Of a stretch of DNA of 64,000 nucleotides, positions 1 through 64,000 are shown piece after piece; position 1 is the first letter of the stretch; every line of letters begins with the position of its first letter. Where the stretch lies: sequence record NC_047880.1; one strand, given 5' to 3'. A program made the translations under genes and the position numbers. The notes under the pieces are model-generated. The model did no database searches. It had not been told where the DNA came from and worked only from the letters and a program-made list of their open reading frames with translations.

Positions 1-588
1 GCGGAATAAATACGGGTTTCTGTCTGTTCGTTCCGAAGATTCGAAAGCGGACAGTTCGATATCAAACGCATTGAGTTCCACGCGCTGCAACATCAGTGTA
101 CGGTTCATCTGTAGATCGAAGTCAACAGAAGCACCAGGCTGAATGTACGCACCTGCTTCATACTCAACAGTCTTGCGAACGCCCATGTTCTCGCTACCGC
201 TCATGTCTACCCAGAACATCGTACCGTTTGCGCCTGATACAAGCGTCATGCCTGCGTATTCAGGTTCAGGTACTTGCGAACTTGGGTCAAGACCTACGAC
301 AGTTAAACCTGTTTCATCCACAGCAGTGACGAACGGTGACTCAAACTTATAAGCAGAGCCTCCGAACTTCGCATCCTTCCACGTCACGTTGTCTACATCC
401 AACTGATACATCTTGTTGGTCTCGGTGACGTAACACAATGTCCCAGGCTTTTTATTACCAGCAGACATTGCATCACGATCAGCAAGAGTAGCCAGACAAC
501 GCATACCCCCACGAAGGTACTTGTCTTCGAGGAGGTATGGAAGTGCTGTAGATGCAGGCAACAAGAACGAAGTCATGTTAACCGGCAT
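1..588 (-). CDS. Virion fibre-associated structural protein, 3'-truncated by the window edge (not in the ORF track)
   Basis: Manual translation from ATG at 588 (RBS AGGAG): MPVNMTSFLLPASTALPYLLEDKYLRGGMRCLATLADRDAM...; open to position 1; follows the fibre gene cluster. Confidence 0.75.
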   Translation of the reverse strand, partial: MPVNMTSFLLPASTALPYLLEDKYLRGGMRCLATLADRDAMSAGNKKPGTLCYVTETNKMYQLDVDNVTWKDAKFGGSAYKFESPFVTAVDETGLTVVGLDPSSQVPEPEYAGMTLVSGANGTMFWVDMSGSENMGVRKTVEYEAGAYIQPGASVDFDLQMNRTLMLQRVELNAFDIELSAFESSERTDRNPYLFR

Positions 589-599
589 CTTATTTCTCC

Positions 600-3500
600 T
601 TACGCGATACCTGAACCAGGGTTCGTAGAACCGTAGGTCAGTTTAAACGTATAGGCCAGACTATCGAATGGGAAGTCGTTACGATAGATAACGTAATCGA
701 CACCGTTGATCTGCACTTCTGCTGGACCAGCAAAGTTGAAGTCATCAAACTCCAACGCACCATCCCAAGAACCTGCAAAGCCCTGCGCGGATTCGACGAA
801 GTAACCATAGCCGAGAGACTTAGGCCAAGCTACATAGAAGAACACGTTGTTCGATGCGGTACTTGTATTCGCTGGACAGTTCAGCAACTGTTGACCAGTA
901 GTAGTCAACTGAGTAGCCAGAGACTGTACGAACTGAGCATCATAACCAGATACGGCTTTCACTTTCGCATGAGAACCGAAGCGAGCACCCAAGTCAGATA
1001 CCTGCTCTTTCTTCACAGTAACGTCTTTGGTTGCTGTCACAGTCTTACCGTTCTGAGTATAAGAAACAGTAATCGTCACAACAGCATCAGCAGTCACAGC
1101 ACCAGTTACCAGAGAACCACCAACAACGGTCAGTGGACTCACTGTACCTGACTTAACAGCTACAGACCATGAGGCAGTAGTCGTCACATCAGGCGTTGTA
1201 CCGTCAGACAGAGTTGCAGTAGCAGTGTACGCAGTAGTAACGCCACCGATAACGCTCGTAGGTCCGTTGATAGTAACAGAGTCAGGAGTTGCAGGTGCTG
1301 GCGTGTTTGTCACAGTCAGGGTTGCTGTCTGTGCTACACCACCATACGATGCAGTACCTGTGATGATTGCGGTCTGAACAGTGCTCACAGTATTACCTGT
1401 GATAGTGTTGTTTCCGTTGAACGTGAACGCTGTAGTAGAACCAGAGCTACGTGTAATCACAGGAGTCAGGTCAGACGTTGTACCGCTAGAGAATGTCAGG
1501 CGAAGAATGTAAGTACCAGTCTCACCCTTGTTCACAGCAGTCGGACCAATCAGCTCGCGCTTCGTGATCGTTTCAGCCTGATTGATAATCTGAATCGTTT
1601 TCTCAGGTGTGTACGTTGTACCCTCGATCGTCACAGCAGCAGCACGTAACGTAGCGGTTTGATTCTGCGTGATGGAGTTTGCAGGCACAGTCACTTTGAT
1701 ACGAGATGGCAGAGTACCGACAGACAGTTGAGCGTATGCACCACCCTGAGGTAATGACCACGATGGAGTTGATGCAACGTATTCAAACGCTGTACCTGAC
1801 AGACGTGTAGCACGAACGAGATACTCACCAGCAACGCTACCCTCAGTCACAGTATCTGGACCGATGATTTCAACTGTGCTTACTGTATCAGTAGGACCAG
1901 TAACGGTGAACGACACGCTACCTGTCTTAGACACAGCACCAACAGTTGCAGCAACAGAAAGCTGGAATGTCAGAGTACCGTAGAAACCGGTCAGTGCTTT
2001 CTTAACGCGAATGCGCCAGCCAGTCGTTCCACCAGCAACGATCTCAAAGTATTCTTGAGCAGCGGTGTTGAGTGTATACGACAGTTCACCACTTGTACCT
2101 TCACGTGTAGTAGAATCAGAGAAGGTCAGGGTTGTATGCAGGTCACGCGCATCACCAACGATAGCACCGAATGCAAACACAGGACTTGGTGCGAGCGGTT
2201 GAGCAGTCATCAACGAGATAACGATGATGTTCTTAACCAGCACGGACTTCTGTGCAGTACGACCATCGTAAGCAGCACGAATCAGCACTGTGGTATCTTG
2301 CGTTACTTCACCAGCAGACAGAACACCAGTTTGTGCGATTGATGCAACTGCGCTACCTTGAATGACAGACCACACAGGTGCAGTAACCTGACGTGAAGAA
2401 CCGTCTGAAAGAACTTCCCATGCAGCGAATGTCTGCGTGGTGTTTTCGTTCATTTGGTCAACACCGCGAATCTCAAGTGAAGTAACAACAGGCGGGTTAC
2501 CGACGATTGAAACATCCAGAGTCGCGTTCTTCGTGATACCGTTTTCAGTGTATGCAGCGTAAATGCTCACGCTTGAACTTGCTACGTTCACAGCACCAAC
2601 AGTCAGCGTTGCGTTAGCAAATGTCGCGTACTGGTTAGTGGCTTGCAGACGGAATTCAGACGGCGTGATTGTTGCAGTATGACCATCAGAGTAAGTAGCG
2701 AGAACCGTGTACGGAGTCTGCGACTTCTCTTGAACAGAAGAAGGTCCGATGATTTGAATCTTCGTCAGGTCAACAACAGGAATCACATTGACGATAGTGA
2801 TATCCAGAGTTGCGTTAACAGTCTTACCAGCTTCGGTGTACGATGCAGACAGTTTCACAGGGATATCAGAAGATACCGTACCTGCGTTAACAGTCTTGTT
2901 CACAATCGTAACGATATCCTGTCGGTCCGACGTGAATGTCGCTGGGTTAACAGTCTTGGTAGTCGTGTCACTGTACGTTGCGAGGAACGTGTAGTTCGCA
3001 CTCTCACCACTACGAATTGTGTTAGCACCCTGAATCGCCAGAGACACAACGAACGGCACTTCGACTTCGTGCAAGATCGTGATGTTCTTCGTAGCCTGAA
3101 CTGTCTGGCCATTTGCGATGTACGATGCAGACAGAACAACAGCGCGGTCCTGAACAGTTTCTTTCTTCGCAGTCACAACGTTCGCACTAATGGTCGTGTA
3201 CGTCGCGGGACTGGCTTGGAAAGCGTTCGGCGTTACGAATTCAATATCACCATTTGACCAAGTGATCTTGAACGTGTAGCTCGCATTACCCTGTGAAGCG
3301 ATTGAGTCAGCACCAACAATTTCAAGCTTGGTGATTGACTGTGCTTTCACTGTCACGTTTTTGTTTGCTGTGAACGTCTGGCCATTATAGACATACGTTG
3401 CAGTCAGCTTCGTAACAGTATCGGTAGCAACTTGTTTCGCAGTACCAACAAGTCCAACAAGACCCAGAGCATCAGGCTTGTCCACTTCGAAGTTCGAAGG

Positions 3501-4607
3501 CTGGATTGCTGCAACAGCGCCAGAAGCAAAACGACCAGTTACGGTGTACGTTTCTTTCTGCTTGAAGAACAGGCTGTCAGCACCAATGATTGAGATAGAA
3601 ACCAGCGCATCGTCAGGGATGAACGTGTTTTTGATCAACAGGTCATAAGTAGCAGTCACCCAAGTTCCATACACAGGGTCACGCAGTTTAGCAGTCACTT
3701 TCAGCACAACGTCAGCAGGCAAATCAGGAGCAGACACTGTACCGTCTTCACTGATTGTCACGCCGATAACGTTGTCTTCGATAGACCACACAACACCCGC
3801 AGGATCGTGCTCAATGCGGTCTTCCCATTCAGCATCAGCTTTAAGCTTGACGCTTGAGTTGTCCGACATGTAACTCGCATTGCCCGGCAGTGAGATACGC
3901 AGGTTAAGCAGACGAGATGAAGACCACTCAACGTTTTCGGCAGTCGCTTTAATCCACTTACCGATATATTTATTCGGGTTAGTAGGTGACTGGTCAACGA
4001 TAGCCAGAACGAAACCTTCTTGAGGTTCGTTAGAGCTTGCGACTTCAACGAACGCATTGCTATTCAGACGAATCATTGTACGCGGATAGTCCGCGTGGTC
4101 ATGATTGGTAGGATAGCGAGCATCTGACATGCGTGGGTCTGAATCAGATACAGCTTCCGGATCGTTCGGGTCAGTAGGTTCTACCTTCGTTACGACAGAG
4201 CCGAGACGAGAAGTAGACGCATGAGGAATTGACAGGTCACCAGTTTCGATACCCAAGTCAGCGGCGTTCTCTACAACCTTACGGAAGAACTGTCTTGATT
4301 TAAACAGTTGTGAGTAGTCAGTCAGCGTTACCCACGAGCCACGGTGATTACCGTCAGATACGTGAGATGTACGCAGCAACACATACTGATACTGTGGACT
4401 GCCTGTGTTAGCATCAATCCAGATCAGGTTATACGGCTTATCAGCAAACGATGGCTCAGTGAGTGACACAACAACCTGATACACATCAGTCTGATCGTTC
4501 GCGTTCGGACGAAACAGGAATGTAATCGGGTTACGTGGTGTCAGCCCTCGGGTACGAGCCAGACCGATATACTGTTTTGCAAAGCCATCAATCGTGGTCA
4601 CACTCAT
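600..4607 (-). CDS. Large Ig-like-repeat virion fibre/adhesin protein (1335 aa)
   Basis: About 9-10 repeated ~90-aa T/V/S-rich beta units (LxIxGxxxV...YTxxATYSDGT); N- and C-terminal modules shared with neighbouring genes; next to the tail sheath gene. Confidence 0.75.
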   Translation of the reverse strand: MSVTTIDGFAKQYIGLARTRGLTPRNPITFLFRPNANDQTDVYQVVVSLTEPSFADKPYNLIWIDANTGSPQYQYVLLRTSHVSDGNHRGSWVTLTDYSQLFKSRQFFRKVVENAADLGIETGDLSIPHASTSRLGSVVTKVEPTDPNDPEAVSDSDPRMSDARYPTNHDHADYPRTMIRLNSNAFVEVASSNEPQEGFVLAIVDQSPTNPNKYIGKWIKATAENVEWSSSRLLNLRISLPGNASYMSDNSSVKLKADAEWEDRIEHDPAGVVWSIEDNVIGVTISEDGTVSAPDLPADVVLKVTAKLRDPVYGTWVTATYDLLIKNTFIPDDALVSISIIGADSLFFKQKETYTVTGRFASGAVAAIQPSNFEVDKPDALGLVGLVGTAKQVATDTVTKLTATYVYNGQTFTANKNVTVKAQSITKLEIVGADSIASQGNASYTFKITWSNGDIEFVTPNAFQASPATYTTISANVVTAKKETVQDRAVVLSASYIANGQTVQATKNITILHEVEVPFVVSLAIQGANTIRSGESANYTFLATYSDTTTKTVNPATFTSDRQDIVTIVNKTVNAGTVSSDIPVKLSASYTEAGKTVNATLDITIVNVIPVVDLTKIQIIGPSSVQEKSQTPYTVLATYSDGHTATITPSEFRLQATNQYATFANATLTVGAVNVASSSVSIYAAYTENGITKNATLDVSIVGNPPVVTSLEIRGVDQMNENTTQTFAAWEVLSDGSSRQVTAPVWSVIQGSAVASIAQTGVLSAGEVTQDTTVLIRAAYDGRTAQKSVLVKNIIVISLMTAQPLAPSPVFAFGAIVGDARDLHTTLTFSDSTTREGTSGELSYTLNTAAQEYFEIVAGGTTGWRIRVKKALTGFYGTLTFQLSVAATVGAVSKTGSVSFTVTGPTDTVSTVEIIGPDTVTEGSVAGEYLVRATRLSGTAFEYVASTPSWSLPQGGAYAQLSVGTLPSRIKVTVPANSITQNQTATLRAAAVTIEGTTYTPEKTIQIINQAETITKRELIGPTAVNKGETGTYILRLTFSSGTTSDLTPVITRSSGSTTAFTFNGNNTITGNTVSTVQTAIITGTASYGGVAQTATLTVTNTPAPATPDSVTINGPTSVIGGVTTAYTATATLSDGTTPDVTTTASWSVAVKSGTVSPLTVVGGSLVTGAVTADAVVTITVSYTQNGKTVTATKDVTVKKEQVSDLGARFGSHAKVKAVSGYDAQFVQSLATQLTTTGQQLLNCPANTSTASNNVFFYVAWPKSLGYGYFVESAQGFAGSWDGALEFDDFNFAGPAEVQINGVDYVIYRNDFPFDSLAYTFKLTYGSTNPGSGIA

Positions 4608-5236
4608 GCGTTGTTCTCCAGGATATCAGTTGCAACCAGATGGCCATACGACGCTTTCACGTTTGTATCAGCGACGAACGTTGAACCGTCATCACCAACA
4701 GTGGCATCCATATTCACTTTGTTTTCTACGGTCTTCACTTCTACCAGAGGCTTCTCTGGGTGCATTGAATCATGCGGAAGTGGAGTACGCTTGTCAGTGT
4801 TACGTGGGTCAGTCACAGAGACAAACGTCGGACGGCCAACAGACTTCGGCTCAGTAGTCAGACGTGCAATACCGTATTCGTCAACAGACGCATTAGGGAT
4901 ATCATTGCCGCCGCCGATATCAGATGGGTCGTAATACTGAGGTGCCCAGAACGAGTTGAAGTTCTTCACTTCTTCCCATGTATTCTGGTACTGGCCGGAC
5001 GGCGTCTTGTTCTTACGCGCAATGAACTTACGGTAGAACGCGCTGTTAACGTCCATGCACAACCAGATAACGTTCATCGGAAGTACAACGCCAACAGGTT
5101 CTTGAGACGCGATGATGTGCGTACAGCTAATGTTCAGCACTGGATTGATCTGACGAACAATCTGATCTTTTGTCAGGTCGTCAGCAAAGCCAGTAACGCT
5201 TAACAGAGCAGTAGCGAGATCGTTCAAAGTAGTCAT
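4604..5236 (-). CDS. Fibre-cluster structural protein (paralogous N-module)
   Basis: Shares NxIWxxxxxxS...R...W and DPRxxDxRxPxxH motifs with 600..4607 and 5247..5885; start moved to MTTLND to avoid overlap. Confidence 0.7.
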   Translation of the reverse strand: MTTLNDLATALLSVTGFADDLTKDQIVRQINPVLNISCTHIIASQEPVGVVLPMNVIWLCMDVNSAFYRKFIARKNKTPSGQYQNTWEEVKNFNSFWAPQYYDPSDIGGGNDIPNASVDEYGIARLTTEPKSVGRPTFVSVTDPRNTDKRTPLPHDSMHPEKPLVEVKTVENKVNMDATVGDDGSTFVADTNVKASYGHLVATDILENNA

Positions 5237-5246
5237 GGCTGCTCCA

Positions 5247-5885
5247 TTAATCAGTCGGTTGACCAAGTTCAGACTCACGAACTTTACGCCATTGAAGCGT
5301 ATCGTCTTCGAGAACCATTACTTGATTCAGTTGCGGTACCAGCTGGTCTTTGATAGGAACGAACTGTTCACCGTAGCTACCGTTGATGCTTACCATAGTG
5401 GCAGGCTTCTCAGGATGCGTATGATCTTTCGGGTCACGGTCATTCGTCAGAGTTTCATCGTTCTCCAGAATAACGCGAGACTCCGCTTCTGGATAAGACA
5501 GATAACCAACACCACGAGTGATGCTCGTCGCCAGTGGAGGTAAGCTCTGGTTGATGATTTGCAGATCGTTCGGGTCATACGTCTGTTCGGCCATCGCATC
5601 GTCGTAGAAATACAATGCAGTCCAAACATCTTGGTATGGGTCTGAGTCATTCTTCGCAGTACGCTTAAACGCAGTGCGGAAAGTATCAGACTCGGGATTC
5701 AAGTCAATCCAAATCGCATTGATTGGAAGGACCACGTAACGAGGCGTTGAATACGAGCAGAAGAACAAAAGCCCCAACTGAGAACCATCTTTTGGTAGAC
5801 GGAACATGATGGGGTTCTTATTCTGCTGGTGGATATTCGTGAGCACCTCAACGTTACTGATGAACTGTTCAAGTTTCAGTTCCAT
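5247..5885 (-). CDS. Fibre-cluster structural protein (paralogous N-module)
   Basis: NAIWIDLNPESDTFRTAFKR and NDRDPKDHTHPEKP motifs; RBS GGAG; CTAATTTT motif upstream. Confidence 0.75.
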   Translation of the reverse strand: MELKLEQFISNVEVLTNIHQQNKNPIMFRLPKDGSQLGLLFFCSYSTPRYVVLPINAIWIDLNPESDTFRTAFKRTAKNDSDPYQDVWTALYFYDDAMAEQTYDPNDLQIINQSLPPLATSITRGVGYLSYPEAESRVILENDETLTNDRDPKDHTHPEKPATMVSINGSYGEQFVPIKDQLVPQLNQVMVLEDDTLQWRKVRESELGQPTD

Positions 5886-5917
5886 TGTACTCTCCGTTTA
5901 ACAAGAAGCAGGTGATT

Positions 5918-5925
5918 AAAATTAG
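5918..5925 (-). promoter_or_regulatory. Class-A (late) promoter-like motif CTAATTTT
   Basis: Intergenic, 33 nt before the fibre operon. Confidence 0.65.
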
Positions 5926-5932
5926 TGATATA

Positions 5933-6628
5933 TCAAACAGGGTCGCCCGACTTAGGACTCGTCGAACCGTATTTAATGCGGAACACGTAGTCGAGACTAT
6001 CGAACGGGAAATCGTTTCGATACACTACATAATCAAATCCACCGAGAGATACTTCTGCTGCACCTTCAAAGTTGAAGTCGTTAAACTCCATAGCCCCGTC
6101 CCACGAACCAGAGAAGCCTTGAGCTGTCTCTTGAAAGTAGCCATAAAGCAAACGCTTAGGCCAAGCGACATAGAAGAAGCGATTGTTATCAGAAGTAGAT
6201 TCATTAGGAGGGCAGGTAATAAGCTGAGGACTCTCTTCACCTAGAATAGTAGGGAGCGCACGGAAGAATGCGTCATTGTAATCGATCAACGACATTACTT
6301 TATCGAGAACACCGAAACGAGGTCCGTACTCGCCGCTAAATGGAACAGACACGCGCACACGATTGGACGTAGCATTCAGCGTTGTACTTACGTTATATGC
6401 TTTGGCTACGATATCATGCTCGCCTGTATCGAACGGTACAGTGAAGTCGAAGTCAGCAACGGTACCTGTAGTAGGCATAGCAACTGTCTTCAATACTTTC
6501 CCGCTGCTGTTCTCAATCTGGAGTGTACCACGAAGAGGCGGTGAATCCAGATGAACGACGAAGCGAAGATTCTTGTTTCGCTGCGAGAAGCAATACTCCA
6601 AGTTACCTTGAATGGCAAGAGTAAACAT
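5933..6628 (-). CDS. Structural protein with an Ig-like N-half and a C-module paralogous to the 1335-aa fibre
   Basis: C-terminal FYVAWPK...GSWDGA.EF.DFNF.G.AEV...DYV.YRNDFPFDSL is nearly identical to the C-terminus of 600..4607. Confidence 0.75.
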   Translation of the reverse strand: MFTLAIQGNLEYCFSQRNKNLRFVVHLDSPPLRGTLQIENSSGKVLKTVAMPTTGTVADFDFTVPFDTGEHDIVAKAYNVSTTLNATSNRVRVSVPFSGEYGPRFGVLDKVMSLIDYNDAFFRALPTILGEESPQLITCPPNESTSDNNRFFYVAWPKRLLYGYFQETAQGFSGSWDGAMEFNDFNFEGAAEVSLGGFDYVVYRNDFPFDSLDYVFRIKYGSTSPKSGDPV

Positions 6629-6644
6629 AAAGCCTCACAATACG

Positions 6645-6670
6645 AAAAAGGAGGACCGAAGCCCTCCTTG
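6645..6670 (-). terminator. Intrinsic terminator after the sheath gene
   Basis: GGAGGGC-TTCG-GTCCTCC followed by TTTTT. Confidence 0.8.
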
Positions 6671-6677
6671 CTGTGGA

Positions 6678-8357
6678 TTACAGAGACAATGACGTGGAGG
6701 TACTGCCTGACGGATTGATGTTGAAGCGATAGATCAAACGCTTCGCAGCGCGTGTCGGGTCGAGCACGATATCAAGAATCAGGTCGCCATTGGCAATTGA
6801 CTGATTAGTGTTGTTCGTGCTATCGCAGACAACGACATAGCCCTGACTACCAGAGTTACCGCCACGCAGACCGCGAGCGAGCTTGATAGTTTCGAGGAAG
6901 CGTTCAACCATACCTTTCAGATAGTCACGCAGAATCTGGTCGTTCGGATCAAACAGACCGACACGACAAGTTCTCTGACAGATTTCGAGCACGTAGCCTA
7001 CCATGCGCTGAATCTGAATCTGCTGGAATGCAGAGTTCTGATTGTACAGAGTATTCGATTCCCACACAGCGTAACCGCCACCAGAGATATCAGGCAGTTT
7101 ACGAATGTAGTTCACTTGCTCGCGTGTCATTGCATCACGGTCATCTTGATCGTATTTCTGAGTAAGACCTACGAAGTCGAGAACCTGAGAAGCAGTGATA
7201 CCAGCCGGTGCGAACCAGCTACCGCGATTGTTATCAGTGAATGCGAACACAGCACAAATCTGACCAACGTTCGGCACAGTGAAGTAACGCCCAGTATCTT
7301 CATCGAAGATCTTAACATCAGGAGTATACAGCGCCATGTTTTTGTTGTTCAGGTTCAGTGTCTGACGACGATAGCGAATCGCTTTGGCAACGGACTGCTG
7401 GTCAGAGGGAACGGCTGCGACAACGAAACAGTTGATGTGGTTGTTTGCAGCAAGCGCCATACCGCGATGAACGATATAGTCTTCAATGCCACCAGACACA
7501 AGCAACGTCACACGGATTTCTTCTGGGTCAGAGTAGTACGTCTGATATGCAGCAGCGAGCTGGTCAGAAGTAACACGCGCACCATCAGAACCACCCTGGA
7601 AGAAGATGAAGTCTGAGGTGAAGAAATCAATGTCAGTCGTGAAGTACGGGTTCTGGATGAAGCGGAAGTTTGAGCTTTCGTTTTCCATCACAGTACCGAT
7701 GCGATACTGACGGTCGAACTCATCCTTGTAGTCAGTTAAGCTACACTGATAAGTATTCACTGGAGCACTACCAGCCTGATAGTTTTCGTACTCGTCGATG
7801 TAGAACAGTTTAGTGTTATACTTCGTACGGTCGTCAAACGCGCTCAGACCTTTAGGCACAGCAGGACGAATCTGCATAGCCATGAAGTTGTTCCAGTCAC
7901 CTGGGTTTTCGAGAATAACGTAGCCGATGACGTTATCATTCAGAGGGTCAGTTGGCAAGAAGCCAAGACGATCTGGTGAATCGACACCTACAACATTACC
8001 GTCTTCGTCAGTATACGGAGTCAGACGAATAACAGGCTGCAATGCAGTCGGATCATCAACAGTGAGAACGCCGACAGCGTACAGCGCACCATTAGTGATA
8101 CGAACATAGTTCAGTTGGTTGGTTTGTTTTGCAATCGGCTCTGCGATATACAGGCCCAAACCGTACTTTGGATCTTTAAGACCGAAGATGTTTTTCAGGT
8201 CGTCTTTACCACGTACAGGGACACGTTGGTTAACAGGACCGCGTCGACCCTGCCCCACCATGCCCACAACAGACGTAGATAAAGACGTTGCACCCACGGA
8301 CAAGTCTCGAACGCCAGTGTAAACACCAGCGGAGGAATGTGTCGAGTTTACGGGCAT
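6678..8357 (-). CDS. Contractile tail sheath protein
   Basis: N-terminal AGVYTGVRDLS (PGVY-like) and VGMVGQGRRGPVN; C-terminal FDPND...L..IK..RG..GY.VVCD.TNNT...I..G.L..DI...PT pattern typical of sheaths. Confidence 0.92.
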   Translation of the reverse strand: MPVNSTHSSAGVYTGVRDLSVGATSLSTSVVGMVGQGRRGPVNQRVPVRGKDDLKNIFGLKDPKYGLGLYIAEPIAKQTNQLNYVRITNGALYAVGVLTVDDPTALQPVIRLTPYTDEDGNVVGVDSPDRLGFLPTDPLNDNVIGYVILENPGDWNNFMAMQIRPAVPKGLSAFDDRTKYNTKLFYIDEYENYQAGSAPVNTYQCSLTDYKDEFDRQYRIGTVMENESSNFRFIQNPYFTTDIDFFTSDFIFFQGGSDGARVTSDQLAAAYQTYYSDPEEIRVTLLVSGGIEDYIVHRGMALAANNHINCFVVAAVPSDQQSVAKAIRYRRQTLNLNNKNMALYTPDVKIFDEDTGRYFTVPNVGQICAVFAFTDNNRGSWFAPAGITASQVLDFVGLTQKYDQDDRDAMTREQVNYIRKLPDISGGGYAVWESNTLYNQNSAFQQIQIQRMVGYVLEICQRTCRVGLFDPNDQILRDYLKGMVERFLETIKLARGLRGGNSGSQGYVVVCDSTNNTNQSIANGDLILDIVLDPTRAAKRLIYRFNINPSGSTSTSLSL

Positions 8358-8383
8358 AACATGTCTCCTTATATTGACTGTCT

Positions 8384-8394
8384 GAAATTATCGT
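8384..8394 (-). promoter_or_regulatory. Class-A variant ACGATAATTTC
   Basis: Upstream of the tail sheath gene. Confidence 0.5.
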
Positions 8395-8412
8395 AAGCGC
8401 ACACCAAAACGT

Positions 8413-8440
8413 AAAAAGGGCACCCGCAGGCACCCTTTAG
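8413..8440 (-). terminator. Intrinsic terminator after the DHH gene
   Basis: AAAGGGTGCC-TGCG-GGTGCCCTTTTT. Confidence 0.8.
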
Positions 8441-8444
8441 TTTG

Positions 8445-9494
8445 TTAGCAGTCGCAGCCCACAGAATCAAAGGCAAGATTCAGGTCTGGATAAAGTCGTT
8501 TAAACTCTTCTGCATCCATATTGAACCCAGCAGCATTGATGTGACCTTCACCGCCTTGAGATTGAGCTATGTGTTTTGCACTGCCCGCAACGTTTTCTGT
8601 GTAGCCAGACGAACGTACTGAAACAAACACACGACTTGGGTCACGATGACCAAGACGCGGCAGCAACACTGTTTGGAAGTGCGCATAGTTTTCATATACG
8701 TGAGTACCGAGTTCAGAAGCAATGCCTTTGTCACACGGCACTACTGCATGTTTAACCGGCACCAAATCGTTCGGCTCTGCGAATACGCTGTTGGTATCAA
8801 TGAGATGTTTAATCTTTTCATCACGCTCAACGATGTTTTTAAAACCATCAGCAATGATTGTTTCGATGTTACCATCAACAATGATATCAAAGGCTTTCTT
8901 AACAGTAGGTGGCATCTCGTCAAAGATAACACCTGACTTCTCAACTTCGCTGAACACGTCCTTAGAATATCCTTCATAGAAGGCGAAGGCGCGTTTGTTA
9001 GATCGTCGCCAGCAATCGCGGTCAGACACTAACTGAGCGATACGGATAATGTTGTTTACGAACACATATCCGCTGTTGAGAAACTGAGTAACATGATCGA
9101 GGTATGCAAGTAACGCACCTGAACCCGCAGCAGTAAAGACAAGCGGCAATGGAGTTACATCACCAAGCTTTGCACATTCTGCTTTATACAGTTCATGGGT
9201 GCGAACATTGTGGTGGTCGAGAACTTTGAAGTTCCCTTTATAGTGCTGAGTGAACACCGCCATCTGCCGCTCTGTGAAAGAGAAGTCAACAACGATTACA
9301 CGCTCATAGTCGAAGATGCCAGTCAATTCGTCCAGCTTTATACCATCAGCGTTTACGATATCGCCGTTGTCTTTTGAGTAGACAGCAGGCAGATAGTGTT
9401 TCGCGTCTGTAGGGAAAGCAAGTGCGATAATGGCAGCAGCAAACGATCCATCAGCACAACCTTGATGATAGACAACAAGTGTAGTCATGACCAC
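8445..9494 (-). CDS. DHH/DHHA1-family phosphoesterase
   Basis: Motifs YHQGCADG, VVDFS, VLDHH, SGALL, VSDRDCW, GGEGHINAAGF. Confidence 0.85.
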   Translation of the reverse strand: MVMTTLVVYHQGCADGSFAAAIIALAFPTDAKHYLPAVYSKDNGDIVNADGIKLDELTGIFDYERVIVVDFSFTERQMAVFTQHYKGNFKVLDHHNVRTHELYKAECAKLGDVTPLPLVFTAAGSGALLAYLDHVTQFLNSGYVFVNNIIRIAQLVSDRDCWRRSNKRAFAFYEGYSKDVFSEVEKSGVIFDEMPPTVKKAFDIIVDGNIETIIADGFKNIVERDEKIKHLIDTNSVFAEPNDLVPVKHAVVPCDKGIASELGTHVYENYAHFQTVLLPRLGHRDPSRVFVSVRSSGYTENVAGSAKHIAQSQGGEGHINAAGFNMDAEEFKRLYPDLNLAFDSVGCDC

Positions 9495-10351
9495 GTCCAG
9501 TTATTCGGGCTTGTTGATGGGTTTAGCATCAGCTTTAAGCCTTCGAGGGTTTGTTCCAGAGATTTGCGGTACTGTTCATCAGCAACGCTCTCTCCGTATC
9601 GTAACGCAAGACAGAATAACTGCCATTCGGATGTACCGCGTAGTTCTTCGATTTGAAGTCTAAGCTGTTCACGTCGTTGGCGAGCCATCATCAAGCGCTC
9701 TATTAAATTAACTACACTGTGCGCTTTGGCAAAAACTTTTATGTGAATTTCTTCAAGAAGATCGTAGTTCAAATCATCCATAGCTTTTCGGGCTTCGATG
9801 AACAAACGGTTACGTTCTGCACGCACATCTTTAGGGAGGTGACGGCACTTGTCTGGATGTGTACCACGAGCGATAGCACGATACACATTACCACAACGTC
9901 TATTCAAATCCATTGCAGCTAGAATACCGTCAACAACTTCGCTATCCGCATCACCTTCGTTGTCTTGAGTCTCATGCTCAGTATCAGGCAGAAGTGCGTC
10001 CATAGCTTTCTTGCGTTCTTCTGCTTCAAGCTGGTCTTCAAGATCATCTGACTTGGCCTGCTCTTCCTGTTTCGCTATCAGGTCTGCATGAAGGCGCTCG
10101 ATAGAAGCAATCAGAGGTGCGTTCGATACGTTCAGCTTTTTAATCAGAGTTTCACAGCGCTCTGTATCAGAAGCAAGGCGCATCTCCAGAGAAGCAACCT
10201 GACGTTGTACCTCTTCGAAGTTATCTTGAGCAGACTCCGCATCGTCTGCGCTATACTCAATTTCTTCGACGTTATCCTGTGCAGCAACTTCCGTGTTGTC
10301 GTGCTTCACTAGCGACTGGCCAGTAACAACCATTAGCTCTGTGTTGGGCAT
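9485..10351 (-). CDS. Coiled-coil protein with a J-domain-like (HPD) segment
   Basis: YRAIARGTHPDKC...RNRLFIEARKAM matches J-domain helix II-HPD-helix III. Confidence 0.65.
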   Translation of the reverse strand: MPNTELMVVTGQSLVKHDNTEVAAQDNVEEIEYSADDAESAQDNFEEVQRQVASLEMRLASDTERCETLIKKLNVSNAPLIASIERLHADLIAKQEEQAKSDDLEDQLEAEERKKAMDALLPDTEHETQDNEGDADSEVVDGILAAMDLNRRCGNVYRAIARGTHPDKCRHLPKDVRAERNRLFIEARKAMDDLNYDLLEEIHIKVFAKAHSVVNLIERLMMARQRREQLRLQIEELRGTSEWQLFCLALRYGESVADEQYRKSLEQTLEGLKLMLNPSTSPNNWTWS

Positions 10352-10542
10352 GGGCGCGTAAGCTCCGAGATAGGTTTAGCGAGCAACTCAAGGAGTCGTG
10401 GCGGACAGGTTGGGTTGCGTTTCAAGTTCTTATGCAACCATTGCAGATTAGAACCAGATGCAGTTACCTCAGAGCGAAAGCTGGGTAACTTCAAGTCCTT
10501 ACTCTGTTTGGCCAGCAACGCATTGAGTTCGTTCAGTAGCAT
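10333..10542 (-). CDS. Hypothetical protein
   Basis: ORF in operon context; RBS AAGGA. Confidence 0.65.
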   Translation of the reverse strand: MLLNELNALLAKQSKDLKLPSFRSEVTASGSNLQWLHKNLKRNPTCPPRLLELLAKPISELTRPCPTQS

Positions 10543-10552
10543 GATTGTTCCT

Positions 10553-11179
10553 TTATAAAGTCATGAGGTCGAGGATGTTTGATACAACGTGTGTTGGTCC
10601 AATCGAGATACCCGCTTGAACAGGCAGATGCACACGCTTAGTAAATAGTTCCATCGGGTCAAGGCCACCGCCTGTGACAACGATGCGAGGAATCTTCGGG
10701 AACATCTCAAGAATATCACGCAGTCTTTCGACCTTGTACGATGTACTCTCAAGGGTTACATTGGATATTACTAATAACGACGGTCGCTTGCTTTTGAGTT
10801 GTTCATAGTCGAAGCGATCTCCGTACAGCGTAACCCAGCGAGGTTTGAGTGCAGTCGTCGCACTGTCTTCTACAGCCGAGTTAAAGATATTCAGTGCAGC
10901 CATCTTAGCGCGGGCATCAGATGGGAAACTGCTTATCACAGTGATTCGTGGATCAGAACCGAACGGGTTTGTGATCATTTGAGCTAGGTGTCGAAGCTGT
11001 TTGGTCTTCGAAAACACTTTACCCTTGAAGTACGGAGAGAGCGGCTTGAAATCTTGAGCGGCTTCTTCAATCACGTACTCGTCTTTCTTTCCATACAGCA
11101 GTTGAGGGTCTACACCCAACGTCTGCATTTGCTTGGCCACATCTGGTTCAAAGTTGAAAGTTAACACTATACCCTCCAT
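10553..11179 (-). CDS. Degenerate DnaC/IstB-like AAA+ protein (probably inactive)
   Basis: ITVISSFPSDARAKMAA at the Walker A position, LLVISNV at Walker B, PRIVVTG at sensor 1; first gene after a CTGTAAATA motif. Confidence 0.5.
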   Translation of the reverse strand: MEGIVLTFNFEPDVAKQMQTLGVDPQLLYGKKDEYVIEEAAQDFKPLSPYFKGKVFSKTKQLRHLAQMITNPFGSDPRITVISSFPSDARAKMAALNIFNSAVEDSATTALKPRWVTLYGDRFDYEQLKSKRPSLLVISNVTLESTSYKVERLRDILEMFPKIPRIVVTGGGLDPMELFTKRVHLPVQAGISIGPTHVVSNILDLMTL

Positions 11180-11193
11180 ATGTTTCTATCAGC

Positions 11194-11202
11194 TATTTAC
11201 AG
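11194..11202 (-). promoter_or_regulatory. Class-B promoter-like motif CTGTAAATA
   Basis: Intergenic before 10553..11179. Confidence 0.7.
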
Positions 11203-11218
11203 TTTTAGCAGCAGAAGG

Positions 11219-11248
11219 TAAAAGAGCCGGACCGAAGCCCAGCTCTTA
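11219..11248 (-). terminator. Intrinsic terminator
   Basis: AAGAGCTGGGC-TTCG-GTCCGGCTCTTTT. Confidence 0.75.
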
Positions 11249-11254
11249 GTGTCA

Positions 11255-11626
11255 TTACATCAGAGCCAGTTCAGGGTCAATGTACGTGTATTTGAACACG
11301 ACAATAAATCCTGATGGTACTGAACTTGTAGGCATGATCTGATAACCGTAAAGCATGAACTTGCCTTTGGTATCAGGTTCGAGCAGCGGGTTGAATTCGA
11401 GATAAGAAGGTTCGAGCTTCAACTTCTCTGCGATATCAAGGGCCCAGCCATCGAAATCATAATCGGTATCAGGTACTTCCCACGAGATGGAGTACTTGTT
11501 CCAATGTTCTGCCTGCATGTCTGTATCTTTTGAGATCCAGATAAGATTATCGTATCCCAGATGATAGCAGATAGCGTTAGCCAGACCACGTTCGTTCATG
11601 TGGCGCTGTAATTGATCTAAACGCAT
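11255..11626 (-). CDS. Hypothetical protein
   Basis: RBS AAGGAG before MRLDQL; followed by a terminator. Confidence 0.7.
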   Translation of the reverse strand: MRLDQLQRHMNERGLANAICYHLGYDNLIWISKDTDMQAEHWNKYSISWEVPDTDYDFDGWALDIAEKLKLEPSYLEFNPLLEPDTKGKFMLYGYQIMPTSSVPSGFIVVFKYTYIDPELALM

Positions 11627-11631
11627 TCGAG

Positions 11632-11922
11632 TTACTCCTTTGTGCGTTGTGGTGCAGCTACCATAATGACTCTGGTAGAAGAACCCTCTGCATGATTTGT
11701 AACTGAGCACAGGTCAATGCGCTTGCTGCCTAATGTTTTGGACAGCAGCGTTGCAACGATAGCAGACGCAGACATAGGGTGCGTGAAGTTAGACACAACA
11801 CCCTCGACAGTCTGTACATCTACCAGTTCCGATTGCTCTGCAAACTCAATCACAATTCCTGCGCGTGTTGCCTCTGCCTTGATATCATCCATGGTAAGGC
11901 TTTGGGGTAAACGCTCTTTCAT
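11632..11922 (-). CDS. Hypothetical protein
   Basis: RBS GGAG before MKERL; tight packing. Confidence 0.65.
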   Translation of the reverse strand: MKERLPQSLTMDDIKAEATRAGIVIEFAEQSELVDVQTVEGVVSNFTHPMSASAIVATLLSKTLGSKRIDLCSVTNHAEGSSTRVIMVAAPQRTKE

Positions 11923-11961
11923 GTTTAACTCCATATAGACTGCAAAGAGACAGACTATAAA

Positions 11962-12387
11962 TTAGTTGCTGAGTCCCTTTAACAGCGCATTCACGCTTTC
12001 GATAAAGATCGTTTGCTTTTCAGGAGGCAGCGTACGGAAGTTTGCCAGAGCATCGTCAACAAACGTCTCAGGCACAGGCTGAGGTTCTACAGCTTCAACA
12101 GGTGCAGTAACGCGAAGCTTGAACGTGCCGTTAAACACATGGCCGTACGCCAGACGGTTACGAACAGAGTTCAGGTCAGAGATAGACTCGATAACGAAAC
12201 CGTTAGGGAACGCAGCGAAGATTTCTGACAGATCGATAACGGCTTTATTGTCCGGCGCAGGGGCCTTCGCTTCGAAGTGAACAGTGTATTCAATACCGTA
12301 CGAATCATCTTTCTGTTGGTGGCTGAAAGTAACTTTTTCAGTTGCAGATAATGTTTCGTAGAGAAATGTTATCAACGAATCTGACAT
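11962..12387 (-). CDS. Hypothetical protein
   Basis: ORF with RBS GAGG, operon context. Confidence 0.7.
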   Translation of the reverse strand: MSDSLITFLYETLSATEKVTFSHQQKDDSYGIEYTVHFEAKAPAPDNKAVIDLSEIFAAFPNGFVIESISDLNSVRNRLAYGHVFNGTFKLRVTAPVEAVEPQPVPETFVDDALANFRTLPPEKQTIFIESVNALLKGLSN

Positions 12388-12394
12388 ATAGACC

Positions 12395-12910
12395 TCAATT
12401 GGATTTTAGATTGTCGCACAGCATCCGAGTGAATTGTTCGAAGTTGATGCGCTTGAGTTCTGACAGCTCGGACCACGCAGGGAGCTTAGGGTCATGAGCC
12501 ATGAAACTTAGATACAGAGTAGGTGCGGACGTGCGTTCTGCTATCGGCTTTTTCACACGGGCGCACGTAGAGATAACACATCCACGAAGAATGAAGCCCT
12601 GATTAGGAAGGTCTTTGATACGGGGCTCGACGTGATCAATTGAATGAAGCATCAGATACTCACCGAACTCCTGACGCAACTCACTCATATTCAGGATGCG
12701 ATGCACGATATCCGAGACACATACACGTCCCGCACACGAACCCATATCGGTTGTAGCGATAGGAATATCCACTTTACGAGGGCTGCTGACAGACAGGTAG
12801 TTTTCATTTGACGAATTAATAAAGAAGACTGTCAGGTAATTAACATCAGCCAAATTCGGCAGGAGATATCTGTCGAGCACCTCTTGGACGTCAATAGGTT
12901 GGGCTCTCAT
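12395..12910 (-). CDS. Hypothetical protein
   Basis: TAATG stop/start overlap with the upstream gene. Confidence 0.7.
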   Translation of the reverse strand: MRAQPIDVQEVLDRYLLPNLADVNYLTVFFINSSNENYLSVSSPRKVDIPIATTDMGSCAGRVCVSDIVHRILNMSELRQEFGEYLMLHSIDHVEPRIKDLPNQGFILRGCVISTCARVKKPIAERTSAPTLYLSFMAHDPKLPAWSELSELKRINFEQFTRMLCDNLKSN

Positions 12911-13197
12911 TAGAGTAGCCCTTGGTCGAAGCACTGAATCACAGTGAAGTTGATTTCCATATCACTGTGATTAACAGGGCTGCCCGGATAGAAAGTGACT
13001 GCACCTGTAGTCTCAACGTCTGTGATTACGCACACGTCTTTCAGCAGCATGAAACCTAAGTCCAAATCGAACTTAGTTTCAGGCAGTGCTGCGTCAAACA
13101 CATGACAATTAACAGCAGCACTGTGATGATCCATCAGAATCTTATGCAGACTCTGACTGAAAGGAATCTTGTGTTGTGTCTGAATAGTTCGCATCAA
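12910..13197 (-). CDS. Hypothetical protein
   Basis: RBS GAGGAG; overlaps the helicase stop. Confidence 0.65.
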   Translation of the reverse strand: MMRTIQTQHKIPFSQSLHKILMDHHSAAVNCHVFDAALPETKFDLDLGFMLLKDVCVITDVETTGAVTFYPGSPVNHSDMEINFTVIQCFDQGLL

Positions 13198-14792
13198 AAT
13201 CTCCTCAAGCCTAAGTTAGACGGGAGTCCTTTCTTAGGCGCTTCGGGTTCGAAGTAGTCTGGGAGTTCTGCGGACATTGCTTCGTCTCGCGCTACAACGC
13301 CCATCCAATCTCGAAGTTTCTTCGGAGTACGTTTCGCTTTACCATAACCAAACTTCCAGCACATCTTGAGAACAGACCGAGCACACTGCATCGACTTGTC
13401 CATGTTCTCGTCAATGAACATACGAATGACAGGCGTTCGCTTGTTATCCATAGGAGTTAGAATACGACACGATTCCTGTTTCCAGTTCGGTTCGTTATTC
13501 ATAGGCATGATATAGTACAACGTATCCCACTTAGGTACGTTCAGGCCACGCTGCATCAGTCGGCGCATACCAACTACACAACGAATCTTACCTGCACGTG
13601 CATCGTCGATGATTTGCTTACGACGTTTCGCGTGACCACCACCAAGGAACACGGAAGCAATCTCTTCTCCGTAGTGTTCATTGATACGACGCACAAGTTT
13701 CTGTGCTTGGTCAGTAAACATGATCGGAATCGCAATCGAACGACCAGCATCGAGATCTTTGATAATCCATTCGAAGATCTTATCGTTACGGTCTGGATGT
13801 GCTGCAAGGAATTTACAGAAGCGTACCCAACCGCTCTTGTTATTGTAGTTCGCTTTCGTTTGAACCAACTTACTCGTCTTATGCAGCGTGACTTTCGGTA
13901 CGAGTTCTTCAACGAAGGCTTCTGCAACAACAGGGCCGATGATTGACGTGATCAGATAATCACGTTTGTCCTTACGCCACGGTGTTGCTGTCAGACCAAA
14001 GCGATACTTCATCTTTAGACTGGCGAGTGTCTGACTATAACACTGCGCACCACCAGCGTGGACTTCATCAATGAACAGCGTTCCGTAGTTCTTGTTCAAC
14101 AGCTTGAGGCGCTGCTTGGAAGTTTTGCTGTCACTGATCAACGACTGATAAGTAACGAGAATAATCTGGAAGTTCTCGTAGTCATCGAGTGTCTTCGGGA
14201 ACCCGTATAACTTCTTGCCGTACTTCTCTTCAAGTTCAGGCAAGTTAGTCATTTGCTCAATCGTCTCTAAGAAACCATCGAGGAAGTCTTTCTGGTCAGC
14301 CATGATGATTGTGCGGAAACCAGAGTGACAAGCGCCAGCAGTACCGATGACTGTTTTACCAGAACGAGGAGGTGCTTTAAACACACCACACAATTCACCG
14401 AAGAGATCTTTAAACGGTTGTTGCTGATAATCACGAAGCGAGCCTGTGAACTTCACTTTATAATCAAACGGCACACGACTCGTACCGTTGATGAACTTCA
14501 CTTCTGACAGGTCAAGACCAGAAGTCTTTTCGAAGCGGTGCATCTCACCGTACGGAATTGATACATAGCGCTTGCCTTTGATTTCAGAATACTTGGCGAG
14601 CACTGTGATATCGAGAAGACCGCCCTTAGAACAAGAGCGACATTCCGTAGATGGTCTAATGGAACGAAACTCGCAACCCTTACAGGCTGCGTTATCGAAC
14701 TCATAATGCGTCATCTTCTTTATGATGTTGTCAGCGTCCACACACTTCACTGGAATATGCAGACGGCTGTCGACCAGTACTTTGGCTGTCAC
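13194..14792 (-). CDS. uvsW: Superfamily-2 (UvsW-like) DNA helicase with an N-terminal CxxC-CxxC
   Basis: APPRSGKT (I), FIDEVH (II), GLTATP (III), RGLNVP (V), QESCRILT (VI). Confidence 0.85.
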   Translation of the reverse strand: MTAKVLVDSRLHIPVKCVDADNIIKKMTHYEFDNAACKGCEFRSIRPSTECRSCSKGGLLDITVLAKYSEIKGKRYVSIPYGEMHRFEKTSGLDLSEVKFINGTSRVPFDYKVKFTGSLRDYQQQPFKDLFGELCGVFKAPPRSGKTVIGTAGACHSGFRTIIMADQKDFLDGFLETIEQMTNLPELEEKYGKKLYGFPKTLDDYENFQIILVTYQSLISDSKTSKQRLKLLNKNYGTLFIDEVHAGGAQCYSQTLASLKMKYRFGLTATPWRKDKRDYLITSIIGPVVAEAFVEELVPKVTLHKTSKLVQTKANYNNKSGWVRFCKFLAAHPDRNDKIFEWIIKDLDAGRSIAIPIMFTDQAQKLVRRINEHYGEEIASVFLGGGHAKRRKQIIDDARAGKIRCVVGMRRLMQRGLNVPKWDTLYYIMPMNNEPNWKQESCRILTPMDNKRTPVIRMFIDENMDKSMQCARSVLKMCWKFGYGKAKRTPKKLRDWMGVVARDEAMSAELPDYFEPEAPKKGLPSNLGLRRF

Positions 14793-14794
14793 AT

Positions 14795-15343
14795 CTATTT
14801 CCTTGAGTTCGGCAGTCCGTACTCACGCTGATTGATAAGACCAAGAGTATCAACAAGCGCACGGTATGCAAACCCGCACTTATCAATATCTTTAATGTAC
14901 AAATCAAGTTCTTCAAGAAGCATCTGCAACTGATCAGCGTAGCGGTAGTATTCGGCCATTATGTTTCTGATACAGCGCTCACGTTCTTTCGCAGCGCCGA
15001 TGGATTTCAGATCTTTTGCATATTCAACCGACGCATAATCTTGAAAACGCTCCAGCATATCTTTTAACAGTTTTGAGGCTGCACTGACATGGGTAATGAT
15101 TTCAGTCATGCGTGATCGATACGACTGATCTTGAATTATCGACTCTGCTACTTTGCTCAGTGCGTTAGGGTCAGATATGTTTAACGTTCGGACCTTACGC
15201 ATCTTGAACAGTTTACGCGCTTCTTCCTGATACTCACCAAGCGGCATCTGAAACAATGAGTTGGTTTTATAAATATCACGGAGCTTCGCGTAGCGCTTGT
15301 TCGCTCTTACTTTCAATCGAATGCGTTTTAAGTCATCCATCAT
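14795..15343 (-). CDS. Putative UvsY-like recombination mediator
   Basis: Helical protein whose C-terminus LLEELDLYIKDIDKCGFAYRALVD resembles the T4 UvsY C-terminus as recalled (LLDFCSGALDAIKSRGFAIKHIQD); adjacent to the UvsW-like gene. Confidence 0.5.
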   Translation of the reverse strand: MMDDLKRIRLKVRANKRYAKLRDIYKTNSLFQMPLGEYQEEARKLFKMRKVRTLNISDPNALSKVAESIIQDQSYRSRMTEIITHVSAASKLLKDMLERFQDYASVEYAKDLKSIGAAKERERCIRNIMAEYYRYADQLQMLLEELDLYIKDIDKCGFAYRALVDTLGLINQREYGLPNSRK

Positions 15344-15774
15344 TCACCCCTGTCAGTCACAAGCAACGGACTGCTCAGTGTTTTGTTAGGGAGAGCGAAG
15401 AACGAACCATGATCGTCTCGATACACTAAAATCCCACCAGAGTGAGATTCAGTTGGGCATGTGAAGTTGAACAGCTTTTCGAGAGGAGGCATATAGCCTA
15501 CAGACACATCATTGAACGTGCACCACTTGGCGGATACTTCCAGCATAGAACCTACAACGGTATCAGCCAGACGCAGGTACGATTGTTTGAAGTGATAGCT
15601 GTGTTCAATCGGTGCAACACTGTCTATGATCAATTCATTACCGTACACTGCTTTATAAACAATGATAAAGCGACGACGCCCACGAGGAGCATCGTTTATT
15701 TCATACAGAACATCGTGTATGAGTGAGGAGACGTCCCCGACAAGGACGTTCTTCTTAACTTTCAGATCATTCAC
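15340..15774 (-). CDS. Hypothetical protein
   Basis: ATGA overlaps on both sides. Confidence 0.7.
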   Translation of the reverse strand: MNDLKVKKNVLVGDVSSLIHDVLYEINDAPRGRRRFIIVYKAVYGNELIIDSVAPIEHSYHFKQSYLRLADTVVGSMLEVSAKWCTFNDVSVGYMPPLEKLFNFTCPTESHSGGILVYRDDHGSFFALPNKTLSSPLLVTDRGE

Positions 15775-16949
15775 GCTGGCAGGTAACCGAAGTACAACAG
15801 GCTGTACGCATCGAACTTATAGTTCAGGCTGAATGCGTTCAGTTGATTGATACTTGAACCGTGGAAACCCATCGCATGACGTTCTTCACGACCGATAGAC
15901 TTCAACAGTTCACGCATAATACGCAGATCGAGGTTCGCAGTCAGTTCACGCTCTACAGGTTTAGCCAGAGTCAAACTATCTTGCACACTACCGCTATCGT
16001 TTCCGAATTTGAGTCTAAACTCTTTCTTCTTCAACAACAGCTTGGCGTTCGTGTTACCCTTCTTCTCAATCAGCGTTGAGATGTTAGCGAACGGTGCTGA
16101 CAGATCCCCTTTGACAACACAACCCATCAACGGTTTACCGAGTTGAGCCAACATGTTGTCCATGTAGCGATAGTCTTCGTCCGATGCTTGAATCGGAGGC
16201 AGAGTAAGTACGAACGTATCGGACTCGGCAGCGAACGCTGTGCTGTCCACATGGAACGTTACTTTCTCTTCACCACAGAAGCGATAAATCAGATCGAACA
16301 TCTCACCGGTCAAAGAGAAGCGGAAAGGTTCTGCTTTCTTCTTCAACTCACCTTTGTAACGAGATGAAGTCCAATGACCAGGGCTGATGATGCTTACGCT
16401 CTTACCATCACACACAACACGGCAGATGATCGACTGGTTCGTGATCGTATCTTTCAAGCGAGTAAGACGCACACCCTGAGTCAGACAGTCGATTACTTCA
16501 CGAGCCATCGGATGACCACCTTCAAGATGGTGACGCAGACCGGTTTCAACCATCGGTATCTGTTCGTCAGACACTGGACGGAGTTTGATAACTGATTTGT
16601 ACTTGCCGCTCACTTCGTTGATGTTCAACTCTTTACCTGTGAACTCAACGGTCAGCTCTTTACGTTTGTTGATCAGACCGGTCAACTGAACAGGGTCGAT
16701 GTTGATGATCGTATCGCTGTCGGCAGTTGCATTAGGAACCAGATAAGCAACGAACGTATCTGGTGTACGACCGAGAATAAACACATCGGACTTGTACGTC
16801 ACCAGAAGATGGATGTGCGTCAGTTTATCGGCAGACTCAGAGAAACGAGTGACGCTATCGACACGCTTTAAGATATCAGACAGGATAGTACCTGTCAGAG
16901 TTATGTTGCATTGTTTCGCTGGTGATTTAGGCAGTCGGCAAGTCTTCAT
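15771..16949 (-). CDS. dnaN: DNA polymerase sliding clamp, beta-subunit-like
   Basis: 392 aa with a three-fold alpha/beta pattern; N-terminal L..IL..V.....F...DKLTHIHLL and C-terminal ELTANLDLRIMRELLKSI resemble DnaN; in the polymerase operon. Confidence 0.6.
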   Translation of the reverse strand: MKTCRLPKSPAKQCNITLTGTILSDILKRVDSVTRFSESADKLTHIHLLVTYKSDVFILGRTPDTFVAYLVPNATADSDTIINIDPVQLTGLINKRKELTVEFTGKELNINEVSGKYKSVIKLRPVSDEQIPMVETGLRHHLEGGHPMAREVIDCLTQGVRLTRLKDTITNQSIICRVVCDGKSVSIISPGHWTSSRYKGELKKKAEPFRFSLTGEMFDLIYRFCGEEKVTFHVDSTAFAAESDTFVLTLPPIQASDEDYRYMDNMLAQLGKPLMGCVVKGDLSAPFANISTLIEKKGNTNAKLLLKKKEFRLKFGNDSGSVQDSLTLAKPVERELTANLDLRIMRELLKSIGREERHAMGFHGSSINQLNAFSLNYKFDAYSLLYFGYLPA

Positions 16950-17214
16950 CTCTGTCCTCTAAAACGAATTGTAGTATACCCTCTACATTTACAGCCTTTA
17001 ATCTCTTCGAGGTAGGCATAAGCATACCGTTGAGAAGGCCAAGCAAGTCTGCACTGTGGCAGTCAGGTGCAATCTGGTGAACGTAGATATCTTCGGGAAT
17101 ATCCTGAGGGTTAAGCTGCCAAGCAGTACGCAAGGCAGCACCCATGAAAGCAGGACGTTCCACCAAATGTCTGTTCAAGAAAGAACAAATGTCTTCGGCG
17201 GTTAGTGCTGTCAT
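16927..17214 (-). CDS. Conserved phage hypothetical protein
   Basis: ORF between the polymerase and clamp genes; LLGLLNG motif. Confidence 0.65.
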   Translation of the reverse strand: MTALTAEDICSFLNRHLVERPAFMGAALRTAWQLNPQDIPEDIYVHQIAPDCHSADLLGLLNGMLMPTSKRLKAVNVEGILQFVLEDRDEDLPTA

Positions 17215-20200
17215 TTCTTCGTTATACCCTTCAACGCTGATTTAAGAAGCTTACTGCTGATTTTGATTTTCTTCTTAGCACCATCAACAGAAGCCGCTGC
17301 TTTCTTCGCTGCTTCTTCTGCTTCGTACTTCTCAAACATTTTTGTGTTCTTCGGCAATTCTTTCTGCCAAAGCTCGATGTTCTTTTTGTCTTTGTTGGTT
17401 AGCGGATTCACTTTAGACATTGAACGGATCTTAATGTTGTTTGCCCAAAGTTGTTTCTGCATCCAGTCAGACATGAGGTGATACTGATCTTCCATAATGC
17501 TATCAGTTGTCGCCTCTACATCGAGGTCAGGTTCATTCAGTTCATCACGCTTGATGATCAGACCATTCGTAATCAGCTTGCGTAAGTTTGTGAATGAGAA
17601 GTCCCAACCTTTAACGTCTTTCTCGGTAGCACCGATTTCGAAGTCGATTTCAGGTACGGAAGTAAATTCAAATCCAGGATGACGTTGCTGTACGACTTCG
17701 ACCACTGCGCTTGTCATGGCTCGTTCGATCATATCGAGTGCGAGGAATATCCACTTGTAGTCACAGTCAACGGTCAAGGAGTCATGTACAGATACGTTCA
17801 TATCGAAGTCAGGATATTCTCCATGCGACTTCCAGTATTCATATTTCATTCGGTCGAGAATACGAATCGCGGACATCATCAAGTCTGAACCGAAGCCCTG
17901 CACTGGACTGTTTACCGCACGTCTATCACACGCAGCATGAACGATGTTCGATTCTTTGTGCGACTCAGGAAGCATGAAGCCCCACAAGTGACGACGACGA
18001 CCAACTGGTGATTCAACGAAAAAGTTCTCATGAGCAAACTTCTTAATCTTATCAAACCATTTCAATCCGATAGGGAATCTGTCGAGGAACTTACTCTTGA
18101 TCTCGACGATCTCTTTCACATCACGACCAGTAGACTTCGCAAGACCTTTATCACCCTGCTGATAAATCAAGCCGAAGATAACTGTCTTAACCGCGTTACG
18201 AATCGCTTTCGTAACTTCCATCACAGGGATACCGAAGAAGTATGCGGCGTTAATCTTATGCACGTCCCCTTCGACTTCTACCAAGTGACTAATCCATGGA
18301 TCTGGAACAGTACGATAACGATGGCGAAGTTTACGACCTTGTTCGAATACGTCAGCAACGCCTTGGTCACCTGAGATGATAGACCAGCCCCTTACTTCGT
18401 GGGCTGAGTAGTCGACCTTGATAAGTAAACGGTTCTTACGCGAGATAAGAATACGCTTGATCAACTTACCCATCTCACTACGACTCGGCACCTGCTGTAA
18501 GTTCGGGTCAGATGCAGATGTACGACCTGTCACAACTTTCAGATAGCTGTACGTTGGTCGAATCGATCTGTCGTGTCTAAAGTCATCGGATGTTCCCCAC
18601 AACTTCAACAGGCTGTTAACGTAGGCGTTCTTGAGTTTGTACGCTTTACCCAGCTTCGTGTACAGTGCAACAATCGTAACGTCTGCATACGCTGCTTGGA
18701 AGTCTTTGTCGAGCTTACCAGCTTTCTTACCGTTCTCACGTACTTGGCTGTCGCTCTCTTTAAGAGGCTTGAGCTTCATCACGTCAAAGAACAGGACTTG
18801 CTTGTGCTCGGACTTGGACATATCAAACTTCGTTACTTCGACAGCGCCCATAAGACCCATCTTAGGAACATTGTCGTCAACGCAGATTGCTTTGTTTGCA
18901 GCGCGTACCTCAGGACTCGACATGAACTCACGCTCAACGTTTCGAATCTCTTCATTGATTGGACTGTTAGGCAAGTTCAGCTTAAACAGGTAATCAATGT
19001 CAGCGCCAGCACCTGTTACTTCCAGAATACTAAACGCATGGATCTGGTCAGAGATTTGTTCACGCACCATCGACTCATACTTCTTGTACTTAATGTCTCT
19101 GGCTCGTTGAATCTGTTTCTCTGTAATACGGAATGGAATGATAACGTCGAGGCCAGCATATTCCTGCACGTTTTCATCAAGTTCAACGTCAGCAATGGTT
19201 GCTCGCATCTCTTTACCGAACGACACTTCGTGATAGACAGTACACCCGTACTGCATCGTGAGGTTCGCTAAGTTGTAATAACCTTGACCGGTAACAGACA
19301 GCAGGGACTTGGCGTTTTCGTCAAAGGCAAACTCACCTGCTTGAATATCCCACACGTCGGCAGCATAACTACGAATGCCGAAGTTAGATCGCATAACGTT
19401 CAGGTCGAACTTCGCGTTTGTATAGATCTGATAATCGTTTTCGTTCTCTTCGAAGTAGTCACGAAACATCTCTTTGATCTTGCGCAGTTCTTTCGGGCTG
19501 AACGGACTGTCCTTGTGATACACAGGAATCACATACGCTTTCTTGCCATCGTCCGATAACTGCACCGTCAAGATTTTATTCTTGATACGATTCAGGTTCT
19601 CGGTTTCTGTATCGACTGCAACCTTCTTGGCGCGCTTCATACGCTTCAAGATCTTTTCGAGTTGCTTGACCTTCGTTACATACACGAGGTCCCAGTTACG
19701 CTTCTTACCACACGTCACTGTGTCGATCTTATACTTCATCCCCTTGTTGAGCCAAGGCAACATCCAACGACTCATATAACCAATCGTATACGATGATGCA
19801 CTGATAAGGCCAGGGTTCAGTACGATGTTATAGCTAACGTTAGGCAAGTGGATGAAGCTGTGCTTACGACCATCTGCTTTTACTTTAGTTGGAATCTCAA
19901 CACCGTACCAGTGTTCATAGTGCTCTTTCGAGAACTGAATCTTTTCGTTGTTCAAGGCTTTGAACGGAGCCTTACCAAAAGTCAGAACATAGTCTGGCTT
20001 ATAGTCAACGATGATTCCTTTCAGACGTTCTGCAAATGCTGCGTCTGCATCGTCTTTATACTGCTCGGTCTTCTCATACGTCTTAAACATGTTGTATGAA
20101 ATAACCAAGAAGTTCCAATCATCCAGAGTAGTCTTGGTGCGAAATACATCTTCAAGATACTGAACCTGATTCAGGAATAACTCACCCTCAGTCGAACTGA

Positions 20201-20375
20201 ATATCTTACCGTTACGCAAGTCATCAGAAGGCATATGGTCGAGGACGATTAGTGCTTTACCGCCTTTGGCACTCGTACTGATGCCTTTAAGAATTCGAAC
20301 GCCATCATACGTCTGCACGTCTGCAAACTGTTTGGGAGGGTCGAAGTCGATAGCTATGTGCTTGGTCTTCACCAT
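17211..20375 (-). CDS. polA: Family-A DNA polymerase with an N-terminal UDG-like domain and a 3'-5' exonuclease
   Basis: ExoI VDTETE, ExoII NAKFD, ExoIII YAGLD; TGRTSASDPNLQQVP, motif A VDYSAHEVR, motif B RNAVKTVIFGLIY, motif C VSVHDSL. Confidence 0.95.
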   Translation of the reverse strand: MVKTKHIAIDFDPPKQFADVQTYDGVRILKGISTSAKGGKALIVLDHMPSDDLRNGKIFSSTEGELFLNQVQYLEDVFRTKTTLDDWNFLVISYNMFKTYEKTEQYKDDADAAFAERLKGIIVDYKPDYVLTFGKAPFKALNNEKIQFSKEHYEHWYGVEIPTKVKADGRKHSFIHLPNVSYNIVLNPGLISASSYTIGYMSRWMLPWLNKGMKYKIDTVTCGKKRNWDLVYVTKVKQLEKILKRMKRAKKVAVDTETENLNRIKNKILTVQLSDDGKKAYVIPVYHKDSPFSPKELRKIKEMFRDYFEENENDYQIYTNAKFDLNVMRSNFGIRSYAADVWDIQAGEFAFDENAKSLLSVTGQGYYNLANLTMQYGCTVYHEVSFGKEMRATIADVELDENVQEYAGLDVIIPFRITEKQIQRARDIKYKKYESMVREQISDQIHAFSILEVTGAGADIDYLFKLNLPNSPINEEIRNVEREFMSSPEVRAANKAICVDDNVPKMGLMGAVEVTKFDMSKSEHKQVLFFDVMKLKPLKESDSQVRENGKKAGKLDKDFQAAYADVTIVALYTKLGKAYKLKNAYVNSLLKLWGTSDDFRHDRSIRPTYSYLKVVTGRTSASDPNLQQVPSRSEMGKLIKRILISRKNRLLIKVDYSAHEVRGWSIISGDQGVADVFEQGRKLRHRYRTVPDPWISHLVEVEGDVHKINAAYFFGIPVMEVTKAIRNAVKTVIFGLIYQQGDKGLAKSTGRDVKEIVEIKSKFLDRFPIGLKWFDKIKKFAHENFFVESPVGRRRHLWGFMLPESHKESNIVHAACDRRAVNSPVQGFGSDLMMSAIRILDRMKYEYWKSHGEYPDFDMNVSVHDSLTVDCDYKWIFLALDMIERAMTSAVVEVVQQRHPGFEFTSVPEIDFEIGATEKDVKGWDFSFTNLRKLITNGLIIKRDELNEPDLDVEATTDSIMEDQYHLMSDWMQKQLWANNIKIRSMSKVNPLTNKDKKNIELWQKELPKNTKMFEKYEAEEAAKKAAASVDGAKKKIKISSKLLKSALKGITKK

Positions 20376-20404
20376 CTAGTCCTATGAGTATCAGTGATGG
20401 TTGT

Positions 20405-20413
20405 TATTTACAG
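20405..20413 (-). promoter_or_regulatory. Class-B motif CTGTAAATA
   Basis: Before the DNA polymerase gene. Confidence 0.7.
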
Positions 20414-20424
20414 ATTTAGAAATG

Positions 20425-20450
20425 AAAATGGGCAGCCGAAGCCACCCATG
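20425..20450 (-). terminator. Intrinsic terminator (GGGTGGCTTCGGCTGCCC family)
   Basis: Hairpin with a UUCG loop followed by ATTTT. Confidence 0.8.
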
Positions 20451-20457
20451 TATTCAT

Positions 20458-21684
20458 TTATTGTGCGAACTTTTTCAGTGTTTTTTCCAGTGCCGCGTAG
20501 AACTCGTCATAGGTCTTAAACACACCCTGCTGTTTGAAATGATTCATAGGCAGGTCAGTAGGCAGTTCACCGCCGTCGCGTGTCCACGTAACGATTGTGT
20601 ACATGCCACTACCTTTCAGATCACGCAGATTATCAGTGAAGCCGTTGCTCTTACCGAACAGAACACCAGACTTGGCTTGACTGTCGTTCAGACCGATAGC
20701 AACTTCTGAACCACCGTAGCTCGCTTCGAAAGCATAGGTCTTACTGTTCTTAGGCTTGAGGCCGAAGATTGACAGCAGGTTCTTCGCATCGCTATGCGCA
20801 CCACGCTCAGAAGAGGTGGTATCTTGAATCTGTTCAAACAGCATGTTCATGTCATACTGCTTTTTAGAGTTCTTCGCAGCAGCGCCAGAACTAATCAGAC
20901 CCTTAATGCCTTTAGCCAGAGTAGCAGCAGTCGGACGTTTGAAGTCTTGTCCTACAAAGATACCGCCAGACTTATCGACGCATGAGATCTGCCATGTAGC
21001 AGCACCTTTACTTGTGCGTGAATTGAATGGCGGGTCGATGGACACTGACTTATATTTAGCGCTAGGGTTCTGCGCTTCAAACGTCCACGGACTTGACTGA
21101 CCGTTCGTTTCTGAGTAATGACCGACGAAGGCCAAACCAGTTGCAGAAGAGAGTTGAGCAGCAATGGCATCAATCTTGGCTTGATTGATGGTTTCCATAG
21201 TGCGACCAGTGACTGTAGCCAAATCAACTTTAGGAAGCGCTGCATTTTTGTCTACGCGAGTAGCAACAACTTTTACTTTCTCGGTAGGCTTACCGACAGC
21301 AGCCGCGTCTTCTTTGACAGGGCGAGTTGTCTTAGAAGGTGTGATGTTACCCGCAGTTACCTTGATACGGATAGCGCGTAACGCATTGATGGTAGCCACC
21401 AGCGTCTTAGCTTTGTACAGGTTCTTTACGGCAGTAACGAGAGTCTTACCAGAAGCCTTCTTCATGAAAGCAGTGGCAGTCGCTTCGTCAGCAATCACAT
21501 CAAAGATAGCGGAGAGTTTTGACGTCTCCAGCTCTTTGATTTTGATCAGTTCTTCGAGACGCTTGAGAATGATAGCGGAGTTGCGTCCGAACAGGATTGC
21601 ACCTGTTTCAATCTGCTTTTTAGTAACAGCAGAAGTGGATTCAACAACATCCCCATCGAGATTACCCAATTTAATCAGAGACAT
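20458..21684 (-). CDS. Putative head-internal protein with an N-terminal ESTSA tag
   Basis: MSLIKLGNLDGDVVESTSA matches the shared N-terminal motif family. Confidence 0.6.
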   Translation of the reverse strand: MSLIKLGNLDGDVVESTSAVTKKQIETGAILFGRNSAIILKRLEELIKIKELETSKLSAIFDVIADEATATAFMKKASGKTLVTAVKNLYKAKTLVATINALRAIRIKVTAGNITPSKTTRPVKEDAAAVGKPTEKVKVVATRVDKNAALPKVDLATVTGRTMETINQAKIDAIAAQLSSATGLAFVGHYSETNGQSSPWTFEAQNPSAKYKSVSIDPPFNSRTSKGAATWQISCVDKSGGIFVGQDFKRPTAATLAKGIKGLISSGAAAKNSKKQYDMNMLFEQIQDTTSSERGAHSDAKNLLSIFGLKPKNSKTYAFEASYGGSEVAIGLNDSQAKSGVLFGKSNGFTDNLRDLKGSGMYTIVTWTRDGGELPTDLPMNHFKQQGVFKTYDEFYAALEKTLKKFAQ

Positions 21685-21693
21685 GTTCGTTCC

Positions 21694-22242
21694 TTATTTG
21701 CGCTTTTTAGTCCAGTTGCTGTTATGGTTGTTGCGGTTCTGATTTTGAGTATCATCAGCGCCGTCATCAATCTCTTCGTCTTCTTCGGGCTCGTCTTCTA
21801 ACTCAGGCTCGGCTTCGGCCTCAATCTTTGACGTGTCGAGCACTTGCGCCTGCAGTGGTTGCTGCGATACAGTGCTTGCAACAGCAACATGCTCAGGTGC
21901 TTTCTGTTCTTCAACAGGCTTATCACCAAACACATGAGCGTGAACGTGGTCGCAAGTAAGCAGTGCGCCTTTCTCTTTCAGAATGGCTTGTGCGCGTTCT
22001 TCATCCCAATTAGCCCAAATAATATCAAGGCCTTTGTACGCATAGTGCATACCTTTAGGCAGCTTGCCACGTCCGTTGAATGGCAGACCATTCGAAGGTA
22101 CGGCAGGCTCGAACTCGTCAAGCATTTCCCACTTGCGTTTCGCTTCGATGCACTTAGGGCCCCACACACCATCGCACTGGCCATCGTACAGGCCAAGCAA
22201 TGTCATGATGATTTGAATCTTCTGATAGAAGGTACTAAGCAT
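21694..22242 (-). CDS. Peptidoglycan-binding-domain (PGBD-like) protein with an acidic tail
   Basis: IQIIMTLLGLYDGQCDGVWGPKCIEAKRKWE matches the PG_binding_1 pattern (Q..L..LGY..G..DG..G..T..A...FQ). Confidence 0.6.
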   Translation of the reverse strand: MLSTFYQKIQIIMTLLGLYDGQCDGVWGPKCIEAKRKWEMLDEFEPAVPSNGLPFNGRGKLPKGMHYAYKGLDIIWANWDEERAQAILKEKGALLTCDHVHAHVFGDKPVEEQKAPEHVAVASTVSQQPLQAQVLDTSKIEAEAEPELEDEPEEDEEIDDGADDTQNQNRNNHNSNWTKKRK

Positions 22243-22259
22243 TGATATGTCCTCTGTGA

Positions 22260-22280
22260 AGAAGGGGCCGAAGCCCCATT
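22260..22280 (-). terminator. Intrinsic terminator after the SNF2 gene
   Basis: GGGGC-TTCG-GCCCC followed by TTCTT. Confidence 0.7.
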
Positions 22281-22283
22281 CTA

Positions 22284-25200
22284 TTATACCGACTTGTTCT
22301 TAGAAGCAGTCAGTTTCAACTTGTCGAGCGACTGGATGCACTTCTTCAAGTTCGTGATAGTGTAACCTGCTTTCACGATCTTGTTGATGCGAGCCTTAGC
22401 ACCAGAGACGTTTTTCACGAAACCAATCCACATGCCGGTAGCAATATCAAACGTACCGAACTTACGAGTGTTCGGAACTTTGGTGCCAACGAAACGTTTC
22501 ATTTTCGGGTTCGTGTTCAGGTCGAACATGATGCGCAGACGATCTTCCATCACCATCGGATATGCCTTGACGTGTTGCTTGTCGTTAGCAGTCTTGTGGC
22601 GTACAAGGAAGAACTGTTTCAACTGCGATTGCAGCTTAACAGCCAGCTTGTAGTTGAAGCTCAGACGCGGTGTTGATTCGTCGAAACTGTCCATGATGAA
22701 CTCAAGACGTTTAGCCGATGCGTTATCGAATTCCAATTTCTTGGAGTAGATGAAGTCCATCATCTTTTCGAAGTCCGCATAGTAAGCACAGTCGAAGTAG
22801 ACGTAATCACCAAACTCGGTGAAGTCGAAGTCTTTCAGTGCTTTCGCGTCAGGGTCTGTCGCGTCTGCATACAGCGCTACGAAGCCGTTGTATACGGTAG
22901 GCGTCAGGTCCATTGCCATGTCAGTACCGCTATCATCAAGAGCAATGATGCTGGCACCAGGCTTGGCTTTACGCACAGTGTTCGGCAGTGGAGGCAATTC
23001 AGATGCACGGCGACGGCGTACTTTGCCCGCTGCTTCCTGAACACCTTCATTAACAGGCTTACCTGCTGCTACGTTCTCACGGCGCTTCTTAACGCGAACG
23101 GTCTTGCGTTCCTGAATCTCAACCTTCTCTTCTGTAGCGCGAGTGTCAGCAGTCTGTGATTCATCGGCGATGGTGTCTTCGACTTCAACACGACTTGCTT
23201 CCGCTTCGGCACGTTTGCGATCTTGAGCAGTAGCCCAAGGCTTACGCACAGAGAAGAACTTCTTGAGATCTGCTTTGCCCACAGCAGTAGCAACGTGGAC
23301 TTTGTTTGCAGGAACAGTAACGAGATCTTCTGTACCAGACAAACGCACACGCACTGTGGTGATAGGCGAGTCAGCACGGAGTTTACCGTCAACAACACGA
23401 GCAGTAACACCGACAATCAGACCATTACCGAATTCAGTAACGACAGGCATCTTGTCCATCGCTGCTTTCATCATCGGACCGTCCGCGAAGTTCTGGTTAC
23501 GTGCCCAATCCAGCAGACGCTGTAAGCCCCAGCCATGACGGTCTGGAATCTTCTGGTTTGCTACGACAGGCGCTTGCTCCAGTACGCGGAAGTTTTTCAG
23601 AGGCGGTGTTTCAGGCAGAGGCATCATTGCTGCAACTGTCGTTGTACGCATCTCGTGGAACTCTTGCGATTCGATATCGTTCAGGTCTTTCTTCGCACGG
23701 AAGTATTCGATGAAGTCTTCCATCGTGTTGTTATCGATCAACAACTTCGCGCTCATTTTGATCGGGTCAAGCTTGTATTCGTCCAGCTTGTCGTACTTAG
23801 GATTACCCTTTTCATCGAAGCGGGTTTTCTCAAGCGTCTTCCACATCAGACGAGCAACCTTACCAACTTCTAAGGTCTTGTTCGTCATCACCCAGTCAAT
23901 GAATACGACTTCACGAGGCATATCACCAGGCTTACCGTTTTCATCAAGTTGCGCAGCAGAAACATCAGGACGGAAGATACGAGCAGTAGACTGATCGTAA
24001 GTACCTGGTGACCACGGTGTATCACAGCGGATAATACGACTACCCATCTGCATGTTGTGGCCTTCACTGATAGCCTGTTCGTTCGCAATCAGAATCTGAA
24101 CAGCGTTGTCAGTTTTGAATGCGTCGAGGTTAGCGTCTTTGCTCTGGCCGAGCTTACCGACTTCGCCGTGATAGAGAGCAGCAATTTTCTTGTAGTTCTC
24201 TGGCAGTGCGTTGTAGATAGCGTTAGCAGCACGAACATAGCGAGTGAAGACAATCAGCTTACCTTGTGTTTCAGGCTTCCAGTAATCTGGATCATCACTT
24301 GGTGGAACGTTGGACGGCGGCAGATACTGACGTTTGAACGCATCGGTCTGCTTACGCGCAAGATACTTCTGACCTTGATAGACAGCAATATCCAGCTCAC
24401 GAGGTTCTACGCCCGGACGCCATTCGAAGATCTGTTGGTCAGACTGATTGTTTGGATCAGTATCACGCTCAGGCTGTACTTCGAAGTGTTTCTTAATACG
24501 GTTGATGATAGCGACAACTTTCGCACTGACAAAGTTAGTCACACCAGCATCTTCAAACGTCAGGCGCGCTACGTCATCACCCATTGGGTCAGTCAGTAAC
24601 ATTTCCATACGCTGGAAGTACATGTTCAGGTCAGCGTTACCTGCGAGCAGCGCACCGAGATCATCACCTTCTTCAATCTCAGATACGTCGATGCCGCTTT
24701 CTTCATCTGGACCATCTGCATCACCACCGTCATCTTCGTCGTCTTCCATCGCACGTCTACGCGCTTTAGCCGAGTTAGATGCCTCTTGCAGTTTCTCCAA
24801 CACTTGAGAGTACATCGCTTGATATACTTCCATGTGCAAGTTGGAGTTAGGCACAGATGGATCATCAATCTCTACCTGAATGAAGGTGTCGATTGGGTTA
24901 GGCAGCATGAACGCCCAGTGCTTACGCTTGAACTGAATGAACGCTGTGTGGTTTGCCATACGTGAGTGAGCACGACGAATCATTTCGATATCGTCTTTCG
25001 CACCGTCATACGCTACGTCGAGTGAGTCACCGAACATAGCAGGTGTCATCAACGCGGCTTGACCAACAATGTCACGCACACGGTCTGTTACCAACGTACC
25101 AGTAGCGATACGCGCATAACGAACAGAAGGCGCAGTGAATACCGCTTTCGTGTTGAAGTGCACCTGACTACCAGACTGACCACCGCTGTAGTTCTTAACT

Positions 25201-28139
25201 TTGTGCGACTCATCCAGCAACACGTAGCTGAAATTGAAGCGGTTAACGAACTCAACAGCACCACGTACGCGAATACGGACGCCACCGATATCAACGTCGA
25301 TTGTACCTGTTTGCAGGAAGCTCAGGCCAACGATGAAGATGGTGTTCTGTGGAGCTTGAGAGATAACATCGTACAGACGTTCTTCGCCCCAAGTGTTCAC
25401 AGTGTCAGAAGTAATAGGCACTGCGTTCCAACCGTCTGCGATCTTATGCAGGTCATCACACCAGTTAGCAACAAGGTTAGACGGACAGATGATCAGAGGA
25501 CGAATGTTCTCTTCACCCAAGTCGTTCAACTCTTGAATGGTTGCAGCGATATCGGTCAGGCCGATAATCGTTTTACCACCACCGGGCGCGATAAAGATAG
25601 TCGCATAACGAGGACGTTTACGCAGAGTCTTGTGCGCTTCGAGCTGGTGAGGCAGCAGAGCAGAACCCGCTTTCAGACCAGGAATACGAATGTCTTCGAT
25701 AGTGATTGAACTATCAGGCTGGAGCTTATCAATTTCGTTTTCAGCCGCTTCGAAGATTTCCAGAGACTTAGGAATAACGTCGCTGTACATCGTTGCGAAT
25801 GGCAGGATGATTTGTTGCAGACGATCAGAAGCTGGAGCAGTGTCAGAACCCGCGAGAGAACTGAACAGCGCTTTACGATCACCGTTCTTAATCGCTTCAC
25901 ACATCTGGCGATACAGAGCACCACCGAAGTAGTTGTTCAGTCGAGCCATGTCCATCAGCTTAGAACCAGAACCCATCACGAAGTAGTGCGTGTGAGAAGG
26001 CATTGATTCCATTGCAGTGGTCATGTCACCAGATTCAGCGATTGACTGTGCAGCCAAGTTAGAGCCACGCAGACCGGACGCATCGTTCAGTACGCGAATC
26101 ATAATACGCAACATAGTCAGCGCAGGACGATCGTTCGCAATCTCAGGAACGGAGAAGTCGTTCTCAACAAGATTCTGATACAAGCTCTTGTCCATAGGAC
26201 TTTCGTCGAGAGAAGCGTTCTCTGCATCCATACCAACAGAAGCACGGGCGGACTGTACGAGGCTACGCAGGTCAGTAACGTTCTTACTGCCGAGCATGAA
26301 CTCGTAGGTCTGACAGGTCTGTGCGATGATGTTCAGCAACTCGAATACTTTGCTGTTCTCCGTAGAGTTAAACACAATACGGTTTTCAGTAACACCATCA
26401 ATCAGTCGGCCACGGCCTTGCTCTGCTTTCGCAGCTTCGATCAACAGATCGTTAGCAGGCTTGAATGACACCATACCAGAAGAACTCTGGTTTGAACTGA
26501 TTGCTGCGATAACAGACGACGCAGAACGGAAGTTCGGTGCTTCACCAGGTTGAGCGAAGTCATAACCAAGTGAGTCAGCAACGTCCAGTGCAGAAGGTGC
26601 TTTCATACCAACTGTACGGGTTTCTGAAACAGACAGACCACCACCGTTAGACGTGTTCACTACCAGCGCAAAGTCAGGGTCGATGCCGATACAGATGTTG
26701 CTGAATCGTGCGAGTGATTTCGCTTTGGTCTGAATGTCTTTGTCGAAGTCGAGGTTCTTGTTCTGAATCGCGTAGATGTTTGTACGCAATGTATCGTGGT
26801 CAGTAGACAACGGTACGCCTTTCTCAAACAAGTCTTCCAGCACTTGGTTCAGCGTAGACTCATACGACTTAACCATTTCGACGTCAATCTGGTCGCGTGT
26901 AGGCAGCACAGACAGCGTACCGTTCGGCATGATAGTCATACCGTTATCGTCAGCAACAACATCATGCACACCGTAGCCGAACTTCTCACGAAGCGTTTTC
27001 AGCATAGGCAGCATTGTGGCAGACGTAACGTAACGCGGGATACGCGCAGCACGACGAATACCAGTACGAGTTGTGTTAGACACACGGAAGTAGTACGAAC
27101 TCCAACCCTGGAACCAGCGATACAGACACATGGTCTGGGCTTCTGCGCCTTGAGAAATGTATTCAACCATTTCTTTTTCGAGGCTAACAATCAGACCACC
27201 TTCTGCACGGACGTCAGTTTTGAGTGCAACGTCATTGAACTCAACAGGTGTATCGTTGCTGATCTTCATCGCCTGAATTTTGCGATCAAGCATTGCTTTG
27301 CCCGGAATCGAACGAACACCAATCATCATGAAGTCGCCTAAGGCATCGACAACATTTTTATCCAGATTAGCGAACAGGTCGATATCGAGACGGTTCATTG
27401 ACGGGTCGATTGAACGCAAAAGCGCGTTATAGATAGACCAGTCTTTGTCGAGAGGTACACGGACTACTTTGGTATCAAAGGCGTTTGCGTTTGTACGTGC
27501 TTCACCGAAGATATCTTTATACAGAGTACGTGCTGCTTCGATAGCGCGTTGTGCGATATCAGAGCTGTACACGTTCATGTTGGTTGATTCGAACTGTGCG
27601 TCTTTATCGACACGCGGACGGTCTGAACCAGCATCACCTAACAGGTTGAAGTTACCATAACCAGCCAGAGGGCTAGTTGCACACGGCGTACCGGCCATGA
27701 TGATATCTTTACCGCCAGGGAAGCGCGTACTGTTTTCGATGATAGCGCCAGATGTTCCGCCGAGATGCTGACTCAAAGAGTTCTTGATCTCACGGCTCAA
27801 CTTACTACCATTGAGCTGGGTATTGATACGCATGGTCGCCATTTCGATATTCGCTTTAACACGCTTCACGAAATCATCAGGACTTACTTCCAGCATATCT
27901 TCGAATTCAGCACCGTGAGCAACGATGTAGTTGATCAGGTCGAAGGCCGCATAGATACGAGAGACAGTTGCAGCAGCAAACAGCGCAAGCGGTTCATAGT
28001 AATGACGCGCTTTACTGTTGGTGTACATCTTCGTCATCTTCGCATCAAACTCAGGAGGCAAGGACTTAACAGCAAGAGCCTCATTGAATGATTCGGCAAT
28101 TTGCTGAGTAGCCGTAGCGGACGTACTGATATTAATCAT
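22284..28139 (-). CDS. Giant SNF2-family helicase/translocase (1951 aa)
   Basis: APGGGKT, LLDESHKVKN, IATGT, LIVFTRY, ISEGHNMQ, PWSP..YDQSTARIFR; long unique N- and C-terminal extensions. Confidence 0.85.
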   Translation of the reverse strand: MINISTSATATQQIAESFNEALAVKSLPPEFDAKMTKMYTNSKARHYYEPLALFAAATVSRIYAAFDLINYIVAHGAEFEDMLEVSPDDFVKRVKANIEMATMRINTQLNGSKLSREIKNSLSQHLGGTSGAIIENSTRFPGGKDIIMAGTPCATSPLAGYGNFNLLGDAGSDRPRVDKDAQFESTNMNVYSSDIAQRAIEAARTLYKDIFGEARTNANAFDTKVVRVPLDKDWSIYNALLRSIDPSMNRLDIDLFANLDKNVVDALGDFMMIGVRSIPGKAMLDRKIQAMKISNDTPVEFNDVALKTDVRAEGGLIVSLEKEMVEYISQGAEAQTMCLYRWFQGWSSYYFRVSNTTRTGIRRAARIPRYVTSATMLPMLKTLREKFGYGVHDVVADDNGMTIMPNGTLSVLPTRDQIDVEMVKSYESTLNQVLEDLFEKGVPLSTDHDTLRTNIYAIQNKNLDFDKDIQTKAKSLARFSNICIGIDPDFALVVNTSNGGGLSVSETRTVGMKAPSALDVADSLGYDFAQPGEAPNFRSASSVIAAISSNQSSSGMVSFKPANDLLIEAAKAEQGRGRLIDGVTENRIVFNSTENSKVFELLNIIAQTCQTYEFMLGSKNVTDLRSLVQSARASVGMDAENASLDESPMDKSLYQNLVENDFSVPEIANDRPALTMLRIMIRVLNDASGLRGSNLAAQSIAESGDMTTAMESMPSHTHYFVMGSGSKLMDMARLNNYFGGALYRQMCEAIKNGDRKALFSSLAGSDTAPASDRLQQIILPFATMYSDVIPKSLEIFEAAENEIDKLQPDSSITIEDIRIPGLKAGSALLPHQLEAHKTLRKRPRYATIFIAPGGGKTIIGLTDIAATIQELNDLGEENIRPLIICPSNLVANWCDDLHKIADGWNAVPITSDTVNTWGEERLYDVISQAPQNTIFIVGLSFLQTGTIDVDIGGVRIRVRGAVEFVNRFNFSYVLLDESHKVKNYSGGQSGSQVHFNTKAVFTAPSVRYARIATGTLVTDRVRDIVGQAALMTPAMFGDSLDVAYDGAKDDIEMIRRAHSRMANHTAFIQFKRKHWAFMLPNPIDTFIQVEIDDPSVPNSNLHMEVYQAMYSQVLEKLQEASNSAKARRRAMEDDEDDGGDADGPDEESGIDVSEIEEGDDLGALLAGNADLNMYFQRMEMLLTDPMGDDVARLTFEDAGVTNFVSAKVVAIINRIKKHFEVQPERDTDPNNQSDQQIFEWRPGVEPRELDIAVYQGQKYLARKQTDAFKRQYLPPSNVPPSDDPDYWKPETQGKLIVFTRYVRAANAIYNALPENYKKIAALYHGEVGKLGQSKDANLDAFKTDNAVQILIANEQAISEGHNMQMGSRIIRCDTPWSPGTYDQSTARIFRPDVSAAQLDENGKPGDMPREVVFIDWVMTNKTLEVGKVARLMWKTLEKTRFDEKGNPKYDKLDEYKLDPIKMSAKLLIDNNTMEDFIEYFRAKKDLNDIESQEFHEMRTTTVAAMMPLPETPPLKNFRVLEQAPVVANQKIPDRHGWGLQRLLDWARNQNFADGPMMKAAMDKMPVVTEFGNGLIVGVTARVVDGKLRADSPITTVRVRLSGTEDLVTVPANKVHVATAVGKADLKKFFSVRKPWATAQDRKRAEAEASRVEVEDTIADESQTADTRATEEKVEIQERKTVRVKKRRENVAAGKPVNEGVQEAAGKVRRRRASELPPLPNTVRKAKPGASIIALDDSGTDMAMDLTPTVYNGFVALYADATDPDAKALKDFDFTEFGDYVYFDCAYYADFEKMMDFIYSKKLEFDNASAKRLEFIMDSFDESTPRLSFNYKLAVKLQSQLKQFFLVRHKTANDKQHVKAYPMVMEDRLRIMFDLNTNPKMKRFVGTKVPNTRKFGTFDIATGMWIGFVKNVSGAKARINKIVKAGYTITNLKKCIQSLDKLKLTASKNKSV

Positions 28140-28636
28140 TAGTCACCCAGTTTAATGTAGTTTTGAATCACTGACTGCCAAACATCTGGAACAGGCAGGC
28201 GACGATCGGCCGCGATATCAGACAGCACATGAGCCATCGCATATGCACGAACCGGTTTCAATCCTTCGAAAACGTCACGAGTGAACATTGAAGTCAGTTG
28301 CTCGTTGGTCAATGACGAGAACATATTCCGATATTCAGACAGGTAGTTGCTGTATGCGCCGTCTTCAACAGGAGTTGTGTCAGGCGTACTCTGAATGTAC
28401 AGCAAAGTCTTTGCCATTGCATCCATAATAAGCAACAGGTCTTGTTGATCAAACGGTTGAACATCAGGAACACCGAGAGAACCCATGAGTTCAAGCACGG
28501 ATTGCGGCAGTTGAATCGGCTCACGCGATTCTGAAATGGACTCAAGAATACTCCCAGCCGCACCTGCATAAGAACGATCACTTTGCGAGATGCTGGTCAG
28601 AAGTGTTGTGAGTCGCTTATTAACTTCTAAGGTCAC
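28139..28636 (-). CDS. Hypothetical protein
   Basis: RBS AGGAG, GTG start; TAATG overlap with the SNF2 gene. Confidence 0.7.
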   Translation of the reverse strand: MTLEVNKRLTTLLTSISQSDRSYAGAAGSILESISESREPIQLPQSVLELMGSLGVPDVQPFDQQDLLLIMDAMAKTLLYIQSTPDTTPVEDGAYSNYLSEYRNMFSSLTNEQLTSMFTRDVFEGLKPVRAYAMAHVLSDIAADRRLPVPDVWQSVIQNYIKLGD

Positions 28637-28646
28637 GGTTCTTCTC

Positions 28647-29429
28647 CTAAATGAAAATGCTCCTGACTAAACTGTTGAGTTTCTTCTCGATCATGTGGCG
28701 TCGATTAGAACCTAAGAAACAGCACAGTCGGCGGGATTGTATGTGTATCGCAAACGCATTACCTTTGACGCGCATACACTCAACACCGATATCCAAATTC
28801 CACAAATGCCACAGTCTCGAATCGAGCATGGCCTGATGGATTGAGGGGTAGGTATCTGTCACAACAGGCGTAGGAGACTTTGCCAGTTTCATTGTCAAAT
28901 TATCAGTTTTAAACAATGCTTTCGGTCGTTTGTTCGAAAACCAGTAAGGAACTTGCTTGTTCAGCATCTCACCGACTTTCGGGATACCTTTCGTTGTCGT
29001 CTGAGGCACGTACACCAGATAGATATCGATCGTGGTGTTAATGCTGTTAGCGACACGGTTGTATTCGCTACTAGTGCGAGACAACACTTCGGCCAAACGC
29101 AATTGCTTTGAGAACTGAATACGCTGTTGCCACTTCTTGAGTGCTTGGTATTGCAGAGTAAGTAATGCCCTTGCTTCTTTGATCGAAACAGAAGAAGGAC
29201 CGGGAACAGCGCGTATCAGGAACTTCGTTGAAGTCTTAGACAGCGACGACAAGAAGCCTTCAACTACACGCTGCATACCCATTGGTTGAGGCAGTGAGTG
29301 GAATAGATCGACTGCGGTTTGCGTTGTGATATAAGCACCCCAAGCTTCGAGATACTCTGGGTCAACGCAGTCGGGGAAGTTCTTAATCTCAAGACCAACA
29401 TCGGAACCGTATTGACGTAAACGTGTCAC
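28647..29429 (-). CDS. Hypothetical protein
   Basis: RBS GGAGG; overlaps the HNH gene stop. Confidence 0.7.
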   Translation of the reverse strand: MTRLRQYGSDVGLEIKNFPDCVDPEYLEAWGAYITTQTAVDLFHSLPQPMGMQRVVEGFLSSLSKTSTKFLIRAVPGPSSVSIKEARALLTLQYQALKKWQQRIQFSKQLRLAEVLSRTSSEYNRVANSINTTIDIYLVYVPQTTTKGIPKVGEMLNKQVPYWFSNKRPKALFKTDNLTMKLAKSPTPVVTDTYPSIHQAMLDSRLWHLWNLDIGVECMRVKGNAFAIHIQSRRLCCFLGSNRRHMIEKKLNSLVRSIFI

Positions 29430-29791
29430 CGTCTACCTCCATGAAGCAGTCTTGAACCTCTACGGTTCGCGCTACCTATTTGATTGTTGTCGCACTTATG
29501 GCACAGCAATTCGAGGTTATGTTTCAAATCAGAACCGCCGTTAGCGTGTGCAACTTTGTGGTTGAGTATCAATTGTCTTGTTGCAGTACCACAACGTTCA
29601 CAGCGTTCACCACGTTCGTCGATGATACGCATCTTGTACGCAGTCCATTCAGTACGGTCCATACGCACATGAGTACCGACACGCGCACGTTCAATACCCG
29701 TAATACCTGCAAGGCGCTGTGATGTAGACATACTGCGACCACGACCACTGTTCTGTCGAGCAGCGATACCGCCCTTTGGTCTGTAAGCCAT
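29426..29791 (-). CDS. HNH endonuclease (McrA-like, zinc-binding)
   Basis: CERC...LNHKVAHANGGSDLKHNLELLCHKC. Confidence 0.85.
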   Translation of the reverse strand: MAYRPKGGIAARQNSGRGRSMSTSQRLAGITGIERARVGTHVRMDRTEWTAYKMRIIDERGERCERCGTATRQLILNHKVAHANGGSDLKHNLELLCHKCDNNQIGSANRRGSRLLHGGRR

Positions 29792-29816
29792 ACTGTTCTC
29801 CTAATAGATTCAATTC

Positions 29817-29825
29817 TATTTACAG
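29817..29825 (-). promoter_or_regulatory. Class-B motif CTGTAAATA
   Basis: Before the HNH gene. Confidence 0.7.
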
Positions 29826-29827
29826 TT

Positions 29828-30658
29828 CTAGGCAGACGCGGAGAAGATACCGACAGTCTTATCTAGACCTGCTTGATACGCCTGTTCAATGTCTTTCGCA
29901 GCAGATCGAATGATCTGTTGAGTAGCGGCATGGGCGTTAGCAATCGAATCAACATCAAGATTGTTTTTGTTCCATGCAGTGATAGCGTGGAAAACAGAGA
30001 TAAGGATTGTGCCTGCGGATTCAGCAAATGGTCCGAGTACTTCACTATTAAGAATCTCACCAAGCTGGTTAACGTCACGCAGCGCACGAAGGTCAGCAAT
30101 GATCTCACGCATCTGGTTATACAGTTGCATAAGAGCGTAAATGTCTTTACTCTGCTTTGATACCTCGTACTGCTTTTCACAGATACGAGCAATCGACTGG
30201 CACTTGGTGAACATGGTGATATATTCTTGGAGCTGTTCATTCTCCTGCTTGATAACGTCTGGAATATCATCAAGCACTTCCATCAATTGACCTTCTAATG
30301 CAGCAAGGTCAGTCGTCTTCGCAGGCTTATCGCGTTTCTTCTTCGCTTTCTTGATGGTGTCTACAGCGTTCTCTTTTTTCTTCTTTTTCTTTTTCTTCGG
30401 CGCTTCGTCTTCTGCCTGCTTCTTAGCAGTTGCAGCAGCGATCTCCGAGTACATCGAATCAGCATCAATCAGAGTAGGCATCAGGTCGAGTGCAGGGTCA
30501 CGCTTCTTTTTCTTCTTAGCGCGAATGCCTTTGCTCACTACCTTAACTGATTTGGCTTTCTTGATAGAAGTCGCTGCCTTGACAGTTGCTTTACTCGTCT
30601 TCTTTTTCGGACGTGCTTGGGCACTGGAGCCAATATCATCCAAGCTTATGGCTGGCAT
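29828..30658 (-). CDS. Protein with a Lys-rich N-terminus and a helical C-terminal domain
   Basis: Poly-Lys tracts (AKKKKKRD, PKKKKKKKE) followed by a helical domain. Confidence 0.7.
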   Translation of the reverse strand: MPAISLDDIGSSAQARPKKKTSKATVKAATSIKKAKSVKVVSKGIRAKKKKKRDPALDLMPTLIDADSMYSEIAAATAKKQAEDEAPKKKKKKKKENAVDTIKKAKKKRDKPAKTTDLAALEGQLMEVLDDIPDVIKQENEQLQEYITMFTKCQSIARICEKQYEVSKQSKDIYALMQLYNQMREIIADLRALRDVNQLGEILNSEVLGPFAESAGTILISVFHAITAWNKNNLDVDSIANAHAATQQIIRSAAKDIEQAYQAGLDKTVGIFSASA

Positions 30659-30680
30659 AGTGAATTCCTCAGTAGAAACG

Positions 30681-30710
30681 AAAAAGGGAACCCCGCGAGG
30701 CTCCCTTTAG
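30681..30710 (-). terminator. Intrinsic terminator
   Basis: AAAGGGAGCC-TCGC-GGGGTTCCCTTTTT. Confidence 0.75.
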
Positions 30711-30718
30711 GGTTTTGA

Positions 30719-31531
30719 TTAGAAGCTGTAGTTCTTGATGATGGTTGCCAGCTTGGCGTAGTAGTCCGGGCTGTAACGATACACTTTCGCGTAGTAGTCG
30801 AGCAGCTTCGGTACGTCGATGCCAGCGGCAGCAGACACGGAATCAACAGCAGGCATGTGGTTCTGATCCAGTTCATCACCAGACAGAATCGCAACCATTG
30901 ACAGTGCGCTTACTTGCTCGCTTTCGCCAGCTTCATCGACCATCAGAACGCTGTTATCATCAGTAACGCGAGCAGCGATGAAACCAACTTTCAGTTCACC
31001 AGACTGAGACACGTAGCTGGCCATGTCACCACCAACAGCAGCAGAAAGCTGTGCGTCATGGATGCTCATAGCCTGCGCAACGTGCGGCAGAGTTGCGTTG
31101 ATGTTCAGAGTGCTTGCACCAGACACGGAGCGAATCATATCAATCAGATCCGCGTTGTCGTTTGCTTCGCTACTGCGAACCAGAACTTGCTCACCACCTT
31201 CGTTAGTGCGCAGCGACCACATGCGTTCGCTCTTGTCCATATACATGTTGCTGGACAGAGCACGGAATTCGTTCGCAGTGTCGGCCTGAGCCAGCGGAAC
31301 GATATCCTGCATACGAGTCATGATAGTACGAACGTAGGTACTGGTTTTGCCAGCTTCAAGAACAGAAGCAGCGCCCTGAACAGGCAGATACTCACGATTG
31401 CAAGAAGCGCTAACGATTGCACCGAAGTTCTCTGCAATGTTCTCGTTGGCGGCGTGGGTCAGATGTACGATAGCCACACTCTGATTGTCAGAGAGCTGGT
31501 CAATCTTTTGGATGAAAGCCTTCATTGTCAT
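30719..31531 (-). CDS. Putative prohead/virion protein
   Basis: CTAATTTT motif upstream, RBS AGGAG; several S-x-S-A-like sites. Confidence 0.6.
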   Translation of the reverse strand: MTMKAFIQKIDQLSDNQSVAIVHLTHAANENIAENFGAIVSASCNREYLPVQGAASVLEAGKTSTYVRTIMTRMQDIVPLAQADTANEFRALSSNMYMDKSERMWSLRTNEGGEQVLVRSSEANDNADLIDMIRSVSGASTLNINATLPHVAQAMSIHDAQLSAAVGGDMASYVSQSGELKVGFIAARVTDDNSVLMVDEAGESEQVSALSMVAILSGDELDQNHMPAVDSVSAAAGIDVPKLLDYYAKVYRYSPDYYAKLATIIKNYSF

Positions 31532-31554
31532 CTCCTGAGATGTTTAGACAACTG

Positions 31555-31562
31555 AAAATTAG
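31555..31562 (-). promoter_or_regulatory. Class-A motif CTAATTTT
   Basis: Intergenic before 30719..31531. Confidence 0.65.
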
Positions 31563-31577
31563 TATTTCGAGGAAGAG

Positions 31578-32738
31578 TTACGTGACTCGATAGCGAGCAT
31601 TTACCCAGATGTTTCGGTTACCCATAGTAGACCACTTAGTAGTCGGACTGTTGGTAACACCCAGCTTACCAAGCGAACGAGCACCGTCAATCGCTTTAGC
31701 ACCTTGAGAACCATCACCTTCATTGAGACCGGCTTTAGACAGCTTGTTCTTCAGGTTAGTTACTGGGCCTTGTATCTGAGTTTCGAGTCTGCCTAAAGCA
31801 GCTTCGATAGAGGGAGTGCGGTCCATGTTCAAGTTAACTACTTGACCAGTGAAGTCGAAAGCCATTTGACCTTCTGCTTGTAGCTGTGCAGCAAGTGCAT
31901 AGTAACAGGCACACGTAATCCAACCATCGAGAATGGTTCCCTGCATGTTCGTACCAGCCCAGCCAGTAACGCGAGGGCCAATCATGTTGAACAGAGCAAG
32001 TCCACGATACAGATAGCCAATGATATCGCCTTGACTATACTCCAACTCAGGTATCACGTTATACGCGCGGGCTTTGTTGATATGGTCTTCAACAAGGGAT
32101 GCTGCAATGAGAACTTGCGGCGTCACTACCCACAGCTTATACGTGTACATCTTCGTTGTTTTGCGAGTGTTAGAAGTGTGCATGGCAATCAGCGATATCG
32201 GCTCAAGGCGTCTTGTCGCTACCCATACAGGAACTTTGAACACGCAGGTCTTAGCGCGGTTTGCAATCATCTTCACGCCAGCATCGGATGATTCGATGTT
32301 GTCGGCGATCATCTGGTTGTTAAGCGCCAGTTGGAATCTTAACTTATCACCGCGTACGTCGAAGTGAAACGGAAGAGTTAGTTCAAACGTTTCTTCATCG
32401 CCAAACAAACACACAATGTCTGTCACGCGGTTTTCAGTCAGAGGCTCAACGATTAATTCTTCGCGAGCCTGTACAAGACCTTCCTCAGACTCATAGCGCC
32501 ATGTAACAGACAGACGCTTGTCATCGGTAAGCCCCATGTTCGGTACAGCTAGGTCAGCAGTCCACGTACCAGGAATCTCTCCCGGCGTGGCAACAACTTG
32601 AGCTATGACCGAACGATCTTCAGGGTCAATGAGACTTACTACAGGTCCCATATCATCTGATTGAGGATATAGCGGCTGGTCTAAGTCATCAAAGAAACTT
32701 TCCTCGACGACTACGACGCTACCTTCTGTCGTGCGCAT
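31578..32738 (-). CDS. Putative virion structural (neck/adaptor-like) protein
   Basis: Late-motif operon; Ig-like beta N-half and helical C-half; role inferred only. Confidence 0.45.
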   Translation of the reverse strand: MRTTEGSVVVVEESFFDDLDQPLYPQSDDMGPVVSLIDPEDRSVIAQVVATPGEIPGTWTADLAVPNMGLTDDKRLSVTWRYESEEGLVQAREELIVEPLTENRVTDIVCLFGDEETFELTLPFHFDVRGDKLRFQLALNNQMIADNIESSDAGVKMIANRAKTCVFKVPVWVATRRLEPISLIAMHTSNTRKTTKMYTYKLWVVTPQVLIAASLVEDHINKARAYNVIPELEYSQGDIIGYLYRGLALFNMIGPRVTGWAGTNMQGTILDGWITCACYYALAAQLQAEGQMAFDFTGQVVNLNMDRTPSIEAALGRLETQIQGPVTNLKNKLSKAGLNEGDGSQGAKAIDGARSLGKLGVTNSPTTKWSTMGNRNIWVNARYRVT

Positions 32739-32739
32739 G

Positions 32740-33846
32740 TCAGCCTGCCTTAGTGAGCCCTAATGTCTCAATCAAGTTACGCAACTGATCATGGTACCCA
32801 CCAGAAATGAGTGCCCGCGCCATTGCAACGTGGTTACTACCAGCATAGCGAACGATCTTCGCCTGATACTCAGGAACGTTCTGCATGTTCTGATTCAGGT
32901 TATAGAAGAAACTCCGAATGAAGTTCACGCGCTCTACGTTGCTAGATTCCATGTCTGACGTGTCTTGAGTCGGCGTAAGCAACAGGTACATTGCTGCGGT
33001 CAGTTCAGGACTTTGATCGACGTTCTGCGATGCAATAGAAGCACTGAGCTTCATCAAGCCTTTCGCAAGGAAGTCTACAACAGGTCCGTCGATATACGCA
33101 GTGCCTGTCTTGCCAACATCAGGTAGGTACAGAGCTTGCAGAATGTAGATGCAGAAGTACAGCGGGAATTCTTTCTGCATTACATCCGTAACGAGCATCT
33201 CACTGTATTCGCGCCACATCGCCAAGTTGTAGTGCCACTCGTCATACGGAATAGTCCGCATACAAATAGACACAGCCTTGTTTAAATTCTGACTGGCGCG
33301 ACTCGACAGGTCTTGCGTGTTAGTAGCAGGACCGAATGAAGAGTTACTTACCAGTTGAACGTAGTTGCGAGTGATAGCCCCGATAGAGTTATAAATAACA
33401 TTCAGGAACTCAACGCCATTGCCGTTCAGACCAAACACGATTGAACGAGGTACAGAGATTGTCAGATACTCGTTATTATTGTCAACACCCCACAAGCGCC
33501 AGTAACGGCCTCGACCAACTTGAGTCATTGGTGCAGGCAGAATACGATGCGCTTTAGACTGTAGGCAGAACGTGAAAGCAATACCGCTGTCGACCATGAT
33601 CACTGAATCATCGGGACGATTCGAATAACCCATCGACATTTCGTTATCGGTAGAGTACACGTTGACCAGAGTAAAGTTCAGAGCCTTAGTGAAAGGCATC
33701 TGTGCCTCAATCATCTGGGTGATGACTTGGCGTATGATAGAGTCAAGCACGTATGGGCTTGCGTTACGCATTTGCTGAGGACGATACATCCCGCTATACG
33801 TGTTCGGCTTAAACGTGCGCTCTACCTTGAAGTGAGTCAACGCCAT
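32740..33846 (-). CDS. Hypothetical (putative virion) protein
   Basis: Middle gene of a CTAATTTT-driven operon. Confidence 0.65.
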   Translation of the reverse strand: MALTHFKVERTFKPNTYSGMYRPQQMRNASPYVLDSIIRQVITQMIEAQMPFTKALNFTLVNVYSTDNEMSMGYSNRPDDSVIMVDSGIAFTFCLQSKAHRILPAPMTQVGRGRYWRLWGVDNNNEYLTISVPRSIVFGLNGNGVEFLNVIYNSIGAITRNYVQLVSNSSFGPATNTQDLSSRASQNLNKAVSICMRTIPYDEWHYNLAMWREYSEMLVTDVMQKEFPLYFCIYILQALYLPDVGKTGTAYIDGPVVDFLAKGLMKLSASIASQNVDQSPELTAAMYLLLTPTQDTSDMESSNVERVNFIRSFFYNLNQNMQNVPEYQAKIVRYAGSNHVAMARALISGGYHDQLRNLIETLGLTKAG

Positions 33847-35135
33847 TACTTAACGGATTGTTTCAGTAAACGTTTCTGCTGCGGGTTGAGACCCATGACT
33901 TCTGCGATCTGGTCAATCTTCGCAAGAGTCATAACACCCTTAGCAGTACCGGAAGAAGAGGTCAGGCTGATCTTAACGAACTCACGACCGTTACGACCTT
34001 TGACAATCTGATGGATAAGATTGTTCTTGCCACCACGACCAGCACGAAGTACGCTTGACGCCATACCCAGGATTTCAACAACTGCTTCACGCTTCTCATT
34101 CGCTGTAAGTCCAGGAACGAGACGCACATACAGGCTGTCGTTTTGCACACGCACGTTGTCGAAGATTTCACGCTTCTTACCGCGAATCGTATGTTCAGCT
34201 TGACCCAGCATCGAAGTATCACGCAGGTTCTGTGTGGTACGGTTGATAGGCTTACGCTCGCTGTAGTTCAAGAAACCATCCACAGCTAACAGACTGTTGA
34301 TAGCACGTTTCAGTGAAGGACCTGTTTCGACTAAGCGGCCCATTGGGAATGAACCCGGAACCTTTTCGTCTACCAGAGTAGTCACGTAGTTGCTACTGAT
34401 GCCTGATGCGATTGCGATCTGAGTAGACAGCACGACTGCATACGCAGGGTAGTGCATGTTGTCAGAGTTAACGAACCCGTCAACGAACACGTAGGTCTGG
34501 AATACAATCGGGTCAGTACCAGACGCGATGAAAGTACGTGTACGAATTTTGGTGTACTGCTCTTTGTTCAGAATCTTTTTCAGGTAAGTAGCGATTGCAC
34601 CGACCAGTTTAAGATGTTCTTGTGGAGCGCCGTTCTTAACGTCAATGCTCATGAGGCGGACGAACTGCGATTGCTGTTCTTTAGCCTGAGTAATAACGTT
34701 CAACAACGACTTAGCCGCGCTACCCTGATCTTTGAAAGCAGTGAAGGTGCGGCTGTTCAGAATTTGATATGCTACGGACAACTCACTGATTGCCTGAGTC
34801 AACTGAGCAACCTGCGCGTTATATTTCGCTTTATTCTGCACGTCAGAGATATCAATCTTGGACAGATCGATAACCTGATTAAGCTCAATTGATTTTGCCT
34901 GTTTGCCTTTGATTGAACCTTCGATATCGGCAAGTTCAATCGTCTTAGCACTAAGGGACTGTAGCTTCTTGGGGATGGTAACAGACGTGGCGGTAGAGAC
35001 AATGTGCTCTACAACAGAGCGGAATTCCTTGGCTGTACGTGCACCACGCAATGCGACCATGTTCCCAGAGGCATAGTTAACAGCAGTGCTGATACTGCTA
35101 ACTTCATTGTTTTTGGCAATCTTAGCCATGATCAT
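33846..35135 (-). CDS. Putative virion protein with N-terminal SISTA/SLSA sites
   Basis: First gene after the CTAATTTT motif at 35167. Confidence 0.65.
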   Translation of the reverse strand: MIMAKIAKNNEVSSISTAVNYASGNMVALRGARTAKEFRSVVEHIVSTATSVTIPKKLQSLSAKTIELADIEGSIKGKQAKSIELNQVIDLSKIDISDVQNKAKYNAQVAQLTQAISELSVAYQILNSRTFTAFKDQGSAAKSLLNVITQAKEQQSQFVRLMSIDVKNGAPQEHLKLVGAIATYLKKILNKEQYTKIRTRTFIASGTDPIVFQTYVFVDGFVNSDNMHYPAYAVVLSTQIAIASGISSNYVTTLVDEKVPGSFPMGRLVETGPSLKRAINSLLAVDGFLNYSERKPINRTTQNLRDTSMLGQAEHTIRGKKREIFDNVRVQNDSLYVRLVPGLTANEKREAVVEILGMASSVLRAGRGGKNNLIHQIVKGRNGREFVKISLTSSSGTAKGVMTLAKIDQIAEVMGLNPQQKRLLKQSVK

Positions 35136-35166
35136 CCTCTACTGGGTTTAGTATTCATGTCGTGTA

Positions 35167-35174
35167 AAAATTAG
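35167..35174 (-). promoter_or_regulatory. Class-A motif CTAATTTT
   Basis: Intergenic before 33846..35135. Confidence 0.65.
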
Positions 35175-35261
35175 CGTTAAGGTAGTGAAATTACCAACAT
35201 GATCACTTTACATTTATTAAAAGCAGTGTAGGCGATTAATAAAAAATTCGTGTAGAAAAAC

Positions 35262-35289
35262 AAAAAGGGCAGCCGAAGCCACCCTTTTT
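35262..35289 (-). terminator. Intrinsic terminator after the H1-like gene
   Basis: GGGTGGCTTCGGCTGCCC with T-runs on both sides. Confidence 0.85.
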
Positions 35290-35320
35290 GAATCGTACAG
35301 TGTTAGACCGGCATCACCGA

Positions 35321-35998
35321 TTAAACAGTCACTTTGCCTTTCGCTTTAGTCTTGGTCGCTTTCTTAGCGCCAGTCTTCTGCGCAGCAGTACCAGTGTGGT
35401 GTACTGCTTTAGTTGTCACTTGCTTGCCACCCTTCAGGCGCGGCATTGGTTTCAACTTAGGCTTTTTCAGAGTCACGGAAGCTGGTTTAACTTTTGGAGT
35501 TACCAGTTTGCCGGACTTGATAGACGGCTTACGCGCTTTACGAGCGGCCAGACGTGCTTTCTGTTTTGCGATCAGGTTGCTGTAACCAGCTTTCTGTTTC
35601 GCGGCCAGGTTGGAGCGAGCTACTTTCTGACGAGCGATCAGCAGTTTGCGGATTGCTGCCTGAGATTTGGTAGTTGCTTTCAGACCGGCGGTGTATTTGC
35701 TCAGACGTTCTTTCAGGCGCTGCTCCAGGGATTTACCTTTCGCTTTAGCACGTTGACCTTTCAGGTGTTTCGCACGTTCGCCATCGAATTTTTTGTCAGC
35801 AGCATCTTTCTTAGCGGCTGGCTTTTTGGTTGCTTTGGCTTTGGCAGCTTTCGGCTTAGCAGTTTTGGCTGCTTTAGGCTTAGCGGCTTTCGCAGCTTTC
35901 GGCTTAGCAGTTTTGGCTGCTTTAGGTTTTGCTTTAGCCTTAGAACCACCTTTAACAGGGTCTTTAGGGCTGGTCAGTTTACGATTTACTTTAGCCAT
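35321..35998 (-). CDS. Histone H1-like Lys/Ala/Pro-rich DNA-binding protein
   Basis: KPKAAK(T/A)A repeats; own CTAATTTT motif and terminator. Confidence 0.8.
   Translation of the reverse strand: MAKVNRKLTSPKDPVKGGSKAKAKPKAAKTAKPKAAKAAKPKAAKTAKPKAAKAKATKKPAAKKDAADKKFDGERAKHLKGQRAKAKGKSLEQRLKERLSKYTAGLKATTKSQAAIRKLLIARQKVARSNLAAKQKAGYSNLIAKQKARLAARKARKPSIKSGKLVTPKVKPASVTLKKPKLKPMPRLKGGKQVTTKAVHHTGTAAQKTGAKKATKTKAKGKVTV
35844..35926. repeat. Direct repeat (35 bp, period 48 bp) within the H1-like gene
   Basis: gcagctttcggcttagcagttttggctgctttagg at 35844 and 35892. Confidence 0.9.
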
Positions 35999-36067
35999 GA
36001 TTATATCCTCGAAGTTACATGGAATGCTTTTGTCCTGCTGGACATTTAAGTTTCAAATCAGCATGTA

Positions 36068-36075
36068 AAAATTAG
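36068..36075 (-). promoter_or_regulatory. Class-A motif CTAATTTT
   Basis: Intergenic before the H1-like gene. Confidence 0.65.
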
Positions 36076-36118
36076 TATAATCTCCGCGATTTACCTGCAG
36101 GATTATTCCGAAATATTT

Positions 36119-37195
36119 CTACACAGCAGTATACCCAATCTCAGATAACACCGCGTTCAGTTCTTTACGCGCACTAACTCGCAAAGACTTTTTAATTCCT
36201 GATGCCTTTAGGTAATCCTTAAGGCCATCGCGTGGATCAATGTCTGCAAGCTGTAGCTCGCTAACATCAACTGTATCTATATTATCGAGATCGACTGATT
36301 TATTCGTGGAATTGATTTGGGAAATATTCGGCACACGAGTACGAATATCAGCAGGTATTGACACTTCATCTTTAACGATAGCACGGTAACGAATAGCAGG
36401 ATTTACTTCCAGCTTAGACCAATCTTTCTGCTTCTCAATCAGCACGGTCTCAAGTCTAAAGCCGGGTTTGCTATCGACGAACTTTTGTTTTACTTCGAGT
36501 TGTTTGTCCTTCGTATAGCGAACGCGGATGTGCGAGAAGCCTTTAGGCAGAGCTTCACCGAATGTCTTTTGATACGGTGAACCGCAGTAAGAGAAACGCT
36601 TCTTCGCAAGTATCTGTGCAAGATGGATGTGACCACTGATCGTATAGTCACGCGGGTCTACAGCGATATCCTTCTTAGTACGCAGCGGTCGTCCGTTATC
36701 ACCGAGTGCGCCTACAGCTTCAACGTGACAGAAGTTAAGACAAGGCTTCTTGTGCTTGATGCTGGACTTAGCAGGGTGAGGCAGGAAGTTAACTACGATG
36801 CCTTCAATCTCTACTTGCTCAGGACGCAGATAGATGTGCAATGACTTGAGGAAGTCCCACTCGGTGAACGTCTTGATAAGGTCCATAGACGTCTCAGACA
36901 TATCCGCCCAGTCGTGGTTGCCGCCACAGTACCAACTGTCGATGATACCTTCATACTTCAAGAAGAACTGGAGTAGCTTGCGCTTAGTCTCGTCAGCCAT
37001 CTTGAACTTGTCAGTGATATCACCGGGAATGAATATATGGCGTATGCCGTGTTCAATAGCATACTGATAGATGCGGTCGATCGTTTCGAGTTGACGATCA
37101 ACGTGATCTGTTGGGAAGTGAGCAGCAAGTCCTTCTAAATGCCAATCAGATGTTACAAGTGCTTCAAGGAAAGCCGCTACTTTATTCTTTTTCAT
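36119..37195 (-). CDS. sbcD: SbcD/Mre11-like metallophosphoesterase nuclease
   Basis: TSDWH, PGDITD, GGNHD, FCHVE, SGHIH motifs. Confidence 0.9.
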   Translation of the reverse strand: MKKNKVAAFLEALVTSDWHLEGLAAHFPTDHVDRQLETIDRIYQYAIEHGIRHIFIPGDITDKFKMADETKRKLLQFFLKYEGIIDSWYCGGNHDWADMSETSMDLIKTFTEWDFLKSLHIYLRPEQVEIEGIVVNFLPHPAKSSIKHKKPCLNFCHVEAVGALGDNGRPLRTKKDIAVDPRDYTISGHIHLAQILAKKRFSYCGSPYQKTFGEALPKGFSHIRVRYTKDKQLEVKQKFVDSKPGFRLETVLIEKQKDWSKLEVNPAIRYRAIVKDEVSIPADIRTRVPNISQINSTNKSVDLDNIDTVDVSELQLADIDPRDGLKDYLKASGIKKSLRVSARKELNAVLSEIGYTAV

Positions 37196-37225
37196 TCGAA
37201 GTGTTCCACATGTTCTGTTGACTGC

Positions 37226-37234
37226 TATTTACAG
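37226..37234 (-). promoter_or_regulatory. Class-B motif CTGTAAATA
   Basis: Before sbcD. Confidence 0.7.
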
Positions 37235-37263
37235 AAAAATGGGCAACCCGAAGGCCGCCCATG
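37235..37263 (-). terminator. Intrinsic terminator
   Basis: GGGCGGCC-TTCG-GGTTGCCC followed by ATTTTT. Confidence 0.8.
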
Positions 37264-37267
37264 TGGT

Positions 37268-38263
37268 TTATTTCTTACCCTGCTTCAAGCTGGAATCGTA
37301 ATGGATTCCTTTAGTCTCAAGCAGACCTTCGAGTTCTTCAACGTCGATGTTGTGCTTCTTAGCAGCCGCTGCATTAAGATGAATGGTTTTATCATTCTTA
37401 ATGTCGTAGAGAGTGATGCCGCCTTTTTTATCAGTAGGACCGTACGACATGTTCTTCAAGCTAGAAGCTTTGAAGTCGCCACCGATAAATTCTTTAAGAC
37501 CTTTAAGGTTCTTGGCATTCTCTTTTTTCTGTTCAGCCAGAGCTGCGGCGCGTCGTTCAGCACCACCAGGTTTCATCGTCTTGCCGAAACGGTTGTTGCG
37601 CTGCGCTTCAAGCTCTTTCGCTTTAGCCGGAGTGTGCGCACCAGTCACTGCGCCTTTGCGCTTGGCAGCAATTTTTGCTTCAATTTTCTTCTTGCCAATC
37701 CTGACAGACTCTGCGTGACTTGGCTTCTTACCACTGCTTGCCAGAATTTTTGCAACGTCACCGAACTTAGGCTTAAAGGTACCTTTCTTGCCTTTGATAC
37801 GAACCTGATCAACTTGCGCAGCATTAACTGTACGCAGTGAACGGCCTGGACCAGTAGTCAGAGTGATTACAGACGCAGGAAGAGCAAGTGACAGAGAAGA
37901 CAGACCCGCCTTACGCAGGGAAGCGGCCGCAGTACGCAGCAACTCTTTTGCCGCTTTGGCGTCAGCGCTTGCTTTGGTTTTCAGAGTCTTGTACTTGGTG
38001 ACCAGCTTTGTCTTAGCAGCACCCTCTGCACGGGACGCCTGACTATGGGCTGTAGTAGAATCAATCTTAGCCTTAAGAGCACCAGCCGCAAGCTTCTTCG
38101 CTTTCTTAGCAGCAGACAGAGCGGCAGCCACGGTAGCTTTGTGTGACTTGTCGATGACAAGCGTGGTAGCACCGCTAACCTGAGCAAAGATATGCGCAGG
38201 TGTTTTGGCGGCGGATTCAGAAACGATATTGCTACCGTCGAGTTTTAAACGAATGAGTGACAT
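37268..38263 (-). CDS. Lys/Ala-rich putative head-internal protein (paralog family)
   Basis: MSLIRLKLDGSNIVSESAAKTP; paralogous to 41824..42879 and 49357..50127; own late motif. Confidence 0.7.
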   Translation of the reverse strand: MSLIRLKLDGSNIVSESAAKTPAHIFAQVSGATTLVIDKSHKATVAAALSAAKKAKKLAAGALKAKIDSTTAHSQASRAEGAAKTKLVTKYKTLKTKASADAKAAKELLRTAAASLRKAGLSSLSLALPASVITLTTGPGRSLRTVNAAQVDQVRIKGKKGTFKPKFGDVAKILASSGKKPSHAESVRIGKKKIEAKIAAKRKGAVTGAHTPAKAKELEAQRNNRFGKTMKPGGAERRAAALAEQKKENAKNLKGLKEFIGGDFKASSLKNMSYGPTDKKGGITLYDIKNDKTIHLNAAAAKKHNIDVEELEGLLETKGIHYDSSLKQGKK

Positions 38264-38298
38264 GGTATGCCTCTAATGAATGAGTGTGCTGTGATTGA

Positions 38299-38306
38299 AA
38301 AATTAG
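38299..38306 (-). promoter_or_regulatory. Class-A motif CTAATTTT
   Basis: Intergenic before 37268..38263. Confidence 0.65.
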
Positions 38307-38309
38307 CAT

Positions 38310-38837
38310 CTACCGTCTTCTAACGCGGTCTTGATACTCATTAAATCGTAGCCAGTCGTTCCACAAATAAGTCACAGGTTTAGAATTCTTTAGTGCGTAG
38401 TCGATACAGTTCTGAGTACCGGAAGGTGCACCGCAACAAAGAGCAAGAAGTCTATCCGTGTTATCAACCATATAGTGATTGCGCTTGTTCAACGCAAACC
38501 CAGCTTGACCGTCCATATGAACCCAGTCTTCTTTAGACGTGACTATACGAACTTCGTGGCTTCTGTTCAGCAACACGTCCAGCTCCCACACACTATCGAG
38601 AGGCCAACGAGCATTGAAGCCCAAGAAAGGAATACACGATATGACTTTGTGCCCTTGTTCGATAGCAGCAGTGGCAACAGCCATGTCCCAACCTAAAGCA
38701 CAGCCTACCCACAGTTCAACTTCCTTGTCTAGCTTCAAAAGCGGTCTGTGGGCAAACTTATAGAGGCGCTTCTTGGCCTCAGAACCATATCCACCTAAAT
38801 ACTGTGGGCGGTGACCTGTGAAAGAGTATTTATTCAT
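38310..38837 (-). CDS. SLOG superfamily YspA/DUF1273-like protein
   Basis: SFTGHRP, GCALGWD, IPF..F..RW, RNHYMVDN.D.LLA...G.PSGT.NC..YA. Confidence 0.88.
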   Translation of the reverse strand: MNKYSFTGHRPQYLGGYGSEAKKRLYKFAHRPLLKLDKEVELWVGCALGWDMAVATAAIEQGHKVISCIPFLGFNARWPLDSVWELDVLLNRSHEVRIVTSKEDWVHMDGQAGFALNKRNHYMVDNTDRLLALCCGAPSGTQNCIDYALKNSKPVTYLWNDWLRFNEYQDRVRRR

Positions 38838-38843
38838 GCAGTA

Positions 38844-38852
38844 TATTTACAG
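38844..38852 (-). promoter_or_regulatory. Class-B motif CTGTAAATA
   Basis: 6 nt before the SLOG gene ATG. Confidence 0.65.
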
Positions 38853-38855
38853 ATA

Positions 38856-39698
38856 CTACATGGTAGTGACTAGACCTGAGTTGAACGCGAAACTTGGGCG
38901 AGTTCCTGGAGAGAGCGGGTTGTTAGATTGTCCCGATACTAAAATTTCATTGGCAACAAACTTAATCAACATACCATCTACAGGACTTGTAATCGCATCA
39001 GTCATTGTAGGAGTTTCATCTGAGCCAACGTTGTCTATCATCATAGTAACTTCTGCGGCACGTTGTATAAATGCTCCGCCATATCCAGGCTGAGTGTGTC
39101 CAGATGCGTAGAAGCCTGTGATGATTGTTTGATCAGTACCTCCAGAAAGATTCAGTGCCTGTGTAGGTCGGTTGAACGTACGGTTCTCATATTGAGAAGG
39201 TGCGCCGGAATAGACTGTGTAGTTTTGTGGAGTACCTGAACCCCGCATCACAGTCATGTTGATGAAGCTGTCGCCAGGTCTGTATGCACCAAGCTGACCA
39301 AATTCAGGATAGGTAACGTCAATAGATGTGGTTTCATTTGTGTGCAACGCACTTGGCACCATTGAACAAACGTTTGGGCTGTATGGCAATACATAGTCAG
39401 CACTGAGAGAACCTGAACTGATATTGTTTGCGCCCGTCTGAGGACTATCTATCTTAGCAGCAAAGGTAGTGCCTCCTAAGTATTTAAAGTTGGTGCAGTA
39501 ATACTTGTTGCTCTTGCGTCCGGAAACGACATTAACAATCCCTTTTCCTACAATACCTCGGGCCTTAGGTGCAACCGTTTTAAGCGTTGTCCTATCTACA
39601 ATGCTGTCAATATCAACACCGTCAGCTCTATCGAACAGAAAGATTTCAGGGAAGATATCCGTCACAGCAAGATGATTTGCAGTTGAGATAAATTGCAT
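38856..39698 (-). CDS. Hypothetical beta-rich protein (AT-rich paralog pair, member 1)
   Basis: N- and C-termini resemble 39767..40723; begins MQFISTA. Confidence 0.7.
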   Translation of the reverse strand: MQFISTANHLAVTDIFPEIFLFDRADGVDIDSIVDRTTLKTVAPKARGIVGKGIVNVVSGRKSNKYYCTNFKYLGGTTFAAKIDSPQTGANNISSGSLSADYVLPYSPNVCSMVPSALHTNETTSIDVTYPEFGQLGAYRPGDSFINMTVMRGSGTPQNYTVYSGAPSQYENRTFNRPTQALNLSGGTDQTIITGFYASGHTQPGYGGAFIQRAAEVTMMIDNVGSDETPTMTDAITSPVDGMLIKFVANEILVSGQSNNPLSPGTRPSFAFNSGLVTTM

Positions 39699-39766
39699 AC
39701 GATATTCCTTTTACTAATCAGGTCAGGGCCTACGCGGAACGCAAGCTTACTGAACTTTGGTAGGAG

Positions 39767-40723
39767 TTAGCTATTAAGTGAGAGAGAGTATGTTGTATTC
39801 AAACGCAACTTAGGACGAGAGCCGGGGACAATAGGAGTAGATAAATCCCAATCCGCTTTAGATAGTTTCAACATCGTTGTCACATCAAGCCAAGTTAGGC
39901 CAACGTCCAAATCAATTTCTTCGCTCGGCATAGAAGACACAGGTGTACCAGTAACTGGATCTGTCAGATACACAAGACCATCAGATTCACCATTAAAAGA
40001 GATATTAAAACCGCTACTGCCTGTGGGTGTTACATCTGTTAGTGCATTCAAATACTGAGTACCTATCGTAAAGCCGTTTGCTGAATTTGGATAGAGATAA
40101 TCTGAATCAGACACGGCAGGAACTACCAAGCCTGTCTGGCTATTATAGCCATAACTTTGTAGGTTGTAGTTCGAACTGGCTGTAGGGCGTACTATGGAGA
40201 AGGACCAATAGCTATAGAAAAGAGTCAGGGCGGACCCGTTATAGTTCCTAAGTTTGTATTTAGGAAGATTGATTTTCACATTTGCTTGAGGTGAGGTGAA
40301 TACTGTAGGCACTGGGGTAATGACGTTGTATCCCTGGGCATACGGATAATTCTGCTCAATAGAACCATCTGCTTTAGCTTTAGAAGTCCAGAGTGTAGGA
40401 CTCTTTGCTACAGTCGTATGGTTATCCAAATAGTGTTGGCCTAGCATTCTGTAATCAGTCTTATTATCATAGCCGTAGAATGACCAACGTAAAAAAGTTA
40501 AGTAATACTTACCGTCAGCGTTTTTACCTCTAACAGGATTCAAATAACCATCATTACCCATAAAAGTTCTTGCGTCCTGCAGAGCTATGGATATGCGTGA
40601 GATGTTTGATAAAAGGCTAAAATCTATAGGGTCTTTCTGCGTATCGAAGAAAGCAATCTCATACGTGTTAAGATCTATTGAAGGTTTCATTATGAATTGC
40701 ATAGAGTAATCCTCAAAGCACAT
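39767..40723 (-). CDS. Hypothetical beta-rich protein (AT-rich paralog pair, member 2)
   Basis: EIAFFD...PIDFS and PGSRPKLRLN motifs mirror the neighbouring gene; true start probably MQFIMKP. Confidence 0.7.
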   Translation of the reverse strand: MCFEDYSMQFIMKPSIDLNTYEIAFFDTQKDPIDFSLLSNISRISIALQDARTFMGNDGYLNPVRGKNADGKYYLTFLRWSFYGYDNKTDYRMLGQHYLDNHTTVAKSPTLWTSKAKADGSIEQNYPYAQGYNVITPVPTVFTSPQANVKINLPKYKLRNYNGSALTLFYSYWSFSIVRPTASSNYNLQSYGYNSQTGLVVPAVSDSDYLYPNSANGFTIGTQYLNALTDVTPTGSSGFNISFNGESDGLVYLTDPVTGTPVSSMPSEEIDLDVGLTWLDVTTMLKLSKADWDLSTPIVPGSRPKLRLNTTYSLSLNS

Positions 40724-40741
40724 CCTTGTGCTTGGGTGGTA

Positions 40742-41107
40742 TTATGCTACTACTTCGAGATCGTGATCACCTGAGTTCCAAATGAGTTCACGAATGTTGC
40801 GGGGCATAATGATGCAGCCGCTCGATGCAGTACCAGGAGCTTTGATGCTATCACCGTGAATCTGGAAAGACGAGCGGCCGAACATCACGTTGTCTTTGTT
40901 CGGATCAAGGGGCATTGCGTAAGGACCTGTCTGAGCACTTGTGCGTGGAGCAGTGATAACGTACTTACCTACAGGCAAAGGACCTACGCCCACGAGATTC
41001 TGATCAGCGTGTTTATTCTTGTGCTCACCTTTACCAGCATAGCCTGTAGCTACAAGCTTGCCTGTCTTGGCGTACATACGACCTGTTGATTGTTCATATT
41101 TCCACAT
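40742..41107 (-). CDS. Tlde1/DUF2778-like L,D-transpeptidase-fold protein
   Basis: GYAGKG...GPLPVGKY...FGRSSFQIHGD...ASSGCII (catalytic His and Cys). Confidence 0.8.
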   Translation of the reverse strand: MWKYEQSTGRMYAKTGKLVATGYAGKGEHKNKHADQNLVGVGPLPVGKYVITAPRTSAQTGPYAMPLDPNKDNVMFGRSSFQIHGDSIKAPGTASSGCIIMPRNIRELIWNSGDHDLEVVA

Positions 41108-41129
41108 GAGTATTGCCTCTGCGTTGGAT

Positions 41130-41171
41130 AAAAAACAAAAGGGCCTACACCTCTCGATGCAAGCCCCTTTC
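41130..41171 (-). terminator. Intrinsic terminator
   Basis: AAAGGGGCT...AGGCCCTTTTGTTTTTT. Confidence 0.65.
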
Positions 41172-41312
41172 TTATAAAATGATTGTCACGAACTCGTTGC
41201 GATTCTTCTTAGGGTTAAACCATACTTCATCTATGATCTTTCCCATACCGAAGTTGATCATGCACACAGTGCGTCTACTGACTAACTGCCAATGCTTTTT
41301 ACGATCAAACAT
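41172..41312 (-). CDS. Small hypothetical protein (46 aa, not in the ORF track)
   Basis: TGATG overlap with the upstream stop; MFDRKKHWQLVSRRTVCMINFGMGKIIDEVWFNPKKNRNEFVTIIL; ends at a terminator. Confidence 0.55.
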   Translation of the reverse strand: MFDRKKHWQLVSRRTVCMINFGMGKIIDEVWFNPKKNRNEFVTIIL

Positions 41313-41824
41313 CACTGGTCCTTAATCATTTTGACTCTGGTGTGATTGAATATTCCATACGTCGGAACATCGTGGTTCGCACCTTCGTTACCTAAGATGG
41401 AGTCATATTCAGCGGAAGCAAGAATCCGACTTATCTCTGCATACTCGTCCCACCACATATAGACACGCTTATGCGTAGAGGCAGGAATGAGATGTGAGAG
41501 TTTGTCCAGACGTTCAATAAGTTTAAGCGCTTCATCACGACCAACAAGCTTCTGTTGGAATGACTCCATGATAAGAGCTTTAACCCGCCTATAGATTTCA
41601 GCAAACTTCACTTCTGTCCAGAGGGAACGGAAGTTCAGACTAGCGGTGCGGCCTGGGTCTGCATGAAAACTGTAGAGTCGCCCATCTTCTGCATACATTT
41701 CAGCATACGCACGGTCTTGAGTTACCCAAGTCATGTGTAGCTTCTTCGCTTGTTCTTCGGACCAGTCGGAGGCTAGTCCTCGGTAGAAGATTTTGGGCGA
41801 TGACAGACTAACGAAAATTTGCAT
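41312..41824 (-). CDS. ADP-ribosyltransferase-like protein (ART-PolyVal type) with an N-terminal tag
   Basis: IFYRG...TWVTQDRAYAEMYA..GRLY...EYDSIL...YGIFNHTRVK matches the ART-PolyVal pattern; start moved to MQIFVSLSS (TAATG overlap). Confidence 0.65.
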   Translation of the reverse strand: MQIFVSLSSPKIFYRGLASDWSEEQAKKLHMTWVTQDRAYAEMYAEDGRLYSFHADPGRTASLNFRSLWTEVKFAEIYRRVKALIMESFQQKLVGRDEALKLIERLDKLSHLIPASTHKRVYMWWDEYAEISRILASAEYDSILGNEGANHDVPTYGIFNHTRVKMIKDQ

Positions 41825-42879
41825 TAGCGACCGGAAGTGCCTTTTTCCCAAGCTGTCTGTGAATCTATGCGATTAGGCTTCTCGTACTGGCTAAGAGCTT
41901 TTACAGCACCGCGTAGTTGTTTACGAGCAGTGGCTTCTGGCACAGGTGAATTGGAACCACCACCGTTGCCTCCAAAGTTTGCATACAGTTTCCACCTGCC
42001 GTCAGGCTGTTTCGACATTCGGAAGCTACCTGTACCATGCTTGTATTCGAATGAGTTACCAGATGCAATAATCTTGCCGCGTGATACACCATCTTTAGTA
42101 GTCATGGTCTTGATCAGGCTCTCCATTTTCGGTGAAGGGTTTGTGCCTGAAACTTTCACTGCACCTGCTTTCTTACCTGTTAAGGCAGCAGTGCGCTTTT
42201 CTTTCAGCTCTTTTGCTTTAGCCTTAGTCATCGCACCAGTCACTGCATCTTTGCGTTTGACAGTCTTCGGTGCATCAACCGGCTTCGGCTTGTCGCTCGG
42301 CTTAGCTCCTGGTGTAGATTTCTTAGCAGCAGAGGAAGCACCGATCTTATCGAACTTATCACCTGTTGCAAAACGAGGTTTGAGTAACGATGGACTGCGA
42401 TTCGTACCGCTCGCTTTCACCCAGAAGTTATCAGCCTTAGCTTTACCGATCTTACTGATCGTGTAATCAGGTTGCGTCGAAGTGATGTAAGACGGACGGA
42501 TAGGCGTGGACAAAACTTTCAATCCCGCTTTGGCGAGTGAAGCGATTGCAGATGCAGCCAGCTTCTTAGCGGCAGCAACATCCTTTTTAATCACAGCGTT
42601 GTTGGCTTTGATCTTAGCGCTGATAGGAGCTTTCTTCTCAGTGTCTCGCGTTGCTTTCAACTTGAGTTTCAGCTTTGCAGTAGCCTGACCAAGTTTAGCA
42701 GCAGCCACGCCTAAGGTCTTCGCTTGCTTCAATGAAGTAGCGGCCTTAGCAACAACAGGCTTGTACTTAGAGTTGATAACAATCGTCGGGCCGTTAGAAG
42801 ATTTGACGATGTGATACGAAGGTTTCTTTACAGCAGATTCTGAGGCCAATGTCTCAGCCACATTAAGTTTGATTTTCAT
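41824..42879 (-). CDS. Lys/Ala-rich putative head-internal protein (paralog family)
   Basis: MKIKLNVAETLASESAVKKPSY; paralog of 37268..38263. Confidence 0.7.
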   Translation of the reverse strand: MKIKLNVAETLASESAVKKPSYHIVKSSNGPTIVINSKYKPVVAKAATSLKQAKTLGVAAAKLGQATAKLKLKLKATRDTEKKAPISAKIKANNAVIKKDVAAAKKLAASAIASLAKAGLKVLSTPIRPSYITSTQPDYTISKIGKAKADNFWVKASGTNRSPSLLKPRFATGDKFDKIGASSAAKKSTPGAKPSDKPKPVDAPKTVKRKDAVTGAMTKAKAKELKEKRTAALTGKKAGAVKVSGTNPSPKMESLIKTMTTKDGVSRGKIIASGNSFEYKHGTGSFRMSKQPDGRWKLYANFGGNGGGSNSPVPEATARKQLRGAVKALSQYEKPNRIDSQTAWEKGTSGR

Positions 42880-42887
42880 TTTAGTCC

Positions 42888-43490
42888 TTACACCAAGGCT
42901 CGTGCTGGTGCATCAAAGTTTTTGCCTGCCGAGTAATCACCGAGAGCAGCGTACAGAGAATCACGCATCATGTTCTGGATGATATCAGAGTTATGTGCTG
43001 ACGCATCTTGAAACGCGACTTCAATCGCCAGAGTGCGAGGGTTGACCACAGCATAACGAATAGGTGCGATACCCTGACAGCGACCCCAAGAGTCTACACG
43101 ATCTTGCAGGCCAGCACTGAACGGGATTTTGAAGTCAGTCAACTGAAACACAGCAGACTGAATTGGAGGTGGAGCAGAGAGCGACATGAATTTACCTGTC
43201 GGACTCAGCTTCTCCATAGTTGTAGACGCATCAAACACGGACTGGAAGTTGTCTGCGATTGATGTGATGTTCTTCAACTTATAGCTGTTTGTCGAAAGGC
43301 CCTTGCGAATCAACTGTGCTACCTGAACTTCGTAGTCACCAGTATCGCCTTGAGCATAAGAGACAAAAGCGTAGAGAGCAACACCATTGGCTTCACGCAG
43401 CAGACGATGATCGAGTACACGGAACCCGACCACTTTAGTCAATGCTTGCGCGTTCATTTGGGTTGCTGCCAAAGAAACGAAGATCTTCAT
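42888..43490 (-). CDS. Putative head-internal protein
   Basis: MKIFVSLAA tag; late operon. Confidence 0.65.
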   Translation of the reverse strand: MKIFVSLAATQMNAQALTKVVGFRVLDHRLLREANGVALYAFVSYAQGDTGDYEVQVAQLIRKGLSTNSYKLKNITSIADNFQSVFDASTTMEKLSPTGKFMSLSAPPPIQSAVFQLTDFKIPFSAGLQDRVDSWGRCQGIAPIRYAVVNPRTLAIEVAFQDASAHNSDIIQNMMRDSLYAALGDYSAGKNFDAPARALV

Positions 43491-43822
43491 TAACGCATCT
43501 TGCTCAGTGCGTCTTTGGCTTTGGCCAGAGTAGGTTGAACATCGGAATCACCGAACTCAGCATTGATAGTGATACCGACTTCGATCACGTTGAAGCCTTC
43601 ATCTTCGTCCGCCATAACAACACCGAAGCGAGCAGTTTCACCATTGTACTTGATGAAACGGTAGTCGAGGATATCGTTCGGACCAGAGATATCAGACGGC
43701 ATACCATCAGCCACTAACATGGCGTACAGAGATTTCTTGTCCAGACCTTTCATGAAGAAAGCTGTAGGGACGCTTGACTCAGATGGTACTGCGTCTTTCA
43801 AATTCAATTTAATAACGGTCAT
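43490..43822 (-). CDS. Putative head-internal protein
   Basis: MTVIKLNLKDAVPSESS tag; late operon. Confidence 0.65.
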   Translation of the reverse strand: MTVIKLNLKDAVPSESSVPTAFFMKGLDKKSLYAMLVADGMPSDISGPNDILDYRFIKYNGETARFGVVMADEDEGFNVIEVGITINAEFGDSDVQPTLAKAKDALSKMR

Positions 43823-43824
43823 GA

Positions 43825-44394
43825 TCAGACTCCAACCTGTTTTGTGATTGTGATAACACGCTGGTACCAGCCGTAGATGTTATCTTCTTGTGTCTCGTCT
43901 GCCTTAGCGATGTTCTTGAGTTTCGCAATACGACAGCCATTAAAAGCATAGGCCAGGACTTTGATATCACGGACCTTACAGTAAGCAGCAAGAGCAGCCA
44001 ACGTCTTAGGACCGATGTTCGCAGCAGGCGCAAAGTCGGGATAGAGTTTGCCACGTTGATTCAGGATGTTCAACTGATCTTGCAGTTCAGCAATAGCAGC
44101 AGGTGGGCCTGAGTTAACAGCGTAATCGAACATCCACAGTGCAAGCTCTTGGCTGTACTTAGCGATCTCGTCACACTTGCAGAAGTCCCAGAAGTTAGCG
44201 CTGTAAATCGCGTAAGCAATCTCATACGGCAGATTCTGCATATCGCCTTTATAGCCATACGCACGAGCATTCTTTTCAGTAACGCCCCAACGAGTTGGAC
44301 CGCCACGGTCAGCAGCGCGGTTTGTGTACTTCGAACCACCTTCGCGATCAATAACCTCAGCAATCGCGTTCTTTCTAAACGTCAGAGCGTCCAT
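43825..44394 (-). CDS. Glycoside hydrolase family 108 endolysin with a PG-binding C-domain
   Basis: REGGSKYTNRAADRGGPTRWGVT, FDYAVNSG, LQ..LN, IGPKTLAAL, YGWYQR. Confidence 0.92.
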   Translation of the reverse strand: MDALTFRKNAIAEVIDREGGSKYTNRAADRGGPTRWGVTEKNARAYGYKGDMQNLPYEIAYAIYSANFWDFCKCDEIAKYSQELALWMFDYAVNSGPPAAIAELQDQLNILNQRGKLYPDFAPAANIGPKTLAALAAYCKVRDIKVLAYAFNGCRIAKLKNIAKADETQEDNIYGWYQRVITITKQVGV

Positions 44395-44421
44395 AATAAA
44401 TCCTCTATGTCAATACGCTTA

Positions 44422-44429
44422 AAAATTAG
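44422..44429 (-). promoter_or_regulatory. Class-A motif CTAATTTT
   Basis: Intergenic before the endolysin operon. Confidence 0.65.
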
Positions 44430-44437
44430 CGTCAGAA

Positions 44438-44466
44438 ACAAAAAGGGCAGCCGAAGCCACCCTTTA
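44438..44466 (-). terminator. Intrinsic terminator (same 18-mer family)
   Basis: GGGTGGCTTCGGCTGCCC followed by a T-run. Confidence 0.85.
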
Positions 44467-44468
44467 GT

Positions 44469-44804
44469 TTAGAACCAGCGTATAGACCAGATAAGCATAG
44501 AAGACCACAGACCTATGTGCGCAAGATATGCGAAGCGTAAAACATATCCTTGAACATATTTGTTTAGGCCACCATCGTACATGCCGCCATAGATTCCACC
44601 GAATGCAGTAAACGCAAATACCATAAGCATTGATTGAAACTGAGGTAGCTCCGCCCAAAACACGCAGAACTGAGCGAGCACCAAGTTAATGACGATCAGA
44701 TAGATAGTTGTACGATACGTCCATTGCGTACAGTAAACGATATCGTACATGAACATGCTCAACGCAACTGCAAACAACAGGAGGGCCTGATAGTCAGCGG
44801 ACAT
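44469..44804 (-). CDS. Integral membrane protein (~4 TM segments)
   Basis: Four hydrophobic stretches; holin role unproven. Confidence 0.65.
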   Translation of the reverse strand: MSADYQALLLFAVALSMFMYDIVYCTQWTYRTTIYLIVINLVLAQFCVFWAELPQFQSMLMVFAFTAFGGIYGGMYDGGLNKYVQGYVLRFAYLAHIGLWSSMLIWSIRWF

Positions 44805-45517
44805 TATACCCCCTGATTCGCAACATACGTGTCGGTTATGTTTGCAGTCTTCTCCACGTTGCCACGGATGTAACCGATCTCAAACACCTGCACGTTATGC
44901 TTCACCACTGCTTCACCGACAGTCTCACACGCATTGCTATGAATATCTAGGAACGCTTGGCACAGACGGTCAGCAACAGGCTTCGCAAGAATCTTCATCA
45001 GTGTGTGCCGTTGTATCGCAGTCAGCTTGATAGGCAGAGCATCAATCTCACGACCAATATCTTTTCTGCCACCACCGAATATCCAACGGCAAATGGTATT
45101 CGTCAAAGGCTTCTGGTGAGTCTTCGATGGTAGCTTGTAGATGAACGTCATCAGACTGTAGAACAGGCTTCCGTCAACAGCACGTTTCTTGAGGTCATCG
45201 AGATACGTACCGATAGGAACTAAGCGACCACGCTCTGGTTCCATGTCATCAAGTTTACGATCAACTGTCAGACCAAACTTGTTGATTACTTCCGAGTGAC
45301 CGAACACAAAGAAGATATGATCAACGAGTTCACGGATAGCGATGGAGTTGCGTGAGTATTGCTTAGTGCCAATAATAAAAATGTGCTTACGATATTTCTT
45401 CGATGGGTCGAGAACACCTGACAGAGGAACGAACGTCACTTGGTCTGCTTCACCACGAGATTTGAGCCAGCCCAGAACCTGCTCTGGGCTTTGTCGTGTA
45501 ACAGCAATTACTGGCAT
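44804..45517 (-). CDS. Hypothetical protein
   Basis: Overlapping operon gene. Confidence 0.7.
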   Translation of the reverse strand: MPVIAVTRQSPEQVLGWLKSRGEADQVTFVPLSGVLDPSKKYRKHIFIIGTKQYSRNSIAIRELVDHIFFVFGHSEVINKFGLTVDRKLDDMEPERGRLVPIGTYLDDLKKRAVDGSLFYSLMTFIYKLPSKTHQKPLTNTICRWIFGGGRKDIGREIDALPIKLTAIQRHTLMKILAKPVADRLCQAFLDIHSNACETVGEAVVKHNVQVFEIGYIRGNVEKTANITDTYVANQGV

Positions 45518-45756
45518 GATTTACCTGTGTTCACGTTTACTTCTGGGTTGTCTGCAACGAACGCAGCGACCTTCTGACGGACATCAGCTTCGGTGCTGCC
45601 GTAGAAAGTATGCTGCACGTCATGGCCACGAGTTGACGGGTACTTGACAGAGCACGACCAAGACTCGCAGTAGAAAGACGGTGGGTATACTTTGTCTTTC
45701 GGTTCTTTGAGTCCAGCGTTAGGCAGGTCTAAATCTTCTTTGTTGAATACGCACAT
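45508..45756 (-). CDS. Hypothetical protein
   Basis: Operon context. Confidence 0.6.
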   Translation of the reverse strand: MCVFNKEDLDLPNAGLKEPKDKVYPPSFYCESWSCSVKYPSTRGHDVQHTFYGSTEADVRQKVAAFVADNPEVNVNTGKSCQ

Positions 45757-45758
45757 GG

Positions 45759-46067
45759 TTATTCCACCGTGTCGAGTGCTTTTGCTGTGTACTCACGCAG
45801 AGTACGTTCGATATCCTGAGCAACATCCGGGTGACAGATTAACTGAGAGCCTCGGATGAATACACGCTGAGAGGGTTTCAGTATCGTACGCGGCTTACGC
45901 AGAAAGCGAGCAAGAATATTCCGTTCGTCTTGCTTGAACTCGTCCATGCACTGGATGTTAGGAATCACATCATACTTGGCGTAAATGTCTACGCTCTTTT
46001 TGATGTAGTTGATCGACACAGGGATGCTGTGCTTCTCATGGTCGCGATTGAGTTGACCGAAGATCAT
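45759..46067 (-). CDS. Hypothetical protein
   Basis: TAATG overlap with the sbcC stop. Confidence 0.65.
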   Translation of the reverse strand: MIFGQLNRDHEKHSIPVSINYIKKSVDIYAKYDVIPNIQCMDEFKQDERNILARFLRKPRTILKPSQRVFIRGSQLICHPDVAQDIERTLREYTAKALDTVE

Positions 46068-48400
46068 TATACCACCTTACGAGTCAATGCAGAGGTACCA
46101 CCCTGCTTGGTGACTGTCCATTGATTGTGAGAGAAGTGCTCGACGTCATTCGGGGTTATCCAATAGATGTTCGGGATAATCTGTTTGAGTATCGGCAGGA
46201 AGTTATTGATGATGTGCTCACTCACTGCTGGGCTGCAACTGTTATCAGGCTCGTCGAGGATGATAAAGTTTGTACGGCGATTAGCAGGAATGAACGGCAT
46301 GATCGCAACAGCAAACAACAGTCGGAAACAGTTAGTCTCTGCACCACTCATGATTGCAATGTCGGTTGTCTTCTTCGACACCATGCGCGTCACAGTAGCA
46401 CCAACACCTTGCTTAGTAGTGAACAGTTCAAAACGCATAGGCTCAGGGAATACAAGGCTGCTGTATTCGTTCAGCTTATTCTCAATCTGTTTCAGACGAC
46501 CTTCAACTGCTTTCAACTTGAGAGCGGTGTTCGAGTAAGCCTTGTACAGGACTTCAAATACTTTGCGCTTATCAATCATAGGCTGGAGCTTGGACAGTTT
46601 AAGACGAAGTTCCTTCAAGGTTTCTTCGTAGTGCTCATGCTCCTGAATGCGCATCTGCATGCCTTGCGCCTTACGTTCCTTCTTATCAATGTCGGTCGTC
46701 AGTGCAGTTACTTCCTTCTCAATGCGTTTGTAGTCGGCATCAAGAGAGTAGAATGGATTCGCAGGCTCACCGACGGCTTTCATCGCAGCGGTCAGGTCTT
46801 TCAGAATTTCAAGATCACGAATGCGACTCTTGATTGCTGTACGACCTTTCTTAGGCTTCTTAACTTCCTTCGGCTTCTTGAGTGCGGACTTACGTGCAAT
46901 CAATTTCTCATAACGCTTAGACGCTTCGAACTGCTGTTCGATTTCGTCAAGGCTTGTGCCGATAGTTTTGAGTTGTGATTTAAGTTCTTTGCGATTGTGC
47001 TTAGGCTTCTTAACCTTCTGGTCTTTCAACGCAGCGAGTTGAGCATCCAACTTGTGATAGTCGATGGCTTCAATGCACTCGTCGATAACAGACTGGGCTT
47101 TCGTTGCAGCACGGGACATTGCTTTAATGTCAACGTCTTGTCCGCACGTAGGACAGGAGTTACCATCATGGTCATGTTCCTGTAAAGCACGGTACGCTTG
47201 AACTATTGCTTTGGATTCTGCTCGGGCATCCTGTGCCTCTTCCTGAGTTCGTTTAGGACTTTTGAGCTTAGAGAGTCTTTTACCGAGCTTGTCACAGGCT
47301 TCTCGCCATTCGTCGTACTCTTCTTGCTGTCCATCAACTTTCTCCAACAGTTCTTGCAAACTCTCTTCCTGTTGAACAAGCTTGCCGTGCTTCTTGCGTA
47401 GCTTCTTGTTGTCGAGGTCTGCAACGTCACCGAGAGCTTTGATTTTCTTTTTAACGTCAGCGAGTTCTGTGTCATACTCTTCCTGAGCTTCAACATAATT
47501 GTCGTAACGATCATGTTTCGCAAGGAAGTCACGCAGGTCTTTGAGTTCCTGCTTAATGTCATCGGACTCAATGCCTAACGTGTCGAGCTGGTGCTTTAAC
47601 TTTTCATACTTACGCGCATTGCTGCGCTCAGTAGACAGGTCAATAAGTTGTTCACCAAGTTGGTTACGTCTGGCCTTCATTTTATCTAGATGCTCAACAA
47701 TCTTGGCTAGCTGATTCTTTTCCTGAGCGTGGATGTCCAGTGCGTTCTGCTTGCGCTGCGTAACGTCCAGCATATCAGCAAGCCCTTTAGATTCTGTCTC
47801 TGCATCTTTGGCCAGATCCAGTTTCTTCTTTAGTGCCTGACGAATGTTATCAAACACGTCAAGGTTAAACAGGCTTGTCAGATACTTGAGACGATCTGCA
47901 GGTGCAGCGCGTTGGAAAGGATGGGTAATCTGAGACTGCACATAGCAGTAGCTGTAGAACTCTTCCTTCGAAAGAGGCCAGTGCTTCGATACCCACGAAC
48001 GTGCTACGTCCTGACGATCGACCTTCTGATCTTCATTGTTGTAGTACACCTTATACTTCTTGGCTGTTTGCACGATACGCACAATACCGCCGAGAGGTGA
48101 CTGCCACGAAATGTCGATTGAACTGTCTTTGCCGAGCATGTTCCCTTTGTCTTTCTTTTTAAGAGCAAGGGGATCAGCTTCATATAACAAAGTTGGGATA
48201 GCGCCGAACAGCAAACTCTTTCCAACACCGTTCGTATTATCTTTAACGTTCGGGCTGTCGAGGTTCTTACCGCAAATAGTTGCGAACCCTTCTTTGTCGA
48301 GCTTAACGAGGTCGAGTTCCTTGTACGTACCAACATCGCGCAAGTGAATCTCTTTCAGACCGATGCCGTGTAGCTGATTCTGCCGCTTTGTTTTAGACAT
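46067..48400 (-). CDS. sbcC: SbcC/Rad50-like SMC ATPase
   Basis: Walker A NGVGKS, Q-loop YVQ, coiled coils, zinc hook CPTCG, signature MSGAE, Walker B ILDEPD. Confidence 0.92.
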   Translation of the reverse strand: MSKTKRQNQLHGIGLKEIHLRDVGTYKELDLVKLDKEGFATICGKNLDSPNVKDNTNGVGKSLLFGAIPTLLYEADPLALKKKDKGNMLGKDSSIDISWQSPLGGIVRIVQTAKKYKVYYNNEDQKVDRQDVARSWVSKHWPLSKEEFYSYCYVQSQITHPFQRAAPADRLKYLTSLFNLDVFDNIRQALKKKLDLAKDAETESKGLADMLDVTQRKQNALDIHAQEKNQLAKIVEHLDKMKARRNQLGEQLIDLSTERSNARKYEKLKHQLDTLGIESDDIKQELKDLRDFLAKHDRYDNYVEAQEEYDTELADVKKKIKALGDVADLDNKKLRKKHGKLVQQEESLQELLEKVDGQQEEYDEWREACDKLGKRLSKLKSPKRTQEEAQDARAESKAIVQAYRALQEHDHDGNSCPTCGQDVDIKAMSRAATKAQSVIDECIEAIDYHKLDAQLAALKDQKVKKPKHNRKELKSQLKTIGTSLDEIEQQFEASKRYEKLIARKSALKKPKEVKKPKKGRTAIKSRIRDLEILKDLTAAMKAVGEPANPFYSLDADYKRIEKEVTALTTDIDKKERKAQGMQMRIQEHEHYEETLKELRLKLSKLQPMIDKRKVFEVLYKAYSNTALKLKAVEGRLKQIENKLNEYSSLVFPEPMRFELFTTKQGVGATVTRMVSKKTTDIAIMSGAETNCFRLLFAVAIMPFIPANRRTNFIILDEPDNSCSPAVSEHIINNFLPILKQIIPNIYWITPNDVEHFSHNQWTVTKQGGTSALTRKVV

Positions 48401-48600
48401 TAAATATACTCGAAGGATTTTTCCTGAATCAAACCTTTACCGTGAATCTGTTCGAATACTTCGATTTCTTCTTCGGTGTATGGCTCGGCTGCCTCTGCGA
48501 CTACATGGTACGATACTGATTCGTCCCGGGATTTTTCGCCATAGCTGTGTACGGTTCTCAACACACGCCACACAGGTAATGCAATTAGTTCACGTTCCAT
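48400..48600 (-). CDS. Hypothetical protein
   Basis: TAATG overlaps at both ends. Confidence 0.6.
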   Translation of the reverse strand: MERELIALPVWRVLRTVHSYGEKSRDESVSYHVVAEAAEPYTEEEIEVFEQIHGKGLIQEKSFEYI

Positions 48601-48809
48601 TAATGAAACACTCCTGATGCTTCGACCCACAGGTCAGTTGCGTTATACTTCGCACGGAGTTCAGCAAGCTTCGTTTCATCGAGAGGCTTTTCTGAGACAA
48701 AGATGCACTGAGGGACTTTCTCTTCAAGTCCAGTTACAGGGTGAATGTCACGGTCGTTGCGCATGACGTTCCAGCGTTTGTTGGTGCGGGTATTGAATGT
48801 CTGTTCCAT
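48600..48809 (-). CDS. Hypothetical protein
   Basis: First gene after the CTGTAAATA motif at 48849. Confidence 0.6.
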   Translation of the reverse strand: MEQTFNTRTNKRWNVMRNDRDIHPVTGLEEKVPQCIFVSEKPLDETKLAELRAKYNATDLWVEASGVFH

Positions 48810-48848
48810 AGTGGTAATGCCTATGTATAGTATATAAAAGATACTTGC

Positions 48849-48857
48849 TATTTACAG
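48849..48857 (-). promoter_or_regulatory. Class-B motif CTGTAAATA
   Basis: Before the sbcC operon. Confidence 0.7.
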
Positions 48858-48877
48858 TTTTTGAGGACACAGATAGA

Positions 48878-48904
48878 AAGAAGGGCCACCATTAGGCAGC
48901 CCCG
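48878..48904 (-). terminator. Intrinsic terminator
   Basis: GGGGCTGCC-TAAT-GGTGGCCC followed by TTCTTTCT. Confidence 0.7.
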
Positions 48905-48906
48905 TC

Positions 48907-49344
48907 TTAATACTTCTTAGGTTTCTTAATTGTGGATTTAGGTCGCTTGATTTTACGCAGCGCTTTACGAGCCTCAACAATATCTTTGGCCAGAGTAGCA
49001 CGACGAGCTTTGGTCTGCTCTGTGTCTTGCTCTGTACCTTTAAGTTTGTCGAGACGATTCCACTCGCTAACAAGACGGTCAACGACAGCCGCTCTGCTCA
49101 CACGCTGCTGGTTAACGCGAACGATATCCTGATTCGTTTTAACGGAGCGTTGTGTGTCTTGCACTTCGGTACGTGCAGACTTCACGCCCTTAGTATCACC
49201 GTCAGATTGTTTGTCGTTGAGCTTCTTACGCGCAAGCTGTGATCTACGTTGTGCACCTTTCAAGTCATCCTTAGAGTTCTCCAAGCTGACCTTCGTATCT
49301 TCAAGAGGACTTGTGCGAGCACTCAGGCTGATAAGAATTTTCAT
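48907..49344 (-). CDS. Basic coiled-coil putative head-internal protein
   Basis: MKILISLSA tag; K/R-rich. Confidence 0.7.
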   Translation of the reverse strand: MKILISLSARTSPLEDTKVSLENSKDDLKGAQRRSQLARKKLNDKQSDGDTKGVKSARTEVQDTQRSVKTNQDIVRVNQQRVSRAAVVDRLVSEWNRLDKLKGTEQDTEQTKARRATLAKDIVEARKALRKIKRPKSTIKKPKKY

Positions 49345-49356
49345 AGGACCTCACTG

Positions 49357-50127
49357 CTACTTGTACTTGGAGAGATACTGATCGAAGATGCGAGTAGCCT
49401 TATTTGCATCGACAGGACCTGAAGAAATAGTAGGACCACTTCCCCAATACTTAGCGACGTATGTGTCGTGGCCTGAGTCTTCTAATACGACAGTACCGTC
49501 AGGAACTGAGATGTGTAGAAGGTCACCACTGAGTTGAATCTTCTTCTGTGGTATATCATCATGCTTACCGATGATGCTTTTCAACGCAGACAGAAGAACA
49601 GGATTAGCTTTCTTCTTCGACTGGTCTGCATACGCAGCAGCAGGACCGCTCAGCTTTTCAGCAGGCTTAGCAGTTGTACCAGCTGCGGCTTCTTCGAAAG
49701 CTGTAGTCGGCATGAACAACACACTCAACCAACCAGTTACACCACGTGCACCGAATTTATCAATGTGCTTATCGGGACTCTCACTTTCGGACCAAAGCTT
49801 TGACAACGTTAGAGGAAGTTTGAGTCCACTGAGACCTTCGGTTTTAGCAATCTCTGTGATTTCTCCCATAAACTTCTCACCGAGATCTCTATTGTGCTTG
49901 TCTTTGGCTTCAAGCTTTTTATGTTCGTCTGGAGTAAGCTTCTTACCTTTAACGCTCTTTGCGTTTTTAATCACTTCGTTTCGAACAGACAACGCAGCGT
50001 TAAGACGAACTTGGATTTTATTGATAGCCGCCCGTTTAGAGTTAGGTACTGCGACGATTTTCTTGCCTTCGTATTCAGTGATAATGTACGAAGGTGTTTT
50101 GGCAGACAGGCTTATAAAAATTTTCAT
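49357..50127 (-). CDS. Putative head-internal protein (K/A-rich paralog family)
   Basis: Start moved to MKIFISLSAKTPSY (RBS AGGAG). Confidence 0.7.
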   Translation of the reverse strand: MKIFISLSAKTPSYIITEYEGKKIVAVPNSKRAAINKIQVRLNAALSVRNEVIKNAKSVKGKKLTPDEHKKLEAKDKHNRDLGEKFMGEITEIAKTEGLSGLKLPLTLSKLWSESESPDKHIDKFGARGVTGWLSVLFMPTTAFEEAAAGTTAKPAEKLSGPAAAYADQSKKKANPVLLSALKSIIGKHDDIPQKKIQLSGDLLHISVPDGTVVLEDSGHDTYVAKYWGSGPTISSGPVDANKATRIFDQYLSKYK

Positions 50128-50144
50128 ACATGCTCCTGAAAGAG

Positions 50145-50170
50145 AAAAGGGCGGCCGAAGCCACCCTCTA
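50145..50170 (-). terminator. Intrinsic terminator/attenuator
   Basis: GGGTGGCTTCGGCCGCCC followed by TTTTCT. Confidence 0.75.
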
Positions 50171-50268
50171 TTAGATGGCGCGCTATGCACCCGACTTGTT
50201 AGGTCTTCTACTCTTATTTAGCCTCGTTGTAGTCTACGAGGAGATATGGATCACCTCCCCAGATGGTA

Positions 50269-50802
50269 CTACAATTCGAGTTCTTCGTGCTCGGCTTCCA
50301 TTTCAGCGGCAGACCAAGAACGAATCACGGATGCGTTACCACGATTACCAGTCAGCATTGTTTTAACTGCTGGTGATGCTTCTACTTCTGCGTAGTGGTT
50401 GGCGAGAGCTTTCTCGTCTTTGAACCACATAAGTGACGATGCACCTTTTGAGCATACTAAGAACTGAACAGGCTTTCCATTACCGACGTTCAACGTCATG
50501 TAATAATCACCAACGCCATTAACACTGAGCATAGGCATTGGCTTCATCACGTATTGGAAGTCGTCCGCTGTTTTAAGCGTCTTATCGCCGAGCAACCAGA
50601 TAGCACCTTCTTCACCTGAGCGAATAGCACTGAGTTGACCACGGCGCGTAGAGATTGTACCAAACGTTTCTTGATCGAAACGGGACAGACCGAAGATAAG
50701 GCTAGCGAGCTTCTTCAGGTCAGGAGTCGTGCAAGGACTATGAATGATAGCCTTACCCTCAGACTCAAGTATGATTTTCGAAAGGGAAACAAAGATTTCC
50801 AT
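50269..50802 (-). CDS. Putative head-internal protein
   Basis: MEIFVSLSK tag; CTAATTTC motif upstream. Confidence 0.65.
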   Translation of the reverse strand: MEIFVSLSKIILESEGKAIIHSPCTTPDLKKLASLIFGLSRFDQETFGTISTRRGQLSAIRSGEEGAIWLLGDKTLKTADDFQYVMKPMPMLSVNGVGDYYMTLNVGNGKPVQFLVCSKGASSLMWFKDEKALANHYAEVEASPAVKTMLTGNRGNASVIRSWSAAEMEAEHEELEL

Positions 50803-50835
50803 CAGCTTAGATTCCGGTTGCAGGTAATTGTACTC

Positions 50836-50843
50836 GAAATTAG
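50836..50843 (-). promoter_or_regulatory. Class-A variant CTAATTTC
   Basis: Intergenic before 50269..50802. Confidence 0.6.
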
Positions 50844-50867
50844 CGTCTGATCAGACTTTTCTGAAAT

Positions 50868-50900
50868 AAAAATGGGCAGCTCATTGGCCACCCATTTTAT
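50868..50900 (-). terminator. Intrinsic terminator after dnaX
   Basis: AAATGGGTGGC-CAATGA-GCTGCCCATTTTT. Confidence 0.8.
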
Positions 50901-50902
50901 GC

Positions 50903-52195
50903 TTATTTAGAAGACTTCTTCTTCTTTTTCTTCTTAGGTTTTTCTTCGTCGTCTTCTTGTTGATCGCCGAATGAGACGTTCAACTGACCGCTATAAATCT
51001 GCGCCATCAATTCAGTCACAGTTGATTCCAACATGATATCGGCAGGTACAGAAGTTGAGTTGAATGCGATTTCTGCATTAGCCAGCGCTTTCTGCAAAAA
51101 GATCAAGCGCACTAAGTTCACACTGATCTTATCTTGCTTAACCATGTTCAGGAACATCTTGAGTCCAGCAGACTGCCACTTGTTTGTTTCGGCGTAATGA
51201 CCGAGAACACCATGCAGCACCCAACGAGCTTTCACTACGATAGCACGAGGGTTGTTCGCTTCACGTAAGAACTGAATCACACCAATAAGATCCATTTCGT
51301 GGAATGCACCAATGACTTGAACAGCTTTGGCTTCCATTTCAATTTCAGGATCGGCTGCTGCAAGTTCTGCAACCAGCTTCTTATCGAAGTCTTCACCACC
51401 GAGCACGGACGAGTAAACGTTTTGCAACATCGAGATTGCACCACGCATCTGACCACCAGCGTATTCAGCAATCTGGTGCATTGCTGCTTCTGCTTTCTCA
51501 CGCGCTTTATCTTTCTTCGGCAGGATTTCGAGCTTGCCTGCGATCTCAATCAAACGAGTGTGAATGATATCAGTCGGTACAGGTCTGATTGGAAGCTGAG
51601 TCATACGACCGACCATCGTACCTTTCATCTTCTCTGGGTTCGTCGTAATGAAGATGAACACAACGTGAGCAGGTGGCTCTTCCGTAATCTTCAAGAACTT
51701 CGACTCGGCAGCACTGGACATTAAGTGGCATTCGTCGAGAATGAATACACGGCGTTTGAACAGCGCGTTACGAGATGCAGAGTCAACGATGTTCTGGCTA
51801 CCGTCAACTTTACCTGCATCACCACCCATATCGTATTCTTGAATATCAGGATGTGAGTCAGGTCCTGCATCAGCCATCTGACAGGAACGACATTTACCAC
51901 ATGCGCTGAACGTGTCGCAGTTGATGTACTTAGCAACCATGCGACCGAACGTTGTTTTGCCTGCGCCTGTGTGACCACTGATCAGAATAGTTGATGGGAT
52001 GACACCAGACTTCTTCCAGCCGCGAAAGATTTTGACGATGTGGTCTTGACCAACATAATCTTCAATACGACGTGGACGGAACTGAGCACCGAAGTTAATA
52101 GTCTTGAGTTCTACAACGTCCGTGCTCTTACTTTTCTTTGAAGGCTTATCGTCACTGAATGCACGAGCCTTCTTTTTCTTTTCTACTTTCGCCAT
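50903..52195 (-). CDS. dnaX: DNA polymerase III gamma/tau-like clamp-loader subunit
   Basis: FRPRRIEDYVGQDHIV, GHTGAGKTT, C..C..C, ILDECHLMS, FLKITEEPP, GQMRGAISML; start moved to MAKVEK. Confidence 0.93.
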   Translation of the reverse strand: MAKVEKKKKARAFSDDKPSKKSKSTDVVELKTINFGAQFRPRRIEDYVGQDHIVKIFRGWKKSGVIPSTILISGHTGAGKTTFGRMVAKYINCDTFSACGKCRSCQMADAGPDSHPDIQEYDMGGDAGKVDGSQNIVDSASRNALFKRRVFILDECHLMSSAAESKFLKITEEPPAHVVFIFITTNPEKMKGTMVGRMTQLPIRPVPTDIIHTRLIEIAGKLEILPKKDKAREKAEAAMHQIAEYAGGQMRGAISMLQNVYSSVLGGEDFDKKLVAELAAADPEIEMEAKAVQVIGAFHEMDLIGVIQFLREANNPRAIVVKARWVLHGVLGHYAETNKWQSAGLKMFLNMVKQDKISVNLVRLIFLQKALANAEIAFNSTSVPADIMLESTVTELMAQIYSGQLNVSFGDQQEDDEEKPKKKKKKKSSK

Positions 52196-52230
52196 TTTAA
52201 ATCGCCCTTTGATTTTGTCTCTACTCGCTA

Positions 52231-52239
52231 TATTTACAG
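52231..52239 (-). promoter_or_regulatory. Class-B motif CTGTAAATA
   Basis: Before dnaX. Confidence 0.7.
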
Positions 52240-52257
52240 TATTCGGCAGTGTACAGA

Positions 52258-52298
52258 CAAAAAGAAAGGACCACATCCCAAGGCGGGAGGGTCCTTAT
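52258..52298 (-). terminator. Intrinsic terminator
   Basis: AAGGACC...CCC..GGG...GGTCCTTTCTTTTT. Confidence 0.65.
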
Positions 52299-52349
52299 GA
52301 TCGAGACATAAAAGGGTGATAACAACTATCGGCAGTGGGCGCTGGCGAT

Positions 52350-52547
52350 TCAGGCAAAACTCAACTCCCAACGAGGTACAACTCGGGAGAAGGTTTTAAA
52401 GTGGCTTGGTGGATTTCGTTTGAGTTGAGCAACAGAGCGTTCAACTTCATCATAGTCTTTGATATCACTCGCAACGGTGTGAGTGACGAACGTACCGTCA
52501 GCATGAATCAAATCAGCGACAACACGGTATCGTGGGATTCTAAACAT
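52350..52547 (-). CDS. Hypothetical protein
   Basis: RBS AGGAG; CTGTAAATA motif upstream. Confidence 0.65.
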   Translation of the reverse strand: MFRIPRYRVVADLIHADGTFVTHTVASDIKDYDEVERSVAQLKRNPPSHFKTFSRVVPRWELSFA

Positions 52548-52588
52548 GTATTCTCCTGCTATAAAAAATTCTCGTCGTTATTGAATTA

Positions 52589-52597
52589 TATTTACAG
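52589..52597 (-). promoter_or_regulatory. Class-B motif CTGTAAATA
   Basis: Before 52350..52547. Confidence 0.7.
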
Positions 52598-52599
52598 TT

Positions 52600-52980
52600 A
52601 AATCCAGTTCAAATCCTGAACTAAAGTAAGACTAATCTTAAACTCCAATATGCTCTCGTAAAAACATATTGGAGTTAGCCCTCGACAGATGACGGTCTAT
52701 CGAAGACTATCCCCCTGCACTCTTGTATGTACGTCAGTGCAGGAACGTTCGCGGTCTTATGCGCTATATCTCGCAGCAGGGTTGGCAGCAGGTAGCAGGG
52801 TCCCTCGCTGCATAGCGCGGCCGCACTTCAGCCATCAGTGTTACGCGGTGTTACACTGAGCGGCCTTGACTCTTTGGCCGAGTCGGTACAAAAAAGTGTC
52901 TGGCCCACAATGAAGGCATGAAGCATTCGGGCCAGACCAAAACTTTCGAAGCAAACTCCTTATGCCTCGTTTTGTACATG
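52600..52980 (-). ncRNA. Candidate structured non-coding RNA of unknown family
   Basis: No ORF of 60 aa or more; at least 6 helices of 7-12 bp and two pseudoknot pairings; CTAATTTT motif immediately upstream (52983-52990). Confidence 0.65.
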
Positions 52981-52982
52981 TA

Positions 52983-52990
52983 AAAATTAG
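52983..52990 (-). promoter_or_regulatory. Class-A motif CTAATTTT driving the candidate ncRNA
   Basis: CTAATTTTTACATG, identical to the 36068 site. Confidence 0.65.
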
Positions 52991-53017
52991 AAACATCTCG
53001 CAATATTCAGACAATTC

Positions 53018-53605
53018 TTAGTCTAACATTGGAATAAAGTTTTCGAGGAAATGCTGGCGATCAAACGAGCTAATACGATGCGGATGATCGATATGCGCGT
53101 TCCACGGCTGGGTGAACAGCAATACGTTCTTCGGAAGTGATGATACATCTCCGACGCGCGTAAAGTTGTTCGTCACCTGAGTACGTGGGTTGTCATCAAT
53201 CAGGTAATAGCCGTCTTCACCGTGAATTGAATTCAAGAAAGCAATCTTATCGGGATGCTCTGCTGGATTCAGTACGTGAATGTGATCGAACATTGACAGG
53301 TGAGGAGCCAGAGCTTTGCGAGTATAACGTTCGCCTTTCTCATGATAACCACGATGCGTACAAACGCCGAGAGGAAATCCTTCACGCAACAGGAAAGAAA
53401 GCGTTTGAATGAAGTAATCATTCATGTCAACTTCTAACATGAAGCGACCACTCTCCAGCATATCAACGAAAGGCTTGCCGCCGATCTCAGGAGTGATGTA
53501 GCGATCTTCGACCATGATGCCGTGGCCTTGCAGATGGAGATTCATGTACAAGTGAGTACGGAATCCCGTGTCATCTAAGTCAACGTAAATAGGTTTCAAG
53601 TCCAT
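53018..53605 (-). CDS. HAD-superfamily 5'(3')-deoxyribonucleotidase (NT5C-like)
   Basis: YVDLDDT, CTHRG, K, LIDDNP, FTQPWN. Confidence 0.8.
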   Translation of the reverse strand: MDLKPIYVDLDDTGFRTHLYMNLHLQGHGIMVEDRYITPEIGGKPFVDMLESGRFMLEVDMNDYFIQTLSFLLREGFPLGVCTHRGYHEKGERYTRKALAPHLSMFDHIHVLNPAEHPDKIAFLNSIHGEDGYYLIDDNPRTQVTNNFTRVGDVSSLPKNVLLFTQPWNAHIDHPHRISSFDRQHFLENFIPMLD

Positions 53606-53937
53606 TAGTGTCTCGTGCCATTTACCAAAATAGGTATGTTGTTGATACGACCGAGAGATAAGAAATGCTTGTGGTGAAGCTGTCTCATTTCATCGGCATT
53701 CGTTACGAAGATGACTTCCTGATCGTAGTCCAGTTTGAAGCACGGTACTTCACGCAGTTCTACAGTATCACCAATCTCACAGACATGGTACGGGGCATTC
53801 AGCCAAACAGAACCGTTAGAACAATAAAGAATGTGACCCACGTAATAAACATCATCAAGTGAAATCATGTGGAGAGGTTCGAACATCAAGGCTTCGTTAT
53901 CGTTGAAGTCGAAAGTGAAATCATCATCGTCAGGCAT
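53605..53937 (-). CDS. Hypothetical protein
   Basis: TAATG overlap. Confidence 0.65.
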   Translation of the reverse strand: MPDDDDFTFDFNDNEALMFEPLHMISLDDVYYVGHILYCSNGSVWLNAPYHVCEIGDTVELREVPCFKLDYDQEVIFVTNADEMRQLHHKHFLSLGRINNIPILVNGTRH

Positions 53938-53940
53938 AGG

Positions 53941-54513
53941 TTAAGACCTCAAATCAATCAGGATAGAAGCACTGAGATCACGAAGCATACTGCGACCCAG
54001 TGATGTATACATAACCTGAGAAACAACAATGCGTTCGAGGAACAGACGCGAGCTTTCAACATCGTGCCCTGTCTTACCGCGAACATATTCGATTATAGAG
54101 GAAGGTGGCTGTATGAGGAAGGTAAGTATTTCTGCATCATGCAAAACAGAACCCATGTCAGTGACAGGGCGCATCTCTGTTTCCTGATCAAGGATGTACG
54201 CGAGCACACGCTCACCGTTACCTGTGATTGGATTCTGCTTGAAGAAAGAACGAGTAACGTCCACAGTGTGTTTAAAGTTGTAGTCGCTACTCGTTGGAAG
54301 ACGCAAGAAAAGTGAAGCAAGTAAAAGGTTAATATCGACCTGAGGGCCGCTTTCAATATTGAGCATCGCGTGAGAAGTGAGAACAACATTGAGAGCGAAG
54401 TCCCTAGTGTACAGTGTATGCGCAGCCGCGTGTCTGTCATAAAAGTCAAGGGCTTTCCGTAACCCTTGATTCATTAACAGATGTTCTGCTTTTATGCGGG
54501 CGAGGCGCTGCAC
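53941..54513 (-). CDS. Degenerate HD-domain-like helical protein
   Basis: LLLASLFLRL at the AALLHD position, LHDAEIL at the DAD.L position. Confidence 0.4.
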   Translation of the reverse strand: MQRLARIKAEHLLMNQGLRKALDFYDRHAAAHTLYTRDFALNVVLTSHAMLNIESGPQVDINLLLASLFLRLPTSSDYNFKHTVDVTRSFFKQNPITGNGERVLAYILDQETEMRPVTDMGSVLHDAEILTFLIQPPSSIIEYVRGKTGHDVESSRLFLERIVVSQVMYTSLGRSMLRDLSASILIDLRS

Positions 54514-54514
54514 T

Positions 54515-55486
54515 TTAGTTTTCCCCGCGGATTTCTTTAAGCGAGTTCTTCATCGCTTTGCGCAGAGACTTACCAACATCAATACCGTCGATGTGCTTCG
54601 CAAACACATGGGCGAACAATGTTGTTGGATTTTTCATTACTGCTTTGTCGAGATCAGGACGGCCACCAGCAATCTGAATCTCTCCAGGCCACAGGTCTGC
54701 AATAGCGGCAGAGTCCTGTCCTGCAATCAGTTCGAGTTCACGCACACTGATTGAGTTCTGACGTGCGATAGTACGGAAGATGATATCGACGAAAGGCAGA
54801 AGGTCTTCGGACACAACGTTCTTCACGTCTTTAGCATCACCAGCACGTTGGAAATCTTCCATCAGTTCTGTCAGAGTTTTCTGATCGATCTTCTGAACGT
54901 TGCGCAGTTTCTTGAACATCACCATCCAGCGAACTTTACGCTTAGAACTTACGAGGTGAGTCCAGACGCTTTCGCCTAATGCAAGGAGTAGACGATTATA
55001 AACATCCACACTAACGCAATCACGATCAACGAACACAGAGACTTCATCATGCCATTCATCCTTACGGAACTTACTTCGGAATGAATGCGTCTTCGAGCCT
55101 GACTGCTGAATGAAATTGATAGACGCCATACGTCTTACAGCTTCACGCAGTTTGTACTTGTCGATCAGCTTAGGAAGTTTCTTCACGCCGATCATACAGG
55201 CTTTACGAACTTCCGATTCACGTCCGTACAGATGCAACGCAGGCATATCAGAAATAGCAGGTAGGCCTACGTGCGGACGAACAGTAACACCAAACACAGA
55301 ACTGCCTGGCTCAGGGTCATCACCTAGAACACACAGCAAGTCAGTGCTTGGCAGGAATTTAATCACGACGGGTTCTGGCAGATGCAGCGAGTTAGCAGCA
55401 AGGCCAACTGTTTTACCTGTCGCTAGAACCAGAAGATTTTTATTACCCTGCCTTACGACAACATAATCTTTTTCACGATGTTTCAT
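54515..55486 (-). CDS. Hypothetical protein with a degenerate zincin-like segment
   Basis: LALGESVWTH at the HExGH position, LFAHVFAKH at the E.FAE.F position. Confidence 0.5.
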   Translation of the reverse strand: MKHREKDYVVVRQGNKNLLVLATGKTVGLAANSLHLPEPVVIKFLPSTDLLCVLGDDPEPGSSVFGVTVRPHVGLPAISDMPALHLYGRESEVRKACMIGVKKLPKLIDKYKLREAVRRMASINFIQQSGSKTHSFRSKFRKDEWHDEVSVFVDRDCVSVDVYNRLLLALGESVWTHLVSSKRKVRWMVMFKKLRNVQKIDQKTLTELMEDFQRAGDAKDVKNVVSEDLLPFVDIIFRTIARQNSISVRELELIAGQDSAAIADLWPGEIQIAGGRPDLDKAVMKNPTTLFAHVFAKHIDGIDVGKSLRKAMKNSLKEIRGEN

Positions 55487-55494
55487 AACGGCCT

Positions 55495-55971
55495 TTAGAT
55501 TTGAGTTTCAGAAGAAAGAAGTCCGTGAGTCATACCAGCAGCAGGATGCCACTTGGTAGTTACGTTGAGGAGAGCTTGCTCTTCCCACGCATCATTGTCT
55601 TCAAGTTGTTCGCAGATCAGAGCGAGCGCCATGTTCTCGTCTTTGCCTAAGTGCGCGAAGTCAGCAACAACGATCTTAGGCTTAGACAGGTCTGCGATCT
55701 CTTCGAGACAGTATTGCAGTTCTTGCAGCGAGTTAACGGCATACGAACTGCAATCCATCAGACCAGCATATTCAGTTGGTCCAAAGTGAGTGATCGCAAA
55801 GTCAGGCGCGATATCATGCAAGCACAGGAAGTGCATCAGGTCAGTGGCAATCGACGGCTGAACTTGCATGTTAAGTACCGCGATTGAGCACGGTACGTCT
55901 GATACGATTTGAAGATCACATGATGTTCCAGCAAGGTCTTTGACGATGCTGTGTGCGAGAAGGTTGCTCAT
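55495..55971 (-). CDS. Hypothetical protein
   Basis: RBS GAGG; operon context. Confidence 0.7.
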   Translation of the reverse strand: MSNLLAHSIVKDLAGTSCDLQIVSDVPCSIAVLNMQVQPSIATDLMHFLCLHDIAPDFAITHFGPTEYAGLMDCSSYAVNSLQELQYCLEEIADLSKPKIVVADFAHLGKDENMALALICEQLEDNDAWEEQALLNVTTKWHPAAGMTHGLLSSETQI

Positions 55972-55982
55972 GGTGAAGCCCT

Positions 55983-56207
55983 CTATTTCTCTTCTGTTGG
56001 GTAGGATACAGGACTAGAAGTCTTGTAGAAGTTAAAGTCCGTGTTGAAACGAACAGAGGCGCGAGACACTTCTGTTTGTGCCCGCACCGACTTCTGCTGT
56101 TTGCGTTTGTTGAGAGACTCACGACGATCGAGGTCGTCAAAGATACCAGACCGTCTGTGGTACTTGAACTTCGGATGCACTGAAATATCTTTGACGATAG
56201 CGGTCAT
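55983..56207 (-). CDS. Small basic hypothetical protein
   Basis: Start moved to MTAIVK (RBS AGAGG) to remove overlap. Confidence 0.6.
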   Translation of the reverse strand: MTAIVKDISVHPKFKYHRRSGIFDDLDRRESLNKRKQQKSVRAQTEVSRASVRFNTDFNFYKTSSPVSYPTEEK

Positions 56208-56211
56208 ACGT

Positions 56212-56709
56212 TTACCTCTTAGCTTTTTCAACCCGTTTACAATACTCGTTCCATTTTTTAATACAGAACTCATAAAAAGTTAAAGTATCAACTCGACCTG
56301 CGTAACGTTTATGCCATGAGCCTACATGATGACGACAACAGCTTTTTCCGTATAAACAACAGATCAAATGACCAAGTCCCCACATGATAGGAAAATTAGT
56401 CTTACGAATAATACGAGCAAGCTCCTGCGCAACATTGTCCCAATCAAAATCTTTGAACAACGTATCCAATTGTTTTTCGATCTGACCAATCTTTTTGTGG
56501 TCGAATTGATCTAGTATTGGATCCAATTTCTTGTCAGACCATCCGTATATCCAGTGCGAAGATGGTTTGTGCCCTTTATACGCAGTAGGCGTTTGATACT
56601 TAATAGCATCAATAACCAGAGCCTCTTCAAAAATTGTTAGGATTTGTCGCTTGGTCGTATATAAAGGTTCGTCTCTTTTTATAGGCCTCTTTCTCTGTAC
56701 TCTTGCCAT
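56212..56709 (-). CDS. Hypothetical protein (AT-rich gene)
   Basis: RBS AAGGAG; variant promoter CTGTAAACT upstream. Confidence 0.7.
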   Translation of the reverse strand: MARVQRKRPIKRDEPLYTTKRQILTIFEEALVIDAIKYQTPTAYKGHKPSSHWIYGWSDKKLDPILDQFDHKKIGQIEKQLDTLFKDFDWDNVAQELARIIRKTNFPIMWGLGHLICCLYGKSCCRHHVGSWHKRYAGRVDTLTFYEFCIKKWNEYCKRVEKAKR

Positions 56710-56754
56710 ACACAGAAACTCCTTGTGAAGAATGTATGCAGTCAGTTTACAGAA

Positions 56755-57279
56755 TCAATCTTCTACGCCGCGAATGCGCTCAAGCTCATACGCAAGATAG
56801 TCTTCCCACGAATAGAAACCATCTTTAGCAATAACTGGATCGTGCTGCCCACCAATCTTCGTACCTTTAGGGAAACGAATTTTGTTAGACAGTCTCTGCA
56901 ACTTATCGTACATGTAGGTTGTATGTCGAACGAGCAAGTTAGGTGCAGGCAAATGCTTCTGCAAAAACTTGCAACTTACCATTAAAGGGAAGTCTTTCAA
57001 CAATTCAACTGAGTCGCGTTGTTTCTCCGCGCGCACGATCACCTGATCAACTTTAGCCTTATACTCAACATTCGAGTAGTACCATTCATCAAGCGAATCA
57101 AGACCGTGCTGTTCTTCATATACCATGGCTTCATACATGGACATAAGAACAGGCTTCCCCTCCTTCTTGTCCTTGTACGCCAGTAACATGTCGGCATAAG
57201 AGCCGAACTTTACTTCCATGAATACTTCAAGGATTGAGGCGTAACGAAGAACTTCAAATTCAGTAAGTACCTTACCCAT
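56755..57279 (-). CDS. Hypothetical protein
   Basis: RBS GGAG; operon context. Confidence 0.7.
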   Translation of the reverse strand: MGKVLTEFEVLRYASILEVFMEVKFGSYADMLLAYKDKKEGKPVLMSMYEAMVYEEQHGLDSLDEWYYSNVEYKAKVDQVIVRAEKQRDSVELLKDFPLMVSCKFLQKHLPAPNLLVRHTTYMYDKLQRLSNKIRFPKGTKIGGQHDPVIAKDGFYSWEDYLAYELERIRGVED

Positions 57280-57282
57280 ACT

Positions 57283-58899
57283 TTACTCCGGGAATATTTC
57301 TTTTTCAGAAAATCTTTTAGCAACGAACAGAGCATCACTGCTGTTCACCACATCACCATCAACAAGCATCAGAGCACCGTCATGCTCAAGCGAGTAGAAG
57401 CCTTTAACGTTCGGACAATTTAAAATTGCATCGAACAAAAACTTACTCTCCCAACCAGCTAACATATGGTTGAGAACACGGCGACTGATTTTCTTACGCT
57501 TCTCGTCAGGCTCAGGGTCGTAGCGCGATCCTGTAGCACAAGTGAGAACCCCGTATTCTTGCCTGTTTGCTTTCGCGTTCTTCCTGAACTTCTGTTGGTA
57601 CACATCGAGTAATTCATTGATGCCGTAGTACAGAAGTGTAACGCGCGTATTCCAGTCAACAATTTTATTGCGGACCTCTCGCTTCGGAAGTATCTTAGCA
57701 TATTCCTTATATGCGTTACTGTAGGGACCAGTCTCTAACTGACCTGCAGAAAATATCGTTGAGTACAATAGGACCTTGGCTATGGGCTTATCGATCTGAA
57801 AAACCCGAGCAACGTCTTCGACAGATTGAAACTCGTTGAAGAATCCTAAATCAATACCGTTGAACTCAAACTCTTTGCGGAGCACATTGAACTGACTGGA
57901 CTTCATATCCCAGTTGGTTCCGACTGTGTAGCACTTCTGTTTGAGACTGCTTGGTAAGTTTTGGAATCCACCACCCTCTTCGAACAAACGACCACCGAGT
58001 TTCGATAGACGGTACTTAGCCCAATAGCGAATTACGAGAGGACTCTCGCTAACAATTTGCACAGGCCCGCCAACGATAGTGTCGAGTAGAGTTTTAACCT
58101 GTAGGTATTGCTTCTTCGCCTTACGATTAGCGATCAAAGATCTATCTTCCAAATAAGCAAGTATAGGTTCGATGTTCACTTCGTTCGGCAATTGTTTTTC
58201 TAACACAGCACGATAAAGCGCACGGCCAGTTAAAGTTTTACCGTTACCCCTGTCGCGATTCCTGTCAAGAGTTGACAGATCGTGAGAAGGTTTAGTGAAA
58301 GGGCGCTTAGAATTCTTTTGAATCTGGGACCAGACTGTTATGCCGTAGTCTTCACGGGGAATCTTTAGCGGGCTATAGAATCGGATGCGATGCAAGATAT
58401 CGTCGGATGTGTGTGGTTTAAAGTGCCCGTACATTCCGTCTAAGATTTCTTGACGCATTCTGAACTCTCTGCACCTCCCCTTTGCTTTATCGTAAGGCTT
58501 AGTCTCAAGGACGTTTACTTTTAGCCAATCTAAGGAACGTTCGAAAGTCCCTCTCTTCGATACAGCATATTTACCGACTGCAACAGAATCTCCGCCCCTG
58601 CGATAGCCAAATACCATCGGAAGCTTGTCTTGACCCAATTCTTTCGGAAATGGCACCCAAACACGTCCAAATTTCTTTTTCTTGTCTTTTCGCGCAGGAT
58701 ATAGGCTACACTGCAAAATATGCCAGAAGAATAAGTTCAATTGAGTACGGAACTCGTGTTCACCGCTAGGCGGACCCTCATAGGGGCAAGCGAAAATCAC
58801 GTTGTCTCGAACCCAAATAACGACTTCTTTCTCCTGGTAAACGGGGCTTGTGATCAGAACAGGCCCCTGGCCAGAAACGATTCGTTTTTTCATGTTCAC
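57283..58899 (-). CDS. Divergent family-A/TV-Pol-like polymerase-domain protein
   Basis: GGRLF...FQNLPSSLK, WDMKSSQFNVL (motif A), AKVLLYSTIF (motif B), LAGWES, SLEHDGALM (motif C). Confidence 0.65.
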   Translation of the reverse strand: MNMKKRIVSGQGPVLITSPVYQEKEVVIWVRDNVIFACPYEGPPSGEHEFRTQLNLFFWHILQCSLYPARKDKKKKFGRVWVPFPKELGQDKLPMVFGYRRGGDSVAVGKYAVSKRGTFERSLDWLKVNVLETKPYDKAKGRCREFRMRQEILDGMYGHFKPHTSDDILHRIRFYSPLKIPREDYGITVWSQIQKNSKRPFTKPSHDLSTLDRNRDRGNGKTLTGRALYRAVLEKQLPNEVNIEPILAYLEDRSLIANRKAKKQYLQVKTLLDTIVGGPVQIVSESPLVIRYWAKYRLSKLGGRLFEEGGGFQNLPSSLKQKCYTVGTNWDMKSSQFNVLRKEFEFNGIDLGFFNEFQSVEDVARVFQIDKPIAKVLLYSTIFSAGQLETGPYSNAYKEYAKILPKREVRNKIVDWNTRVTLLYYGINELLDVYQQKFRKNAKANRQEYGVLTCATGSRYDPEPDEKRKKISRRVLNHMLAGWESKFLFDAILNCPNVKGFYSLEHDGALMLVDGDVVNSSDALFVAKRFSEKEIFPE

Positions 58900-58919
58900 A
58901 TCGTGTTTACCTGATTTTC

Positions 58920-59280
58920 TATCAGCTATTTACAGATATAGAACCCAAAGCTATTCAAGGCTATACAAGATAGATCATCATAGGAAGGATAGCTACAGCG
59001 GTACAGCTATACAGCTCATAGATAGCTACGATTGTTATTGCTGGTACACATCTTTAGGCGGCACGTTTTTCAAAGAGCGAAAATGAGAAAACGATACCAA
59101 TACCTGCCCAAAGCATACCAACTAACAGCCCAGCAGAGCATTCTAGCCGACAAACCTAGGTCGTCTAAACCGTGTAAATAATTTCTAAAAAGGGAGCAGT
59201 TTTCTGAAAAAACACCGCAATTTAGAGAAAAATGAGGGCAAAACCGAATAAAATCAAAGGTTTAACCCTCGTTCGACAGA
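58920..59280. other. Long intergenic region with short GCTA/TAGC repeats and an A-rich tract (candidate origin)
   Basis: No convincing gene; 6-7 [AG]GCTA units in 58923-59030; orphan plus-strand TGTAAATA at 59173. Confidence 0.35.
58927..58935 (-). promoter_or_regulatory. Class-B motif CTGTAAATA
   Basis: Before the TV-Pol-like gene. Confidence 0.7.
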
Positions 59281-59287
59281 AATCAGA

Positions 59288-59944
59288 TCACTTTTTCTGA
59301 GAAACGCGCTGTCCTAATTTGACGCCGATGCTCGTCATAATACGTTTCACTGTTTCGCCGTCATGTTCTTCAATTGCTTGCGCAAGCCGTTCGCCCTGAT
59401 CACGCGATAGCTCAGGCATAACCATTTTAAGCATAGTAGAACGCAGTTTGGCGCTCTTGCTGCGCTTTTTCGACAGCGAAGTCGTTTCCATCTCCTGTGC
59501 TACTCGGCTCATTGTACGCTGGACGCGACGATCAGCGAAGATATCACCAAAGATATCGCCGAATAAGTCTTTGAACGACATACCTCCGCCCATTACATCG
59601 TCCTTTGTGAAACGAACAGGCTGTCCGAGCGCATTAGTTTTAGCGCAATGTGTAGATTCGACAGCGTTTTGAATGCGATCGCCCGTGCGCGTTACTTCGT
59701 CAGGACGTGACGGCTTGCCCTCTGCTCCAGGATTCGTATCACCGTTACGCAGCGCAGGGTCACCTTCAACTTGTTTGTTTTGATCAAACATGTCATCGGC
59801 TGTAGCGCTTTGATTCGGGTCAAACGGAATCTTGCCTGTAAGCTTGTTAGGGTCAGGATACGAACGAGGGATATCAGACGCCGGTTGAGGCATGTTCGTC
59901 ATATCGCCGTTCTTTTCGCTATTCAAACTAATCATTACTCGCAT
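59288..59944 (-). CDS. Putative head-associated protein with an MRVMISLNS tag
   Basis: Start moved to ATG 59944 (RBS AAGGA); N-terminus fits the tag family. Confidence 0.65.
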   Translation of the reverse strand: MRVMISLNSEKNGDMTNMPQPASDIPRSYPDPNKLTGKIPFDPNQSATADDMFDQNKQVEGDPALRNGDTNPGAEGKPSRPDEVTRTGDRIQNAVESTHCAKTNALGQPVRFTKDDVMGGGMSFKDLFGDIFGDIFADRRVQRTMSRVAQEMETTSLSKKRSKSAKLRSTMLKMVMPELSRDQGERLAQAIEEHDGETVKRIMTSIGVKLGQRVSQKK

Positions 59945-59954
59945 TTTTCGTTCC

Positions 59955-61064
59955 TTATCGAATTTTATAGCCTTTGAAAATGTTGTACGCAACTTCTTTG
60001 CGCTGTACAGGACGAGTGACGCACACCCATTCCCATTGATCGTTCTTCGCCGTACGCTTCTTAGGTGCTTCCATAACTTTCAGCACGTAGTTTTTGAAGG
60101 GCAGCACTAAGAAGTCTTCAGGTTCAATAGCGCCGCTACGCGCAGGCAGAACAACCGTGATGTTACCGACGGTCAGCTCCTGTTCGTAGTTCAACACGTT
60201 TGCTTCGTCGCTGATGTTGCCGTTAACAGGCGGTACACCCAAGTCGAAGATCATCGCAACGTGCGTGAAAGACTCAACATTACGGATTCGTAGTGTTACG
60301 TGCTGCCCGCGAAAACGGTCCATGTTTGCGGCTGTCAATTCGACCTCTACGCCGTTCAGGAGCAGCATAGGGCGGGGAAAAGCGGGCAATAATCTTTCGT
60401 TCTCACGAATAGAATAAGTCGCCTGCGTAAAGTATTTTGGAATAAGCTGATCGAAATCTGCGTGTGCGTCTTTGCGTTGCTGTCTAAACGTGGACGGACT
60501 TGTTGATTGATCCAACGTATAGCCAGACAGCTCTTTGACGTGATGGTGCGTGACGATGTTATAGATATAGCCTGTTGCTGCGAAGCCGGGAACAATACCC
60601 TGACGGAAACAAATGCCGCAGTTCGCAACGTTACCTGCATCACCTCTGACGTCAAACTCTTCGTCAGTGCCTGTACCCATAATGTCTGCTGCATCCATTG
60701 CTGCATCCATGCCGTCGTCAATATCATCGAACGCAACAGTCTGGCGACCGCCACCAAACATTGTCTTTGATACAGTACCGAGTTTAACTCCACCAGCTAC
60801 TTCGTTGGAGCTACGACCAAGACCCTTCAATGGACCTTCTTGATCATCGAATTCATCGTTCTCAACCTTGTTACAACTACAGGTGATACCCATCTTCGCT
60901 TTCTTGAAGATGACTACCTGCGTTGAATCGACAGCAAGCGCCTGTTCAACTTTGGACTGCACCACTTCTTGGATGCTGTCTAAACGTTGTTGCACTCGTT
61001 CTGTTTCGTAGGTCTTATGACGGTTGTAACGGTTGGTGGGTTTACCACGTTCAATCCAGCTCAT
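59955..61064 (-). CDS. Putative neck/head-completion protein
   Basis: K....CSC...CGICFRQG pattern as in myovirus neck proteins; late CTAATTTT motif; RBS GAGGAG. Confidence 0.5.
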   Translation of the reverse strand: MSWIERGKPTNRYNRHKTYETERVQQRLDSIQEVVQSKVEQALAVDSTQVVIFKKAKMGITCSCNKVENDEFDDQEGPLKGLGRSSNEVAGGVKLGTVSKTMFGGGRQTVAFDDIDDGMDAAMDAADIMGTGTDEEFDVRGDAGNVANCGICFRQGIVPGFAATGYIYNIVTHHHVKELSGYTLDQSTSPSTFRQQRKDAHADFDQLIPKYFTQATYSIRENERLLPAFPRPMLLLNGVEVELTAANMDRFRGQHVTLRIRNVESFTHVAMIFDLGVPPVNGNISDEANVLNYEQELTVGNITVVLPARSGAIEPEDFLVLPFKNYVLKVMEAPKKRTAKNDQWEWVCVTRPVQRKEVAYNIFKGYKIR

Positions 61065-61085
61065 AATTGTCTCCTCTTTGTGCTT

Positions 61086-61093
61086 AAAATTAG
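61086..61093 (-). promoter_or_regulatory. Class-A motif CTAATTTT
   Basis: Before the neck-like gene. Confidence 0.65.
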
Positions 61094-61120
61094 CGTTAAT
61101 TTTTTAGGACATTGCACCTA

Positions 61121-61136
61121 GTAAATAGTTATTTAC
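61121..61136. promoter_or_regulatory. Inverted pair GTAAATA-gt-TATTTAC at the strand switch
   Basis: Class-B core on both strands, upstream of ruvC. Confidence 0.55.
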
Positions 61137-61162
61137 AAGCACATTGAATTACGGAGTCGAAT

Positions 61163-61711
61163 ATGCGTATTCTTACAGGCGACCCTGGTAAAGTAAACTT
61201 TGCGTTGTCTGTTCAGGAGTTTAAGGACAATCGCATAGACATACTGGGTACGAGGATGTTCCACAGTCCTATACAGAACCTTCATTACGATATGCGCGAA
61301 CCGACCAAAGCGTTCATGAAAGAACTCGAGGACATGTGGAAACAGTACGGTCCGTTTGATGCAATGTGCTTCGAACGCTTTCAGTCGCGTGGTTTAGGTG
61401 GCAACACAATTGAAGCTATCAGTTTGATGCTCGGTGTTGCTTCCGTGTTCGCGCTTAAAAAGAAATGTCCGATTGATCTGATTACTGCGAGTCAGTGGAA
61501 AAATGCGTTCAACCGCACTATGAACCTGAAAGAGTATTACGCTCTCCACAATCTGACTTCAAAGAAAAGCCGGAAAGCTATCCACGAATTCGACGCAAGT
61601 CTTATTGGCGTGTACACTTTCTACAGACAATCAAACATCAAACCATTCACGGGCTTCGCGCGTATCCTCAATACATATTGCACGAAGTTCCTTGCATCAC
61701 CTGTTTTATAA
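61163..61711 (+). CDS. ruvC: RuvC-like Holliday junction resolvase
   Basis: ILTGDPG, CFERF, ASQWK, HEFDA. Confidence 0.85.
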   Translation: MRILTGDPGKVNFALSVQEFKDNRIDILGTRMFHSPIQNLHYDMREPTKAFMKELEDMWKQYGPFDAMCFERFQSRGLGGNTIEAISLMLGVASVFALKKKCPIDLITASQWKNAFNRTMNLKEYYALHNLTSKKSRKAIHEFDASLIGVYTFYRQSNIKPFTGFARILNTYCTKFLASPVL

Positions 61712-61720
61712 GGCACGACC

Positions 61721-62110
61721 ATGATTAACGAAAAAGACGTAACGAATGTAATCACAGAAGTTCTCAAAGGTTTCGGCGAAGTCCTGTTTCTGGATCGTGG
61801 CCACACAGGCAAAAACGATGCCACGTACTCGACGCATGAAACTCAAATCAGTTGTACTATCGCTGATAACGCTGATGCAGATACTTTCGGCGAAATGTTC
61901 TTTTCGAAGTTCAGCGATCAGCTCGAAGAGTATCGCAAGAAAACCACAGGGACGGATGCACCAACTAATCCGACTCTGATCGTGAACAACCCTGTTTATA
62001 CTTACCGTGAACCCCAAGTATTGTCTGTGCCAAATGGCCGTACTTTGATCGCGGTTTCTGTGGGCTTCCCCTTCATTGTTGACCCAGCACTGCCCCGTAT
62101 GGATCTGTAA
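61721..62110 (+). CDS. Hypothetical protein
   Basis: Follows ruvC. Confidence 0.7.
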   Translation: MINEKDVTNVITEVLKGFGEVLFLDRGHTGKNDATYSTHETQISCTIADNADADTFGEMFFSKFSDQLEEYRKKTTGTDAPTNPTLIVNNPVYTYREPQVLSVPNGRTLIAVSVGFPFIVDPALPRMDL

Positions 62111-62113
62111 ATA
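62105..62113 (+). promoter_or_regulatory. Class-B motif CTGTAAATA
   Basis: Plus strand, before plus-strand gene 62130..62816. Confidence 0.7.
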
Positions 62114-62129
62114 ACCATACTAGGTACTC

Positions 62130-62816
62130 TTGGGAAAATCTGTAATGGCGAAGCTAAAGAAAGAACGAAAAGCTGAGACTAAAAAAGTCGCTGCGAAGAA
62201 AACAAATAAACGGAAAGCAATTCCAGTAACAGTAATTGCAGATACGCGCCCTATCATCGTATGCCCTGAACTCGAAGAGACTGCACAGCCTTTCCGATTC
62301 AGAGGCCAATGTCCGATGGTCACTTGTCAGTATTGCACAAGAGAGACTACGACAGGCTGCATGGCTCTTGACAGAAAAGAATCCGCTGATCGTTCTATCT
62401 CTAACAGGGAGATTGCTTATTACAAGCGTGGCCTCTTTCCTGAACTTAAAGAAATGGACCAAAAGCAATTGGACACGACAGTCCGTCGCGCACAAGCTCG
62501 TACCCGTACTGCTCTCTGTCTTAATATGTACATTGCTTCCATTGATGATTCTGATTGCGACCGTACTTTCTCCTTTGTAGAAGGCCGCTCACGAATCGTT
62601 GATCAGGTTCATAACTATCTGGTTCAAACATTTACTGACTACCGACCGTGGATGCTCGCGTATCTCGATGATGAAGAACGCTTCAACACGTCAGTGGGCA
62701 AAGTAACCAATTCCGAATTCAATTTAGGTTACGCACTGCGCTTAACGCCTCGTAAGTATCAGACGTTCTGCCAGTCGCTGAAAGACCTCAAACAATCTGG
62801 AGAAAGACATGAGTAA
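62130..62816 (+). CDS. Cys-rich hypothetical protein (possible Zn-binding)
   Basis: CP...CPMVTCQYC...GC; CTGTAAATA motif upstream; start probably MAKLKK. Confidence 0.7.
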   Translation: MGKSVMAKLKKERKAETKKVAAKKTNKRKAIPVTVIADTRPIIVCPELEETAQPFRFRGQCPMVTCQYCTRETTTGCMALDRKESADRSISNREIAYYKRGLFPELKEMDQKQLDTTVRRAQARTRTALCLNMYIASIDDSDCDRTFSFVEGRSRIVDQVHNYLVQTFTDYRPWMLAYLDDEERFNTSVGKVTNSEFNLGYALRLTPRKYQTFCQSLKDLKQSGERHE

Positions 62817-64000
62817 CTTTATTTCGTTGGATCAGTATCGTGCTATCATCCAACGCAACATTCTCGTCGAGCCTGCAATGCTTGTCTCGAACCAAACGCA
62901 GCCACTGGGTTCTATCACCTTCCAGTGTCCTGGCGACAACTTCCAGATGCGGGATATCACAATCCCTGCTTCGCGTAACGCAGTCGACCTGACTCAATAT
63001 GCACCTCTGGAAAATTTACTTGCGTGTTCTCAACTGAAATCTCTAATTCAGTTGCAGCGCATCGCGTTGTTGAATCCGGAAGACATGCCAACTCCTGGTG
63101 AAGGTATTCAGAAGCCTACGCTTTCTGTTGAACCTGTTGCTGGCGCTATGTCAGTTGATGGCCAGACTATCCCGAATGCAACGATCATCGTTGAGCAGAA
63201 CGGAAACGTTTGGACTGGTACTTCGAACGGTGCTGGTGTATTCACTGTTGACGTTAGCGGACTTGAAGAAGGTTCGTTCTCAATCACAGTGACCGCAGAA
63301 GGCTTCACGCCAGCTCGCTTCACTTACGAAGCAGGTGAACAGCCTCTTCAACCGTACCCAGTTCCTACTGCGACTGCTGTGTTTAAAGAAACCACAGTCA
63401 ACGGTACGACTGTTCCTCTTGCGAACATTGTCGTTGCGTTCGACACTAAATCGTTTACCGGTCAAGCAGATGATCAAGGCGTGTTCGCCATTGATGTTGA
63501 CCCAATTCCGTTTGATGCAATCAGCCTGCACTTCGAAGCTGAGGGCTATTTGGAATACAACACAACGATCAACGCTGCAAGCATTCCTGGTATCGCGTCT
63601 GTTACTGCGCTGAACTTCCTGACAACTAGCGTTGCAGGTACTGCGAGTCCGAACGCAGAAGTTGAGATCTTGATTGATGGCCAGCCGAACGTGTTTGCTA
63701 CTGCAAGCCCGACTGGTGCATGGTCTGCTACAGTGTTGCCTGTTAAAGGCACTGTGCTTGCGCGTAGTCTTGAAGTTGATGGCTATGATGAAGCAACGGC
63801 AACTGCCGTACCTTCTAAATTGAACTTCGGTGACGTTGTTGTTGATGACGCTGATCAATTCGGTGAGAACCGTACAACTGTGACTGGTACAATCGCAGGC
63901 TTGAGCCCTGATGCTACCGACATTGCTGTGACAGTTACTGTTCAGGCGGGTGTCTACGAAGGGACTGTTGACCTTGCTGCTGGCACGTTCAACATTACAG
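62809..64000 (+). CDS. Ig-like-repeat virion protein, truncated by the window edge (not in the ORF track)
   Basis: Manual translation MSNFISLDQYRAIIQRN...; repeated V.GTT.P.A.I.V.....G..D..G.F.I.V units; open to the window end. Confidence 0.75.
   Translation, partial: MSNFISLDQYRAIIQRNILVEPAMLVSNQTQPLGSITFQCPGDNFQMRDITIPASRNAVDLTQYAPLENLLACSQLKSLIQLQRIALLNPEDMPTPGEGIQKPTLSVEPVAGAMSVDGQTIPNATIIVEQNGNVWTGTSNGAGVFTVDVSGLEEGSFSITVTAEGFTPARFTYEAGEQPLQPYPVPTATAVFKETTVNGTTVPLANIVVAFDTKSFTGQADDQGVFAIDVDPIPFDAISLHFEAEGYLEYNTTINAASIPGIASVTALNFLTTSVAGTASPNAEVEILIDGQPNVFATASPTGAWSATVLPVKGTVLARSLEVDGYDEATATAVPSKLNFGDVVVDDADQFGENRTTVTGTIAGLSPDATDIAVTVTVQAGVYEGTVDLAAGTFNIT

Follow-up and report, generated by a model that had tools for sequence, protein, structure and literature searches.

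The locus and its distribution

The window, a 64 kb stretch of the genome of the jumbo phage Erwinia phage vB_EamM_Y3 (NC_047880.1), contains a 470-base unannotated gap at 52548–53017 that runs from a gene for a HAD-like protein to a gene for a 65-aa protein and holds the RNA described here. The upstream neighbor, Y3_211 (53018–53605, minus strand), encodes the 195-aa HAD-like protein, which matched PHROG 415 'polynucleotide kinase' (E = 2e-15) and gave no match in PDB and NCBIfam searches. The downstream neighbor, Y3_210 (52350–52547, minus strand), encodes the 65-aa protein, which had no family match and no structure match.

We compared this arrangement with that in related phages. The core of the RNA lay just 3′ of the HAD-like gene in 21 of 21 related loci, and the RNA always followed this gene directly in every examined lineage of the enterobacterial relatives of Y3. 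Linkage of the HAD-like gene to the RNA may be plain synteny, because gene order in the phage group of Y3 is very conserved (PMC6143709). In Proteus phage 10 and Klebsiella phage YC1, no such RNA comes after the homolog of the HAD-like gene. The gene 3′ of the RNA varied by lineage and encoded the 65-aa protein, a 119-aa protein, or a clamp loader; in pEa_SNUABM_5, the RNA is followed by the 119-aa gene and only then by the 65-aa gene, which was not found in Salmondvirus phages. The RNA does not require the 65-aa gene as a partner, and some lineages can do without this gene.

Relatives carrying the RNA included Sasquatchvirus, Alexandravirus, Rivsvirus, Yoloswag, Salmondvirus, one Yersinia phage, and metagenomic sequences. 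A pattern scan of metagenomes matched phage-like contigs that belonged to the group of Y3 only, and the same kind of scan across 185,579 species genomes returned three matches, the best of which was a chance hit within a 263-aa ORF and the rest of which were at noise level. The RNA was found only in one group of jumbo phages.

Selection on base pairing of the minus-strand RNA

The minus strand of the locus had a predicted folding energy of −168.5 kcal/mol, compared to −125.5 ± 5.5 kcal/mol for shuffled sequences (z = −7.8), and the plus strand gave z = −4.2 against its shuffles. A first alignment of relatives contained 107 predicted pairs, 32 of them compensatory. In a later alignment with 113 pairs, 95% of cells were paired and 32 of the 113 pairs were compensatory, compared to 30–44% of cells and 4–11 pairs when the partners were slid relative to one another. 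The 113-pair alignment held 218 G–U cells but only 10 A–C cells, and thus the RNA is read from the minus strand. Among 21 distinct sequences of the 3′ core, 19 of 39 pairs had changed on both sides, a level reached by none of 500 shuffles. The aligned relatives as a whole represent about eight lineages, and counts of covarying cells therefore overstate the number of independent events. These comparisons show that selection acts on base pairing of the minus-strand RNA, and they bear out the initial annotation in its proposal of a highly structured non-coding RNA of ~340 nt on this strand and in its expectation that homologs in related phages would covary.

The gap contains no ORF of 60 aa or more, as had been stated from the Y3 sequence, and its longest ORFs are 57, 56, and 50 aa. 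No conserved ORF was common to 20 relatives in strand, frame, or length, and the indels were not multiples of three, including variation of a U-run from 6 to 12 nt and a 10-nt duplication in pEp_SNUABM_52. In some records of relatives, ORFs have been annotated within the corresponding stretch. It is extremely improbable that the locus encodes a small protein or that its structure is a chance product of composition. The Y3 ORFs of 50–57 aa and the ORFs annotated in some relatives would fit a small protein, but the lack of a shared ORF among the 20 relatives and the frame-shifting indels argue against one, and neither coding nor chance can explain the locus because of the compensatory changes and the asymmetry between G–U and A–C cells. 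The combination of compensatory pairing with strand-specific G–U pairs and no conserved reading frame is what is generally expected of a gene for a structured non-coding RNA.

Architecture of the RNA

Modeling of the aligned sequences shows a predicted fold of about ten helices and one H-type pseudoknot. All of the helices listed in the initial annotation were found at the positions given for them, and helices P2, P9, and the pseudoknot stem at 52745–48/52731–34 had been overlooked. We describe the fold from its 5′ end, with all elements on the minus strand.

The 5′ domain (52886–52977) comprises P1, hairpin P2, long hairpin P3, and a U-run at 52895–90. P1 (52977–70/52893–86) is the 8-bp helix noted previously at 52886–93/52970–77. 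Hairpin P2 (52969–63/52953–47) has three covarying pairs and a loop (52962–54) with a conserved GGAGU. P3 (52938–23/52912–897), which was listed as 9 bp at 52898–906/52929–37, extends to about 16 pairs, six of which covary. A search with model R2, which was built from the Y3, Alexandra, and SNUABM_34 clades only, recovered the 5′ domain from Yoloswag and Rivsvirus-like loci with E-values of 3e-5 to 4e-4 and did not detect it in Salmondvirus-like loci.

The central domain begins with hairpin P4 (52868–52884), a GACUC/GAGUC stem with GGCC in its loop, which is invariant in 19 sequences of the Y3, Alexandra, and SNUABM_34 clades and is missing from the Rivsvirus/Yoloswag form. A helix between GGCCG (52865–61) and UGGCU (52834–30), with 91% of cells paired and one compensatory pair, spans 52830–52865 and encloses hairpin P5 (52859–53/52841–35), which corresponds to the predicted tcagtgt/acactga helix at 52835–41/52853–59 and carries an invariant ACACCGCG in its loop; within this region, CAGUG/CACUG of Y3 is replaced by AGCG/CGCU in relatives. 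The long helix P7 (52751–52824), also recognized previously, has nine compensatory pairs in two segments, an apical loop with an invariant GCUACCU (52796–90), and a base in which GCGG (52824–21) pairs with CCGC (52754–51) beside a conserved UAAGA bulge (52759–55). This base takes the form GCGAGG/CCUCGC in SNUABM_34, GGCGAG/CUCGCC in JA13, and GAACGAG/CUCGUUC in L092.

Downstream of the pseudoknot, a conserved purine segment (52708–52713), GGGAUA in Y3 and GGAGAA or GGAGU in relatives, is complementary to ACUCC of P10. Hairpin P9 (52707–696/52689–678) has a CCGUCA loop and five compensatory pairs, and it also covaried in the analysis of the 3′ core (helices 4 and 5). Hairpin P10 (52640–52677) contains the perfect 12-bp hairpin noted at 52641–76; its arms, ACUCCAAUA and UAUUGGAGU, are conserved in sequence, its distal part covaries, and the corresponding arms in the Salmondvirus-like form are ACUCCAAAG and CUUUGGAGU. 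A 3′ tail (52622–52639) with a mini-hairpin (AGA/UCU) and invariant columns is conserved in alignment A1 and is not kept in the Rivsvirus, Yoloswag, Salmondvirus, and Yersinia forms.

This comparison shows that the RNA is modular, with a universal 3′ core and a variable remainder. The core consists of the P7 base helix with its UAAGA bulge, the pseudoknot, the GGAG segment, hairpin P9, and hairpin P10, whose conserved arms read ACUCCAA and UUGGAGU. All examined lineages except the Salmondvirus-like phages have the 5′ domain (P1–P3), the central domain (P4 to the apex of P7) varies by lineage, and the predicted size of the RNA is about 340 nt in Y3 and about 215–430 nt overall.

A pseudoknot in the 3′ core

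The initial annotation had described two pseudoknots, neither of which was borne out in the form given; a different one, of the H-type, lies at 52714–52748. Its stem S1 (4 bp) pairs ACGU (52748–45) with ACGU (52734–31), its stem S2 (7 bp) pairs CCUGCAC (52743–37) with GUGCAGG (52720–14), and its linkers of 1, 2, and 10 nt are U52744, UG (52736–35), and an A-rich segment (52730–21). S2 falls within the cctgcact/agtgcagg helix (52714–21/52736–43) that had been listed as a simple pairing. Each of the 15 distinct lineages tested (15/15) forms this pseudoknot from differing stem sequences, at least eight stem-sequence combinations occur across the lineages, as expected of a genuine H-type element, and its score was reached by only 0–3 of 200 shuffles per lineage. 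A search for further covarying long-range stacks returned this pseudoknot alone. Candidate pairings of the U-run with G-runs, of GGAGU in the P2 loop with ACUCC, and of UGACG with the P9 loop were either invariant or not kept.

Of the two earlier proposals, pairing of the loop at 52913–19 with 52962–68 can be drawn in Y3, but its central pairs are kept in only 2 of 19 sequences, and we rejected it as specific to Y3. Both stems of the compact GACUC/GGCC pseudoknot (52862–84), P4 and the GGCC/GGCC pairing, are present and invariant. The stems abut with a linker of 0 nt, the last linker is only 1 nt long in some relatives, the fold is sterically strained, and the GGCCG/UGGCU helix that encloses P5 is an equally good nested alternative.

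Relationship to known RNA families

The Rfam comparison that the initial annotation had proposed as a check matched no family. Using Rfam 15, there was no match at the gathering score across the whole 64 kb, and searches of the 1-kb region up to E = 10 and of four relatives, including Yoloswag, up to E = 5 returned nothing relevant, with only chance-level matches of the snoRNA/miRNA type. ARAGORN found no tRNA and no tmRNA in the window, and blastn against E. coli genomes and against plasmids gave no match. The earlier statement that the RNA lacks tmRNA, RNase P, and SRP signatures therefore stands and can be widened to other Rfam families. Neither ARAGORN nor Rfam identified the RNA as a tmRNA; Rfam models for RNase P RNA, SRP RNA, and 6S RNA had no match in the window, the 1-kb region, or the relatives; the Rfam pRNA model did not match it as a phi29 pRNA; and the Rfam models for GOLLD, ROOL, HEARO, OLE, and raiA were likewise unmatched. 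Rfam gave no match to group I or group II introns or to small self-cleaving ribozymes, and the element sits between complete genes. A search of the literature on jumbo-phage non-coding RNAs, Y3, and Alexandravirus found no description of the Y3 RNA.

It is very improbable that the RNA belongs to a known family (RNase P, tmRNA, SRP, 6S, group I/II intron, riboswitch, phi29 pRNA, GOLLD/ROOL, or CsrB/RsmB) from which it has strongly diverged, as only general features, many helices and a pseudoknot, speak for it, and the Rfam 15, ARAGORN, and blastn searches all came back without a match. The RNA represents a family with no detectable relative among described families, and its conservation with covariation agrees with the previous suggestion of a new class of phage non-coding RNA. 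We conclude that it is a real and apparently undescribed phage RNA family.

Upstream motifs and transcription

The class-A promoter-like motif CTAATTTTTACATG (52977–52990, minus strand) abuts the predicted 5′ end of the RNA, and an exact copy is present at 36062–75, both as had been noted. The latter copy precedes Y3_185, and a copy with one mismatch (35161–74) precedes Y3_184; all copies are on the minus strand. The arrangement of CTAATT, 7 nt, and a G that is the predicted first base of the RNA has a fixed spacing in five lineages. The sequence CTAATTTNNA was on the coding (minus) strand in nine of nine cases, 20–34 nt 5′ of start codons, and the genes behind it were tail-module, head-side, H1-like, and other genes; adjoining replication genes bear a different motif. 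CTAATTT is a genuine upstream element that occurs repeatedly.

From these motifs, transcription probably starts at G52977, seven bases after CTAATTT, and the RNA would form its own transcription unit, of a class unlike that of the surrounding replication genes and probably late. The 'late promoter' of the initial annotation can thus be kept as a promoter deduced from motifs, and 'late' is plausible because CTAATTTNNA precedes tail, head-side, and H1-like genes and the replication genes carry another motif. The phages of this group carry a gene for a sigma-70-family factor of their own (PMC7412058). In every lineage, the RNA and the gene that follows it are set apart by a further promoter-like site; in Y3, this site precedes the 65-aa gene (52585–52612, minus strand) and combines a sigma-70-type match (10/12) with the class-B motif CTGTAAAT at 52590–97.

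The position of the RNA within a block of replication genes (clamp loader, SSB, polymerase A, and recombination nucleases) would fit a replication-origin element, in which DNA synthesis would be primed by a structured transcript made from the promoter and the fold would serve to form a stable RNA–DNA hybrid; P10 is also followed by an AT-rich stretch. We consider this reading improbable, as the site has no extremum of cumulative GC skew and no change in gene orientation, the alignments showed no iterons or other repeats, and the promoter-like motif is of the structural-gene class rather than the replication-gene class.

Termination and the possibility of a cis-acting leader

The terminator scan found no canonical terminator after P10 in Y3, and transcription may continue into the 65-aa gene. 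Salmondvirus-like phages have the RNA flanked by a CTAATTT motif and a terminator, without an ORF; this terminator was identified by the scan tool in L092, and in JA13 a homologous hairpin and U-run, which the tool did not flag, were recognized by eye. P3 and the U-run resemble a terminator 90 nt into the RNA, and many transcripts could stop there before reaching the core.

These features raise the possibility, which we hold to be unlikely, that the RNA is a cis-acting leader or attenuator. It would then be the long 5′ UTR of a late mRNA that encodes the 65-aa protein and the clamp loader, with P3 and the U-run as a regulated terminator and the GGAG/ACUCC alternatives as a switch. In every lineage with the 5′ domain, P3 is a GC-rich hairpin followed by U5–U12, with differing stem sequences; Y3 lacks a terminator from P10 to the 65-aa gene; and ACUCC is contested by two segments. 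Several observations argue against a leader. No promoter would be expected to intervene in a leader, but every lineage has a promoter-like site after the RNA and ahead of the following gene, the terminator of the Salmondvirus-like phages (by scan in L092 and by eye in JA13) parts the RNA from the clamp loader in phages that have no 65-aa gene, and the gene after the RNA is not constant (65 aa, 119 aa, or clamp loader). Moreover, a helix bridges the U-run, implying that functional molecules reach past it. We found no conserved antiterminator for P3. An alternative pairing for ACUCC, for which the two segments compete, exists in all nine lineages tested, but the full P10 is favored by 5–10 kcal/mol in all nine, and the RNA is therefore not bistable at equilibrium. 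We set aside a two-state switch at equilibrium on the grounds that the alternative pairing, although present in every lineage, is 5–10 kcal/mol less stable.

The same 5′ region could instead give rise to two RNAs, a small RNA of ~90 nt (52977 to about 52888) that ends at P3 and a core RNA made by read-through or processing. The anatomy of the 5′ domain is that of a terminator-ended small RNA, and in Salmondvirus-like phages the core occurs with no 5′ domain; nevertheless, Y3 has no promoter-like motif from P3 to P4, and P1 or its equivalents in other lineages pair bases on one side of the U-run with bases on the other. We regard two separate RNAs as doubtful.

Discussion

We favor, with moderate confidence, the explanation that the gap encodes a structured non-coding RNA whose family had not been described and which probably forms its own unit and acts in trans. 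The RNA would be transcribed from G52977 as its own, probably late, unit and would most likely work in trans as a folded, protein-bound RNA, with the conserved loops and the sequence-conserved helix of P10 as putative recognition surfaces. The triple complementarity of GGAG, ACUCC, and GGAGU may allow a change of conformation.

More speculatively, the RNA could be a subunit of a late phage ribonucleoprotein with a novel task, or itself catalytic, with the triple complementarity as a built-in switch, a proposal that we offer tentatively and think unlikely. Tasks that would serve as examples for a ribonucleoprotein include genome packaging, virion assembly, and takeover of host machinery. If the ribonucleoprotein or catalytic reading were true, the RNA would represent a new functional class, beyond a new family.

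Like GOLLD and ROOL, large 'ornate' RNAs with Rfam models that phages often carry, the Y3 RNA is carried by a phage, has many helices, pseudoknotted pairing, and no ORF, and was recognized by covariation with its function unassigned; unlike them, it is unmatched by their covariance models, is smaller (about 215–430 nt), and was found in one phage group only. GOLLD and ROOL exceed it by several hundred nt, are usually neighbors of tRNA genes, and are spread across many bacterial lineages. The phi29 pRNA is similar in kind only, as an RNA gene of a tailed phage with its own promoter (deduced from motifs in Y3) and a folded, protein-bound product (proposed in Y3); the Rfam pRNA model is unmatched, the size, fold, and genome position differ, and the analysis gave no link of the Y3 RNA to a portal or to packaging. 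The Y3 pseudoknot recalls those of regulatory leaders in phages, such as that of T4 gene 32 mRNA: it is of the classical H-type, its first linker is short and its last rich in A, and it lies among replication genes. It differs in that it is one module of a much larger RNA and is separated from the next ORF by a promoter-like site and, in Salmondvirus-like phages, also by a terminator.

Terminator-ended small RNAs and attenuators resemble the Y3 5′ domain in ending with a GC-rich hairpin and a U-run, but in Y3 bases on the two sides of the U-run are joined by a conserved helix, and conservation of the RNA is strongest 3′ of the U-run. The hosts of the Y3 group (Enterobacterales) use the Csr/Rsm system, and GGA motifs in the P2 loop and in a single-stranded segment recall CsrB/RsmB. 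Unlike those RNAs, the Y3 RNA has two or three GGA motifs rather than a long array, has no Rfam match, and is conserved mostly in helices and other loops.

It is rare for a large structured RNA to be maintained by selection and yet lack an assigned function, and earlier examples led to new biochemistry. With its narrow distribution, in a single clade of jumbo phages, the Y3 RNA is of limited general reach. The RNA is well defined, with a clear core, a richly covarying pseudoknot, and probable transcription signals of its own, and expression mapping, structure probing, and identification of partners are feasible in laboratory-tractable hosts with cultivable phages. Several annotated 'hypothetical proteins' in relatives are probable mis-annotations, and the locus gives a first hint of two distinct classes of upstream motif in the phage group of Y3.

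Conserved folding of an unannotated gap on the minus strand

At 100% identity, the region corresponds to Erwinia phage vB_EamM_Y3 (KY984068; Sasquatchvirus, 261 kb), and subtracting 124000 from a record position gives the window position. An unannotated 470-nt gap at 52548–53017 is flanked by two minus-strand genes, Y3_211 upstream of the RNA (53018–53605; 195 aa, HAD-like) and Y3_210 downstream (52350–52547; 65 aa), with the clamp-loader gene Y3_209 following Y3_210 on the same strand. The minus strand folds as RNA at −168.5 kcal/mol, compared to −125.5 ± 5.5 kcal/mol for shuffled sequences (z −7.8), and the plus strand gave a z of −4.2. All helices quoted in the initial annotation were found where it had placed them. 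RNAalifold applied to 17 sequences predicted 107 pairs, with compensatory change in 32. In a 19-sequence alignment, 113 nested pairs were 95% paired, as against 30–44% when partners were slid by 1–3 columns, and 32 were compensatory, as against 4–11 in the slid controls. G-U occupied 218 cells of this alignment and A-C only 10. Such an asymmetry is expected only when the RNA has the sequence of this strand, and it identifies the minus strand as the RNA strand; the sequences represent ~8 lineages and such cell counts thus overstate independent events, but many different pair types still occur per position. Across 21 distinct sequences of the 3′ core from all lineages, 19/39 pairs changed on both sides (0/500 shuffles as high; slid controls 4–11). 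The homologues thus carry the compensatory changes that had been proposed as a check, and a real structured RNA gene is strongly supported.

The longest ORFs in the gap encode 57, 56, and 50 aa, in keeping with the earlier statement that none reaches 60 aa. Longest ORFs in 20 relatives are unlike in strand, position, and length, and indels among relatives are not multiples of three (e.g. a U-run of 6–12 and a 10-nt tandem duplication in the P5 hairpin of pEp_SNUABM_52). By sequence comparison, the gap is non-coding. The duplication, GTAACACCGC, lies within the P5 hairpin loop (~861–880 of the pEp_SNUABM_52 locus L004, 97.7% identical to Y3), and the RNA tolerates insertion there. Hypothetical-protein ORFs annotated inside the homologous RNA region, namely fHeYen902_106c (Yersinia phage fHe-Yen9-02 locus L081, 3271–3477), the antisense pEaSNUABM5_00214 (pEa_SNUABM_5 locus L020, 2280–2405), and one in Yoloswag (record 170805–171275), lack conservation and probably represent annotation errors.

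Rfam 15 returned no family match and ARAGORN found neither a tRNA nor a tmRNA, which bears out the initial proposal of a possibly new class. We found no description of it in the literature on jumbo-phage non-coding RNAs, Y3, and Alexandravirus, and the family is apparently undescribed so far. An origin element was also considered and rejected, as cumulative GC skew gave no origin-like signal.

Distribution among jumbo phages

The whole gap is conserved at 68–74% identity in 43 further phage records (Alexandravirus, the unclassified pEa_SNUABM_34 group, and Dickeya phage AD1) and at 97.7% in pEp_SNUABM_52; none of these close-relative records carries an annotated feature in the gap. A covariance model of the 3′ part of the RNA (R1, built from alignment A2) matched pEa_SNUABM_5 (Rivsvirus), Yoloswag, Salmondvirus phages (JA13; JA11-like and JA29 contigs), Yersinia phage fHe-Yen9-02, and several metagenomic contigs. 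In 21/21 IMG/VR loci encoding a relative of the HAD-like protein, the RNA core lies just downstream on the same strand; more distant HAD-like homologues (Proteus phage 10, Klebsiella phage YC1) have no comparable gap. When one genome from each bacterial and archaeal species was scanned for the pattern, only chance matches resulted, the top one within an ORF, and blastn against E. coli genomes and plasmids gave no match. All occurrences found fall within the enterobacterial branch of 'hairy' PaBG-like jumbo phages.

Anatomy, modularity, and an H-type pseudoknot

The Y3 RNA is described here 5′ to 3′ on the minus strand (5′ arm/3′ arm, window numbering). P1 (52977–70/52893–86) encloses P2 (52969–63/52953–47), with a conserved GGAGU in its loop, and P3 (52938–23/52912–897), after which comes U6 (52895–90). 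P4 (52884–80/52872–68) pairs GACUC with GAGUC; a GGCCG/UGGCU helix (52865–61/52834–30) encloses P5 (52859–53/52841–35); and P7 (52824–03/52781–51) has a conserved UAAGA bulge (52759–55) and an apical loop with an invariant GCUACCU. An H-type pseudoknot (52748–14), P9 (52707–696/52689–678), and P10 (52677–62/52657–40), whose arms ACUCCAAUA and UAUUGGAGU are conserved in sequence, complete the fold. The universal 3′ core runs from the P7 base helix and UAAGA bulge through the pseudoknot and a GGAG segment to P9 and P10. A 5′-domain model built from the Y3, Alexandra, and SNUABM_34 clades only independently matched Rivsvirus-like loci (E 3e-5) and Yoloswag (E 4e-4), where the P2 and P3 stems are fully different, and weakly matched the Yersinia phage, at the right place and with both stems again fully different. 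It did not match Salmondvirus-like loci, whose RNA is a short form of ~215 nt; Rivsvirus and Yoloswag have longer forms (~430 nt), which differ in the central domain.

Two other pseudoknots had been proposed initially. The first, between loop 52913–19 and 52962–68, was rejected, as its central positions pair in only 2/19 sequences. In the second (GACUC/GAGUC with GGCC/GGCC), the bases are invariant, 0 nt separate the 5′ strands, and the last linker is 1 nt in some relatives; a nested alternative, pairing the second GGCC with a downstream UGGCC, fits equally well. Screening for stacks that covary but are not part of the nested fold revealed a different pseudoknot, ACGU at 52748–45 (just 5′ of P8) with ACGU at 52734–31 in the P8 loop. 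With P8 (7 bp) as second stem and linkers of 1, 2, and 10 nt, the last A-rich, the geometry is textbook H-type. Both stems co-change among lineages: S1 occurs as ACGU/ACGU, GCGC/GCGC, GCGC/GUGC, GGCGCC/GGCGCC, GGCGCG/CGCGCC, GUGCG/CGCAC, GGUGUG/CGCACC, and AAGCGC/GCGCUU, and S2 as CCUGCAC/GUGCAGG, CCGUGC/GCACGG, CCGUGU/ACACGG, CCGCAC/GUGCGG, CCCUC/GAGGG, CCCGC/GCGGG, CCCAC/GUGGG, and CCACCUC/GAGGCGG. An exhaustive search placed an H-type pseudoknot at the same spot in 15/15 distinct lineages; shuffles of the stretch matched the score in 0–3 of 200 cases.

Putative transcription signals and proposed mode of action

The 14-mer CTAATTTTTACATG occurs at 52977–90 and 36062–75, with a one-mismatch copy at 35161–74, all on the minus strand; the two exact copies confirm that the motif at the RNA is that before the H1-like gene. 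CTAATT lies exactly 7 nt 5′ of the opening G of the RNA in Y3, Alexandra-, SNUABM_34-, and Rivsvirus-type and Yoloswag sequences. All nine copies of CTAATTTNNA in the window are on the minus strand, 20–34 nt 5′ of a start codon except for the RNA copy and a 68-nt spacing before the H1-like gene; genes preceded by it include H1-like Y3_185, a glycosyl hydrolase, Y3_156 of the tail module, and two genes next to that for head-to-tail joining (Y3_181 and Y3_184). Y3_185 itself (35321–35998, minus strand), with the same upstream motif as the RNA, encodes a Lys/Ala-rich protein of 225 aa with repeated AKPKAAK-type units, which matched no family beyond a PHROG of unknown function.

Another recurring motif, CTGTAAAT, is positioned 27–43 nt 5′ of the start codon for most genes concerned and 8 nt for the SSB gene (window sites 52590–97, 52232–39, 37227–34, 20406–13, 29818–25, 38845–52, 48850–57, 56745–52, 58928–35, and 11195–202). 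It precedes the genes for DNA polymerase A, clamp loader, SSB, recombination endonuclease, and HNH endonuclease and the 65-aa gene, and looks like a promoter class separate from CTAATTT. Given these gene sets, the RNA bears the structural-gene-class motif amid replication-class genes. Two promoter classes are in keeping with the sigma-70-family factor that phages of this group themselves encode (PMC7412058).

The promoter assignment and transcript ends of the RNA are those we infer from sequence. No canonical terminator was found after P10 in Y3. In the Salmondvirus-like form, a terminator ~50 nt 3′ of P10 precedes the promoter motif of the clamp loader; the scan tool detected it in locus L092 but gave nothing in JA13, where a homologous hairpin and U9 were read by eye. 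This Salmondvirus-like unit of motif, RNA, and terminator, without an ORF, is the strongest indication that the RNA gene is independent. We lean slightly toward a mode of action in which the RNA would act in trans, bound to protein, as a member of the late class. The main rival is a cis-acting leader or attenuator. P3 with its U-run of 5–12 is terminator-like in every lineage with the 5′ domain, so attenuation may occur there, or a separate ~90-nt RNA may be made; however, a helix joins bases on both sides of the U-run (P1 in the Y3 and Alexandra clades, a linker helix in the Rivsvirus, Yoloswag, and Yersinia forms).

P10 has a competing partner. ACUCC in its 5′ arm is complementary to both the post-pseudoknot GGAG segment and the P10 3′ arm (GGAGU). 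These two share an identical 10-mer, GGAGUAUGCC, in the Yersinia phage (L081 3404–3500) and an 8-mer, GGAGUUUA, in JA13 (L082 3204–3293). Constrained folding gave the alternative ACUCC state in 9/9 lineages tested, 5–10 kcal/mol less stable than full P10; we speculate that it could play a part while the RNA is being transcribed or when protein binds.

Neighboring genes and further elements

The sole family match of HAD-like Y3_211 is a PHROG labelled 'polynucleotide kinase' (E 2e-15). In Klebsiella phage YC1 (L132 1801–4098), a DNA ligase gene directly follows a distant homologue, which hints at a nucleic-acid end-processing phosphatase. Gene order is highly conserved within this phage group (PMC6143709), and linkage of the HAD-like gene to the RNA may therefore be plain synteny. 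No recognisable family was found for the 65-aa protein, whose gene is missing or displaced in some lineages. Directly 3′ of this gene and before the clamp-loader motif (~52268–52305, minus strand), the hairpin AAGGACC...GGUCCUU, with a U-rich run after it, is a likely terminator, unlisted by the terminator scan because its loop is long. The mechanical clamp-loader ORF (50903–52276) is 457 aa, compared to 430 aa in the record (annotated start 52195); the shorter form is favored because CTGTAAAT at 52232–39 falls within the longer ORF. Finally, a further unannotated gap of 388 nt between Y3_219 and Y3_220 (58900–59287, minus strand) folds better than shuffles (z −4.1) and could be the site of another structured element or of a long leader.

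Follow-up and report, generated by a model that had tools for sequence, protein, structure and literature searches.

The window analysed here, 64,000 nucleotides of record NC_047880.1, comes from the 261-kb Erwinia jumbo phage vB_EamM_Y3 (Y3). An open reading frame of 538 codons plus stop occupies positions 57283..58899 on the minus strand, at exactly the coordinates where a sequence-only reading had put a second, cryptic polymerase, and all of the strings quoted in that reading are found in its translation in the order given: GGRLFEEGGGFQNLPSSLK (residues 301-320), WDMKSSQ (330-336), AKVLLYSTIF (374-383), LAGWES (480-485) and LEHDG (504-508). The frame starts with GTG at 58899, with an alternative in-frame ATG at 58893, and corresponds to the deposited entry Y3 gp219 (YP_009794393.1), which is labelled "hypothetical protein". 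Its product, which we describe below as a polymerase-like protein of the TV-PolN plus TV-Pol type, falls into PHROG 30690 (E 1.4e-300), a family with no function assigned. The gene lies between a Holliday-junction resolvase gene and the genes for the clamp loader (gp209) and SbcC, and this one position in the replication and recombination region is kept across three genera. No helicase gene is present in the gp219 operon, and gp218 and gp217, which lie just downstream, are missing from Alexandra and JA11. The identity of gp219 to its Alexandra counterpart is 43%, as against 75-77% for the flanking genes. The separate main PolA that had been postulated beside gp219 does exist: it is gp173, which carries a 3'-5' exonuclease (PF01612) together with PF00476 (DNA_pol_A score 2.7e-53). 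Other relevant genes of Y3 are gp227, with a DnaG Zn-ribbon and Toprim, the SSB gp242 and the sigma factor gp241. As proofreading PolA, DnaG primase and clamp loader are thus all encoded elsewhere in Y3, gp219 would be an accessory enzyme.

A 388-bp non-coding gap (58900..59287, minus strand) precedes gp219, and comparison with relatives showed that its position is conserved in Alexandra and JA11. Inspection of the gap identified a terminator-like hairpin (59271-59255), sigma70-like -35 and -10 elements (59169-59140) within an almost fully conserved block, and a second block, GCCTAAAGATGT, which is invariant and precedes an array of GTAGCT/ATAGCT repeats on the sense strand (58924-59030). The conserved gap block was rejected as a repeated phage promoter, being present in a single copy within the window, and the leader was rejected as a known RNA element, as it gave no match in Rfam.

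The Pfam, NCBIfam and PADLOC models returned nothing relevant for gp219, for the genes around it or for 44 relatives; PF00476 in particular was matched neither by gp219 nor by any of the 44 relatives, in the distant branch even at E<=10. Sequence and profile searches of the PDB with gp219 likewise gave no matches, and the group is not included in the 2023 reclassification of PolA (PMC10201439). When the AF2 model (pLDDT 81.3, pTM 0.70) was compared to the PDB with Foldseek there were 36 matches at E<=1e-3, 35 of which are family-A DNA polymerases, the best being Klenow (E 5.7e-6), and the last of which is T7 RNA polymerase. The family-A-like fold and the right-hand palm expected from the sequence are thus both supported. 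Beyond the family itself, the top matches in a viral structure library include the replication proteins of a Pyramimonas virus (1.1e-7) and of Qinghai Lake virophage (6.3e-4), as well as Zamilon (9.8e-6). Profile comparison points the same way, as the broad family profile (A2) aligned by hhalign to a three-sequence PolA profile with E 1.4e-4 over 202 columns and with all of the motifs in register.

Three regions can be distinguished in the protein. Residues 1-225 (58225..58899, minus strand) form a family-specific N-terminal domain of the TV-PolN type, in which, according to DSSP analysis of the model, helices predominate and a winged-helix element may be present (H120-129, E131-134, E145-148), and which is homologous to the N-domain of proteins encoded on enterobacterial islands (hhalign 99.5%, E 6.3e-23). 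A vestigial exonuclease in this half of the protein was ruled out: residues 1-225 have no Pfam exonuclease match, their comparison with the exonuclease domains of three PolA proteins gave an hhalign E of 0.39, and the family alignment holds no conserved acidic residue in the N-region, all of which agrees with the earlier reading that no exonuclease domain is present. Residues 226-279 (58063..58224, minus strand) comprise helices H226-234, H244-254 and H259-276 in the model; as the latter two precede the Arg hairpin, we presume from this position that the region represents a reduced thumb. The polymerase core, with its R304 beta-hairpin, palm and fingers, is made up of residues 280-538 (57286..58062, minus strand), as delimited by Foldseek, by the alignment to the PolA profile and by the motifs.

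The motifs, all on the minus strand, were mapped by sequence and checked against Pol I, T7 DNAP and T7 RNAP with verified reference numbering, and their conservation was assessed in an alignment of 44 sequences with a mean column identity of 16% and relatives down to ~20% identity. R304, Q313 and K375 are invariant in this alignment, while Y292, Y296, G303, E307, G311, K320, N329, D331, Q336, G482, E484, H506, D507 and G508 are conserved in at least 90% of the sequences, which, as judged from the alignment, is far beyond chance. The first element (R304 to Q313, 57961..57990) has the form GR-x8-QNLP and would constitute the template-contacting Arg hairpin and pre-motif A; its R-to-Q spacing (GR-x8-QN[IL]P) is exactly that of R668-Q677 in E. 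coli Pol I, and in the model R304, which aligns with R668, falls within the hairpin formed by E296-298 and E305-307. Motif A (D331-MKSSQFN338, 57886..57909) supplies the putative first catalytic Asp, equivalent to D705 of Pol I, at the end of strand E328-332 and ahead of helix 335-346. Two extra residues follow D331, so that Q336 or N338 are candidates for the steric gate. In motif B, the O-helix (57751..57789), K371, K375, Y379 and F383 correspond to Pol I R754, K758, F762 and Y766. The first position of the RxxxK motif is K371 in Y3, K or R in most jumbo-phage members and variable elsewhere. Motif 6 (57448..57483) aligns R473, N477, A481-G482 and E484 with Pol I R841, N845 and Q849-G850; the canonical IQG is retained in distant relatives, and Ala or Ser replaces Q849 in the jumbo-phage clade. 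Finally, motif C (E505-H506-D507-G508, 57376..57387) provides the putative second catalytic Asp, with H506-D507 equivalent to Pol I H881-D882. The third carboxylate of this motif, E883 in Pol I, is a Gly in gp219, and the same Glu is missing (HDS) from the PolA of Y3 itself, gp173, and from T7 RNAP.

This architecture corresponds to that of the TV-Pols, for which a 2008 study predicted combined primase and polymerase activity as well as a likeness to the ancestral form of Pol I and the RNA polymerases of the T7 type (PMC2579912). Their described traits are a beta-hairpin ahead of the palm with an absolutely conserved Arg, an RRM-like palm with two metal-binding Asp, RxxxK fingers and a two-helix thumb; they have no fused or linked nuclease, and a subset associated with integrases, resolvases or transposases carries TV-PolN (PMC2579912). 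Of these traits gp219 has the hairpin Arg (R304), the palm with D331 and D507, the TV-PolN domain and the lack of a nuclease. The genes of TV-Pols are linked in small mobile elements to a D5-type helicase or to an integrase, resolvase or transposase, and the TV-Pol of phage Ma-LMM01 was described as transposase-associated (PMC2579912). Gp030 of Ma-LMM01 adjoins two transposases and is almost certainly this published protein, an identification which follows from the transposase context and not from an accession number. By tblastn the gp219 family is connected to Ma-LMM01 gp030 by way of P0050, and gp030 aligned to the broad family profile with 99.0% hhalign probability (E 3.4e-18) over 407 columns which include the N-domain, the first aligned residues being 13 in gp219 and 18 in gp030; against a profile of jumbo-phage members only (A1) the E value was 5.6e-5. 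The proposal that Y3 has, besides its main PolA, a family-A-like polymerase which lacks an exonuclease and is of the TV-Pol type is therefore upheld by the fold, by the PolA profile and by the comparison to gp030. The data support gp219 being a TV-PolN plus TV-Pol protein, and it very probably belongs to the TV-Pol family and has an active polymerase site.

The distribution of the gp219 family agrees with that of the TV-Pols in that both occur in phages and in elements bearing integrases, resolvases or transposases. In the tree the gp219 homologues of jumbo phages are monophyletic (100/99), and together with the enterobacterial-island proteins they group apart from the Ma-LMM01 side. This monophyly and the conserved synteny point to a single acquisition, in a common ancestor of the Sasquatch-, Alexandra- and Salmondvirus jumbo phages, followed by vertical descent. 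No further relatives came from a second, word-indexed search for homologues, which used the broad profile; the loci of the relatives were located using a six-sequence sub-alignment. The closest non-phage relatives of gp219 reside in integrase/AlpA islands of Enterobacterales with RM and AAA_15 cargo, in which the gene order is AlpA, a rolling-circle initiator of the Rep_trans fold, TV-Pol and cargo. The Rep_trans partner has no Pfam match, but its model (pLDDT 89.4) matched RepDE in a structure search (4cwe, E 1.1e-8, TMt 0.68; 4cij, 2.6e-6), and it has an invariant Y216-x-K218 in which Y216 is presumably the active-site Tyr. It is unrelated to gp221 and to the gene upstream of the Desulfamplus relative, and hmmsearch of all ORFs of the window and its flanks detected no homologue in Y3. 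An AT-rich conserved block separates the Rep and polymerase genes in the enterobacterial islands. As for the other relatives, the one in Desulfamplus lies downstream of ERF/YqaJ/SSB, one from a large phage adjoins FEN and DHH genes, and one is found near a resolvase and ArdC. Mobile-element linkage is accordingly seen in the relatives (the integrase/AlpA islands, the resolvase neighbourhood and the Ma-LMM01 transposases) and not in Y3 gp219 itself, and the gene contexts of the relatives favour a role in starting the replication of mobile elements.

To our knowledge CcPol, an atypical member which needs a partner, is the sole TV-Pol ever assayed. CcPol is counted among the TV-Pols (PMC2579912), and CcPol-MP of SCCmec, the one case in which an enzyme of this kind has been demonstrated experimentally to be such a primase, uses dNTPs for priming and includes a TV-Pol; CcPol alone is capable of primer extension only, with priming requiring its OB-fold partner MP (PMC7581432). 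Like CcPol-MP and the PolA-SSB primases, which are encoded by mobile elements (PMC7581432, PMC10061031), gp219 is of the exonuclease-deficient A-family type with a presumably short thumb, but no equivalent of the conserved adjacent small OB-fold SSB partner and helicase gene of the PolA-SSB primases is evident next to it. With the TV-Pol of Ma-LMM01 it shares a family N-domain joined to a minimal family-A core without nucleases, as well as the hairpin Arg, the two Asp and the O-helix Lys. It differs from the published TV-Pols in that it lies outside a small mobile element and does not adjoin a D5-type helicase or recombinase, is vertically inherited in a 261-kb phage with its own full replisome, and comes from a family in which the RxxxK motif varies at its first position. 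With the canonical family-A enzymes (Klenow, T7 gp5 and gp173) it has in common the right-hand fold of palm and fingers and the order of the GR...QNIP, A, B, 6 and C motifs, and the B3 position holds a Tyr as in T7 DNAP; gp219 departs from the canonical enzymes in having no 3'-5' exonuclease domain, a core of ~260 instead of ~400 residues, a presumably reduced thumb, a motif A two residues longer between Asp and SQ, and HDG in place of HDE, and none of the curated PolA models picks it up. Proteins of virophages and polinton-like viruses which combine a TVpol and a helicase (Sputnik V13 type) are among its top viral structure matches; in these the polymerase forms the N-terminal part of a protein which continues into a superfamily-3/D5 helicase, whereas gp219 stands alone with TV-PolN.

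Taken as a whole, the explanation which we consider best, and moderately probable, is that gp219 is an active TV-PolN plus TV-Pol enzyme, acquired once, which serves as an accessory, low-processivity starter or restarter of DNA synthesis. The protein would combine TV-PolN with a minimal family-A core (Arg hairpin, palm, fingers and short thumb) devoid of proofreading and 5'-nuclease domains. D331 and D507 would carry out two-metal chemistry, with R304 acting on the template and K375 and Y379 on the incoming nucleotide, and the product would more likely be DNA than RNA. Such an enzyme could start or restart synthesis either with de novo primers, as a primase-polymerase, or by extension of 3' ends at nicks or D-loops, after which gp173, the PolA with proofreading, would take over together with its clamp loader. 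An initiation or priming role beside the main PolA, as proposed in the sequence-only reading, is itself tentative and we place it somewhat short of an even chance. The Gly in place of the third carboxylate of motif C and the variable first position of RxxxK count against the explanation as a whole.

The main rival is a strictly primer-dependent, non-priming specialised DNA polymerase, which would fill gaps, bypass lesions or extend strands by displacement from nicks or recombination intermediates, as part of the recombination-dependent replication or repair of the phage. Several observations are consistent with this. CcPol without MP needs a primer (PMC7581432), and next to gp219 we found no conserved partner; Alexandra and JA11 have neither gp218 nor gp217, so a partner like MP is not evident, and a partner gene in the style of CcPol-MP was ruled out as neither of these two genes is conserved with the polymerase gene. 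As Y3 encodes a DnaG-type primase, a second primase is on its face not needed. The gene has that of a Holliday-junction resolvase on one side and those of SbcC and the clamp loader on the other, and its product lacks proofreading, as do many bypass polymerases. In the islands the upstream gene encodes a Rep_trans nickase which makes a 3'-OH primer, and with such an end supplied by the adjacent gene a primer-dependent role is favoured there. Against this, the Enterobacterales islands inspected contain no primase gene, yet rolling-circle elements need lagging-strand priming; in other elements TV-Pols substitute for primase domains ahead of D5-type helicases (PMC2579912); and the family N-domain could, by analogy, bind ssDNA or a specific site as MP does for CcPol. 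On balance a strictly primer-dependent enzyme seems rather unlikely.

A bolder version of the priming role, which we regard as improbable, is that TV-PolN plus TV-Pol forms a self-sufficient, site-specific DNA primase-polymerase in which the N-domain does the job of MP or SSB and the cis element adjoins the gene of the enzyme. In Y3 and the phages closely related to it this element would be the gap with the GTAGCT repeats, and in the islands the conserved block between Rep and polymerase genes; the gap of Y3 would then be a replication origin, with gp219 as its initiator polymerase. If true, this would add a third way of priming at an origin to those of the DnaG and AEP primases, and one found in a phage which bears DnaG.

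The fast divergence of gp219 (43% as against 75-77%) makes a conflict-related role also possible, in which the enzyme, captured from satellites or islands, would interfere with these elements or make anti-defence DNA products. The RM and AAA_15 cargo of the integrase/AlpA islands holding the nearest non-phage relatives would be in keeping with this, but there is no PADLOC match, the catalytic motifs show strict conservation, all of the relatives examined have an intact gene and its syntenic place in the replication and recombination region is stable across three genera, so that we judge a conflict enzyme to be decidedly improbable.

It is highly improbable that gp219 is a T7-like single-subunit RNA polymerase transcribing part of the phage genome. 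T7 and mitochondrial RNAP are among the weaker fold matches (Foldseek E 1e-3 to 1e-2), motif C is HDG without the Glu, comparable to HDS in T7 RNAP, and the annotation of the stretches inspected lists no multisubunit phage RNAP. DNA polymerases are nevertheless closer both by fold (5.7e-6 versus 1e-3) and by profile, where three separate DNA polymerases each gave E 0.003-0.012 versus 0.15 for T7 RNAP, and HDS occurs also in the Y3 DNA polymerase gp173. Furthermore, the position of Y639 in T7 RNAP is a Phe (F383) in gp219 and variable across the family, the 538-aa protein has no promoter-recognition modules, and the sigma factor gp241 implies use of the host RNAP. Finally, a decayed, catalytically dead relic with a structural or binding role, as could be read from the loss of the third carboxylate (G508), the Ala or Ser replacing Q849 in the jumbo-phage clade and the missing Pfam DNA_pol_A match, is likewise highly improbable, since the two metal-binding Asp, the Lys of the O-helix and the Arg on the template show little or no variation down to ~20% identity and gp173, certainly an active PolA, also lacks the third carboxylate.

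Returning to the reading of gp219 as an accessory TV-PolN plus TV-Pol enzyme, a jumbo-phage lineage with a complete replisome retains an enzyme of the TV-Pol type, from a branch which is undetected by the Pfam, NCBIfam and PADLOC models and which PHROGs lists as a family without an assigned function. The analysis has also uncovered a replication module composed of a Rep_trans initiator and a TV-Pol in integrase/AlpA islands with defence cargo across Enterobacterales. Both gp219 and the island pair are tractable in standard laboratory hosts and would permit a direct test of unaided priming by a TV-Pol which contains TV-PolN. A function-level annotation is now available for PHROG 30690 and for the genes labelled "hypothetical" in 41 deposited records of Erwinia, Dickeya and Yersinia phages. 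In JA11 and AD1 the deposited CDSs are shorter, yet the full-length frames are open, so that the shorter entries are no evidence of a pseudogene in these two phages.

The gene for gp219 occupies window positions 57283-58899 on the minus strand, starts with GTG with an in-frame ATG two codons on, and encodes 538 aa. Over its 1617 nt the region shows 100% identity with the genome of Erwinia phage vB_EamM_Y3 (Sasquatchvirus Y3, 261,365 bp), of which the window represents positions of about 124001-188000. The product (YP_009794393.1) is deposited as a 'hypothetical protein', and PHROG 30690, of unknown function, covers it end to end (E 1.4e-300). Searches of Pfam, NCBIfam and PADLOC returned no match to gp219, nor did PDB sequences match it either as a single sequence or as a profile.

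The five motif strings from which the sequence-only reading had recognised a polymerase are all present in gp219 and in the order claimed. Seventeen close homologues were gathered, and 1.84 billion proteins, searched exhaustively, provided 40 cluster representatives. In a 44-sequence alignment with a mean column identity of 16%, R304, Q313 and K375 were invariant, while Y292, Y296, G303, E307, G311, K320, N329, D331, Q336, G482, E484, H506, D507 and G508 were at least 90% conserved. These residues coincide with the proposed motifs, which are thus more than a chance pattern. The family profile aligned with residues 665-888 of E. coli Pol I (E 0.014) and with gp173, the main PolA of Y3 (E 0.0089); against a three-sequence PolA profile the E value was 1.4e-4 over 202 columns, with every motif in register. 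When correspondences were read on fetched, numbered reference sequences, R304 and Q313 were equivalent to Pol I R668 and Q677, with identical GR-x8-QN[IL]P spacing, D331 to D705, K371/K375/Y379/F383 to R754/K758/F762/Y766, R473/N477/G482 to R841/N845/G850, and H506-D507 to H881-D882. The third carboxylate of Pol I, E883, is a Gly in gp219; it is likewise missing from the bona fide PolA gp173 (VHDS) and from T7 RNAP (IHDS). In place of the usual VHDE, gp173 (window 17211-20375, minus strand) has VHDS in motif C. Three DNA polymerases matched the core of the gp219 family with E values of 0.003-0.012 each, as against 0.15 for T7 RNAP, and the position of T7 RNAP Y639 is a Phe in gp219 and variable across the family; for these reasons we favour synthesis of DNA over that of RNA. 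Candidates for the steric-gate residue are Q336 or N338.

The polymerase fold was borne out by an AlphaFold2 model built on a 17-sequence alignment (mean pLDDT 81.3, pTM 0.70), which gave 36 fold matches at E<=1e-3 among 350,542 PDB chains. These were all family-A DNA polymerases (Klenow with E 5.7e-6, M. smegmatis Pol1, Taq, Bst, apicoplast Pol, Pol theta, T7 DNAP and DpoZ) apart from the lowest-ranked, T7 RNA polymerase; further RNA polymerase entries (T7, mitochondrial) appeared among weaker matches (E 5e-3 to 1e-2). In a viral structure library the orthologues of Dickeya phages JA29, JA11 and JA13 and Erwinia phage Yoloswag came first, followed by a Pyramimonas virus replication protein (1.1e-7), phage PolAs, and the replication proteins of the Zamilon and Qinghai Lake virophages. 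The sequence-only reading was also right that an exonuclease domain is absent: when residues 1-225 were compared with the 3'-5' exonuclease domains of Pol I, T7 gp5 and gp173, no similarity emerged (E 0.39), and this region contains no conserved acidic residues. By DSSP this N-terminal domain is chiefly helical in the model, and a helix plus two-strand element at 120-148 may resemble a winged helix. The jumbo-phage proteins share it, as a homologous domain, with relatives encoded in enterobacterial islands (hhalign 99.5%, E 6.3e-23); a two-domain layout is thus fixed in the family.

In the definition of Iyer, Abhiman and Aravind (2008), polymerases of the TV-Pol family combine a thumb of two helices, a hairpin that bears an Arg, a palm containing two Asp and fingers marked by RxxxK; nuclease domains are lacking. 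Some of them possess an additional domain at the N-terminus, TV-PolN, and these occur in association with an integrase, resolvase or transposase (PMC2579912). Microcystis phage Ma-LMM01 is listed there with a TV-Pol in an integrated element (PMC2579912). A tblastn search with P0050, a cyanobacterial member of the gp219 family, matched Ma-LMM01 at 23214-24056 (E 3e-4), its MaMV relatives (9e-6), and also Erwinia and Dickeya phages. The Ma-LMM01 gene at this position, gp030 (506 aa, 'hypothetical'), adjoins two transposase genes and by this context is almost certainly the published TV-Pol. It aligned with the family profile from the N-domain through motif C (probability 99.0%, E 3.4e-18, 407 columns) and with a jumbo-phage-only profile (E 5.6e-5); a PolA profile did not detect it (E 0.075). 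These alignments support the TV-Pol assignment made earlier, and we conclude from them that gp219 is in all probability a TV-PolN+TV-Pol protein. Independently, UniRef names one distant member, P0053, 'family A palm domain-containing protein'. Enzymes of this type are already known. What appears to be new is that a jumbo-phage lineage keeps one as a conserved gene and that PHROG 30690 joins the family: the jumbo-phage overview of Iyer et al. (2021) distinguishes five kinds of DNA polymerase without mention of TV-Pol (PMC7824862), no cluster of the gp219 type figures in the reclassification of family-A polymerases published in 2023 (PMC10201439), and papers on these phages leave the gene undiscussed.

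The gene is found in 41 deposited records of Erwinia, Dickeya and Yersinia jumbo phages (Sasquatchvirus, Alexandravirus, Salmondvirus), always preceded by a Holliday-junction resolvase gene, gp221- and gp220-like genes and a non-coding gap of 390-500 bp, with the clamp loader and SbcC downstream. Every relative checked has an open, full-length frame. As deposited, the CDSs JA11_200 (405 aa) and AD1_214 (351 aa) are short at the N-terminus through mis-called start sites; the full frames run to about 540-550 aa and retain the conserved N-terminal sequence (JA11, L030:8971-10635; AD1, L034:680-2317). In the tree the jumbo-phage proteins form one clade (100/99) and the enterobacterial island proteins another (100/99); gp030 groups with cyanobacterial and deltaproteobacterial members. 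Farther along the Y3 window, gp225 (62809-64000, plus strand) is annotated as an 'inverse autotransporter beta-barrel domain-containing protein', which is odd for a phage; JA11 carries the same annotation.

The gap upstream of gp219 in Y3 measures 388 bp (window 58900-59287, minus-strand sense) and had no match in Rfam. It contains a terminator-like hairpin and, within an almost fully conserved block, a sigma70-like promoter. Block 1 is CACGGTTTAG-CGACCTA with one variable position and block 2, GCCTAAAGATGT, is invariant; the conserved block occurs once in the window. A GTAGCT/ATAGCT repeat array lies mostly on the sense strand, with seven TAGCT/AGCTA and five ATAGCT sites in the 150 nt nearest the start codon, against a background of 1.17 per kb; nowhere else in the 64-kb window are they as dense. 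The two blocks recur, as does the abundance of repeats, in pEa_SNUABM_2, fHe-Yen9-02 and AD1. The gap may serve as leader, operator or origin.

That gp219 is a second polymerase beside a main PolA agrees with the presence of gp173, a full, proofreading PolA (PF01612+PF00476). Since Y3 also encodes a primase of the DnaG type (gp227, Zn-ribbon+Toprim) together with a clamp loader (gp209), gp219 is an accessory enzyme, and its presumably short thumb and the absence of proofreading speak against a part in bulk synthesis. The sole biochemical precedent is CcPol-MP, which makes DNA primers from dNTPs (PMC7581432, PMC10061031); without the OB-fold MP subunit CcPol only extends primers, priming being dependent on MP (PMC7581432). 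Unlike CcPol, gp219 has no conserved neighbour for the MP role, as counterparts of gp218 and gp217, the genes immediately downstream, are missing from Alexandra and JA11. The primase/initiator role proposed earlier is plausible: gp219 would act in initiation or restart, possibly with priming, its TV-PolN domain supplying an MP-like function. We rank this slightly above a primer-dependent enzyme that would extend nicks or recombination intermediates. A conflict-related role is conceivable as a lesser alternative, given that Y3 and Alexandra share 43% identity in gp219 as against 75-77% in gp214, gp220 and gp221 (window 53941-61064).

Relatives of gp219 are present in 20 chromosomal loci of Klebsiella, Hafnia, Citrobacter, Proteus, Morganella, Pectobacterium, Serratia, Providencia, Gilliamella and others, in islands with the recurrent order RadC/DUF2787 genes, integrase, AlpA, a 340-417 aa protein, the polymerase gene and variable cargo (e.g., type I RM, AAA_15 ATPase). 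The 340-417 aa partner lies directly upstream of the TV-Pol gene (L016:6475-7617, L012:6551-7576, L005:8462-9613 and seven more enterobacterial loci) and had no match in Pfam, NCBIfam or PHROG. Its model (pLDDT 89.4) has the fold of a Rep_trans rolling-circle initiator, matching RepDE (4cwe, E 1.1e-8, TMt 0.68) and RepSTK1 (4cij, 2.6e-6), and Y216-x-K218 is invariant. As modelled, partner and TV-Pol would constitute an unannotated Rep + polymerase replication module beside defence cargo, and this Rep_trans+TV-Pol island module is apparently new. The two genes are separated by an AT-rich gap of about 380-400 bp (L016:7618-7997, L012:7577-7979, L005:9614-10000; also L010, L014 and L015) with a semi-conserved block (...CTATATGGCTATAGTATGGGG...), a candidate origin or nick site. 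A long non-coding stretch also precedes the polymerase gene on two metagenomic contigs, and these, like the island gaps, could be leaders, operators or origins. Elsewhere a Desulfamplus member follows ERF/YqaJ/SSB, one in a large phage contig lies beside FEN and DHH genes, and another is near a serine resolvase and ArdC; the constant element is the polymerase gene, and its neighbours are replication and recombination genes of mobile elements. Budvicia (L017) has two tandem TV-Pol paralogues of 465 and 483 aa. Some island copies are decaying, as the gene is split in Kluyvera (L023, 251 + 274 aa) and present only as short fragments in Providencia (L024).
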